A DNA stretch of 62,893 nt, filler included, from Guillardia theta CCMP2712 (Eukaryota; Protista; Cryptophyta), in assembly GCF_000315625.1 (NCBI RefSeq). It is 6 parts of 6 records of this genome, joined end to end, with 100 filler letters (N's around TTAATTAATTAA, not from the genome) between each part and the next. Parts side by side here need not be neighbours in the genome. Positions count along the whole stretch, not along the records: positions 33,658 to 45,196 come from NW_005434285.1; 5 more parts are not named here. One strand, written 5' to 3'. Below the pieces are notes generated by a model. The model was not told the DNA's origin. It saw only the letters and a program-made list of their open reading frames with translations, and searched no databases. Below are positions 1 to 62,893 of this stretch, piece by piece. The position numbers were made by a program, and so were the translations under genes. The number at the start of each line of letters is the position of its first letter. The first letter of the stretch is position 1.

Positions 1-276
1 TCGACGGATCCTGCCGGCCGGGCCCGTCAGTAGACCGACTGCAGCCTTCAGCCCCGCCTCAGACCCCTGGAGGCCCGCCAGGAGGCTAAGTGTCCGGAGA
101 TTGGCCGGGGGCATGATCTCTCCGGGCGGCCGTGACCGGTCAGCGGACCGTGTCAGCAGGCCCGTGACATGTCAGCCGGCTGACAGGGTCCGTGACCCGG
201 CTGACAGGCTCACCTGACCGGTCACGTGACACATCACGTGACCGAGACAAGACTTTTTTATATCGCAGATCCAAAA

Positions 277-1799
277 ACAAGTTTGTTATACTTGTACTAG
301 TCCAAAGTCACGCAGACATCACATCGACCTCAGTTGTAACAAGACAGTTTTTGCTCAAGACCGAGTTTAATGCACACGAAACCAGAATTGAGGAGCACAT
401 GAGAGATAGACTGTATGCTAGGATGTGAAACCCAAGCATCCAGACATGAGGGGACCTTAGCAAGACGGCTAGGAAGGCCTCCTCTTCGTCACATGTACTA
501 CATTGCCGCCTCGAAAACACGTAAGTCGTCTTGGTTTACAGGAGAGTTTTTGTTAACTCGGCGCTATCTGACTGGCACGGCTGGCATACGTTCCATCTTC
601 CCCCCGAGTTTCTGAAATAGTACGTTACATCGGACGTCAGAAAGTCACACAAACAAGAGAATGTCAGCAGATCCAAGTCAAGATACGATCATACAACGTC
701 AAGTTCACAGTCATGCTGAGTGGGCAATAACCATTTGAGGATTGTCCATTCTGAAGAAGATTTTCATGCAGGGCTGTTAGATGTGCGGTACAGAGATAAG
801 GGGAGATGCCTGGCGAGCGGATGCAATGACGAGAGATGGAGGATAGGATAAGAGAGTCTGAAGAGAGAGAAGATAAGAGAGATAGAGAGGGAGAGAGAGC
901 GTGCCCGCCGGCATTTGAAGACCAAGAGATAAATTTTTGAACCGTAAAGAACTTGTGACCAGAGATTGCTGCCGCAAGATTGGAACATCCGTTTCAAGGC
1001 ATTTGAAGATTGTTGTGCAGTAGTACCTTGTTCGCCGATCCAGAAGTAGCTCCAGTTATGCATGCCACAGCCTAGCTCCATGACATGAAACTTCCGCCAG
1101 ATCTCCTGGGAGTTCCATTTGATCCTACTCAAAGATCAAGAAAATAAGAATCGAATCAGCTTCAAGTGCGTTTCCACACGGTTAAGCAGATATTCGACCG
1201 ACCAATCTGGCTGGGGAAAGGCTTGTTTTTCCTATTCGAAGATCAATCAAACAAATTGAGGCTGAGATGAGAGGCCTAAACAACTTGCGGCTAGAGAGAG
1301 AGCCTGATTGAAGAGAAGAGTCATCCGAATGTGCAAGGCTTGATAGAAAGTTGCATGAATTTTCAACAGTAACGGAAAACAATACCAAGAAAGAAAAAAC
1401 TCCAGTAAACAATTCAACTAACCAAATATAAGATCAACATGATTGAGCATGTAATCGGGGCCCATAACCGACGGAATACAAGTTTGTTATACTTGTACTA
1501 GTCCAAAGTCACGCAGACATCACATCGACCTCAGTTGTAACAAGACAGTTTTTGCTCAAGACCGAGTTTAATGCACACGAAACCAGAATTGAGGAGCACA
1601 TGAGAGATAGACTGTATGCTAGGATGTGAAACCCAAGCATCCAGACATGAGGGGACCTTAGCAAGACGGCTAGGAAGGCCTCCTCTTCGTCACATGTACT
1701 ACATTGCCGCCTCGAAAACACGTAAGTCGTCTTGGTTTACAGGAGAGTTTTTGTTAACTCGGCGCTATCTGACTGGCACGGCTGGCATACGTTCCATCG
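277..1799. mobile_element. Non-coding insert with 321-bp terminal direct repeats (277-597, 1478-1798) around an ~880-bp core, copy 1
   Basis: acaagtttgttatac...catacgttccatc occurs at 277 and 1478 (offset 1201). The insert replaces ~140 bp of a monomer. No TG..CA ends, TSD or RT ORF, so the class is unresolved. Confidence 0.55.
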
Positions 1800-2320
1800 T
1801 AAGTGTCCGGAGATTGGCCGGGGGCCTGATCTCTCCGGGCGGCCGTGACCGGTCAGCGGACCGTGTCAGCAGGCCCGTGACATGTCAGCCGGCTGACAGG
1901 GTCCGTGACCCGGCTGACAGGCTCACCTGACCGGTCACGTGACACATCACGTGACCGAGACAAGACTTTTTTATATCGCAGATCCAAAAACCCATAGGAC
2001 ATTTCTCCCAGGGGAAGAAAACCTCCCTTGACCCCCCTGTTTCTCGACGGATCCTGCCGGCCGGGCCCGTCAGTAGACCGACTGCAGCCTTCAGCCCCGC
2101 CTCAGACCCCCTGGAGGCCCGCCAGGAGGCTAAGTGTCCGGAGATTGGCCGGGGGCCTGATCTCTCCGGGCGGCCGTGACCGGTCAGCGGACCGTGTCAG
2201 CAGGCCCGTGACATGTCAGCCGGCTGACAGGGTCCGTGACCCGGCTGACAGGCTCACCTGACCGGTCACGTGACACATCACGTGACCGAGACAAGACTTT
2301 TTTATATCGCAGATCCAAAA

Positions 2321-3843
2321 ACAAGTTTGTTATACTTGTACTAGTCCAAAGTCACGCAGACATCACATCGACCTCAGTTGTAACAAGACAGTTTTTGCTC
2401 AAGACCGAGTTTAATGCACACGAAACCAGAATTGAGGAGCACATGAGAGATAGACTGTATGCTAGGATGTGAAACCCAAGCATCCAGACATGAGGGGACC
2501 TTAGCAAGACGGCTAGGAAGGCCTCCTCTTCGTCACATGTACTACATTGCCGCCTCGAAAACACGTAAGTCGTCTTGGTTTACAGGAGAGTTTTTGTTAA
2601 CTCGGCGCTATCTGACTGGCACGGCTGGCATACGTTCCATCTTCCCCCCGAGTTTCTGAAATAGTACGTTACATCGGACGTCAGAAAGTCACACAAACAA
2701 GAGAATGTCAGCAGATCCAAGTCAAGATACGATCATACAACGTCAAGTTCACAGTCATGCTGAGTGGGCAATAACCATTTGAGGATTGTCCATTCTGAAG
2801 AAGATTTTCATGCAGGGCTGTTAGATGTGCGGTACAGAGATAAGGGGAGATGCCTGGCGAGCGGATGCAATGACGAGAGATGGAGGATAGGATAAGAGAG
2901 TCTGAAGAGAGAGAAGATAAGAGAGATAGAGAGGGAGAGAGAGCGTGCCCGCCGGCATTTGAAGACCAAGAGATAAATTTTTGAACCGTAAAGAACTTGT
3001 GACCAGAGATTGCTGCCGCAAGATTGGAACATCCGTTTCAAGGCATTTGAAGATTGTTGTGCAGTAGTACCTTGTTCGCCGATCCAGAAGTAGCTCCAGT
3101 TATGCATGCCACAGCCTAGCTCCATGACATGAAACTTCCGCCAGATCTCCTGGGAGTTCCATTTGATCCTACTCAAAGATCAAGAAAATAAGAATCGAAT
3201 CAGCTTCAAGTGCGTTTCCACACGGTTAAGCAGATATTCGACCGACCAATCTGGCTGGGGAAAGGCTTGTTTTTCCTATTCGAAGATCAATCAAACAAAT
3301 TGAGGCTGAGATGAGAGGCCTAAACAACTTGCGGCTAGAGAGAGAGCCTGATTGAAGAGAAGAGTCATCCGAATGTGCAAGGCTTGATAGAAAGTTGCAT
3401 GAATTTTCAACAGTAACGGAAAACAATACCAAGAAAGAAAAAACTCCAGTAAACAATTCAACTAACCAAATATAAGATCAACATGATTGAGCATGTAATC
3501 GGGGCCCATAACCGACGGAATACAAGTTTGTTATACTTGTACTAGTCCAAAGTCACGCAGACATCACATCGACCTCAGTTGTAACAAGACAGTTTTTGCT
3601 CAAGACCGAGTTTAATGCACACGAAACCAGAATTGAGGAGCACATGAGAGATAGACTGTATGCTAGGATGTGAAACCCAAGCATCCAGACATGAGGGGAC
3701 CTTAGCAAGACGGCTAGGAAGGCCTCCTCTTCGTCACATGTACTACATTGCCGCCTCGAAAACACGTAAGTCGTCTTGGTTTACAGGAGAGTTTTTGTTA
3801 ACTCGGCGCTATCTGACTGGCACGGCTGGCATACGTTCCATCG
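2321..3843. mobile_element. Copy 2 of the direct-repeat-flanked insert (repeats 2321-2641, 3522-3842)
   Basis: Same sequence and same junctions as copy 1 at +2044. Confidence 0.55.
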
Positions 3844-4875
3844 TAAGTGTCCGGAGATTGGCCGGGGGCCTGATCTCTCCGGGCGGCCGTGACCGGTCAG
3901 CGGACCGTGTCAGCAGGCCCGTGACATGTCAGCCGGCTGACAGGGTCCGTGACCCGGCTGACAGGCTCACCTGACCGGTCACGTGACACATCACGTGACC
4001 GAGACAAGACTTTTTTATATCGCAGATCCAAAAACCCATAGGACATTTCTCCCAGGGGAAGAAAACCTCCCTTGACCCCCCTGTTTCTCGACGGATCCTG
4101 CCGGCCGGGCCCGTCAGTAGACCGACTGCAGCCTTCAGCCCCGCCTCAGACCCCCTGGAGGCCCGCCAGGAGGCTAAGTGTCCGGAGATTGGCCGGGGGC
4201 CTGATCTCTCCGGGCGGCCGTGACCGGTCAGCGGACCGTGTCAGCAGGCCCGTGACATGTCAGCCGGCTGACAGGGTCCGTGACCCGGCTGACAGGCTCA
4301 CCTGACCGGTCACGTGACACATCACGTGACCGAGACAAGACTTTTTTATATCGCAGATCCAAAAACCCATAGGACATTTCTCCCAGGGGGAAGAAAACCT
4401 CCCTTGACCCCCCTGTTTCTCGACGGATCCTGCCGGCCGGGCCCGTCAGTAGACCGACTGCAGCCTTCAGCCCCGCCTCAGACCCCCTGGAGGCCCGCCA
4501 GGAGGCTAAGTGTCCGGAGATTGGCCGGGGGCCTGATCTCTCCGGGCGGCCGTGACCGGTCAGCGGACCGTGTCAGCAGGCCCGTGACATGTCAGCCGGC
4601 TGACAGGGTCCGTGACCCGGCTGACAGGCTCACCTGACCGGTCACGTGACACATCACGTGACCGAGACAAGACTTTTTTATATCGCAGATCCAAAAACCC
4701 ATAGGACATTTCTCCCAGGGGGAAGAAAACCTCCTTGGACCCCCCTGTTTCTCGACGGATCCTGCCGGCCGGGCCCGTCAGTAAACCGACGGCAGCCTTC
4801 AGCCCCGCCTCAGACCCCCTGGAGGGCCCGCCAGGAGGCTAAGTGTCCGGGAGATTGGCCGGGGGCCTGATCTCT

Positions 4876-4975
4876 NNNNNNNNNNNNNNNNNNNNNNNNN
4901 NNNNNNNNNNNNNNNNNNNTTAATTAATTAANNNNNNNNNNNNNNNNNNNNNNNNNNNNNNNNNNNNNNNNNNNN
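4876..4975. other. Artificial contig-join linker (also at 28584-28683, 33558-33657, 45197-45296, 49794-49893)
   Basis: 100-bp block of Ns with a central TTAATTAATTAA (stops in all six frames), seen five times. Confidence 0.95.
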
Positions 4976-5047
4976 GAGGAGGAGGAGGAGGAGGAGGAGG
5001 AGGAGGAGGAGGAGGAGGAGGAGGAGGAGGAGGAGGAGGAGGAGGAG
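4976..5047 (+). repeat. (GAG)n microsatellite at contig edge
   Basis: Direct reading. Confidence 0.95.
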
Positions 5048-5259
5048 TAGATGCCTGGCAAGCAGGACCGAGCGACTGATTTGAGAGTAAACTCTACTTG
5101 TGAAGTCACACCCTACCCCACCCTACTCGGGCCCCAGCACAGCAGTCCGGGGGTAGTGATTGAGGGTGTTGCCACGGGGTAGGGGGGTGTAGGAGGTCCG
5201 GGGGTGGGTGAGGCCATGGGAAGCCTGCGGCCCTTCGCTGGAATGATCAGAGGGAACAA

Positions 5260-6600
5260 ATGAGAGCTGAGAGCGCGAGATGGTCGAGTGAGGAGAAGAA
5301 AGCAGAGCGAATGCTCGAGCAGCGCAAGTTTGAACGAAGAAGAGAGAGGGCATGCCTTTACCAGCAACATGCTTGCATGCAAATTGATCTAAGAATCTAC
5401 TGCTTAACTGAAACCTCGCATGTAGAGCTAAGTCCAAGCAAATTTGTTCACTTGTTGCTTTGAACGCTTGTTTTGAAGTAATCGTTTTGCAGGGAATATT
5501 GGTTGGGTGTGTGGGATGCTGTGTAAGTCCATGCTTTGGTGCTGCCTGTTTTTTGTGCTCGGAACGAAGCGAGTATGTACTTTCACTGGGTACAAAGGGT
5601 ATGATAAAGAGGAGACAGCTACAGGCATTTTCAAAGGATATTGTATCCCAATGTCATACAACTATGAGATTGGCCTCTGTCAGGGTTACTCTGGAACAGC
5701 CAAGGTTTGCGCGGCAACTTCAAAAGCTGACAATCAATTCTCAGCGGAATATTACAAGACAAATGAAGTAATGTCTTCCACATCTGCCATCATGGACAAG
5801 ACCCTAGTCAAGGGAGGCACGTTTTTCAAGCAGCTGGCCCTCTACATGATCACAAAGGCCTGCAGTCAGATCGGACCTAACGTCCAAGTGAATGGAAATC
5901 TGAACGATGATCAGATTCAGAAAGGAGCTTGCAACTTTGTTTGGAGAAGAGATCAGGTGAAGAAGCGATTCAAGCTGTCGGAGCTTATTAGTTGCTGCAG
6001 GAAATTCAGAACGCATCCATTAGCAACACACCAGCAAAGAATCAGTCATGGGGAACGTTCCTGTATCAAGGGCCACGTAACTTGACCTACTTTGTCTTCA
6101 AGGGCATCCCAAAGTCTCAATGTTCATACGACTATGACTGCAGACATTTCAATCAGCCAGGACAGGTATTGCCTAGTTGATGTTCCAGAGAGAAGCCTTG
6201 TGATGCGAGGTCTAAGGTCTACACCTGCTGTGACTACTGCGAACATTATTTCTCCACTTACTGGTACATCATCTCTCTCACATGTCTTCCTCATGACTTT
6301 GAAATCAGCGATGCCAAACCCTATGAGATCTTCAAGTTCTGCATGGAGAAGGTGAGCCATCTTCATGCAGCATTTCCTCAATGCTAGTGCAGGTGCAATG
6401 CGTCTGCAACTCCGTTACGAAGCCTTGCTACAAGGCGTCGACCTCGCGATGTCAACCCCAAGGATGTCCGCAGAAGTAATGGGAGGCTTTCTTGCATGAA
6501 GATTGTCCTCACGTGGTTGCTTGCTGCAGCTTTCCTGATGGTTTGGTCTACCCCGTCTACGGCGCACCCTGCAGCTCAGCATCGTCATTGCCTGCATCTT
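5260..6600 (+). CDS. Hypothetical multi-exon Cys-containing protein
   Basis: ORF 5507-6085 (192 aa) plus adjoining frames with GT/AG-like breaks. No family recognised; ends uncertain. Confidence 0.35.
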
Positions 6601-6953
6601 TAGCCATGAACATGGTGAAGTGAAATGTCGTGCCAGGTTCCATTCGATGTGACCTCACTCCAGGTTCTTGTTGTATTTGTATTGCTTGCATATAGAATAA
6701 ACATGTAAAGATTTCCTTCCAAGACGAATTATCCGGCTACACGGTTTAAATGCAACAAATCGCATTTGACTAATAGTTTACACAAGTGGAACTTGCACGT
6801 CAGGGTGCGCTAGTTCACAAAGAATAAGATGCCTTGTTTTCATAACTCATTCCATGAGAGTACAAGGACTTGCGACCTATGCGCTCTCGCGCTGTCTGCT
6901 GCCAAACGAAGTATGGGAAAGGTAGGGAGTCTTGGCAGCCGGTTTGATGGGGA

Positions 6954-8091
6954 TCAAGGGGTTGGGGCTATAGGTCTCGCTGACGTGGGAGGGCTTGAGG
7001 AAGACGCTAGAAAGCGAAATCAGAAGAGAAGCTGGTCAGATGTTTGCAGACTCACAGGTTGGGGTTGAGAATCGGTTTCATCAGCTCCTCCCCTTCCACC
7101 TTCTCTGCCATCGTCTCCTTTGCAGCTCTGTGCATGCTTACGAAAGACAAGATCGTGTTCCACAGAAGAGCGACCATGCAGCAGAAGGGAACCTGAAAGG
7201 TGCATCAGCTCCTGGGCTTGCCAGGCCTCACAACCTGATACTTCTCGTCGATCATCGTAAACATGATGAACTGCACCGGGACCCACAGGGTCCAGTTAAG
7301 CCGCAGGTTTCTCCAGTATTCCTTTCTCGCCGAATGAACGACCTGCTTGAGCGAATCTCCTCGCAACATCTTTCCTCGCACGAGATAGAAGACCGGAAAG
7401 TACACCGCTGGAATCATGCAGAACTGAAGGCTGTCCGTCACAAGCATGTTCGGAACTCTTGAAAGAGTTTCACCTGGTTGAGGGCCAGCTTCGTGACAGC
7501 CACCCATATTGAGCTCCCATACGGCAGCGTGTTCCCAAGCTCACTCAGAAGACGAAACCAGTTATGCTGAAAGAAGCCTGTGTACAAGCACCTGTGCAAC
7601 CGGTCAATCACATGGGCAGGCGTGACTGTAAACAACCCGAACAAGGCAAAAGTCATCGTTCGCTTACGATCCCATTTGCTGACATCTATGACACCGGATT
7701 TCCCATGCCTATCAGGTCGCTCTTTGCCTTCCCGCTCAAGAACTTCTTTGGCTTTGACAATTCTCCTTGCAGAAATTTGCTGAGCAAGAAAATCACCCAT
7801 CATGGCCAGAGCGCCGGCGGTAAGAACTTTTGTTCGGAGGGGATGAAGTTCAAGACTGGAAAGATAAGCTTGAAGAGGATTGAAAGACATTGTGATCAAT
7901 GATATTCTCTTGTTTGAAGTTCTTGTATCGCATTTCCGCTGAATGCGCAGAGAACCAAAACGGTTCACAGCAACAAGGTTCTTCGTTGGAATCAAATTAA
8001 GGAATCCATAGCAGTCACATGCCATTGCAAACATCATTACGATGCAAAACCACCTGATCAATACAATTCTGTTCCTCGTCATGGGTTTCAT
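6954..8091 (-). CDS. Mpv17/PMP22 family membrane protein, possible bipartite N-terminal presequence
   Basis: YLSSLELHPLRTKVLTAGALAMMGDFLAQ, WDRKRTMTFALFG, KLALNQ, NWTLWVPVQFIMF and WNTILS are spread over short-intron-separated exons. 3' end approximate. Confidence 0.9.
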
Positions 8092-8649
8092 TTCAACTCG
8101 TGCTTGTCGTACACGAGACACCCGTTCCAATGCTTCGTGGAGCCTTGTTTTCCCCAATCTTTGTCTGGAAGTTGAGCCTTTATGAAGAAATATCTTTCGT
8201 AGTTCGTTTCAATGCTCTACAGCAGTCTTGTCTCATTCTCTCTTCTCTCTTCTCATCTCTACCTGTCTCTATCCCTTTGCGCGCATTTTCGTCGAGTTTG
8301 CCTTTACACACTCCTCAATTTCGTCCCCCACCCATTTCGTACATCTGTACCCCCCATCCAAGTACCCCTACCCCTTTAAAGATCAAATTACAGTACTGTA
8401 GTGCGGGATAGACCCCATACTACCATATGACCCCACCCCCAACCTCCTGTAAAGATCTTGAATCAATGCGCCCCACAACAATTGTTTTATAACGAGCTCT
8501 GGGGCGGGTTTGCTAAGACTCTCTAGCTGCTGACGGCGCTGCCTTTTTTTCTCCTCTTTTATTCCCCTGAGGCGGGTTCGTGACTCGACCAGGCATGAGC
8601 TTGCTCGAGCTGAGATTGACATGAAGAAGTCTGAACGTCTCAGCTTACT

Positions 8650-8725
8650 CGTCTCACACAGCTGGGCTTCATTGCAAGCGTCTCACACAGCTGGGCTTCA
8701 TTGCAAGCGTCTCACACAGCTGGGC
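8650..8725. repeat. 29-bp tandem repeat (~2.6 copies) just after the 5-phosphatase stop
   Basis: cgtctcacacagctgggcttcattgcaag at 8650, 8679 and partially at 8708. Confidence 0.9.
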
Positions 8726-8728
8726 CCT

Positions 8729-11345
8729 TCACTCTCGCAGGCAGAGCTGCAGGTTAGAGAGGGAGGAGGCGAGCTCTACCCCCAGGACCTGCAGCCCCTG
8801 ACCGCGAATGCCGTTGAGAAACATGTTGAGGTATATCGTCACTTGTGTCACTTGTGTCTCTGCTCCTTCCTGCTCGCTCAGCACGTACGCCTCCCAGTCA
8901 ACGTCGGCCCGCAAGTAGCGCGAGCTCTCTGGCACCAGCCTGTGACGGATGGACTGGAGGAGGAGGACGACCTCGCGCTCTCCGCCGGCATCTCTGCCAG
9001 GCAGAGGAGGGAGCGCATGTCTGCTCATGAGCGCACTCAAGTCAACCTCCGGCACGAGGGAGCGAGCCTCCCTCTCTGCGCCTGCGCTGGAAACAGACCT
9101 CGCCAACCGCAGCACCACGTGATGGTCATCGTATTTGAAGAGCGTGCTCCCCTCCACCATCGTCCTGTCCCACTCCACCCGTCGCGACGTGTCCCACAGC
9201 ACCTCCTGAACGCTCTGCAAATCCCCAACCACTCGGGTCGTTCCTCGCAAGAGCACCTTGTCTTCCGCCACTCCCGCCAGAGTCTCGATCTTGACCTCAT
9301 GCCTTCGAGTCAGCTCCACCCATGGCAGCTGCTCGGCGTCCAGGACCGCGTCTAGCCGGCTGCTTGCGAGCTCGCGGTAGTTCTCGACGGTCACCACAGC
9401 CTCGGGGAACTTGGGAAGCTGGATAGCCCTCGCCCCCTCCCCGTGTGCCTCGGAAGTCACCCCAGCCAGTCCCAGAGCGCCTCCCAGCGTAGACAAGCCG
9501 ACGCTTGAGAAGAGAGTCCCGACGGCTTCGGCCGAGAAGTCAGCGCTGGAGCGAACCGCACCGCTTACGGCGTGTAAAGAGTCCTCCCCCCAGTGCACGA
9601 GCTCGTTCACCAGCACCTCCCTCAGCTTGTACGAGCTGACCGACGAATGCCCGCTCTCTGCCTCCTCGAGGCCAAAGGAGATCAGCGCTGAGACCGGCCT
9701 GTGGTCCGACAGTCGAATCGCTTGCGAGGAAGTGTAGGAGAGGAGCGTCACCCTGCAAGGTTTTAAGACCCGATGCAAGAGAGGCGAGGGGAAGTAGCAA
9801 GAAACTGGGGAATGGCAGGGGTAGTTCAAGGGGAGCAAGTACCTCGAGCCCTTCCATAGGATGCGATCAGTCCAGGCGGGAGTCCTGGCCTTGTTGGACG
9901 AGTCAAATTCGTCGGAGTCGATGTCGTACTTGTAGGTGGGGAGGAAACTTAACGCTCCCTCGTCGAAGCCTCGCAACACTACGAAAGGCTAGTTAGCTTC
10001 CCCTTCAACTTCCTCACGACACCACCTGCGCCAGCTGCCATGGCCCTGTAAAGCTCGTCCGATCGCCAAAGTCTCTTCAGCTCCTCCCTCTCCTCCTTCG
10101 CCTTCGCCACCATCACGCGGCCCGCGGCCTTGGGGATTCTGAGGCGGAAGTTCAGGTCACCCATCCAGACGATCTTATCATGCTGCAGGATGCTGAGAGG
10201 AGGAGCGAACTGACGGATGGCGGTGTTCTTGCGGTCCACGCCCTTGAGGAAGCACTGGCTGAACCGCATCTTGTGGTTGATCTCGCTGATGTCTTGGCAC
10301 CTCCTCTCGTACCCTGCTGGGCTCTCCCCCGCTGCCAGGTGAGCCCCGATGAAGCAGAAGGTTTCGTCCTTGAGGCGGAAGCGAGCCCCGATCGCCCCCT
10401 TGTTTCCCATCACTCCGAGGACTCCGACGGAGACGCAGGCGAAGCTCAGCTCTCGCATCTCTTCTGCCACGTTTCTCTGCGCGAAGATGGAGAGCAACAC
10501 GCCTCCCAGCTGGCGATGGCAAACAGGAACATACTTGCTGCTGCCCCCCTCCGAGGGATACAGCTGTGCGAGGCTGCGGCGAAGAACAGCCTCCCATTGC
10601 GGTCCTCGCTTGCTCTCCAACATCAAAGTCGCCCCAACTGAGTTGTCTATCTCCTGCAGAGCGATCACGTACAAGTCAGGCGACACACTCTCCTCCTCCT
10701 TGTTGCTCGAGCTCTTCTCCTCTCCTTGCACCAACACCCAGCTGCCATCCTCCTCGCCTCGCCTGCTGCTCTCAGAGCTGCTTCTCAACCAGGACACAAC
10801 AGATGCCGGAGGGCTGACATTCGCCACATTCCAAGTCCCTGAGCTCAAGTCAGCGAAACCAGCGAGCTAAACCACAAGCCACCTGTCCACACGAGGAGCG
10901 AGCTATTGGTGGAGTAGGCAAGCTTTGACACTGAGGCGCGAGTGCGAATCACGCTCTCGATCTCTTCTTCCTCACGCTCATTGTCTCTTGCTGACTTCTT
11001 CTTTCTCATGCTCGAGCCGCCCAGCTCTTCGTGTTCAAAGTAGCTCCCAAGTTCGATGCCGGAGAATACAGCTGCTTCTCTCCTTCGATCGCCTTCGAGG
11101 GTGAGGTCTGCCGCCTTGCTCGCCTCGTCCTCCTCAACCTCACTTTCTTTGTTCAGCATCTTCCGGAGGTCTTCAAATAGCGAGGGGCCTCGCTCAAACC
11201 TCTGGCCTGATCGCTGATCTTCCCCACTTTCGTCTTCCCCTTCCTTCATCTGCAAGGCCAACTCGTCGAACAGCGACGCACCCCGCATGATCCGAGTGTC
11301 ATCAGACACTTGCTTCATGTCATGCTCCTCTTCTAACCCCGACAT
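8729..11345 (-). CDS. Inositol polyphosphate 5-phosphatase (INPP5B/OCRL-type catalytic domain) with C-terminal START-like domain
   Basis: GTWNV, PDLYVIALQEI, GVMGNKGAIGARF, AHLAAG, WMGDLNFR, FLPTYKYD and PAWTDRILW. The C-terminus has START-like VLWD..RRVEWD, REVVLL and VP..YLRADV. Three ORFs joined by short introns. Confidence 0.92.
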
Positions 11346-11995
11346 GCCGCAATAGGCAAACTCTTTGAGCTGGTCACCTGTACATCCAAAGATGACCTGT
11401 AAACACCTCGGTCAGCCAGACTCTCTTCCTCCTCTCTACCCTCTTCTTCGATCTATCTCGTATGCTACTCTCAAATACTCAACAAATGAATCTCTTTTGT
11501 TTTTTCCACATTGACTGTCCTCCCCTTGCTCTGCTTCATATCTTTCTACCATTTCGATGATTTACCTAAAATTCATTCTCTGCCTTTGTCCCCTCCCGCT
11601 CGTTTCTTCGTTCCAATCGGTTATCCTCCTCGCCTTTCCCCCTCTCGCCTTCTCTCTTCCAGCATCGCCAAGTCTCTTCTCCTCTCCTCGTTCCATCCAC
11701 TTCCCCTCCGTCCATGCAGCATATCTCCGACAGAAGGCATGTACCCACCTACTCTTGTACCCATCGATTACACTAAGGACATGGGGTGGGTCATGCGGCC
11801 CTCATCCCCACCGGTTACAACGAAGAGACGGAGCAGGCTGCGGAGCAGGAGACGGAGCAGGAGACGGAGCAAACCCGACGATGTTGAGTCAGGGAGGGGG
11901 GGAGAAGAGAGGAGGAAGAAGGGGAGGGAGGGAGGGAGGGAGAAGGAGGAGGAGGAGGAGGAGAGAGGAAGGAGAGAGAGGAGTCAGCAGCGGGG

Positions 11996-12000
<5 letters not shown>

Positions 12001-12043
<43 letters not shown>
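12001..12043 (+). repeat. (GA)n microsatellite within a purine-rich tract
   Basis: Direct reading. Confidence 0.95.
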
Positions 12044-12045
<2 letters not shown>

Positions 12046-12427
12046 CAGATTCCTTATTTTTTACAGTGCCGGTCATAGAGACATCGGAGGTGCCCGTGGG
12101 GCTTTACCTGACAGGTAGAGACTATTGCGTCTCGCTTAGATTCTGAGACGTTTCTGAGCACTCGTATCTTTTTGCGCTTGAACAGAGAATATCTGATCTG
12201 AGTACGAACAAAATTATCATCCCATTCNNNNNNNNNNNNNNNNNNNNNNNNNNNNNNNNNNNNNNNNNNNNNNNNNNNNNNNNNNNNNNNNNNNNNNNNN
12301 NNNNNNNNNNNNNNNNNNNNNNNNNNNAACGGCAGAATGGGGCAGCCGGGTTGCTGACCAATCACTTGGTGCAGAGAAGAAGATAGAAGCGCTAGAGAAA
12401 CAGAATTCTAATCTGGTTCAAGCCATC

Positions 12428-13450
12428 ATGCGTTCAAACCCTCATCTCAACACGCAAGACTTTCTTTCCCGGGTGAATGATATCTGTGAAGTCGACGGTC
12501 ACGACCGCGTCTCGGCTGAATTCAGTGCTCACGACGATGTTGGTGAAAGCATGCTGCGGTCTGCCTCAGCTTCCTCAACTGTCTCTCAACCCCTCCAAAG
12601 ATGTGTGGAGCTTGGTAACCTTGCACGCTCTCATTGTGCAAGTCGCTCATTTCTTCTTCCGTTCTAGCCCACGACCCACTAACTAGCAAACGACGTTCGA
12701 TGGAGGGCTGGTTGTTCTGGTATCGAAAGATGTTGGAGTTAGGCCACGCCAAGCCTGCCATGAGCGAGAGTGACGAGGTGCATCGGCATAAGGCTGACTC
12801 AGAGAAGGAGATGCTGGGGTTCCTGCTGGGCAACGAGGACTCGAGGAAGTTTCGGGATATCGTCGAGAGTTGTTCGAGTCACGAGCGAGAGGAGGTGATC
12901 CGAGTAGTGGCGTATCAGAGAGAGGGAGAAGAGAGGAGGGAGGGAGGGAGGGAGGGAGGGAGGGAGGGAGAGAGAGAGAGGGAGGGAGGGAGAGGAAGCA
13001 GACAGAAGAGACGGAGATAGAAAGGAGAGAGAGAGCGTGCGAGAGAATTGGTTGTAGGGGAAGCTTGGGGAGAGAAGGGAGAGAGAGAAGAGGTGGGGCG
13101 AGAGCGGGGAATGGGAGGGATGGGGGAAAGCGAGAGAGAGAGAGAGAGAGAACAGATATGAAACGCATAGGGAGGGGCGGCGTGGAGAGAGCAAGTTCAT
13201 CGTAAATCGTGGTCGTTGCGATTTGAGTTGTAGAAAATTGTGTTGAGGATCGGAGGGGACATCAGAGACTAACAGGAAGAGAGGAGCGATGCTGACATAC
13301 ACGCTCGCGTCCCCAGCAGCCCAAACATGATGGGAGGCTCGAGCGATGAGGCTGAAGAGGAACATTTGCGCCATCGACCTCCTCCTGTCGTGTTGAATAA
13401 AAGCACAGAACTGACCCTCCAACACCCTCATCATTACCTCTGCCCTGCCC
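12428..13450 (+). CDS. Hypothetical spliced protein with weak MPN/JAB N-terminal resemblance
   Basis: HKADSEKEMLGFLLG resembles the MPN start motif (H..S...EVMGLL.G). No HxH..D motif found. Confidence 0.25.
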
Positions 13451-13959
13451 CTGCCTGCCTGCCTCCGTCCCTCCGTTCGTCTACCTGTCTTGTCTGCCTG
13501 CCTATCCGTCTTGTCTGCCTTCCTGCCCCCCTGTCTCCCTCCCTCCCTCCCTCCGTCTGCCTCTCCTCGTCATCCTTGACTTCGTCTTGCTTGGGTTGGG
13601 CTCAATTTGTACTAGTACAATAAATTCGCAACCTGAAATAGGGCCTCCTCCCCCTGCTCCTCCCCTGCCCTCCTCCCCCTGCTCCTCCCTGCTCCTCCCC
13701 TGCCCTCCTGCCCTGCCCTCCTGCCCTGCCCTCCTCCCCTGCCCTCCTCCCCTGCCCTCCTGCCCTCGCCTCTTGCTTCTCTCCTCCCCCTGTTCCCTTC
13801 CCTCCTCCCCTCTCCCGCCCTACAGACCTGGTCGTTCCCCGGCTGTTCTGTTTCTTCATCTACCGTGAGCGTCAGTTTTCTTCACCTGCTCTTCCGTATC
13901 ATCTCAGTGTCAGAGGCTCGTGAGGAAGTTGCTGGTGGTTGCAGCAGAGCGTCTCCATC

Positions 13960-16900
13960 ATGGCGAGGGTCTTGAGGTACGGAGCCAAGGTGTCGCTCTT
14001 TGCCGAGGAGATGAAGGGCTTCGTCGTCAGCGACGGTTTCATACGCCAGCATGTCCACGTGGAGTGTCTGAGAGAGGACGAGCACAACATCCCTGACTTC
14101 GAGGTGAGCTAACCCAAACTTCCTCTCCCTGCTGCTCTCCTTGCTCCCCCCCCCCCCCCCCCCCCCTCCTGCCTCCGTTCGTTCCCTCACCGAGATAGCA
14201 GAGAGCTTTGTTTCAAGTCCTCCCGAGACAAGAGAGTCACGCCACGCGCATCTTGAGCTCGTACCTGCAGTCCTTGCAGCTTCCCAGCGGAGTGAAGCCA
14301 GAGACTTTCTTGAGCGGGGAGGAGCAGGAGCGATACAAGCAGCTGGTAAGCCTCGCCGAGCAGGAGCGGCACCTGAACAAGCAGATGTTGAGGACCTTGT
14401 ACGGCAACGAGGTGCTGGCAGGGGATTTCATTCAATTCAAGCACATCAGCAGCGACCGGTACCTGCGGTTTCTCTTGGGGGCCTCCTCGTCCTCAGAGTC
14501 GATGGAAGTGGAGCTAGACGACTCCAGCAACGCCTCCGCCTTCTCTCTCACCTGCCCCTACACACGCGACGCCGGCAAGACGCGCATCTCGATTCAGGAT
14601 CACGTGTACATCATTCCCGACCGATCGCTTCCTGGGTTCCTCGGCTGCTCCTCGGAAGACAAGGAGCTCGCGTTCCAGTGCAACCTCAACTCAGTGGCGC
14701 TCAAGGTCGTCGACGGCCCGATGAAGTTTCTGCTGCACCTCTACCAAGACGCTGAGACGAGCGTCAAAGACGCCGAGCTCTCCGAGGGTCTCCGTGCTGG
14801 CAGCTTCCTCCAGCTGTTTCAGCCCAGCTCGAACTGCCTGCTGGCTGCTGTCCCCATTCATGGGAGAGACTTCGCCATGGTCGTGTCGGAGCGGGTGGAC
14901 TCGCTTCAAGACGGCTCCCTCCACTCCCTCTGGGTCGTCGAGCAGGTCGACCCCTCCGTCGGCGGCTCGTTGAGCATCAAGTCTTCCTTCAGGCTCCGCA
15001 ACCTGGCGACAGGAGGATACCTGTGCCCGAGCAAGACCAGCACCAGCGAGCTGACGCTTATGGCCAAGGAGATGCGCTACTGGAGCAACGAGTCCGCCGA
15101 CTACCTCACCCGCTCCTGCTTCGAGTTCCACCGCCCCATGGAGAGCGACGTACCAGACGAGGGGGTCTCGGAGCAGGTTCTCTTCTGGTTGTTCTTCGGC
15201 TCGGAGGAGCATGGAGGTTACCTGCACGTGAGAGAGAACGAGCACGCGCTCCTCCTGCCCTCGCCAGGATCCAACCAGGGAGTTTTCTTGTCTCCAGTGA
15301 GCCAGGAGACGAGGCAAACGGCGACGCTTGTGCTGCGAGCTGAGAGACTGTTGGCGGCGACGCTGCGAGCTGAGAAAGAGCCGCGAGCTCTGACGTGTCA
15401 AGAGATGATCGCCGTGATCGAGGTCCTCAAGCTCCTCAGCCTCCGCTTGAAGGCTCGCCTCAAGGACAGCAAGCACCTGCTCGTCTTCCAAGGCTTCTTG
15501 CGGCAGAGCGGAGTGATACGGATGGTGACGGGGGCGGCGAGGGAGCAGAAGGAGGAGGTGAAGCTGCAGGCTGCTAGCAGGGACGTGCGAAGCGTGTTTC
15601 AATCCGCAACTCTCAGCTACAGCATGGAGTTTCTCTCTGCTGTCTTTCAATTCTTGCGCTTGGCGATGGCGAACAACGAGGCCGTGTGTCAAGAGGTCTT
15701 CCTCAGGCTGCCTCTCGACCTCCTCCTCCTAGACCCAGCTGGCTTCAGTTCTCATTACCTCAAGTCCAACTTCATTCAAGACCTCGTCGCTTGTTACCTC
15801 CAAGTCTACCAGACCAGCTTCAGTGCCTTGTTTGACATCAACTTCTCAGTGTTGGAGTCGTTCCTCAAGGTCCTCGAGAACCATCACAAGGCTGCTTCCT
15901 TCGTCTTCGCCATCTTGCGAAGTCTTCTCACCTACAAGAACGTCAAACTCCGTAAGAATGCGCAGACTGTTTACAGCTTGCTCTTTGACATGCAAGGTTC
16001 GATCGCGCTGCCAAGAACAGCCATGCTGGATGGGTCCGTGCATGTTTGTCTCGACGTCGATTGGAAGGACAAAACCAAGTGGCGCAAGGCTGAAGTGCTG
16101 GCGGACGAGGAGGACACGAGGGAGTACTACAACGAGTTCGAGTTGCTGCTGTCGGAGCTCTGCCAGAACCAGGAGTGGTTTGACGCAGACGTGCAGAAGC
16201 GCTTGGAGCGAGAGCTCTTCCTCTCCCTCGAGGCCGGCGCTCTCATCATCGCCGACGAAGAGCTTCCCCTCGCTGTCCGCACCTCCCTCTCTCTCCTTGT
16301 CTCCACCGTCTACATCAACAAGGCGGAGCGCGAGGGCGACGCGATCCTCGACGGCCTCTTCGTCCTCTGGCCGAGGATCAGGGGTGACGCTACTGACAAG
16401 ACTGGGAGCGGCTTAGGGGGGTCCGGGGACTTGGCAGCGGTTGTGTCGCAGCTCAAGGGAAGCATTCTCAAGGCTCTTCGTGCCGCCCCTTCTCAGGTCC
16501 TCGCGCTCCTCCTCCTCGCGCTCCTCCTCCTCGCGCTCCTCCTCCTCGCGCTCCTCCTCCTCGCGCTCCTCCTCCTCGCGCTCCTCCTCCTCGCGCTCCT
16601 CCTCCTCGCGCTCCTCCTCCTCGCGCTCCTCCTCCTCGCGCTCCTCCTCCTGGGTCGCTGACCAGCTGGCAGGGACGGGAGGGGTTGGAGTACTTGGGGG
16701 CTCAGACTAGGTTGCTGCACAAGTTTCTGGAGGCAGGGCTCTACGACAAGGAGATCGCTCAGGCCTTCCATGCTCCCTCCCTCCCCGACCAGCCCCGCAG
16801 CCTCCTCCTCACCCTCATGCACGAGCTGATGGCTGCTTTCTTCCATACCTGGACTCGCAACGAGCCTGCGCTCCTGGACAAGGTCGCAGCAGGCGCGAGC

Positions 16901-19900
16901 AGGAGAAGAGAAGTGACTTGCAGCAGGTGAATGAGATCAGAAGGCTCATTCTCACGACCCTCAACCTGCTCTCAAAGGTGGCTTCTGCTTGCCTTGTCTT
17001 GTTGTACCGCAGGTCTTCTCTTGACTCTCTTGAAGCTCCGCATGAAAGAAAAACTGCGACGCGTGCTTCAGCTGTGCGAGGAAGACTTTCACTTGTGCTC
17101 GGGGCACATGGCGGACAACGACAGCAAGGTGAAGTACAAGTTGATGATGAGAAGCCTCTGACGTCTGTTCCTTGTCAGGTCGCGTTCGGCATGTTTGACA
17201 ACGCGCACGTGCAAGGCTTGATGGGTCAGCTGCGAGTAGAAGGGCGCGACATAATGCGGGTGATCGAGTGCGTGACGAGGAGCGAGGACAAGGCGTTGGA
17301 GAAAGAAGCAGCGGAGCTGATGCTGAGGAACCTCGACGAGCCAGAGCTGCTGCTGTTCGAGCTGCGGCAGATGAAGATCCTAGAGAGTGAAGTCATGTCC
17401 GAGGACCTCTCCCTCCTCCGAGACCTCGCGGATCGCCTGCTCCGAAGCTCTGACTTTCTGTTCCTCCTCCACCATCACGTGCGGGGTCGACGGCAGGAGA
17501 CTAGATACGACCTGCTGATACAAGGCTTCATCAACAAAGTCGCGCCTGCCTCTGCTGTAGAGCTTCTTGGCTCTCCTGCTGGTCTGACGGAACGAGCAGG
17601 TTCGAGAGCACGTGCTCACCCGAAGCCCTAGCGAGGTGATGCCGCTGGTCCCGTCGCTTCTCTCTGACGCCTGCAGGTCTTCACTTCCTCCTTCCCTGCC
17701 CTCACGTCGCACGGAGAAGAAGCGTTCGCAGCTCAGGCGGCGGAGCTTCGGTCGATGCTGCTGCTCATGGTGCTGCGCTTGGGGGAGGGAGCGAGCTGAT
17801 GGGCTGGCAGAAGGAGAAGGTCTGCGAGAACCAAACGATCCCGAGGGCCGTGCTGGAGCACGCGACCTCAAGCGTGAGCGTATGGAGGATAGCGGTAAAA
17901 GCAGTGAAGATGGTGTGGGAGAATGGAATCTCTAAGGCAAGTCTGATGGAAACTATGCTGATGTGATGCTGATGTGATGCTGGTATGATGCTGATGTGAT
18001 GCTGATGTGATGCTGATGTGATGCTGGTATGATGCTGGTATGATGCTGGTATGATGCTGATGTGATGCTGGTATGATGCTGATGTGATGCTGGTATGATG
18101 CTGGTATGATGCTGGTATGATGCTGGTATGATGGTGGTATGATGCTGGTATGATGCTGGTATGATGGTGGTATGATGCTGATGTGCTGGTATGATGGTGC
18201 AGGAGGAGCAGACTGGCTACTCTCTGGCACAGACTTGCATCGACATGCTGTTAGAGTACGCGAGCAGCAATGATTCAGCGTCCATGGACATCTTGACAGA
18301 CGTCGACCTTCTCCTCGACATCCTCGCAAGTCCTCAAGGTCTGCCCCTTCGCCTCGACTCGCTTCTCTGTCTCCTCTTCCGTCATCGCTACGAGGCCTGC
18401 CTCAGGTTCGGCCAGACCGTGATCAAGCGGGTGGTAGCGCTCATCTACCAGGAGGGGAGGAGGTTTCCCTACCTCAAGGTCCTCCTCTCCCTCCTCTCCC
18501 CTGGCGGCCGCGAGGTGAAGCAGAACCAGTCGCGGACGTTCAACCTGCTCAAGTTCCAGCGAGAAGAAACGCTCTTCCTGCCTTGGAGCGAGAACGAGAT
18601 CCTGAGCCTGCAGAGCATGTGCCGTAGCCGCGAGTGCCTGGCGGTCGAGGACGTGGAGAGCTTCAAGCGATGGAACCAAACCTCTTTCTTCGACCCGGTG
18701 TGGAATCAGAACCTCCTCCTTGACTCTCAGGTACTGCAAAGTGAAAGACGAGAGGGAGGGGGAGGAGTTATGCTGTATCGCTGCTTACAGTCTTTACAGC
18801 TCATGTATTCCATCTTCTCCTTCGAAGTTCTTGCTGAGTGCTGCAAGGGCAAGAGGAGTCACAAGATGAAGAAGGAGCTTGCGACGATGATCAGCAGTCA
18901 AGTCTGTTGCGATCTCATAGTCTCCAAGATCTACATGGCAGACATCAAGGTGTCTGTCCTCAGGTTCGTGCTCGAAGTGCATCTCAACCTCGACGAGCCT
19001 CTGCATCGCAAGCCAGACCCTCATCTCATGAGGACGCTCCTCTACACTGGTCGCATGCTGCCCGCGGTGCTGAAGCACAACTCCAACCATGGCTACTGCC
19101 ACCCGCAGGAGTCGCTTCCCTTGTCCCTCCTCCTCTCTCAGCTTCTCCTCCGCCTCTCCTCGCGGCTGCTGCAGCTGCTCAAGCTCGAGGACCTCCCCTC
19201 AAAGACGCTGAGGGACCTGACGCGGGCCTGCGGGAGCCTCGTCACCTTCTTGTGGCAGAATCAGCTGGAGTCGCTGGTGGGGGAGTGCCGAGACTTGTTC
19301 AAGCAGCTCAAGGACAAGCCCTCCCTGCTCAACGAACACACGCGCTTCCTCGTCGAGACCCAGCTGCATACCGAGCTGAGCTCGGAGAGCGCTGCTGCCC
19401 CCTCGGCCACCTTCAAGCCCAAGATCGCAGACTTCGCGAGCTCCTTCATCCATCGCTTGTCCGCGCTCATGGCAGGACGAGAGGCTGAGCCGATCATGGA
19501 GGGCTCGTCTCAGAGCCTCTACCTCGACTTCATCCTCAAGCACGTGAGAAGGAGCGAGCTGGAGCCCCAGCTGCTTCAGCGTCTGATGATCATCACCCTG
19601 CGATGCCTTGAGAGCCTCTCGCCGCACGAGCTGAGAAGGGAGCGCTGCGGGCAGGTGGTCTCCTCGCTCCTCTACCTCATCTCGTCGGGTAGGCACCACA
19701 AGCAGGCACTCCGCACCCTCAACTCGCTCTTGCGACGTCCGCTGCCGCAGCTGCGGGTGGAGTGCGAGCGATACTTGAAGAGGACGGAGGTCGGGTTCGT
19801 GTTCCCGACGCTGCACGCAGAGCTCAGCCGGTGGATCATGCAGCGGCAGTCCAGGGGGGGGGAGGAGGACGTGGAGCTTTCAGCCCTGGCTGAGACCCTC

Positions 19901-22675
19901 GACTTCATCCGGCTGGTGTGCGAGGGGTCAAGCCCGGCGATGCAGCGAATGTTCCACAAGCAGCCGACGTCGTTGACAAGCTGCGACGTGTTGTCCGAGC
20001 TTATCAACCTCATCTCCGAGCTCAGCAGAGACCTCAGCTGCATCAGCTTTAGCCTAGTCACGTCGGCGACCCTCGCAGTGCGATCGCTGATCAAGGGGCC
20101 GCAGGCGGACAACGTGCGGCTGATCTTGAGAAGCAACCTGTTCGAGGCGATCAACTGCATGCTGGAAGCTCCGGCAGAGGAGGAGGAGCGGAGGGAGGAG
20201 GAGGCTGCGAACTTCTTCGAGATGCAGAGGAGCATAGCAGACCTGCTGATCCTTCTGCTGGAGGAGAACGCCGTCTGCGAGGCTCAGATTCCGACGACGA
20301 TGATGTCGATCCTCAACCTGCGGGGCGCGTTCAACTATTGCGTGCGCGTGTATCGCTCATGGGAGAAGCAGCGGCGGCAGGAGAAGCAGGAGGGGGAAGG
20401 GGAAGAGCGGCAGGGAAGGTCGACGGAGAGGGTCATGTTGTCATCTGGTTTTCAATACTTCATCTTCCTGAAAGACCTCCGAAGTTACCTGAGGCCCGAG
20501 GAGGAGGAGGAAGTCGAGCTGTTCGGCGAGAGGCTGCTGGCGTATCAGTTCTTCGAGCAAGGGATAGCGAGGGTAGAGATCGTGAGGAGACTGCGAGGCG
20601 ACGAGCACTTGTATACCATCACCAAACACTTTCAACTCCCGTCCATCGCTCAGTTTGTGACTGCAGAGATCAAACACAAGTACAAGAGGGTGTTGGTACA
20701 CGAGGATAAGATGATGCAACTCCGCCTCCTCTTGGACTGCACGGCAGACATCAACCATGAGGCTGAGATCCAGCAGCTGCTGCTCAGCCATCGAGTGACC
20801 CTGGTGCTGGTCAAGCTCAGGCCGTACGCGAAGCATCTCTACCTCCTCAATGTCTTTGCGCTGAACCTCCTCGTCTTCCTCTACTTCAGGTAGCCCCTCC
20901 TCTTACATCGATCTTCCTCTCACGTTGATCCCACTTATACTGTCTTGTACTGTTTTGTGCTGTCTCGTTTTCCGTGCTCATTGTCATGCAGTCAGAAGCT
21001 TATCCTCACTGACAACACCGGAGCTCCGGCAGTGACGTATCAGCCTCGCATGCTCGAAGCGGCTCGAGAGGCCATGACGAGCTTCTTCTTGCATGTGCAG
21101 ACCATCATGGAGGTGATTCTGTGCGGAGAGGCGCAAGTTACCATCCTCCTCCTCTGTTACCGCAAGGTCGGCAGCGACTTCTCATCGCTCTCCTCCAGTG
21201 CCGGCAGCAACAAGTCCTCCTCGTATCCTCTCCTGCCTCAACGCTTCTTCAGCTTCTTCCGAGCGTTCAACGCCGCCAACTCATTCCAGCAGAAGCATGC
21301 GTACTGGCGGCTCCTCGCTCTCTTCCTGGTGCTCTACATGGAGGCGACGGTGTCGTATGCGAACCAGGCAGTGATGCTCTTGTCTTCGCTCTTGCTGCTC
21401 GAGATCTTCGTTCGATCTCATCTCGTGCAGGAGATGTCGAAGATGACGTGGAAGAACAAGGACGTCTACGTCTTCCTCGGCCTCATCGCCTTAGCCGTCT
21501 GCTCTCTCTTCGGCGCCTTCCTCTTCCTCTTCTTTGCTGGCTCCCTCAGCTTTCCCGTCTCCTCGGCCTCCTCTTGCTCCAACTACCTCCGCACCGACTT
21601 CGCTGCTTCCGCCGGTTTCAGCGCCCTCATCTCCATCCTGCTGGGGCTGCAACGGGCTGACCTTGGGAGAGTGCTGGGGCCGCTTGTCTGGCCTCCTCCC
21701 TGCCCTTCTCCTCCCTTGTACGGCTGCTCCTGCAACGGCACTGAGACCGCGCGAGCCTGCCTGCAGCTGGCGGAGGGGACGTGCGAGACAGCAGCATGGA
21801 AGCGAGTGTTGGCAGGCTACTCGGACGTGCAACAGTGCGGAAGCATCTTCAGCGAGGACAAGGCGAAAGTTTGGATCTTCCTGGTAAGACCGTGACAATG
21901 TTGGGCTGGTGGTGGTGGTGGTGGTGGTGCTGCTGCTGTTCTCTGCTGCTGCTGCTGCTGAGATCATTGTGCAGGGAGTCACGGCGCTCTACGGGCTGGT
22001 GGTGGTGTTGATCCTCTACTTTATCTTCGCTTCGCTCATCATCGACCTGTACAAGTCTCTCCGGCAGTCGCGGGCCATCCAGCCCTCCCTCCTCCTCGAC
22101 TCCTGCTTCATCTGTGGCATGCACAGGAACAGCTTCGACCCTCGCGGCTTCCCCGGAGAGGAGCAGAGCTTCAGCGAGCACCTCGCCCGGCACAGCTTGT
22201 GGCTCTACGTCCTCTTCTTCTCCCGCATCCTCGAGAAGCAGCGCCGGCACGACAGTCTGAGCGCGTCGGAAGAGTTCGTGCTGGGCAAGGTAGCGCATGC
22301 GATGCTCTAGAGCTCTCGCTGACTTGACGATCCCAGCTGCGGGAGCGAGACATCTCCTTCTTTCCTCTCCTCACCAGCCTTGACCGCCGTCGGCGAGCAG
22401 GTGGCAAGTCAAGTTTGACTGCCAGCGCTTACCGGCATCTGCTGGGGATGGCGGAAGAGCAGAAGAAGAGCTTGCTCGGGGTGTACCGGGCGGTCCATGT
22501 CATGCGGAAGAAGTTGACGCGGCAGCCTCGCTCGAGAGCTGGGAGGCAGGTGGGGAGCGCAGGGGACGTCGAAGACTTCGTGCCGGAGTGCGTGAGGGAT
22601 GTGATGCATGCCATCTCGATCAGCAAGCGCTACTCTCCCTTCAAGACGTTCCTGCTGCCCTCCAGCAGGGCATGA
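13960..22675 (+). CDS. IP3-receptor/ryanodine-receptor-like Ca2+ release channel
   Basis: N-terminal LRYGAKVSLFAE..GF, MIR-like FRLRNLATGGYL, RIH-associated LDFIRLVCEG..MQRMF..Q and LIKGP..DN, FF..IARVEIVR, TM helices, then LIIDLYKSLR, CFICG..R.SFD, F.EHL..H.LW.Y..F and DISFFP. ATG 13960, first donor 14104, stop 22675. Confidence 0.92.
16498..16651 (+). repeat. 15-bp intronic minisatellite (ctcgcgctcctcctc)x~10
   Basis: Follows the cag|gt donor at ~16497 and produces the artefactual LLLLA run. Confidence 0.9.
17955..18198 (+). repeat. 11-bp intronic minisatellite (tgatgctggta / tgatgctgatg variants)
   Basis: Direct reading; ends just before a cag acceptor. Confidence 0.9.
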
Positions 22676-22889
22676 ACTTGCCTCCTCAGTCCTCGTATTG
22701 TATGTACATACACCTCCCCCTCATCTCTTGTTTCGCAGCGCCATGTCCGCTCGGATCGCTCGCTTGTCCATGACGATGCGGTCGAGCCAAGACTCCTTGA
22801 AGCGTCTGGGGGGAACAAACACAGTGTGAGGACAGCAGGGGCGAGAAGGGATGGAGGGAGGAGGGATGGAGGGAGGAGGGAGGGAGGGG

Positions 22890-24514
22890 CGAAGGGGCGA
22901 ACCTGCCGAGATCGGTATTGTAGTGAAAGATCATCCTCTCATTTTCGAGGTTGTATCTGCAGCTCTATCATTCTTCTCCTCTCCTCTCCTCTCCTCTCCT
23001 CTCCTCTCCTCTCCTCTCCTCGCCTCTCCTCTCCTCTCCTCTCCTCTCCTCTCCTCTCCTCTCCTCTCTCGATCTCTTGCCTGACGTTGGGCACGAGGGC
23101 AGTCTCGAAGTCTTCAGCTACAGTGAAGTAGACGCGGACCACAGGCCAGGCGATCGGCTCCTCCTTAGAGGGCTTGGAGAAGAGAGCGACGAACTCGAGC
23201 TTGTCGGTCCCCAGGGCCCCGTCCTGGCATGCAGGTCAGCAACAAGAGCGACTGCAGGAGCAAAACAACCGCCAGCTCAACCGACCGCGCGTAGCTGGTC
23301 GCCCACTTGCGGATGAGGTCTTCAAGCATGACACAAGCTTTCTTCTGCAACGCGCTCATGTTGGCCTTCTTGTCCACCAGCGTCGGCGTGTGCTGCTTCC
23401 TCTCTCCTCGCATCGCCAACAGGTTGGCACGAGACTGCAAGCCTCGTGCTTGCTTGTCGTCTACTCGGCTGACTTTAGTGGGAGTGAGGTAGGAGCTGGT
23501 GAGAGAGCCTCCTCGTTCGAACACTGCCTGCTTGTTCAGCTTTTTCTCGGTCTCCTGAGTCACCTCGAGCTTCTCTTCCTCTGCCTTGAGTCGCTCCCTT
23601 TCCTCCACCTGCTCCCGCTTCTGGTGTATCGCCTTGCGATCTCTGAACCCCCTGTAGAGCGACTGCATCTTAGTTGCTGCGACCATCTCCTCCTTGGAGG
23701 CTGCCTGCGAGTACGTCTTGGCCTGCTCCACTACCTTCTCGTCCGCCAGCTGCTTGATCTTGTCCTTGGATGACTTCTCCACCAAGTCGCTCGGCTTCAT
23801 CCCCCCCTCTATGCGAGCCTGCCTGTCCAAGAATGCAGCTCGAGCTGCTGCTGGGCCGTACGTCTTGATGATCGATCTCGTCCTCTTGCCTCGGGCAAGC
23901 GCCTGGATCTTCACCGCGGCTTGTTCTTTCTTCCTTTTCTCAGTCCTGACTTTGTTTCCCCTTCCTAAAGCCTGTATCTTGACCGCCGCATCCTGCTCTT
24001 TCTTCTTCTCCTTCCTGACCTTCCTGCCCCTCCCGAGTGCCTGGATCTTCTTGGCAGCATCATCCTCCCCAAGTTGACCGCTCGATCGCATTGCCTGAAG
24101 CTCTGGTTGTGCCATGCCACTGTCTGCTTCCACATGCTCCTGTTTTTCCTGAGAGCCAGCATCCTCCTGCATGGTAGCTTCCTGCTGTGCCTCCTCCTGT
24201 TGCTCCTCTACTCCCGCCTCTTGCTTCTCCACCTCCTCCTTCTTTGCTTCCTCCTCCTGCGCTTCTCCCTTCTTCTCTGCCTCCTCCTCCTCCTCTCCCT
24301 TCTTCTCTGCGTCCTCCTCCTCCTCCTCTCCCTTCTTCTGTGCGTCCTCCTCCTTCTCCTCTCCCTTCTCCTCTCCCTCCTCCTCCTCCTCTCCCTTCTT
24401 CTCTCCCTCCTCCTCCTCCTCTCCCTTCTTCTCTCCCTCCTCCTCCTCCTCTCCCTTCTTCTCTCCCTCTCCCTCCTCCTTCTCCATCGCGGCGCTTGCA
24501 GTTGATTCTTCCAT
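22890..24514 (-). CDS. IQ-motif (calmodulin-binding) protein with acidic E/K-rich N-terminal repeats
   Basis: Four IQ motifs: KIQALGRGRKVR, KIQALGRGNKVR, KIQALARGKRTR and KMQSLYRGFRDR. GEKKGEEEEE repeats. 3' exons approximate. Confidence 0.85.
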
Positions 24515-24825
24515 TGGGCCTGCCGTTGGTTGTGATGTTCTGGCTTTGTTCTCTGAGGCAGGCTCTCTCACTGTAACCGTTCAAAACGGCCAAAAATTGT
24601 GAAATGGAGGAGCGAGGAGAGTAGGGAGGGAGATATAGGATTTACTGGCAGAAGATAAAAAGGAGGGAGATGGCGAGGAGAGTAGGGAGGGAGATGGCGA
24701 GGAGGGAGAGGAAATGGAATCAAAGGAGGGGAGGGGATGGATGGATGGAGGGAGGGATGGGTGGATTTCGGTATGACTGTGAGATCGCAGGTGATCGATT
24801 GATCCGGCGTAGAGCATCGGCTGCC

Positions 24826-28535
<3,710 letters not shown>

Positions 28536-29270
28536 CATCTTCATCGTCACATCACTCTCCTCACCTCCGAGGCCCAGCTGAGANNNNNNNNNNNNNNNNN
28601 NNNNNNNNNNNNNNNNNNNNNNNNNNNTTAATTAATTAANNNNNNNNNNNNNNNNNNNNNNNNNNNNNNNNNNNNNNNNNNNNGGGGGGGGGTTGATTTA
28701 AGAATGGCTCCAGACGGGCAGGCTAGCTGCACGCCTGGCAGTGCGACTCTAGAGCACTCCCAATTGTAAACCACCCTTGGTGGTAATTAGACCCTATATC
28801 CACCCCTCTTTCTTAATACAAAGTACCCACCCATTTCTCGACCAAAACCCCCTACCCACCCCCTTTGTTCCTCTACTCGGCCTTGACCCAACAGCCCCCG
28901 CCATGCTGGCTGCGAAAGATGCCATTTCCCTCTAACCCTTCGCTGTCACTCGAGCCATGCTTTGTTCCCCTCCTCCTCAACTTGTTTCCTCCCATCCTGG
29001 TGAATGCTGAATTGAGCTCATCGTCTTCTTCTCTTCTTCTCTTCCTCACTTCCTCTTGTTCATTCCTGCGCAGCGTGTTTTCACTCTACCTTTACGTTGT
29101 GGTGTGAGGTTTATTTCTGCTGGTTACCTACTTGATCGCTTAGTTTCGATTTGTTCTTTGATTCATTTCCCTGTCTTTCTCTTGCTCGCAACATCCTGAC
29201 AGCCCATTCTGCTCGTAGTCAGCCGTGAAGAAATCCAACTTACATTTTGTGGGCAAGGTATCGAGCGAGC

Positions 29271-31000
29271 ATGGGAGGTCTCAACTCCAAGGACCAGTCT
29301 CTTCTGGCTAATGACAAGCGAGGAATACGGGGTTTGGTGGACGATGTTGAAACAGCGAACAAGCTCGCGCCATGCTTTCGAAAGGATGATTGTCAGCTCT
29401 ACTTCGCGTCCTTGAACACGAAATTCGGACTAAATGACGCTAACTACAAGGAACTAGCGAGAGTTGGTGTCAAGAGGGTCATGGTAGATGGATCTGACGC
29501 TGTGCCTGGCGGCAAGTAAGTTCTTGCTGTTCTTGCTGTGCCCCTTGTCTCATTGCTTGTCTAATGGCGCCCATGTTGACATTGATTCGACAGCTTTAAG
29601 CCCTTGACCTACAAACAATTCGTCAAGGTGTTCAGAAGGATGCAAGCTGAAGCTGACGTTGCTCTGCAAGCTCAGATGGCTCTGAGGTACCTCCTCATCG
29701 TCCTCGTTCTTCCTCGTCCTCGTTCTTCCTCGTCCTCGTTCCTCATAGTCATGCTATCTCGTTACAGGGGCTGGGTAGAACCCGATCGAGCGACTGCGCA
29801 GAGGATTTTGATGGAAGATGGGAGGATTGTTTCGTACGATGAAGCGCAGGAGAAAGGAGCGATCAAAGATCATGAAGCTCATGAAGCTCATCGAAGGTCG
29901 GAGCAGTCGGCCCAGGATCATGCTGCTGGGAGTCGCCACCTCGATCAAGAGACAGAGCAGGCCGCGCGGGCGAGCACGAGGCAAGAACGGCTGCGGATGA
30001 TGCAGAATGCAAACTCCAACTTCGAGGATGCCGTTGGAGAGTTTGATATGGAACAAACTCATGATGATGTTGAAAATGCTCAGTTTGAAGATACTCAGTT
30101 TGAAGATTGCCAAGGGCTGGACATGGAGGAGGAGGAGGAGGAGGAGGAGGAGGAGGAGGTTCCAGCAAGCAGGAGACAAAGAACAGGGGAAGAGGATAAC
30201 AAAGAGGACACCATTAATGGAGCTCGAGGAGATTTCAATCTCAACAAGGAGAATCAAGGGCCGTCATCCTTCGTCAGCCATCGTGGCAGTAATTGGAAAC
30301 AGGACGATGAAGGAGATGAAGGAGAAAGAGATCGAAGTTGTACATGCAGCGGAAACTCCGAGTGTAGGTGCAGGAATGCTGCCTTGGCTGCAGGTCGAGC
30401 ATCAGAAGATGCGGACGAAGATGCCGATCAACCCGATCAAAGTGAGGAAGGCTCTGCCGATGCCAACCCTGATGGTGATCGATGCGGAGTTTGTTTTGAT
30501 CGAATGGAACTGACTGTTGGTATTTGAAGCGGCNNNNNNNNNNNNNNNNNNNNNNNNNNNNNNNNNNNNNNNNNNNNNNNNNNNNNNNNNNNNNNNNNNN
30601 NNNNNNNNNNNNNNNNNNNNNNNNNNNNNNNNNCAGATCAGGATCAACCTTTGGCCTTGACGGAATCAAGGATGTGTAAGATACAGAAGAGCGAAGTATG
30701 AATGTATGATCGGCCTCCAGGAATGCTCTACAAGCAGCGTTCTCATGATTTGAAACTGTTGGATGACTTGTTCTTGACCAGATGACTTCTTCCGGAATTT
30801 CTCTCCCGTGTCTGCATGGTCCCTTCTGTGAGGGATGCTTATCCTTATGGTCAGCGAGGATAGCTGTAGAAACATCACTCTGATGCATCGCACAGGAGCA
30901 GGCACAACCGCACATGTCCTGCCTGTAGGAGGAAGACGGGGTACGATGATGGGGATTGCTGGGTCCATCTTGAGGAGCCCAACCTGGATGACATTGTGAG
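29271..31000 (+). CDS. Acidic protein with C-terminal RING finger(s)
   Basis: ATG 29271 and ORF 29604-30527 ending DRCGVCFDRM. After the gap come LPCLHGPFCEGCLSLW (~30803-30850) and RTCPACR (~30908-30928), matching RING spacing. Confidence 0.65.
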
Positions 31001-31399
31001 TTGTTTCAAAGTTTTGCCATCACACGTGATTGCATGTATCCATGCGTGACTGTCGAGTCGTTTCACCTTGTCGTTTGTGTTGTCTTGGGAAGAGATTCGT
31101 AAGTGTTTGCTCACTTGTTGTCAGGTGGAGGGATTGTATGCATTCATTCGAAAGATTTAGATTTTCAATAGAAAGAACAAGCGGAAGTTGAAGTATTTGA
31201 CACGGCTCCATATCAAACTTGCATCCAATGTCGTTACGATGTCCTGATGGCTGGACAGAGTTTCAAACTACTGAACGCAGGGAGAGGGGACTGTGTCCAA
31301 GAAATCAAGAAACTTCATGTTATGACCAAGATAGCCGTTGTGATGATTTTATTCGTGAATCATCTTGTAAACGGAGGAAGAGGGAAACGAGCCACCATC

Positions 31400-32281
31400 A
31401 CATCCTCTTTCTGCTTCTTTGCGTCCTCCGCTTGTTGACCCCTTCTTTGATCAGCTCCTGCACGCGACTTGCGAGAACGACGGGCCTGTGGATCCACCTC
31501 GACCTGCGAGTGAAGTTGAGCATAAGTTGGAGAAAGAGGAAGAGATTTGACCTTGATCTTCATGTCGATCTCGTCCGCTTTGTCCTTCCCGGACCTCTTC
31601 ACCTAACAAAGAGGGTCACAGGGAGGAGGAGGAAGGGAAGAGGGGGGAGAGGAGGGAGGACAAGCAGGAATGGCGCAGCGAGCAAGGGACTTGCCTTCCT
31701 GCTGCTCTTCTTCAGAGCCTGCACCTTTAGGGACAAGCGAGTCAACAGCGAGTTGGATGCTACAATGAGGTACCTTGTGTGACTTGGCAGCAGAAGGATT
31801 CTGCTTTGCCTCCTCCTCCTCGATCGCAACCCCGATATCATGCAAGCGCTTCGCGTCTTCGATGACTCGCTCCTTGGCGTCCTTGACCGCCTGCCTGGCG
31901 CGTCCCAGGTCGGAGTCCTCGTCCTCGTCGAGGATATCATCGCTTTGATCGCTGAGATACTGGACAAACTCTTGGCTATTTCCAGCGTCACCAGTCTGCT
32001 CCACGACCTGACGGGGACGGGCAACACGGAAAGCGCTGTCGTAAGTCCTGGGCTGCCTGGTGCCATGCGCCAACGCGAAATTGAGACCACTTCGAGCGTA
32101 CCCGCCGCGCTGCAGGAGCTGACTCTGTCCCCTGTGGGAGGAAGAGAGAAGCACGGCGCTAACAACGAGGAGCAATGCACTGACAACTCCAACCACCGGA
32201 GAGATCATTCGGGGCGACCTGCGCGATGCTGATTGAGGCTTGCCGCCGTCAAGAGTGCCGTACTCAGTCGACCTCATCATG
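31400..32281 (-). CDS. Hypothetical type II membrane protein
   Basis: MMRSTEYGTL..., one hydrophobic segment VVGVVSALLLVVSAVLL, then a charged region. 3' end uncertain. Confidence 0.6.
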
Positions 32282-32533
32282 CTAGTCCCAACCTGAGACC
32301 TGCTATGGCAACTTGTCACTTTGAGCTCGTTGGCACGTTACGGGTTGACTTCTTCCCTAGCATGACACGCACAGATTGATATCACGATCACAATGCAAAC
32401 TGCACTTCTTTCCGTTGATAAAAACCATTCATTTCATCCCTCTCCTAGTCTTGTACCGCTCGCTCCCCTCCCGCTTTCCTATCCTCACAATCCTATACCC
32501 ACACACTGGTTTTCCCCAAGGTCATGGCATCCC

Positions 32534-33018
32534 ATCCTGTCCTGTCCTGTCCTGTCCTGTCCTGTCCTGTCCTGTCCTGTCCTGTCCTGTCCTGTCCTGT
32601 CCTGTCCTGTCCTGTCCTGTCCTGTCCTGTCCTGTCCTGTCATGTCATGTCATGTCATGTCATGTCATGTCATGTCCTGTCTGTCATGTCGTCCTTCCCC
32701 ATCTCCCGCTACCCTATGATTCCCTCCCTCCTTCACTAGTCTGTTGATACATCAAGTGCATGGTGCCCCTTCGTTTGACGGTTACAAATACATAGCGATC
32801 ACCGTTACACAATCAGCATCGCCCCCGAACCAACAACGCTCAGGGCAGCAAATTAAAACCTATCGATTTTGATGCTGCCCCCGTAACCACTTGGTCGACG
32901 ACAGCGAGCAGAGGGCAGCGCCAAGGGCAGGGCAGGGCAGGACAGGACAGGACAGGACAGGACAGGACAGGACAGGACAGGACAGGACAGGACAGGACAG
33001 GACAGGACAGGACAGGAT
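32534..33018. repeat. Inverted pentanucleotide pair: (CCTGT)n 32536-32640 with (CATGT)n, and (ACAGG)n 32939-33018
   Basis: The two tracts are reverse complements and lie ~300 bp apart. Confidence 0.92.
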
Positions 33019-33101
33019 AACAGAGGAAGAGGAGAGTGGAAGAGGAGAGAAGACCAAGACCTGCCTCGTGATACATTCGCGGCACGAACTTTAGAGAGGG
33101 G

Positions 33102-33557
33102 ATGGTAGCGAATGGAAGTTGCTCGGTTCTTGCCTGCGGATCTTCAGCCCTCGTTGCTACTCTGGTGCTCCTGGCTTCCTTGGCTCTGTGTGAGGGCAAG
33201 GCTCACATAGTCGTTCCTTGCTACAACGAGGAGACCCGACTTCCACAGCAAGTTTTCCTGGACTTCGTCGACCAGGCAGCGAACAAGGACGTGCTGTTTA
33301 CTTTCGTCAACGATGGCAGCAGCGACGGAACTTTACGTGTTCTCCGAGAGCTCGCGGCAAAGCGACCGCAGAGAATGTCCGTCTTCAACCTGGAGGTCAA
33401 TGGTGGCAAGGCGGAAGCCGTTCGCAAGGGCATGCTTCACGTGCTGCTGTCGAGGAATTTGACGAGGGAGGACGTGGTTGCCTTCTGGGACGCGGACCTG
33501 GCGACGCCGCTCGAGACGATCCCTCGCTTCATGCGCAAGTTGGAGGAGAACGAGAAG
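33102..33557 (+). CDS. Glycosyltransferase family 2 (dolichyl-phosphate glucosyltransferase-like), 3' truncated by contig end
   Basis: IVVPCYNEETRL, FVNDGSSDGT, NGGKAEAVRKG and FWDADLATP. Confidence 0.92.
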
Positions 33558-35656
33558 NNNNNNNNNNNNNNNNNNNNNNNNNNNNNNNNNNNNNNNNNNN
33601 NTTAATTAATTAANNNNNNNNNNNNNNNNNNNNNNNNNNNNNNNNNNNNNNNNNNNNCCAGGCTAGCCTGTTTGTACCGAGGTATAATTGAGTTTTACCG
33701 GGTTCAAGGATTTTTGTATCAGGATCCCCTTTCCCCCTCCGTACTAAGTTTGTACTGTCAATGTCAGCAATTCCCGTGGGCTGGCAGTGCTCCCTCGACT
33801 ATCACCTCTACACCACCGGTATGTTTCACAAGAGATCATGTCAGGGTAGGTAGTCTGATTTCAGGAGTGGGCGAGAATCATAAAAGTCTTGGGCATTCTG
33901 GTAGTGGAATTGACGCTGAAAAGCAATCTCTTCGATTACCGTTAGGATTCGAACGCGTGGTCAAACAGCACCCACCTGAGCTAGAGTCTTGTACTCGAGT
34001 GGGGTGGCTGATGTGGGTTTGAATCGCCACGCCTTTGACCCCATTATTTCCATTCCAAACCTCGTTGTCGCGTAGGGTGGGTCACACTCTCGAGCGTTGC
34101 GAGTTTTACGGTTCGAATTTGACCAAGGTTCACCCTCTAACCCCCAGTCTCTCAATTTCAAATGGGAAAATGATGGGTAGGGGGTCCCCCCATTTGTCTC
34201 CACTCCAGCCCCCCCCTCCCTCGACGAACAAGAGATGGTGAGATTGTCCCATTGACGCGCGTGAGGACGATAATGAACAATGTGAGACTTCGAATCCTAC
34301 CATGCATGGATATGCAGGAAAAGAAGATACGGTTACCTGTCTATTTGTGATGACTTGGTCTCTTCTGTGAAATTCAAGAAGTAGAAAGGGATTTGAACTC
34401 AACATCTCATCCTCAACATAAAGCCAATGCAACATCTCTTTCATTACCACGCTGCCTCAAATTGCACTAAAACCACTTAGATCACTTAGCTTGGGCTGNN
34501 NNNNNNNNNNNNNNNNNNNNNNNNNNNNNNNNNNNNNNNNNNNNNNNNNNNNNNNNNNNNNNNNNNNNNNNNNNNNNNNNNNNNNNNNNNNNNNNNNNTG
34601 TCAAAGTTGAGCAAATAATTCAAATTCTTGCACAATGACGATTGATTGAAAATGTTCAAGTGTAATTTCAGAATGGACAGAAGATGGCATAGCAACAGCC
34701 GATCTCAGCATGTATTTCGAAACTGTGATTGTAAGCAAAAACATCATACGAAATAGTNNNNNNNNNNNNNNNNNNNNNNNNNNNNNNNNNNNNNNNNNNN
34801 NNNNNNNNNNNNNNNNNNNNNNNNNNNNNNNNNNNNNNNNNNNNNNNNNNNNNNNNNNNNNNNNNNNNNNNNNNNNNNNNNNNNNNNNNNNNNNNNNNNN
34901 NNNNNNNNNNNNNNNNNNNNNNNNNNNNNNNNNNNNNNNNNNNNNNNNNNNNNNNNNNNNNNNNNNNNNNNNNNNNNNNNNNNNNNNNNNNNNNNNNNNN
35001 NNNNNNNNNNNNNNNNNNNNNNNNNNNNNNNNNNNNNNNNNNNNNNNNNNNNGTGCAAATGCCATCTTATTCTCTCTGCAAATCCTTTCTCGCAATTGCT
35101 CCAACCATGCAAATTCAGGAAAATGTCTTGTACACTCCGAGATAGTATTGCATGTTTGACATCTAGGCTGTGATACCAGGGATCAAGCGATATATAGAGT
35201 AGGCAGAAGCTGTATCAGTCATGCAAACTTGAATCTGCATAACAACAGTTTCTGAAGATTGTTTATTTGCCAACAAATAAAAGATGCTTCACCATGATGG
35301 TGGTTACTGTGGTCCCTTGTATACAACAGCTTTGAAGCAGCACTGTCCTGGTAGTAGCAGTTCACAGAACATAAAGCACGCAAAGGACAGGAGAAACTTC
35401 GGGAGGATGTCACAGTAGACCATAACACTCTGAGATACACTTTTCAAAAGAAGGAGATGCAAACAAATAGAATGATGTGAGGATCCTAAATGAATCATCA
35501 CGGTTGGCAACAAGGTTTGCATTTTCACCAAAGATAATCGAAACTCTACTGATCACAACAGGAATGACGATGAGTATGTGTAAACAATCACATCTGCTAA
35601 GCGTTGCTATTGATTGCCAAGCAGAAACACACTTACAACAACCTGGAATAGATCAT

Positions 35657-36068
35657 CCTTGTGGTTCTTGCAGGATCATCTTCATGATAGCGGATTCCAC
35701 AACCAGGAGTTAAAAGAACCCTTAAGCCCAGGGTGCTATTTGTCCATTGAGCTTCAATCGAACTCTGAGGTCGAGATAGGAGGGAACTTTGAATCTCCAA
35801 GATCAGGGGTTCATGCAAAATGGAAGGTGGTACATCTTGAAAGTCAATGTTTTCAATGGAGGACATTTTATCTCCATTTCTTCTGGTCTCGATGCCTCAC
35901 AACGCAGCTGATCGTGAGCTTATGCGTATTGCAACCCCAGGAAAACATCATCGTTGGCGCGACATGCGTGCCCGACCCATTGCGTCTGATTACAAAATGT
36001 AAGGATCTGATTTGACATATCCGAAATATTTGGACATAATTTGAAATTTGAAGGGTATGTTTGTTTAT
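35657..36068 (-). pseudogene. Diverged partial copy of 40422-40848 (5' part and promoter of the unknown ORF)
   Basis: Near-identical peptide MSSIENIDFQDVPP...DDPARTTR. An extra 39 bp puts a stop after MSRQR, and ~50 bp upstream are missing. Confidence 0.85.
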
Positions 36069-36076
36069 TTGCCTGA

Positions 36077-36269
36077 ACTGTTCGTTTGTTTGTTTGTCTC
36101 TTCTGTATGTCTGTTTGTCTGTCTGTTCTGTGTATGTGTGTTTGTCTGTTGCTGTTCGTTTGTTTGTTTGTCTCTTCTGTATGTCTGTTTGTCTGTCTGT
36201 TCTGTGTATGTGTGTTTGTCTGTTGCTGTTCGTTTGTTTGTTTGTCTCTTCTGTATGTGTGTTTGTCTG
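36077..36269. repeat. 74-bp TG-rich minisatellite (~2.6 copies)
   Basis: ttcgtttgtttgtttgtctc starts at 36081, 36155 and 36229. Confidence 0.9.
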
Positions 36270-36788
36270 CGTGAGCAAAACACAGTTTTTTGTTTTGCTC
36301 ACTACCCCTGCAGAGTCAGTGAAACCCTACGACCATGCAGCAACACCCCCAAAAACACAAGTTGAACGTGGGGTGCGCTTATTATCATATGAAAAGGGGG
36401 TAGGTAGTGGGAACACAGCCCCTTTTCTGATCAAACCTCAAACACAAAACGTAGTACCTACCCATTCACTCCGGCCTACCCTACCAAATATCATGATAAA
36501 TCGGTATAAAGTGTAGGTAGGGGTAGTTTTCCACCGTGTTCAGGGGTGGGGGTTATATCCCTACTATATTACAACCTGTGCAATTGTTCTCTACCATGTG
36601 TGGAAATATTCCATGTCAAGGGCTCAACATTTGTTCTAAAATTTCATACTTGAACTGTAAAGTCGAGACCAAGCTGAAATGTTCAATCAAATTGCGGAAT
36701 CATTAGCAACAAATAGTAGTTTTCCCGGACAAAATCCACCCACTGATTGCCATTTTTCTCGCAACGTGTTCTCTCTACCGCAGTGCAA

Positions 36789-39470
36789 ATGTCGTGTGGA
36801 AGATTTCAATCCTTTTCATCCATGTTGTTACCGCCGCCCTTTGGATGGCTACGACATGCAGCGAATTGTTCAAGCTTATCCTGTTCGAAGTATGGACAGC
36901 TACACGATGGCATTCCTACAAGGCTTGAATCCAACACCTTATCGTCGTGCGATGAAGCTACCTGGAGGGGACTTGAACATTTTGCATTGCTGGAAGGCTT
37001 CATGGAGAAAACTTCTGATAAGCCTGATGTTGCTTCTTTCTTGTACTACGTTGCAAACGGATATCTTTTTTCGCCATCGTCTGTTGTTGGAAGTACTCTG
37101 CAAGGCTACTTCAATTGCGCGAGTCGGTTGGCACACTTGAGTGCAGAATATGAAAAACTCAAAAGTGAGCATCAGCGCATGAAAGATGCAATTCCCAACA
37201 TTGACAAGGTTCTAAATTTGACATTTGAGGACATTTGGAAAGCAAATTTCCCTCAGGAGATATGCCCGGCAAATCTGGAAGACATTTCCAATGATTCTGC
37301 AGACAAAAAGCTAAGAATTCTCAAGGACATTCTTGCTGAAATAACTCCCACCTCCAATTTGCTCTCTGGAGGTCTGCAACGCATGACAGGCTTGAATGGA
37401 AGTGGCAAAGCTTTCGGCCATCTCAGTGATCTACGTCAAAGTTCCGATTCACTGTTTCACCTGGAGTCGTTTATGAATGGTTTTGCACAATCTGCATCTT
37501 TTCATTTGAAAAAGCATGCCAAGACCAACAAGAGGATAAAGAAAGCGTTGCAAAAAATGTACAACTCTGTTTGTGCGAGAATAGACGAGCTTTCTCTTAT
37601 GACTTTGCAAAATGGACTGACTCACAAGGCGTTGGACGATCTTCACAAAATGATGAAGGAAAGTGGGCTTCAAGTTATGCACAGTCCTACGGAAATCAGC
37701 AGGACGAAGGCCAAGCAAAAAAGATTAGTAGAAGAAAAGGTTGATGGAATAGTCGAGCTTCCTGGGGGCCATGGAGCAAATCTTATCAAAGTGACGGAAT
37801 TGTTTTTCATGAAGCTTGTGCAGTCGACACCAGAATTGATGTCGGTCAAAGGATTGAAGTTGTCCACCTGCTTCGATAGCGTCCGACTAGGCTGTTCAGC
37901 TCAGTCAGGAACAGAGCATACAGACTTTGCAATGAATTTGATTGGAGTCTGGGATGATGCCGTGCAGTTTGCAGACTGTTTTTTCGATCAAGAAACAAGA
38001 TTAAATTCTCCTGCATCGTATGTCACATTTTTACTGATCTATTTGCAAGATTCAATTGAAAATATCAAGGCAAATCTTTGGGATGAATATGGACTTGACT
38101 TGAAGGCATTCTTAGGCGAACTGATCTGTGCGGATGGAAGGAAGATAGCTGCTGGGCTGCATTTTTACAGGGACGACAATGGAAATTTGACGTGCATCGA
38201 TGGTCGGAAACGGTCCATGAGTGACCCTGCTGCTCATCCTGAGCTCATCATTCCCCTCTCAATTGAATTTCGTGGCGACCTCAAGGGCTTGTGGCATCTT
38301 GTCGGCATGAAAGGTAATTGCTGATAGCATGGTTGCCTCAGTGTCCTTTCTAAACGTCATTTTCGCATAGGTGCCAAGGGAGATCAATGCTGCTTGTACT
38401 GCCATGTAAAATCAGCTGAGCGTCATCTCATCTTCGATATCGCGGAGGTTCCTGAGGACATCACTGTCGATGATTTCTGCAAGGAAAGAGCAATTCCAGC
38501 AGATGTGTTCTGGTTGGTTCACGAAGTGCTAACCAATGGAGGGCAATGCAGTATCGTACATCAATGCATGTTCGGTGGAAAATGTTTGAGCAAGGCAGAC
38601 GTGTCTAAGCTGAATGTGTCAAAAAGGAGCAAGACACTGAAACGTGGGCAGAAGGTGGTCGTACTGAAGCAGGATCACGGAATGGAAAGAGAACATGAGG
38701 TTTTGAAAGAACATGGACTTGATTGCAAAAGCCTTGTCATTTGTGTTCTCCATCTCAAATTGCGGATTGTATACTGTGTCCTCAAGTGTGTATACAAAAC
38801 AGCTCAACGAAAGCACCGAACTAAACAAGCTCAAAGCATTTTACACAAGTCTGGAATCAAGTATAAGTTGGAAGAAAACAATGGGAAGCTTCCTAACTTG
38901 ACAGGCAAACAGTGCGACGATTTGTTGAACCGAGCTATGGGACCCCTACTCGACCTCCTTTATGATGATGTTGATGAGCGAAATAGATACACTGAGATCT
39001 ACAAAGAGTTGTCATCCGTACTTTCGACATTGTCTTGTACGCATGTTTCCCATCTTACCGATGAAGACATTGGTACATTAGCGACGAGGATCAATTCATT
39101 CGTTATCAGATACGTCGTAGAATGCGGCGATAAGGAACTCTTCAGTGCTGTGTATTTTCACTTTTTATCTGCCGGACATGTCGCAGAATTATTCCACTAT
39201 CATCTTTCAGAACGAAACGTTACTTTGGGTGCTCTGAGCATGTCAAGTTTGGAACTAAGGCACAGAATTTGCGGACGACCTGCTTGGAGAAAAGGATTGA
39301 TGGAAGGCAATGCAGCAGCAGGTAGAAAACGATCTCATGAAAACATGACCGAGGATCATGTAGATACAGCGACTCTGCAGCAAATGTCTAGGAATATGAG
39401 CAATTTTTTTGCATTCAGAAATTTGCTAACGTCAGGATTAGGAACGATTGTAAATTTGTACTACTCTTAG
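36789..39470 (+). CDS. RAG1/Transib/Chapaev-like DDE transposase, ~874 aa, intron 38314-38370
   Basis: Ordered motifs KLSTCFD (D 37875), FRGDLK (D 38277), CLYC, ICVLHLKLRI, LTGKQC..LL, YFH..GH and LGALSMSSLE (E 39252). Removing a 57-nt GT..AG intron fuses ORFs 36747 and 38394 in frame (MKG|AKGDQCCLYCH). Confidence 0.85.
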
Positions 39471-39485
39471 TTCAGTGCCCATGAT

Positions 39486-40691
39486 TTATAACACTCTCTG
39501 TTGCCTCTTTTTCTTGTCTCGCCAATCAACCCATTGGATCTTGCCCATCATGCCACCAATGCTACCGACTGTTTCAAAACCCACGGACATATTCCCCCGT
39601 TTGTACGACAAATACATCGGTCCGCCCACAAACATTTGTGTCAGATTTTCTTGAAGCTTCGGTGTCGACTTGAAAGGGATATCTAACACTTCTCTGAAAG
39701 CTTTATCTTGAACGATGTTCTCTGCAAATATCCATGTGAATTGTGATTTGTTCCTCTTCGCCTTGACATGTTTGAAAAGACGAGGTGGAATTAAACGAAG
39801 CAAACTCCTCATTGAAATATTCTTGCAAGTAAAGTCAAGATCTTGTGTGCCTGCTTTCTTGAATGTACGACTCCTGGCTGTGAGCCATAGCTGCATGCTG
39901 TTCTTAATCTCTTCGATGTCTGAGACTGTCTTGAGGTAACCGGATGGTGTGAGCACTGAAGCTTCGATGCTGGAAGATACTATCTTCTTAATTGTTTGTT
40001 CAGGGTCTTGCAATTTGAAGTACGAAATCTCACAATAGGGCTTTCGACGATTGTAGTTGTCTTCATTGAAGAAAATGTACCCTACAACATCGATAATCCT
40101 TGATTGCGGTGCTTGAGACGACATAGAATCAAGAAGGAATGGATACTGAATAGTTAGCACATCCTGAATCAGGTCCAGGTCCACTTCTTCCGTGTACACT
40201 GATTGGAAGCATGTTCTCGCATTCAGGTCCAGGTCCACTTCTTCCGTGTACACTGATTGGAAGCATGTTCTCGCATTCATCGACCTCACAATCTGCCTCA
40301 TGGACTTGTTTTGTAAGCCATGCTTTGAAATATTTGCATCAACTTTGTCCAAAAGATTCTTGTCATACAACATGAAAATCTCCACCCTGCAATCGGAAAC
40401 CAAACGTTTGATTATACCGTACCTTGTGGTTCTTGCAGGATCATCTTCATGATAGCGGATTCCACAACCAGGAGTTAAAAGAACCCGTAAGCCCAGGGTG
40501 CTATTTGTCCATTGAGCTTCAATCGAACTCTGAGGTTGAGATAGGAGGGAACTTTGAATCTCCAAGATCAGGGGTTCATGCAAAATGGAAGGTGGTACAT
40601 CTTGAAAGTCAATGTTTTCAATGGAGGACATTTTATCTCCATTTCTTCTGGTCTCGATGCCTCTCAACGCAGCTGATCGTTGGCGCGACAT
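39486..40691 (-). CDS. Unknown ~400-aa protein convergent with the transposase (possible BAH-like region)
   Basis: Uninterrupted ORF from ATG 40691 (MSRQRS) to the stop at 39486, with an in-frame 54-bp duplication. Function unrecognised. Confidence 0.7.
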   Translation of the reverse strand: MSRQRSAALRGIETRRNGDKMSSIENIDFQDVPPSILHEPLILEIQSSLLSQPQSSIEAQWTNSTLGLRVLLTPGCGIRYHEDDPARTTRYGIIKRLVSDCRVEIFMLYDKNLLDKVDANISKHGLQNKSMRQIVRSMNARTCFQSVYTEEVDLDLNARTCFQSVYTEEVDLDLIQDVLTIQYPFLLDSMSSQAPQSRIIDVVGYIFFNEDNYNRRKPYCEISYFKLQDPEQTIKKIVSSSIEASVLTPSGYLKTVSDIEEIKNSMQLWLTARSRTFKKAGTQDLDFTCKNISMRSLLRLIPPRLFKHVKAKRNKSQFTWIFAENIVQDKAFREVLDIPFKSTPKLQENLTQMFVGGPMYLSYKRGNMSVGFETVGSIGGMMGKIQWVDWRDKKKRQQRVL

Positions 40692-40836
40692 GTGCCCGTC
40701 AACAGCGCCAAGGCCCGTCGCCGTGAATAATTTATGCGTGTTTTGCCAAACCCATTGCGTCTGATTACAAAATGTAAGGATCTGATTTGACATATCCAAA
40801 ATATTTGGGAGCACTTTGAAATTTGCCAGGGGGTGT

Positions 40837-42741
40837 ATGTCTGCTTATCCCAACAAAACAATGCATTGGCAGAAAACAGACGAGGAACGATCTGCGCAGT
40901 TGGAGGTCAATCGAAGAAGAAAACGGGAGAGGAGGGCCCGCGAAACAGAGGAAGAACGATCTGCGCGGTTAGCAAGCCAACGAAGGAGACAATCGGAGAG
41001 GAGGGCCCGCGAAACAGAGGAAGAACGATGTGCGCGGTTAGCAAGCCAACGAAGGAGAGAATCGGAGAGGAGGGCCCGCGAAACAGAGGAAGAACGATGT
41101 GCGCGGTTAGCAAGCCAACGAAGGAGACAATCGGAGAGGAGGCAGAGGGCCCGCGAAACAGAGGAAGAACGATCGGCAAGTATGGAAACTCTGCGAAACC
41201 GCAAGCGCAGAAGTCGGAGTGCTGTTTACAATGTGTATCAAGAGGCTGCACACAAGAAAATTTCAATACGAGAAGAGCTGATGATCTACCCAGTGGACAT
41301 GCGGTTTCTCAATGAAGTAGAAAAGCAGTTTGATTTAACAAGAATGGTTGGCTCGGGGACTTTCGGGGAGGTCTATGAGGCCTACGACAGGTTAAATGAT
41401 CGTCGAGTAGCAATCAAACGATTATTACCATTTCAAACCATGGATGCGCATAAGAAGGAAGCAAACTTTATATCAAGCTTGCATGGAAAATCCAACATTG
41501 TACAGCGTGTGCAAAGTCCGCCACTGGCGCCTAATGGGATAATCCTTGTCGAGGAGCAGCAGGCTTTGATTTTTGAATACTTCGAACATGACAGTCCCTC
41601 AGATTACGTCAAAGATTTGACCATCAAAGAGATTACCCACTACATGAAGAATTTGTTTGTAGCATTGAGGTCTGTACATGCCCTCGGGATCATACATCGA
41701 GACGTGAAATTGAATAACTTCCTCTACGACAGAAGGAACAAGAAGTACTTGCTTGTGGACTTTGGGCTGGCAGAGAAGAAAATGCAGAAGACTGCTCTGG
41801 GAATTTCCACAGGACAAACGCCTTCACCAGGCCGCAGAACAACGTCAGGGTCAATGAGCAAGTATTTCCCTGCCACGAAGAGCAACGGCTACATCTTGCC
41901 CTCTGAGAACCTGGCGCAGCAGATTGCAAAGAGGCGAAGGTTGGGCGTCAGAAGGACGAACGCATCGGAGACCGTGAGGAACTCAGGGGTCAAACTGAAA
42001 CGGCTTCCAGTCAACCGCGGGGGAACCCGGGGCTACCGCGCGCCCGAAGTGCTCATGGGCAGCCACCACCAGACGAAAGCAGTGGACGTCTGGAGCGCTG
42101 GGGTGATACTGCTTACCCTGCTGTGCCGGCAGACACACTGCTTCCAGTGGTTCCGGCATGACAATGACAACTTGGCGGTCATGGAGATCTACGGGTACGC
42201 CCGTTGTGTAAGCCTTGAAGTAAGTGCGCTGGTCTGACTGTATGGTCTGAACAGCTTGCGCATGTACATCAAGAGCATGGACGCTGAGTTCCAGCACAAC
42301 TATGGGTATACGGGTCAGTACAGGGATAAGATCAGAGATGTCATCGAAGATTTCAAGCTCGACGTTGAAGTAAAATTGTTGTCGTTGTTGCTGCTGTTGT
42401 TGTATCATGAGGATGAGGATGAGGATGAGGATGAGGATGAAGATGAGGATGAGGGTGAGGGTGATATGGTGGCGGGACTCTTAAGCTGGGGATGCTAACT
42501 TCATGTCATTCAGTTCGGACCATTGGAACAGTATCTGAGCTATGCCCGCGGTTTGGAGCAAACATGGCGGACCTTATCAAGCGCCCTGAGCGAGGATGCG
42601 GGATGCAAGGGCTGGCTGGAGGTGGAGGAGAAACATGCGATCTGGGACTTCCTCAACCGCTGCCTCGACATCGATCCCCGCACGAGGATGACTGCAGAGG
42701 AGGCTCTGAAGCATCCCTTCCTCGCTAGTGGTCTTGAGTAA
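40837..42741 (+). CDS. CDC7-like Ser/Thr kinase with N-terminal 23-aa STPR-like repeats; introns 42195-42254 and 42370-42513
   Basis: GSGTFGEVY, VAIKRL, EYFEHD, HRDVK.NNFLY, LVDFGLAE, a long insert, NRGGTRGYRAPEVL..S.HQT.AVDVWSAGVILL and CLDIDPRTRMTAEEALKHPF. Both introns restore frame. Confidence 0.88.
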
Positions 42742-43808
42742 ACCGTCTCTCCTCTGGCATCTCCCAGTCTCTCGCGATCAGCATATCATCGCAGTGACCT
42801 CCCAGGCTTCTCTTTCCCTTCCAACCCCTACTCTCCCATCTCCTTCCCACCTCCCCTGTCCCCTCCTCTCTCCTCCCTCAGCCTCACAAACTCCAATGAC
42901 ATGTTATAATCGCCATCCCACTGGCTGTTGAGAGCATTTCACAAGACTCAAACTGTTGTGGAATGCATTGGGAGAAGCCTCAAAAAATGCAATCATGGCA
43001 AAGCACCAGCAAGTCTCTTGAAATATGCTTCATATACAACCGACGAAGCATTCTGGTACAGGAAGCTAGGCCGTCATCGCAATAAGGAGAATAGCATTTC
43101 CTTCATGTCTTCGAAGGTTGCCTCTCTGATCGATTCCTTTCATGTTTCCCTTCTGAAAGTGTGAAAACAGCTGATCAGGGCTTTGGCACATCAGAATTGA
43201 GGTGTTTCAGTGCAAGTATGACAAGGAAAGTCACACAATTATTGGATAGCGTGAGCATGCAAATTTGAATGCATACCTTACACTATTACAAGTCAATGCA
43301 CAGTTACAACTATGCTCACAATGCTTCAAAGCATATTTGCATTTACACGCAACTCAACGAACTGAGATTCAAATATTTCCTTTCCACAAAATTCTTATTG
43401 CAACATGATATGCATCATCCTCAAAACACTCTGCTTAAAGGAAATGCAGTCGTTTTCCCACATGATACATTCAAATCTGGTCAAATTTGGCATCAAAAGA
43501 TGTTCTTGTCATCACATTGATGTATGTATCTCACAACATGGTGCCCACAGGGCGCGATCTGCTTGAACGTGAGTCTCCGAAACTGACATAGTGTTCAACA
43601 TTGGTACATTCGGTACAACGTTTAAAAATTCCAGAAATGGCACGGTGCTGGCAGGATCCCACAATTTGAAATGGCGTGGTTTGACAGAAGTAAAACATTT
43701 CAAGGAAAATTTTCACTTTGAAATCCAAAACCTATTCATTAAGAAAAATCCAGGTAGAAAAAGACCCCGCCGAGACGGAATAAAATCCAGTTGAGAACCC
43801 AATGGAAT

Positions 43809-45196
43809 GGGGCCTGATCTCTCCGGGCGGCCGTGACCGGTCAGCGGACCGTGTCAGCAGGCCCGTGACATGTCAGCCGGCTGACAGGGGCCGTGACCCG
43901 GCTGACAGGCTCACCTGACCGGTCACGTGACACATCACGTGACCGAGACAAGACTTTTTTATATCGCAGATCCAAAAACCCATAGGACATTTCTCCCAGG
44001 GGGAAGAAAACCTCCCTTGACCCCCCTGTTTCTCGACGGATCCTGCCGGCCGGGCCCGTCAGTAGACCGACTGCAGCCTTCAGCCCCGCCTCAGACCCCC
44101 TGGAGGCCCGCCAGGAGGCTAAGTGTCCGGAGATTGGCCGGGGGCCTGATCTCTCCGGGCGGCCGTGACCGGTCAGCGGACCGTGTCAGCAGGCCCGTGA
44201 CATGTCAGCCGGCTGACAGGGGCCGTGACCCGGCTGACAGGCTCACCTGACCGGTCACGTGACACATCACGACTCCTTCGTTATGGATCGAGTATATCGC
44301 AGATCCAAAAACCCATAGGACATTTCTCCCAGGGGGAAGAAAACCTCCCTTGACCCCCCTGTTTCTCGACGGATCCTGCCGGCCGAGCCCGTCAGTAGAC
44401 CGACTGCAGCCTTCAGCCCCGCCTCAGACCCCCTGGAGGCCCGCCAGGAGGCTAAGTGTCCGGAGATTGGCCGGGGGCCTGATCTCTCCGGGCGGCCGTG
44501 ACCGGTCAGCGGACCGTGTCAGCAGGCCCGTGACATGTCAGCCGGCTGACAGGGGCCGTGACCCGGCTGACAGGCTCACCTGACCGGTCACGTGACACAT
44601 CACGTGACCGAGACAAGACTTTTTTATATCGCAGATCCAAAAACCCATAGGACATTTCTCCCAGGGGGAAGAAAACCTCCCTTGACCCCCCTGTTTCTCG
44701 ACGGATCCTGCCGGCCGGGCCCGTCAGTAGACCGACTGCAGCCTTCAGCCCCGCCTCAGACCCCCTGGAGGCCCGCCAGGAGGCTAAGTGTCCGGAGATT
44801 GGCCGGGGGCCTGATCTCTCCGGGCGGCCGTGACCGGTCAGCGGACCGTGTCAGCAGGCCCGTGACATGTCAGCCGGCTGACAGGGGCCGTGACCCGGCT
44901 GACAGGCTCACCTGACTGGGACACGTGACACATCACGTGTCCGAGACAAGACTTTTTTATATCGCAGATCCAAAAACCCATAGGACATTTATCCCAGGGG
45001 GAAGAAAACCTCCCTTGACCGCCCTGTTTCTCGTAGGAACCTGCCGGCCGGGCCCACCAGTAGACCGACCGCAGCGAAGAGACCCGCCTCATACCGAACT
45101 CGGCCCGCCAGGAGGCTAAGTGATCGGAGATTGACCGGGGGGCAGATCTATCCGGGCGCTTCGTGATCGGTCAGCAGCCCGTGACTGCAGGACCTT
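43809..45196. repeat. 332-bp satellite array (~4.2 monomers), same family as 1-4875
   Basis: Same monomer; the last unit degrades toward the contig end. Confidence 0.97.
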
Positions 45197-45829
45197 NNNN
45201 NNNNNNNNNNNNNNNNNNNNNNNNNNNNNNNNNNNNNNNNTTAATTAATTAANNNNNNNNNNNNNNNNNNNNNNNNNNNNNNNNNNNNNNNNNNNNCATC
45301 CCTCACTCCCTCCCTCCCTCACTCACTCACTCACTCACTCCCTCGAATCTCCTTCTCTCTGCTCCTCTTCGCTCGCCTCTGTCTTCCACGTACTCTCCCT
45401 ATCTTAGTCATCTTTCCCTCCTCGCCTCTCCCTCGCTTCCCTTCCTCAATTTGCGTCAGGTGGTTGCTGGAGTCAACGTTCTTCACGCTTCTCAGTCTGG
45501 CCAAGCTGCCTGCGTGGTGAGGAGAGGAGGGGGGGAGGACAGGGGAGGGAGGGCAGGTGGGAGGGCAGGAGGGTTCTGGCAAGTCCTGAGAGGGAAGAAG
45601 TGAATGAGAGATGGCTGGAGGATGAGGAGGAGACCAGCAGAATTAGAGAAAAGAATGGCAGGGGAGGAGAGGCAGGAGGGGAAGGAGTAAGAGGAGGAGC
45701 TGCAGGATGCAGCAACAGCAGCATTGGGAGAGGGGGAGGACAGCAGGGGAGGAGGAGAAGCACGAGGAGGAGGAGCACGGGGAGGGGAGGTGGAAGGTGA
45801 TGGTGGTTGACTTGGTTCAGGTTCACTGC

Positions 45830-48668
45830 AACGCGGCAGTTGACACTTGCAGAACAGCTTCTGTCGTCATGATCTCTCCCTCCAAGTACTTCATCTCCCT
45901 CGTACCCTGACTCATCCCCCTCGTTTCCTGCCTTATCTCCCTCGGGCCTGCCTCGGGCGGCCCAGTCCCATCCCCCTCGTTTCCTCTCCTCTCCTTCATT
46001 GATCTTGTTGCAGGTGCGAGCGAGTTCGCGTCACGGCAGGCTGAACTTCGAGCCTCCTCCTCCTCTATCCCGCATGCCCCCGCCTCCTTCCCTGCCACCA
46101 GCTCTCACTTCCCTGCTTCCTCCCCTTCCTCCTCCCTCCGTCCTTCTCTTCCTATTATTTTGGTTTTCTGAGGATCGTCTGCACGTTCCTCCTCCTGTTC
46201 AACACGGAAGTTCGTGAACTCTTATCCACCAGCCGTCGGCTCTGCCTCTTCCCATTCACTTTCACACTTCGCGTTCCATTATCCCCTCCTCATCTCTTGA
46301 GGATTATCCGTGAAACGAGCGACTCTCGTCTCCTGCCCCCCGAGGCCTCCACCACGGGCTCTGAGATCTTCGAAAGCAGCGTCCCTCCTCTGCGCCACGT
46401 CACCCTCCAGCTGGGAAGACAAGGAAACCTACAGGGCTCGGCTCACCGCCGACCTCTCCCAGCTGTTCTCCTGCTTGACACCCAGCGGAGATCGCGCATC
46501 CTTCCTGAGACCGCTGCCCGCCATGTCCCCGACGCCTCCGCAGAGATCCTGAGCGAGGAGGGAGCTTGAGGGGCAGGAGCAGGTCAGAGGCTACAGCACC
46601 TGATGACAGAGCTCCCATCCCTGCGCCAGGAGAGCTTGCAGGAGGCTGCTGCTGTGGTTCCATCCTCCAAGCCCGTGAGAGGAGACCTCGACCCCTCCTG
46701 AGGAGGAGGGAAGAAGTGACCAGGAGGACGGGAAGGCACAAGGCGTCCGGTTACCGTGCGAGCCATCGAGGTTGAGCGTGAGGAGAGTGCCGTCGAGGGA
46801 GTAGGAGAGGTGCTCCATGCTTACCTCCTCCGCTACCGCAGCCCTGATGCTCTTGATGACATCCGTCGGACCGTCCACGTGAACTGAGAGGGGTGAGGAG
46901 GGAGGAGAACCAGGGAGAGCAGCAGGAACGAGGGCACGTTGAAGAGTGGGGGACAGGGAGGGGACTGAGAGTTGAGGAGGAGGGAGAGGAATGGTACCTG
47001 TGTGTACAAGCCCGGTGGAGATATCGGTGAAGAAGGTGAGGACGCAGGTCTGCAGGAGAGTGAGATGCTGCGAGTGGAGATTCGTATCTACCTGCGTCCA
47101 GGCGTCCTGAATGATCCGCTCGAGCTCAGCGAGCTGGAAAAACCTCGCCTGATCGCAGCGCACCGTCATGGAAGCGAGAGGAGGAGGAGGAGCAGAAGCA
47201 GCAGCAGGAGAGTCTCTTGCCTCAAGGAGAAGCTCTCCTGATTTGATCGGGTCGCGGGGTACAGCGAGGATGTCGTCTCGCAGGTAGGAGAGGATCAGCT
47301 TGAACTTCTTGGGGTCCCTGCGGCGAGTGAGCGAGGGGGAAGGGGGAAGGGGGGAGGGACTCGACCTGTCGATGAAGATGTTTCCTTCCTTATCGCCTGC
47401 ACCGGGTCAAGTCCAACTAGAGGAGGAGACGAGCTGCTCGTACGTGAGACCGGAAGCCTTCCCATCAGGATTCCAGCAAGGTAAGAGTCCTTCACCTGCT
47501 CCAACATCACCCTCCAGCACCTCGACGCCTCCCGTCACCCGCATCAACGTGTCCTTGGACGCCGTGAAAAGTCGACCCCCCACGTTCAACGACACGATCT
47601 TTCAGCACACACTTCAGACAAAGTGCAAGCAATGCCTCTTCCTCTCTCCCCTCCCCTCCCCTCCCTCCCTCCCTCCCTCCCTCCCCTCTTCCTTTCTCAC
47701 CGGGCCCAGGCTATCTACGTCCACATAGTTCCACCCTGATGAGGGTCCGCAAGCCAGTCCTCTCACATTCCCGGTGCCCGCGTCTCTCTCCCTTCCCTCC
47801 TTGCCGCTGCTGCCGCTTTCGCTATCGATGCACTGTTTCCCCACTTCAGCAAGCTCTGACTCCCAACCCGAGCCCACTCGAGCTTCAAGGCGCTTGAGCG
47901 CTGCTCCCGAAGGCTCCCACCGCTCCACCTGCTCAGTTCTCATCAACCAAGAGCAGCAAGCAAGAGGAAGGGTCTGCCTGCAGCTTGCAAGGGTCCTGCA
48001 AGTCACTGATGCGCTCAAGCTCGACCTGAAGGAGTGAGAGGAGCGGTTGGAGAGAGCATGCGGTACCAGAAACTTGATCTTGGCATCAAGGTAGTAGACC
48101 CGGCCGACCCTCTCCTTAAGGACTGAACTCAGTGCCTCCTTCAGGGCTGTTAAGTTTCTGGCGCTGGCTCTAACTCGATTTTCCTGGCATGCTGAAACCT
48201 GATCTGGTGTAAGCAAAGGGAAGTTTGGTTGATACACAAGACGGAAGTCGGCAGACAAGATGCAGGAATCCAAACATATCAAAACATTTTTTCACTTCCA
48301 TTTTCATCATATCTATTCTCGTCATCATCTCAACCATCATCTCAATCATCATCACAATCTCAATCACCGTCGTCATCGTCGTCAAAATTCTCCGCCTTCA
48401 TCAAACTCTTCATGATCATCACACGTGTCGTCATGCTCATCATCACGACATCAACCAAGATCACAATCGTCATCACACCAGCCTCCCGTCACGTAGCATG
48501 TCAGGCGTCCCGCCATCGTCTCAGTGAATTTCGTGACCAAGCATCTTTCCACGACGCACGCACCCTCTTCCCCTCTCTTGCCCAAGTCAGGCCGCAAAGT
48601 GAGTTGAGGTGACTCCGGAAACAAACCCGGCAAGAGGCCCGGTACGAGCGGGGATGTGGCATTTCCAT
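45830..48668 (-). CDS. BTB/POZ (KCTD/T1-type) domain protein, multi-exon
   Basis: VSLNVGGRLFTASKDTL, DSYLA, DKEGNIFIDR, DPKKFKLILSYLRD and LLLEA..FFQL between ~47110 and 47600. Gene ends uncertain. Confidence 0.8.
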
Positions 48669-48746
48669 TGCGTCCTGATAAAGCTTGCCATAGATTTGGT
48701 GGGAGGAGGAAGAGGAGGAGGGAGGTAGCAAGGGAACGCAGCGCCT

Positions 48747-49740
48747 ATGGGCTGTCATATCGCTCTGCTGCTCTTTGCTGGCTCTATTGCCTTCGCAACA
48801 GGCGGCGAAGAGCGTCTCGTGTTCCTCCCAGAAGCTGCCGGACAGCTGAGCCGCGTCGGACTTTCACCCTCCCTTCGCTCCGTCGACGTTGAGCTCATGG
48901 TTGCTCAGCAAGAGGCTCGTCGTCTGAACGATGAAGGAGTAATGATGATGAGCTCTCTACAGTATGACCGAGCAGAACATTTGCTGAGGCGAGCGATTGA
49001 TATCCATCCTTCGTACCCTCCTGCACTCTGCAACTTCGGAAGGCTCCTGGCGCGAATGGGGAGAGACATGCAGGCAGCAAGTGAGATGATGAGGAAAGCC
49101 CATCTCTTGCTTCCTTCCAACGCAGAGATCAGCTCGGCCTATGCTCGTTTGCTGGACGAGGAGCTTTCTGACTTTCGAGCTGCTTCCAAGGTGTACGAGG
49201 AAGCGTTGTCAATGCAACCCAGTCACCATCACCTCCTCCATAACTTCGCTGAGATGCTGCGAGGACGTCAGATAGACGACTCTCGAGCACAGGAGCTCTA
49301 CAAGCAGGTGCTCAAGGCTCGCCCTGACTTCTCCGCCTCCTCCATCGGCCTCTCCCTCCTCCTCCTCCGAAGCGGGAAACTCAATGAGGCGCTTCAGGTG
49401 GAAGGAGCTCAAGTTGCCGTATGCTCTGACTGACTGGACCCGCAGGTGCTGCAGGAAGCTCTCGTCCTAGACCCCAAAAGCGTCTCGTTGCTCAACCAGC
49501 AAGGCCTCGTCCTCTTCGAGGCCCATCAGATGAACGAGGCTGACCGAACGTTTCGAAGCGTGAGGAGCTGAAGTGGAGGGACGAGGGAGGGCGGTGAGAG
49601 CTAAGAGCCCATGGCAGGTGCTGGCAGTCGATCCTTCCAACGTGATCGCCTTGTGCAACCTGGGAACCATCTGCTCATCTGACGGGGAAAGAGGGAGCAG
49701 GGAGGGCTTGTCCTTTCTGCAAGTTAGTCTTACTTCCAGT
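48747..49740 (+). CDS. TPR-repeat protein with signal peptide, probably 3' truncated
   Basis: Hydrophobic N-terminus, then AEHLLRRAIDIHP..ALCNFG, YEEALSMQP..LLHNFA, YKQVLKARP and VDPSNVIALCNLG. Confidence 0.85.
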
Positions 49741-49893
49741 GACCCCATCCTCCTCCTCCTCCTCCTCCTCTCCTCCTCCTCCTCCTCCACCTCNNNNNNN
49801 NNNNNNNNNNNNNNNNNNNNNNNNNNNNNNNNNNNNNTTAATTAATTAANNNNNNNNNNNNNNNNNNNNNNNNNNNNNNNNNNNNNNNNNNNN

Positions 49894-52876
49894 GAGGGGC
49901 AGAGAAGAGGAGAGGATACATACCGCGCCTGATGGTTCACCAGCTGCAGCCTTCCTCTTGCCAAGGAGCTTTCTGCAAGCATGCGAGCAGGTCTAGCTCT
50001 CGACCGGCATCGGCTCCTCCTCCCTCCTTCCCACCTGCATGAGGACGACTTGCTCGAGGTGAATGTAGGCCCTGCTAGGGCGTTAGGCGTCCTCAGCAGC
50101 AGCAAGAGACGCAGTTCACTCGTTTGTGTTCAGGTCGGGCGACTCCTACTCCTCTTCGGTCTGCTCAGCTATCATTTAGTATTGTGAGATAGGAAGATTT
50201 TTTTTCTCATCCTCATCTTCCTCCTCCTCCTCCTCCTCCTCCTCCTCCTCCTCCTCCTCCTCCTCATGCATGAACACAACGATCACCTTCATGATGTCGT
50301 TGAACTGAACGATGTGCCGCTCGCGCTCATAGTCGTCCTGTCTCATCCTCAGCACCCACGCCAGCAGCATCCCTCCACCCTCACCTCGATCGCGTACAGC
50401 AGCCGCTTCAACGACTCAAGGGACGAGTCCCACTTGCGCAACTGGTGTGAAACGTAAGGGGCTGGCAACTTCAAAGGAGATCCTATCACCTCCATGGGAA
50501 AGTTCAGCAACTCGAAGGTGGAGTCTGCCAGCGACCGGAACAGCTTGAGGGTCGTGTTGGAGTAGTAGATCTGTACGTGCTGTCAGGTCATAGGACACAG
50601 GGCCTCCTGCCTCAACTCCTCGTCCTCTCGTTCTTCCATCCGCCCTGCTCTCCGGCATTCTCCTCCTCTTGCCTGCTCCTATCCTTCCCCACCTATGGTC
50701 TACGGTCTTCCTCTCTCCCCCCTTCATCCCAGCCTCTGCCTTTTGCCCCTGCCTCCCGGATCTCCTCCTCCCCCTCCCCACCTTTCCTCATCCTCCTCCT
50801 CCTCCTCCTCCCCGTCCTCGTCCTCCTTGTCCTCCACCTCCTCGTCCCCGTCCCCGTCCTCCTCGTCCTCCTTGTTGTACCTGCGCCTCCTTGTTCTGAG
50901 CGATGAACACTTGACGGTCAACGTCAGGGTCCTCCACCAGCACTCTGCGCGTTCATATCAGTTCGTCGCTTCCTCGCATGTTCGTCACCTCGATCGAGAT
51001 CGCGGAGTTCCGATGTGATCCACCAGCTCGTCGACGAAGTCCGACACCGCGTGCTCTTTCTATCGTACGGCACGGCCTTGTCAGGCAGCACACAACAGGA
51101 GGAGCAAGTAGAGGGAAACAGGGAGCAGCAGCAGCAGGAAGTGAGCAGCAGCAGCAGGCAGTGAGCAGGAACGCAAAGTCCCTCACCAGCGAGGCTCCGA
51201 TTCGCATCTCGAGCTCAGCCCTCTTGGTCTTCCCGAGGTCCTCCTCCAGCGCCACTCCTTTGATCACCACCACATGCTCCGTAGCCTCCATCAGGGGTCG
51301 ACCCTCGAACCTCCACTCCTCCGCGAAGATTCCAGGCTTGTCCGACTTGAACGTGAAGACGAACTCCTTGTTCGCTCCCGGGAGGATCGATCCTGACATG
51401 TCCTGCTGGAACACCCGCTGCACTCCGTCCTTGGCGCTGTCAACCCCGAGCTGCTTCCTGGTCCACTTGTAGTACACCGCCGTGTTCCCCACGTTCATGC
51501 AGCCCAGCCGCACCTCCGCCACCTGCTCCTTCACCGTATGGCACAGAAGCCTGCTCGACCCGAAGTGCATGGCAGGCGCCTCCACGTCAGGCTCCCACTT
51601 CTCCGGCTCTATCCCCGTCTTCGACGCCTCCGTCGGCTGTACAGTCGTAGCGTACGAGCGAGCGGAGAGGGACGCGGCGTCTGTGCCGTTCAGGCTAGAC
51701 CGGCTCAGGTAGGTCGGCATCCTCGAGGCTCGACGAGCTTGCCTTTCCTCCTCCTTCCTCTGCTTCTCTTCCTCCTCCTCCTTCAGCCTGATAGTCTCCT
51801 GGAGCTTCTGGTTGTACTCCCGCTCCAACCCGACGCCCTGGATGTAGATGTTGGCGAGCTCAGGCTCATGGGGCTGGAGCACGCCGAGCGACTTGGAGTA
51901 CTGCTTCTTGTACTCCTCCACATAGGAGACCTCGTCGGGGACTTCCGCACGAGATTTTCGCGTCTTGTTCAGCACCACATTGGACTCCTTGAACGGCTGG
52001 CGAATGTAAGTGATCATTTCAGGTCTGAGGTCCGGCTTGTCCACGAAGGGCATCTCAAGGCCGGAGAAGATGCTTCCCACCGTCAGGTATCGCGTCCACG
52101 CATCTCTCAAGCTCATCTGCCACAAGTTCGCGCCATGCCGCTTCTCGATCGGGACTACTTTCCCGAGGATGTCCTTCTCCTCCAACAGCATGCGGAACTC
52201 CTCCGCTCGGTTGATCACGAGGTCATCCGGGTCCTTGTTCAGCCTCTTCGCCATGCGAGCTCTGAACGCCTCCCACTCCGCCTGCCGCTTCTCGTGCCGC
52301 GTCAGGATGCGTTGTTCCTTCACCTGGTCGAACCGCTGAAAGATATGAAGGGCCTTGAGCTTCTTGTGCCGCTCCTCCCTCTCGCGCCGCTTCGTCTCCT
52401 CCAGGATCTTGAGCGACTTGCGGAGTTCAGACTCCTTGTCGAGATTCTCCTGCTGCTCGTAGTACATGCTGGTGTTGAGGCCCGGAGACATATTGGACTG
52501 ATCCATGTGTTCCGACACCGACGTGGGAAGCGTAATGGCGCTCACACCGGATGCGAACCTCGCCCGTCCTGTCTTGGCGCTGGTAGGGGAGGCAAGGTTC
52601 TCACTTCCTGGCGTACTCGGGTTCTTCACAGCAGTCTGCTGCCTCAGCATGGTTTGAAACTCCTCCGGGTCTCCTAGAATGCTTCTAGGGATGATCTTCA
52701 TAGTCTTCTCGTCTACTCGTGGTCCTCGCTTCGTTGTGGCCTGACAAGGGGGTGAGACAAACTTCTAGGGTGCGCACGAGAGCAGGTCAGACCATGGAAG
52801 CCTCGAGCGTCGACAGCATCTGCTCTTGGCTCACGTTGGTCTTGGTGGACAGCATTGGAGCAGCCTGCTCTGCCAT
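49894..52876 (-). CDS. MYCBPAP: MYCBP-associated protein (ciliary), 3' truncated
   Basis: SILGDPEEF, WQMSLR, NVGNTAVYYKW and GSILPG..FVFTFKSDKPGIFAEEWRF. Confidence 0.78.
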
Positions 52877-54095
52877 CCTCTCGACCCCCAACAGATCAGA
52901 AAGTCCTGGACGGACATGGCAGTCAGATCTGTCTGCATGATGTTCGAACGTGCGGAAGAATTGAACAGCACTGCAGCATGATTGCGGTGGAATGAGCAAC
53001 GTTTCCGGTCGCGACTACCCTTGTATATGCAAACAGTTCTAAATCTTTGGGAATGCTTGCTCAGGTGTTGAAGGTACATCGCATGGAGCTAGCATCTTCC
53101 TACATTATTCCTACATAGATGGCATGCAGCTTGACCATCACCCGCAAGTCTCTGTCCCTCTCCCATGCGCGATCTCCTGAAATCTTCCTATGGCAGAGGT
53201 GTGTACTCTGAACAAGTTCCTGTGTGTAGAGCTTCTCTGCTCAACGACAGGAAACCCATCGCTAGATCTACATCTCTCTGTCTCTTGTCCTCCTCTTGAT
53301 CTGCCATGATGTGAAGAGGCGTTGTGTTGGCTGCGCATGCCGCGGTTACACTGCGGCACCCTGGCATTTTCAACCGCCCTGGCTCTCTCGAACTTGAATT
53401 AACACGAATGAGGGGATAGGGGTGATTAAATTCTTGGGGTAGTAGGCAGCATACTTGGTACTGATACCAGGAGACAGGTGGGGTGGTGAATTCACGTCGG
53501 GGTAGGGTAGGAGGGAGACTGTGAACCAGTGAAGATGGTTGACCAGCAGTTTACAAGATGAGATTGTCGGCATGGTAGGGCGACGATGAACGTGGGAAGG
53601 CGGGAGGAGAGAGGAAGAGGAAGAGGAAAAGACGGGACAGGGACAGGGACAGAAATAGGGAAAGAGGGTATAGACGCGAGACAGAGAGTATGGGAACGAG
53701 GGGAGGAGGAAGTTAGTTGCAATGTACACAAAGGTAACACGTTCTGTCATATCTGTGCAAGAGAAACATTCTTCGGAATTAGGGTAGGGAGCTCCGTCTA
53801 TTCCGCACGAATCTGTGTGAAACTTCATAAGGACTTCAGTAAGTTAGAGTGTAGACAAAACTCTTTGAGAGATTCTATAGCGAAACATTATGATGGCCGA
53901 TGATCTTCCTATTCAATCCAAACCTGTCTCTCGCTTCGCTGAGGAATTGATAGGTGACCTTGGCCGGGCCCTCCCACGAACGATGCAATGATAGTTTGAA
54001 GGTCGAAGCTATGGCGTCACTGCAAGGCAGGCTGGGATGCTACTTTAACGATGATGCCCTACTTGCATGCGATCTTGTAACAGGCAGAGCCCACC

Positions 54096-57000
54096 ATGCA
54101 TAACGAACGGCGCTTGATGCTCCCTCGTCGTACTTGGATGCTTGCAAGGACATGGCCTTGGATTTTCTTCCTGACTTCGTGTCAGTCTCAAGTACCAGTG
54201 CTACAGGAGATGAACAATCTGTGGGTAAGGAACGGTCAACTCTTGAAGGCTCGTCCTGGTCTCCCCCCCATCCCAGCAGACAGCAACTTGTGGGATCAAA
54301 GGACTTCCTTGTATGACATCTACGGGAATTACCGCCTTGCTCCCAACTACACGGCAGATATCAGCTCGAATGCCCCACAGGTCATCAGCAAGTCTCAATT
54401 CACTCCTCCCACCAACAACATCAACGGCAATGTTGAGGCTTCGTTCTGGTTCGGCCAATCGCTGTCGGATGGGAACTATGTCAGTCTCCATTTGTGTCTT
54501 CCAAGCTCCCCGTTCTGCCCCCTGCCCACCCGCCCCCCTCCTCCTCCCTTCCTTCTCCCTCTCCTCCTCCTCCTCCTCCTCCTCCTCCTCCTCCTCCTGC
54601 TTTCCCTTTCCATGAACTTCTCGTCCCAGCTCTTCGTATCAGCTTCCCTTGTCCTTCGTGATCACAACTTGCTCCTCATCGTTTGTCGCTGTCTCTGCTT
54701 ATGCTGACAGACTGCGTTGGCAGGCATGGTCCGTTCCCGGCAAACCGTGGATTCGGCAATCCCTTCCTTACACGTGCAGTGACAACCCTTTCCAGGAATG
54801 CTCCGGGACACAGTGCGCTTCGTCTACCTGCCCCAGAGGAAGGCAGGTTGGCTCCCCGACGTTCCTGCCGAATGGTGGGAACTTCGAAGGAAACGTGCTT
54901 GTTCGGATCGAGGTAGAGGGCACCAGGATGATGTCGAGCAAGCTCGCCTCGGCCGGAGTTATCCCGATCACTGGGTTTCAGAACGGGCTCTGCAAGAGGG
55001 CCTGCGAGGGCAAGTTGACGTATCCGACCTGTAACAACCAGTTGTCGCCGTTCTCGGGAGTCTACGGGACGCAGCTCATCGCAGGGTACTACCGGCCGTC
55101 CAGTCTGCAGAATCCCTGCAAGTCAGACCATCATCACCTTGTCAAGTCGGGGTATGAGTGCAGATGCAACGTGGACCGGCTGTACTGCAACTCAGACGCC
55201 TACTGTCAAATCGAGACATCACAGTGCACAGACTACACGGGGAGGAAGTGCAGCAGCAATGAGCAGTTCAACCTTGACAACCAGACATGCGGCCCGCTGG
55301 AGTACGGCGGCTACTGCGCCTTCGGGACCTGGGCAGAGGGCCAAGACTGTATCGACGACCTGACGCCCGTGTGGCCGGACTCTGACTTCCAGACAGTGAC
55401 TGCAGCTTCACCGCAGCGAGTCAGCTCGGACTGTCGCAATGTGGTATGCTCTGACAACACTCAGTGCATTCACGTGTACTACACGCTGGACGGGTCGACG
55501 CCCACGAGGAACTCGAGGCTGTACCATGGGCCCTTCATCCTCGACCTCAACCTGCCCATCACGAGCAACGTGGTGGCAGATCTTCCCTTTGCCTTCGTGA
55601 CCATCAAGGCGATTGCAGTGCAGGAGGGCAACCTTGACAGCCCCATCGCTATCTCCAAGACCTTCTACATCAAACGGACGGTGGTATCAACTGGGATAGG
55701 ACGGGCCTGGTCGTGGGGATACAACACAAGGGGGCAGCTGGGGTTGGGAGACGGGCTGTATGGAGGAGACCCGAGGTTCCCCAACGACATTCCAGGAGCT
55801 CCAGGGCTGCTGATGCCCTCCTTCTGCTTCGATACAGCGACACAGCAGCTGATCCCGAACCTCAACTGCGACCCGAGCTTGTGGGTGTACACCTCCCCTC
55901 AGCCCAACATGTTCAACGCTGACCTGCTGAATCCTGCCAACCCGATGATCACCTACTTCGCTGCTGGGGCATACCACAACGTTATCGTCACCGCCATGGG
56001 TAAGATTATGGCATGGGGTTGGAACGGGTATGGTCAGCTGGGCACATACATTAACCAGCCTACCTACGGCCTTCCTACGCATCCATCTGACAGCACGCAA
56101 AGGAATCTACCCACGGCTGTCCACTTCAATGACGCCAACCTTGCCTCGAAGATGTTCGTGTACGCCAGTGCTGGCACATTCCACAGGTCCTTGCCCTCCC
56201 ATTGCGACCTCTCCCCTCTGACTTTCACCCACGTCAGCGCCGCCATGGACACGGACGGCAACGTCTACACGTGGGGGAACAACTACGAGGGGCAGCTCTG
56301 CTCCGGCGACCTCAAGAATGTCGACTTTCCCAACCCGATCAACGTGAAGCCTACTGATGACAACGGGAACGCGATCCCGGGGGCACGATGGGTGCAGGTA
56401 AGCCGATGGGCCTGCTCTAGAGCCGCGCTTGACATTCTGCCTCCTGCTCAGATTGAGCTGGGAAGTGAGCATACGATCCTGCTGGCCAACACCGGGGAGG
56501 TGTATGCGTGTGGATCCAACAGGATGTACCAGCTGGGTCGTCCTCGTTTCCATCCTGACATCATCGTTGGGACTCAGTCAAGTTGTCCGACGGACAAGGT
56601 TTAGAGCATATTTCTCCTCCGCTCTTTTAGACTCTCACCTTGAAGCTGCAGACCCCAGAGGGCTGTCCTACCCAGTTCAACATCCGATGGATGCGTCCTA
56701 TCCGCGTGCTGGGAGGCTGGAGCTGCGTCGATCTCGTCTGCAACGGGCCTCCGCTCCAGAGGGTGGTGAAGATCTCAGCAGGGTCCTACCACTCGGTAGC
56801 TCTTACAGCTGATGGAAAGGTGGGGAAGCTTCACCTCGTCCACCCTGCTTTGCTACCCTGACCCTCCTCGTCCTCAGATCTTTGCGTGGGGGGACAACCG
56901 TATGAACCAGCTGGGGTTGGGGCCGCTGGTGGAAAAGGCGAACCCTTGCTGTGCCGTCCAAGTTCCCTTTTACATCGACAACGCCAGGGCGAATCTGCAG

Positions 57001-60000
57001 CCGCAGCCTAACCCTCCTTCGTTCCCCTGGCAGGGTTACAAGGTGAGAAGAGGAAGGGAAGGGAGGGAAGAGGAGGGGACACGACAGGAGGGGAGGGAGT
57101 GTAGGGGCGAAGTGTTATGGGGACAGGACGAAGGAAAGAGAGAGTAACCAGGGACGATGAAGAGCTCTAGATCGTTTGCTGGCTGGAGGGGGGGGGGACA
57201 GCAAGGAGACGTCGACGTGAAGTTGTTGGTGGCAGGCCCTCGATGTAGCAGCTGGAAGTCACTTCAACATTGCGATCATCGTCAACGTCACGGGTGAAGG
57301 CTGTACCGGGGATGGAGTGAGGAGCGGGTATCAATGCTTCTCCCAAGACCCTGTGAACGGGCTGGTCCTGCAAGACTGGGACATCCCCAGGGACATCGAC
57401 ATCGTTGGCGACCATCTTCGCACGAACCAGTTCAATTTCTCGCTGGCCATAAGGTACCAACACGAGCTGCCCTTCTCCTCCAGGCCTCCTGTTCCTCCTT
57501 CTCTACCTCCCCATCCTCCTCCTCCTCCTTCTCTACCTCCCCATCCTCCTCCTCCTCCTTCTCCTTCTCCTCCTTCTCTTCCTCAACCTCAACCTCCTCC
57601 TCCTCCTCCTAGAGTTCGTCCATAGCTTCCCTTAAGCACGGTTCTGCTCTCCACGTACATTGACATCTTGACTCTCTGCAGCTGCGACTGCCAGGGATCC
57701 TTCCACCTCCCCGGAGGCCTCGCCAACTGCGACCAAGGGCTCTACGTGGAGGTCCAGGAGCTTAGCAATGGCTACTGCTACTACCCCAGGAGCAACTCGT
57801 CGTCACCCTGTCGCTACAAGCAGACAGGAACCTGTCCCGACGGGAGCCCCTGCGCCGGTCCAATGGACTGCGGCATGCAGCCCTGCTACCGGGTGATCCA
57901 CACATGCTCGAGCTCCTGCCCCTGTGCAGACCGCTCGTGCCCCGCGCGTGTCGGAGATCAGATGCCGAAGCCAGGAGAGACAGTGACGCTCCTAGACAGC
58001 TGGTTCCGACGGGCAGTCAAGAAGCAGGAGACGTGCGGGTGCACGCCAGGGTACGCTACCGAGAGCTGTACTAACTGGCTGACCCTCGGCGTCAAGGGGG
58101 CGCTGCCTGACTGCTGCCTCAACACCAAGGCAGGAGCTCCCGTGCCCCCGGTGAAGATGAACAAGCAGCAGTGGGACAACTTTAACCTCAACGCCGGCCT
58201 CCCCCAGGGAGTCTACGGGACCTGCCCACCTGGCACTGAGTGCATCAACGCTGACCCCAGGGGCTGTGCGGCAGACAACTGTCGGTTTGCAGACGAGGCG
58301 ACGCTGGGTGAACCCGACGACGGTCATCCGCTGTACACGCTGGGGAACCGGCAGACATGCATGTGCTACAAGCCTGGGGTGTGCATAGGAGGAGCCCAGC
58401 CGATGAAGTCCTGCACGTTGCAGACGGGAAATGTTGACTGTATCGGGAACCCTCCCGGGTACTGCTCGTCAGGAGGAGGAATGTACTGGCCAGATGGAGC
58501 GAGCTCGCCTGTCTTCTGGGGGGACTGCACCTGTAGAAACGCTACCAAATCAGAGTGGGAGCAGAGGTACCGAGGTCCCGGGAGTTTCCGCAGCTGCTCG
58601 CAAGTGCAGAACGCCTCTACCAACTGCCAGGAGGGTGTCTCCCTGTCATTGACCTTCTGGAACAGCAACGTCTGCCCCTACCACAACAAGAAGCAGTGGT
58701 CCGGCGCAGACTGCCGGCTCGTCAAGATCCCCCTCCCCAAGTTCGTCTTTGGCTGGGGAGACACCCGAGCTGGGCAGCTCGGCAAGTCGCTCATCAGCTC
58801 CCCTCCCCTCGCCCCGCCCAACGATCAGCCGCCCAACTTTCCTCGTCCTGTTGAGATCCCCAGCCTCTCTCGGCTCGACCTCCTCAGTATCTCAGCTGGA
58901 GACTACCATGCTGGAGCACTGGTGGATGCGAGGATCTACGACTCGCGCGTGTGCAACCTGACGTATGCGGACCCCAACAGCTGGGCTGTTCCTCCCGAGC
59001 TGGGGGGTATGGGAAGGGACATGCTGGGCATTCCCTTCCGATGCGACGGGCGGCTGGTGTACACATGGGGCAGCAACACAGAGGGGGAGCTGGGGTTGGG
59101 GTACATCACGCCAAGTCAAGCCATCGACTGCATCTCAGCAGGAAACGTTCACATCCCTTGCGAGAACATGGGAGGGTCGCTGACAGCACAGCTGGTGACG
59201 AGCCTGGTGGGTAAGAACGTTTCTCAGCTCAGCCTGGGGTTCAAGCACTCCGCTGCGCTGCTGGGTAGCTGTCCCGCGAGCTCGAAGGATCGCTGCGAGA
59301 TCTGCTTTGGGATCAATCGGGAGTGTGTCGGCTGCTCGGGCATCACCAACGACCCAACGGTCGATGATTGGTGCGGGGTCTGTGCCGGTGACAACTCCTC
59401 CTGCACCGGCTGCCTGGCAAGCTTCGATTGCCAACAGGTACCGTCGCAGCAGACGCGTGCCCCAACATCTCCTCCCTTCCCCTTCCCGAGTCCCTTCCTC
59501 CCCCTTCCCTCCCTCTTTTTCATCCTCTTCTGCCTGCAAATCGCTCCTACCACCATAGAGCTACCGCTAAATCCTCCTCAACCTGCAACACCAGCTCCTT
59601 CTGATCGCCATCCTCCCTTCCTCCCTTCTCTGGATCTTGTCTGACTTCTCACAGAGCTCGCCATGTCGCGACAAGCAGGGAGCAAACGTCTCCTGCGTGT
59701 CCTCGGAGGGCTACCACCCGTGTCACCAGGGGCGCAAGAAGGGGGTCCCCTGCTGCCTCGACCTCACGGGCAAGCCAGCGACGCCCTTCAACGCGAACCC
59801 ACAGGATCAGAAGAATGGCAGGTCAGCAGGGGCTGGCCCGATCCCTTGCAGCAGCTTCGGCGTGGACTCCTGGCGGGATCGAACCCGGGCCAGCTCAAAC
59901 TTCTGCGGGCTGCTCTACGATGGTAGGACGGGAGGCTGGGTCGCCGTTGTTGGAGGAGCTGAAGTGACTTGACAGAATGCGACGTGTGCGATGGAGACCA

Positions 60001-60568
60001 TACAAGATGTCTGGACTGCATGGGGGTCAACCAGGGGAAGATCGATGATGACTACTGCCATGTGAGCTCGTCCTTGGACTTGAACCTCCTCCTCTACCGC
60101 CTCTCTACGACCTTCAACCAATCGCAAGATTCTTCCCTGTCGCTACCTTCCCTCCCCTCTTCTACTCCCCCTGACCAACAGCTGTCCATGCAACTGCGTC
60201 CTGCTCTACTTGCTCTTTCTTAGCTTCCTGCTCAGGTCTGTGGGGGTCTGGCGACGAGCTGCGTCGGATGTGATGGGCGTCCTGAGCCCAACGAGAAGTA
60301 AGAAAACGCTGCAGTACTTCTTCACGCTGACGCTCTCCTCCTGCCAGGCTGCGGACCAAGTATGACGCTTGTGAAATGTGCAACGGAACCAACTCCACCT
60401 GCTCCCTCGTTCTCCTTGTCTTCAACGGCACTGATCGCCTCTTCCCCTCCTCCTACCTCCTTGCTCTACTTCTCGGGAGCATCCTGTGGATCCTGGCAGA
60501 TGAAGGGAGGTGAGGACGAGTCATGCGGGGAGTGCGAAGCGCCATGTCTATCTTGTCAAGTTCCATGA
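54096..60568 (+). CDS. Large secreted protein: Fn3-associated domain, RCC1/BLIP-II-like repeats with Cys-rich inserts, C-terminal DxCGVCxGDNSSC repeats
   Basis: WSWGYNTRGQLGLG, AAGAYH, WGWNGYGQLG, YTWGNNYEGQL, ISAGSYHS, WGDTRAGQLG, YYTLDGSTPT, DWCGVCAGDNSSC and DACEMCNGTNSTC; hydrophobic N-terminus. Confidence 0.85.
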
Positions 60569-60717
60569 TTGTATTGATGTGATGAAAGTGTAAATAAAGT
60601 CGAGCAAGTGATGTTTCAATAGCCACCATCCTGCCTTCGATCTTCCCTTGTGTATTGTACATGCAGTCTGCGAAACAATAATCTTGGTCCACCAAGAAGC
60701 ACCTCCCCGACGCTCTC

Positions 60718-62259
60718 TCACCCCGTGGCTGCATCTCCTGCCGACTCATTTCCTCTGATCCCAACCAACTTGTTCAGCTCTGCCGCCATGAAGAACCGAG
60801 CTTGACGATCCTCTCCAACAATGATGGGATCGCCTTCGTGCCGGATAGTCCAGAAAGCAAAACCTTTGATCTGAGAGAGGATGGGTGATGATCGCCAGTC
60901 TTTCTCGAGCACGTGAGGGTGGAGGAACAAAGTCTTGCAAGGAGGGTTTCCGCACGGTTGGGCCCACGCGTTTGCAAGCCCTAGCACGAGCTGGCTGGGA
61001 AGAACCTGCGGGGCTGATGAGAAGAAGCAGGGAGAAGTCAAAGGCAAGGGCAGGACAAGGCAGGACAAGGAGAGAGAGGAGCACGACATCAACTATGAAA
61101 CACCTTGACAATGGCGTCGCTGTATCCCACACTCTCATCGGAAGAGAACTGGACAAGCCAGCCGTCACTGAAGCGTTGGATCACTTCAGTCAACCACTGG
61201 ACGGGGTGCTTGTCGTTGAGGGTAAGCTCGAAATTTGCGTGACTGTAAGACTCGTACAGCTGGATCATGATCATGTCAAATGTGTGGACATAGTGCACGT
61301 GGACGCCTTCACTGCCTTGATCCTCGATCTTGGTGAAGCCGTACCTCGACACGATGTACGCGTACGCGTTCTTGCCATGGTAGGTAAAGTGAGGGACTAT
61401 GGGCTGCCATTCGGAATGAGTTGTCGTGAGAGAACGATCGAAGGAGTGGGATGTCGGGTCAAGATAAGACTCGCAAGGTGCCATACTGACAATGTAGCCG
61501 TCCTGTTTCGCAAGCTGCGAGATCCTTCCAATCCAGTCGAGAGTTTTGACATCGAACGTGTTGTACTTTGAAGAGACGTCGTCGTTACCTTCAATGTCCC
61601 AATCGAAACCATCAAAGCCTAAGAAGCCCTCGTCAGGACGCGCGATCTCCTGCTCATTCCACTTCTTCCATGCCGCATAAACCTTGTCTGGAGCATGACG
61701 TGTGGTGGGATGAACTTCGTTCCATCCTCCTGTAAGCAAGCAAGTTGTCGGTACTAGAAACATGGAAGGAGGATAGAGGAAAGAGATAAGAGGTACAGTC
61801 ATCATCGCATGCCAATCGTAACAGCAAACAGAGGAGGAGGCACAGCCATCATCACATACCGATCGTAATCAGATGCGTCGTGTGCAGACCGCGTGCTTGC
61901 AGCTCCTTGGAGATACTGCTCAAGAAGGACCCATCTGGTCCTCGAGACCTCACCACTGGACTCCCTGCCTCCTCATCATCCACCAGGTCGATGGTGAACC
62001 AGAGGATAACGTTGACTCCATCTTCAACAGCCTTCACGATCTTCTCCCTTGACGACAGCCACTCCTCCCTTCCCCAGTTCGCATACCCTCCTATGACCCT
62101 CTCAGGTAGTGCCCTCATCTTGCATGATCCCGCGCCCCCTCGCATTGCTGTAGCCGCGTCAGTCCCTCCATCTGCTCTTGCTGAGCTTCCTTCGCATGTC
62201 CCCAACATCATCGCAACCGCAACTGCCATTCTCAGCGCTACGCTCCAATGTATTGCCAT
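60718..62259 (-). CDS. Glycoside hydrolase family 18 (chitinase-like), secreted
   Basis: FDGFDWDIEG (DxxDxDxE) at ~61589-61618, ITIG|GWN, IVSMAP, IQLYE and GFAFW; signal peptide MAIHWSVALRMAVAVAMMLG. Confidence 0.85.
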
Positions 62260-62299
62260 TGCCGCTTGCGGATTCTTCCCCTCATACCGCACACTTGGT

Positions 62300-62745
62300 A
62301 TCACTCGGGCCGCTGTCGGGCCGCACGCAGGGCCGCACGCCGCTGCTCGGGCCGGGCCCGGCCCTCAGCGGCCGGCCACCGTGCACGGCGACGGTGGGCC
62401 TCCGGATGATCGGGCCCGGCCGGGCCAGCGGCTCACGGTCCGGGCCCTTCTGACAGTACCAAGTTGGCGTCAAGTTGCCTGACACGGTGTCGCGGCCCGG
62501 GGGGCCGCCGAGGCCGCAGCGAAGTTCTCGCCGTGTGGCTTCCTCCTCGCCTCTTCTGATTGTCCTCGTACTGATTTTTAACTTAACTTTGAGTAAAGAA
62601 GTTAAATGGCTAGTACACTGCGGCCCGCCCGGGTCCGTCACCGGGGGCGCCCCCGGCCGCACCGTCGCGGCGGCACTGGCCGGCGGTGACGGTGAGTGAC
62701 CGGGAAGTCCCGGGCCCGGCCGGGATCGCCGGATCCTAGGTCATG
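62300..62745. other. CpG-rich palindrome-dense non-coding segment with an AT-rich core
   Basis: Recurrent gggcccggcc, ccggccg and gtgac/gtcac around an AT-rich stretch at ~62570-62615. Confidence 0.6.
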
Positions 62746-62893
62746 GTTGTGCTGGTCAGGTAAGAAATTGGACCCCTACCCTCCTTTTTCCTGCTTTCAG
62801 ATGTTAGCTGCGCTCGTATGACCGGGTACTTGACGTTACGATCCCAGTACCCCCACCCCTCTTCTCCTCAGTACTTGGTCGGAATGGAGAAGG

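What the first reader, a model, noticed from the sequence alone, without database searches (positions are those of the whole stretch)
35657..45196. Candidate system: transposase, convergent partner ORF, STPR-CDC7 kinase and satellite on one contig
Seen: the transposase (+) stops 15 bp from the stop of a ~400-aa ORF (-). That ORF shares a 145-bp divergent intergenic region with a kinase fusion (+), and the 332-bp satellite starts ~1.1 kb after the kinase. The region is visibly more AT-rich and intron-poor than the host genes, and no N gap interrupts it. Known: tail-to-tail pairing is the RAG1-RAG2/ProtoRAG layout. Inference: a multi-gene cargo transposon or domesticated recombination module in which a non-RAG2 partner and a DNA-tethered kinase accompany the transposase, possibly living in or targeting satellite chromatin. 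I could not find the element ends.
Basis: partly seen in the sequence, partly recalled or inferred. Interest (0 to 1): 0.85.

Follow-up and report, generated by a model that had tools for sequence, protein, structure and literature searches.

The report
Satellite-targeting three-gene RAG1-like transposon
The three genes lie together inside one roughly 10-kb mobile DNA element of the alga Guillardia theta, whose cutting enzyme has the fold of the immune-system recombinase RAG1, which always travels with a second unrelated protein, which has picked up a kinase gene, and which inserts at one exact spot of a 332-bp satellite repeat.

Summary
The piece is a whole 11.5-kb scaffold of Guillardia theta CCMP2712. 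They are 27-bp terminal inverted repeats (CATTCCATTGGGTTCTCRACTGGATTT). The right one is at 43783-43809. The left one lies 34 bp beyond the scaffold edge and is visible in two sister copies. Transposase, convergent partner and STPR/CDC7-like kinase all lie between them.

No sequence method recognises the transposase. Its model matches only RAG1, ProtoRAG and Transib in the PDB (Foldseek E 4.5e-7; VIA Z 11.4-11.8), and RAG1 and plant CACTA transposases in the ESM Atlas.

The tail-to-tail partner recurs with a 49-64% identical transposase in a 5.1-kb relative, and again on a metagenome contig with a 24% identical transposase. A diverged partner sits alone in a 2.6-kb element. The kinase occurs only in the 10-kb type, so it is cargo.

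The satellite is the target, not part of the element. Three 98.5-99.3% identical copies, plus one end of the small element, sit at the same site. One copy is in the opposite orientation, and there is no target-site duplication. Transposase and kinase transcripts are spliced. The partner's fold is unresolved and is not visibly RAG2-like.

The parts
33658..35656 (+). Left arm of the element. It is non-coding and holds two assembly gaps. The left TIR itself lies 34 bp beyond the scaffold edge.
   Evidence: The window start aligns to L002 position 665. The left TIR CATTCCATTGGGTTCTCGACTGGATTT is at L002 631-657, and at L001 16682-16656 on the minus strand. There is no ORF with a family hit.
35657..36050 (-). 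Internal duplicate of the partner's first ~90 codons plus the divergent promoter region
   Evidence: Direct repeat with 40422-40825: 99% identity over 259 nt, then 90% over 82 nt. The same repeat is present in L002.
36078..36269 (.). 74-nt TGTT-rich minisatellite, 2.6 copies
36856..38313 (+). Transposase exon 1. It holds the first two catalytic Asp candidates (D343 and D477 of P0002). This copy has a 7-nt deletion at 36949, which is a frameshift.
   Evidence: ORFs. Gene model P0002 and transcript paralogue P0015. RNA contigs carry TCAACTA after 36949. The frame is continuous in L001 and L002.
38314..38370 (+). 57-nt GT..AG intron of the transposase
   Evidence: Sequence. It is skipped in contigs of three runs from three studies and in model P0002.
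38371..39470 (+). Transposase exon 2: CxxC, three conserved His, and the catalytic Glu candidate (E783)
   Evidence: Invariant columns C496, C499, H616, H752, H758 and E783 in A6. Fold matches to RAG1 residues 459-998.
39486..40691 (-). Partner gene, 401 aa, convergent with the transposase. This copy has an in-frame 54-nt tandem duplication at 40169-40276.
   Evidence: Identical to P0001 apart from an 18-aa gap (the duplication), scored 94%. Homologues lie tail-to-tail with the transposase in L003 (44% identity) and L006 (21%, E 1.4e-8).
40692..40836 (.). 145-bp divergent spacer between partner and kinase (presumed bidirectional promoter)
   Evidence: Coordinates. Function is inferred.
40837..42194 (+). 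Kinase exon 1: STPR-like 23-aa repeats (40874-41174) followed by a CDC7-like kinase domain
42195..42254 (+). 60-nt GT..AG intron of the kinase
   Evidence: Skipped in contigs of runs X1, X2 and X3. Splice sites read.
42255..42498 (+). Kinase exon 2, ending in an acidic (D/E) tail
   Evidence: The frame continues from exon 1 in phase 2. Further splicing is not excluded.
42499..43782 (.). Right arm. Its last ~50 nt are homologous to the right subterminal region of the 5.1-kb relative.
   Evidence: L003 13688-13737 against window 43741-43790: 80% identity, E 2e-5.
43783..43809 (-). Right terminal inverted repeat (read on the minus strand: CATTCCATTGGGTTCTCAACTGGATTT)
   Evidence: In L002 it is the only long inverted repeat spanning the element in 10.25 kb. 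Homology among the three copies ends exactly here.
43810..45196 (.). 332/333-bp GC-rich satellite. It is the insertion target, not part of the element.
   Evidence: Flanks are compared. No Rfam or tRNA match.

Best explanation
The region is one copy of a ~10.1-kb cut-and-paste DNA transposon of Guillardia theta. Its limits are from 34 bp left of 33658 to 43809.

Shown:
- It is bounded by 27-bp TIRs with 5'-CA..TG-3' tips.
- It encodes an ~850-aa DDE transposase with a RAG1/Transib-type core. The family-invariant residues are D343, D477, E783, a CxxC and three His.
- It encodes a convergently transcribed ~400-aa partner that is conserved with the transposase across the family.
- It encodes a kinase (STPR-like repeats plus a CDC7-like domain) found only in this element type, so the kinase is cargo.
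- At least three copies, plus one end of a small relative, are inserted at the same phosphodiester bond of an imperfectly palindromic site in the 332-bp satellite (GGAGATTGGCCG^GGGGCCTGATCTCC). Both orientations occur, and there is no target-site duplication.
- The transposase and kinase introns are spliced in RNA-derived contigs.

Inferred:
- The transposase dimer cuts at the TIRs and integrates the element.
- The partner is an obligatory accessory subunit. It most likely selects the target or tethers the complex to satellite DNA or chromatin through an N-terminal beta-barrel domain.
- The kinase is a captured host-type gene. It may act on local chromatin or replication, or it may be a mere passenger.
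For: Organism and copies:
- The piece is the 11,539-bp scaffold that carries GUITHDRAFT_149489.
- Sister copies lie on JH993271.1 (L001) and JH993240.1 (L002).

Ends:
- TIRs were read.
- In L002 the terminal pair is the only long inverted repeat spanning the element in 10.25 kb (30 nt, 93% complementary).
- The three copies are 98.5-99.3% identical and diverge exactly outside the TIR.

Fold:
- In Foldseek against the PDB, the top 49 hits are all RAG1, BbRAG1L or HzTransib (E 4.5e-7 to 1.8e-3). The next hit has E 0.1.
- In the VIA second look at Foldseek's top 1000 chains, Z is 11.8 with 347-375 residues aligned, model 240-816 against RAG1 459-998.
- In the exhaustive VIA search of 48,161 chains, the top 6 are RAG1, BbRAG1L and HzTransib (Z 8.9-11.4, 323-368 residues aligned).
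- The ESM Atlas search returns RAG1 clusters and CACTA Transposase_21 clusters.
- The D, D, E, CxxC and His positions are invariant in the three full-length divergent members.

Partner linkage:
- L003 has the transposase at 49-64% identity and the partner at 44%, with their tails overlapping. That element is bounded by 29-nt TIRs starting CATTCCG.
- L006, a metagenome contig, has the transposase at 24% identity and a convergent 383-aa homologue (E 1.4e-8).
- L001 614-3231 is a 2.6-kb element with CATTCCATGG TIRs that carries only a partner paralogue.

Target:
- The joined L002 flanks align to the satellite over 120/120 nt with no gap.
- The same site is seen in L001, in the window, and at the left end of the small element. 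L002 is in the opposite orientation relative to the satellite.

Expression:
- Both introns are spliced in contigs from three studies.
- The paralogue transcript P0015 and Hanusia phi transcripts also exist.
Against: - No sequence method links the transposase to any family: Pfam, phmmer and a profile against the PDB all found nothing.
- The AlphaFold model is mediocre (mean pLDDT 57.7, TM 0.2-0.3, rmsd 9-10 A). The fold call therefore rests on how exclusive the hits are and on motif conservation.
- Classic Transib/RAG hallmarks are absent. The tip is CAT rather than CAC, and there is no 5-bp duplication.
- Each copy lies near a scaffold end in a short-read assembly with gaps, so local misassembly inside satellite flanks is possible. 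The L001 right flank is rearranged 8 nt outside the TIR.
- No empty site or excision footprint was seen, so mobility is inferred from copies only.
- The RNA status of runs X1-X3 is the tool's guess. It is supported only by the spliced introns.
- The partner model is unreliable (pLDDT 38).
Confidence: 0.8

Rival explanations
1. Transposase and partner form the true two-gene transposon. The kinase is a recently captured passenger with no role in the element's life. On this reading there is no three-gene 'system'.
For: - The kinase is absent from the 5.1-kb relative. Kinases near L003 are only about 20% identical generic kinases lying outside its TIRs.
- It is also absent from the metagenomic pair.
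- Kinase GC is 0.50 against 0.43 for the other two genes.
- Gene capture is common in CACTA-type elements (general knowledge).
Against: - The kinase frame is open in all three copies, while the transposase or the partner is damaged in two of them.
- It is transcribed and spliced.
- It shares a 145-bp divergent spacer with the partner.
- Its DNA-binding-type repeats would suit a chromatin-directed role.
Confidence: 0.45
2. This is a host gene cluster (a domesticated recombinase module) lying in subtelomeric or pericentromeric segmental duplications. The inverted repeats are incidental and the copies arose by duplication of satellite-embedded blocks, not by transposition.
For: - All three copies sit in the same satellite near scaffold ends.
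- No target-site duplication and no empty site were seen.
- Copy number is low.
Against: - One copy is inverted relative to the satellite, with the junction at the same bond.
- A different element type with related TIR tips occupies the same site.
- A relative with homologous TIRs sits in unrelated DNA (L003; one search found no satellite there).
- A rearranged copy in L004 ends exactly at the TIR tip.
- Each copy carries its own lesions.
Confidence: 0.08
3. The apparent element is an assembly artefact: three collapsed or chimeric versions of one locus.
For: The source is a short-read scaffold assembly with N gaps. The copies lie at scaffold ends and differ by small indels.
Against: - There are 77-169 substitutions between copies, together with distinct indels.
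- The flanking registers and orientations differ.
- Independent runs from several studies hold the sequence.
Confidence: 0.04

Closest known systems
RAG-like (RAGL/ProtoRAG) transposons and the vertebrate RAG1-RAG2 locus
   Same: The transposase has a RAG1-type fold. A second gene lies tail-to-tail within a few bp and is conserved together with the transposase. The element is bounded by TIRs. An algal precedent exists in Aureococcus (Tao et al. 2022, PMC9435367).
   Different: The partner shows no RAG2 signature: no Pfam RAG2 or Kelch hit, and a mixed alpha/beta prediction rather than a propeller. The tips are CAT.. rather than CAC... There is no 5-bp duplication. No sequence similarity to RAG1 is detectable. 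G. theta is not mentioned in that survey's supplement.
Transib superfamily
   Same: The fold is shared: HzTransib scores Z 8.9-9.9, Foldseek E 7e-5. [quoted passage not shown]
   Different: Transib is defined by 5-bp duplications and a CACAATG heptamer plus nonamer TIR, and it carries one gene. Here there is no duplication, the tip is CATTCCR, and there are two or three genes.
[quoted passage not shown]
   Same: [quoted passage not shown] CACTA elements also carry a second protein and captured genes. Fungal members carry a chromatin enzyme (TET/JBP).
   Different: The clade makes 2-5-bp duplications, whereas none is seen here. The His pair spacing is 5 rather than 3-4. The partner is unrelated to TnpA or TET/JBP. 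Placement within the clade was not tested, because no Repbase sequences were available.
Site-specific elements of repeated DNA (R1/R2 and Pokey in rDNA, Dada in snRNA/tRNA genes)
   Same: They insert at one exact position of a tandemly repeated unit, which provides a safe haven (recalled from general knowledge).
   Different: Here the target is a non-coding satellite with no RNA gene. The enzyme class also differs.

Membership tests
Transib superfamily | Transposase with significant sequence similarity to Transib/RAG1 core | tested here: not met
   No Pfam hit at E<=0.1. phmmer and a family profile against the PDB do not reach RAG1, BbRAG1L or HzTransib.
Transib superfamily | RAG1-type three-dimensional core (RNase H domain with inserted zinc-binding domain and C-terminal domain) | tested here: met
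   The top 49 Foldseek hits are exclusive to the family. VIA Z is 11.4-11.8 over 320-375 residues, and the family ranks first among 48,161 chains. The model is only moderately confident (pLDDT 57.7).
Transib superfamily | 5-bp target-site duplication | tested here: not met
   The L002 flanks rebuild the satellite with 0 gaps and 0 duplicated bases. L001 and L003 show no 5-bp repeat.
Transib superfamily | TIR with CAC-initiated heptamer plus A-rich nonamer | tested here: not met
   The tips are CATTCCA or CATTCCG in six independent ends. Only CA..TG is shared.
RAG-like (RAGL) transposon | RAG2-like partner (six-bladed Kelch propeller, with or without PHD) | tested here: inconclusive
   No Pfam, PDB or Atlas hit. 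The AF2 model is poor (pLDDT 38) and predicts mixed helices and strands. The best fold hits are BAH domains at E 0.13-1.
RAG-like (RAGL) transposon | Convergent, tightly linked transposase and partner genes inside TIRs | tested here: met
   The gap between the genes is 15 bp in the window, the tails overlap in L003, and the gap is 57 bp in L006.
CMCT clade of DDE transposases | [quoted passage not shown] | tested here: met
   C496-x2-C499, H616, H752-x5-H758, D343, D477 and E783 are invariant in A6. For the termini. The His spacing is 5, not 3-4.
CMCT clade of DDE transposases | 2-5-bp target-site duplication | tested here: not met
   None at the satellite insertions. L003 shows a possible 2-bp GT, which could be chance.
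CACTA/EnSpm | CACTA termini and 3-bp duplication | tested here: not met
CDC7 kinase family (cargo gene) | Kinase domain closest to CDC7, with a kinase insert | tested here: met
   Human CDC7 E 4e-32 and yeast Cdc7 E 2e-30, against CK2 at 7.5e-22. The match falls in two blocks split by an insert of about 75 aa. Orthology and Dbf4 dependence were not tested.
STPR DNA-binding repeats | Tandem 23-aa basic repeats similar to FMBP-1 | tested here: met
   The period is 69 nt with 4.3 copies. phmmer to the FMBP-1 STPR domain (5d23) gives E 4.7e-4, in register, though with biased composition. DNA binding was not tested.

The most novel reading that the evidence does not exclude
A RAG1-fold transposase lineage in cryptophytes has independently acquired an obligatory, convergently encoded partner that is not RAG2. 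That partner reads DNA or chromatin (a BAH-like or other beta-barrel domain) and directs precise, duplication-free integration into one palindromic site of a satellite. This would be an algal analogue of the RAG1-RAG2 division of labour. A DNA-tethered CDC7-like kinase would have been added as a third functional component.
Probability: 0.3. Interest if true: 0.85.

Novelty: new variant of a known kind. Interest (0 to 1): 0.7.

Why it matters
RAG1 works only with RAG2, and how and why that partnership arose is a long-standing question. This family has the same enzyme fold and the same tail-to-tail gene layout, but an unrelated partner, and it lives in a unicellular alga. That suggests recruiting a partner is a recurrent solution for this enzyme class, and it offers a second system in which to test what such partners do.

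The family also combines three features that are unusual for a DDE transposon:
- insertion at one exact site of a satellite;
- no target-site duplication;
- a chromatin- or replication-type kinase as cargo.

It escaped all sequence-based annotation. Its proteins are 'hypothetical' in GenBank, and a large RAG/Transib survey does not list the species.

Tried and rejected
**Sequence recognition of transposase and partner.** All of the following found nothing: Pfam, phmmer and profiles against the PDB, ESM Atlas features, and a word-indexed search with profiles.

**Partner fold.** The AF2 model has pLDDT 38. Foldseek gives only BAH domains at non-significant E. phmmer of the metagenomic partner gives an R.NgoVII restriction endonuclease chain (4rd5) at E 0.27; I recall, without having checked, that this entry is its B3-like DNA-binding domain. 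Both are leads, not findings.

**Complex prediction of transposase core with partner.** No answer, score 0.00. This is not evidence either way.

**TIRs close to the genes in the window.** None. I tested the idea that the end of the internal direct repeat (36050/40825) is an element end. No matching inverted repeat exists, so I rejected it.

**Outer CGTCACAGWGTC motifs around the L003 element.** They look like an RSS heptamer, but I rejected them as termini. The L004 copy loses homology exactly at CATTCC, and the motif is absent from the window.

**L003 flanks against the satellite.** No similarity.

**Kinases near L003.** They are about 20% identical generic kinases, not the cargo.

**Scans of JGI metagenome contigs and IMG/VR for relatives.** Nothing found.

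**Rfam and tRNA scan of element and satellite.** Nothing found.

**Spliced proteins.** I searched exons separately and used the database's own gene model P0002 for alignment and folding.

Full report
**What the piece is.** The partner ORF equals the GenBank protein GUITHDRAFT_122309 of Guillardia theta CCMP2712 apart from an 18-aa gap, which BLASTP scores as 94%. The transposase belongs to a 90% cluster with three members, on scaffolds of 48,088, 40,583 and 11,539 bp. The piece is 11,539 bp long, so it is the third scaffold in full. I fetched the other two as L001 (JH993271.1) and L002 (JH993240.1).

**Check of the observation.**
- The transposase (+) has two large exons joined across a 57-nt GT..AG intron at 38314-38370. 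GenBank model P0002 and transcript-derived paralogue P0015 make the same join.
- Its stop lies 15 bp from the stop of a 401-aa ORF on the other strand (39486-40691).
- That ORF's ATG is 145 bp from the ATG of the kinase (40837).
- The kinase begins with 4.3 repeats of 23 aa. These match the STPR DNA-binding domain of silkworm FMBP-1 (E 4.7e-4).
- The repeats are followed by a kinase domain whose best solved relatives are human and yeast CDC7 (E 4e-32 and 2e-30, against 7.5e-22 for CK2).
- A 333-bp satellite starts at 43809.

**The transposase is RAG1-like by fold only.** Pfam, phmmer and a family profile against the PDB give nothing. An exhaustive HMMER search of 1.84 billion representatives finds ten proteins. 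All are from G. theta, its relative Hanusia phi, or a few ENA metagenome contigs.

I folded P0002 with an 11-sequence alignment. The model is mediocre, with mean pLDDT 57.7 and core segments at 70-88. The fold searches nevertheless agree:
- Foldseek against the PDB returns RAG1, amphioxus BbRAG1L and HzTransib as the top 49 hits (E 4.5e-7 to 1.8e-3). The 50th hit, the P element, has E 0.1.
- VIA-align's second look at Foldseek's top 1000 chains gives Z 11.8, with model residues 240-816 on RAG1 459-998.
- VIA-align run against all 48,161 representative chains without Foldseek ranks RAG1, BbRAG1L and HzTransib as its six best (Z 8.9-11.4, 323-368 residues aligned). Everything after them is a ~100-residue helical-bundle match.
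- The ESM Atlas shape search returns vertebrate RAG1 clusters and also plant CACTA transposases (Transposase_21) at similar TM.

In the three full-length members, which are 26-58% identical, the invariant columns include D343, D477, E783, C496-x2-C499, H616, H752 and H758. [quoted passage not shown] RAG1 and Transib are the only solved members of that clade. I therefore read the fold result as 'member of the RAG1/Transib-CACTA clade', not as 'Transib proper'. My residue-by-residue match to mouse RAG1 (D600, D708, E962) is recalled from memory and was not tested.

**The partner travels with the transposase.**
- On the 280-kb scaffold JH993064.1 (L003), a paralogue of the transposase (49-64% identical) is followed by a convergent paralogue of the partner (44%). 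Their 3' ends overlap.
- On the ENA metagenome contig L006, a transposase only 24% identical (868 aa, no intron) is followed after 57 bp by a convergent 383-aa gene. That gene aligns with the partner (tblastn E 1.4e-8).
- A 25%-identical partner paralogue stands alone in a small element (see below).

The partner has no recognisable family, and its model is unreliable (pLDDT 38). There are two weak leads.
- Foldseek's best hits on that poor model are BAH domains of Sir3, Orc1 and TNRC18, at E 0.13-1. By eye, the metagenomic partner has a 'VVWFYRK' stretch of the kind I recall from BAH domains.
- phmmer gives an R.NgoVII restriction endonuclease chain (4rd5) at E 0.27. I recall, without having checked, that this entry is its B3-like DNA-binding domain.

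Neither lead is significant. The predicted secondary structure is mixed alpha/beta, not the all-beta propeller of RAG2.

**The element ends.** The ends were found in steps.
- In L003, a 29-nt inverted repeat (27/29 complementary), CATTCCGTTCCAAGTCCCTTCTGGAATTT, brackets the transposase-partner pair at 8655-8683 and 13729-13757, giving a 5,103-bp element.
- A rearranged copy on another scaffold (L004) loses homology exactly at the CATTCC tip.
- A sensitive comparison then showed that the last 50 nt before the window's satellite are homologous to the right end of the L003 element.
- The three 10-kb copies stay aligned up to ...GGAATG and diverge immediately after it.
- Read on the minus strand, the window's right end is CATTCCATTGGGTTCTCAACTGGATTT (43783-43809).
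- The matching left TIR (one mismatch) is at L002 631-657 and at L001 16682-16656 on the minus strand. The window scaffold begins 34 nt inside the element.
- In L002 this is the only long inverted repeat that spans the element in 10.25 kb.
- The element is 10,112 bp in L001 and 10,166 bp in L002, gaps included.

Transposase, partner and kinase therefore all lie inside the TIRs. Compared with the 5.1-kb relative, the 10-kb type has two extra blocks. One is a 2.6-kb left block that includes a duplicate of the partner's 5' end and promoter (35657-36050 matching 40422-40825). The other is a 2.9-kb right block that holds the kinase. The kinases annotated near the L003 element lie outside its TIRs and are only about 20% identical. 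The kinase is therefore cargo of one sublineage.

**The satellite is the target.**
- In L002, 60 nt of left flank joined to 60 nt of right flank align to the satellite over all 120 nt with no gap. The insertion is precise and duplicates nothing.
- The junction lies between GGAGATTGGCCG and GGGGCCTGATCTCC, an imperfect palindrome.
- L001 has the same left junction. The window has the same right junction.
- In L002 the element is inverted relative to the satellite, yet it sits at the same bond.
- A third element type, L001 614-3231, has TIRs CATTCCATGGCATTTWCTAATGC and carries only the partner paralogue. Its left end is at the same bond.
- The L003 element lies in unrelated GC-rich DNA. Its flanks show at most a 2-bp GT repeat.
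- The satellite holds no Rfam family or tRNA.

**State and activity of the copies.** The three copies differ by 0.7-1.5% in substitutions.
- L001 has all three genes open.
- L002 has the partner interrupted by a 36-nt palindromic insertion.
- The window copy has a 7-nt deletion at 36949 that frameshifts the transposase after about 31 codons, and an in-frame 54-nt duplication in the partner.

Logan contigs from three studies hold the region with both introns removed: the 57-nt transposase intron and the 60-nt kinase intron at 42195-42254. This shows they derive from RNA and that both genes are expressed. The contigs also cover the partner, but the strand cannot be told. One raw RNA run, of which only about 6% was read, gave too few reads to add anything.

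**Comparison with known systems.**
- The layout matches RAG-like transposons: a RAG1-fold enzyme, a convergent partner, and TIRs. RAG1L/RAG2L elements are already known from the alga Aureococcus (PMC9435367). That survey's supplements do not mention Guillardia.
- The defining Transib/RAG features fail here. These are 5-bp duplications, CAC tips and detectable sequence similarity (PMC1131882). The partner is also not recognisably RAG2.
- The broader CMCT clade fits on motifs and CA..TG tips, but not on duplication length.

I therefore file this as a new, strongly divergent lineage of that clade rather than a member of any named superfamily. I could not search Repbase, so a prior Repbase entry for G. 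theta cannot be excluded.

**Mechanism.**
- Shown: the gene content, the ends, the target site, the lack of a duplication, the conservation of the pair, and transcription.
- Inferred: DDE cut-and-paste chemistry; the partner as an accessory subunit that chooses the target or tethers the complex; the kinase as cargo of uncertain use.

The complex prediction gave no answer and is not used as evidence.

Noticed in passing
L001:614-3231: A 2.6-kb element with TIRs CATTCCATGGCATTTWCTAATGC. It encodes only a 25%-identical paralogue of the partner and no transposase. It lies between two satellite blocks. Its left end is at the same satellite bond as the 10-kb copies. Its right flank skips about 39 nt of satellite and then runs into an assembly gap.
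   Followed up: partly
L004:5476-14011: A rearranged fragment of the 5.1-kb element (transposase codons 1-478 joined to an inverted left end) sits at the centre of a 99.96% identical 2.6-kb inverted duplication. That duplication lies inside a ~14-kb tandem duplication of MAP65-like genes.
   Followed up: partly
L003:638-8239 and 16946-18404: Four 82-94% identical copies of a generic protein kinase gene surround the 5.1-kb element, two of them in inverted orientation. They are unrelated to the CDC7-like cargo.
   Followed up: partly
L005:10001-11029: Gene P0007 (342 aa) matches only the N-terminal ~260 residues of the transposase (28-32% identical) and has no catalytic core or partner nearby. 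It is either a decayed copy or a separately kept N-terminal domain. Hanusia phi transcripts encode similar fragments.
   Followed up: no
window:43810-45191: The satellite monomer has internal 30-nt inverted repeats (83% complementary). Because 333 is a multiple of 3, it also shows 107-aa ORFs repeating in every unit, which are very likely not coding. The insertion site itself is an imperfect palindrome (GGAGAT..ATCTCC).
   Followed up: partly
window:41650-41849: Raw RNA reads of run X16 pile up only on the most conserved kinase block, at 95-99% identity and with fixed differences at 41739, 41778 and 41779. They probably come from a paralogous kinase rather than from this copy.
   Followed up: no
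window:33658-33760, 43741-43809; L003:8655-8760, 13660-13757: Left and right subterminal regions differ from each other, but each is conserved between the 10-kb and 5.1-kb types. The left ends share TTGTACCAG. The right ends share a second CTGGATTTTT-like motif about 55 nt in. This suggests asymmetric ends with several binding sites.
   Followed up: no
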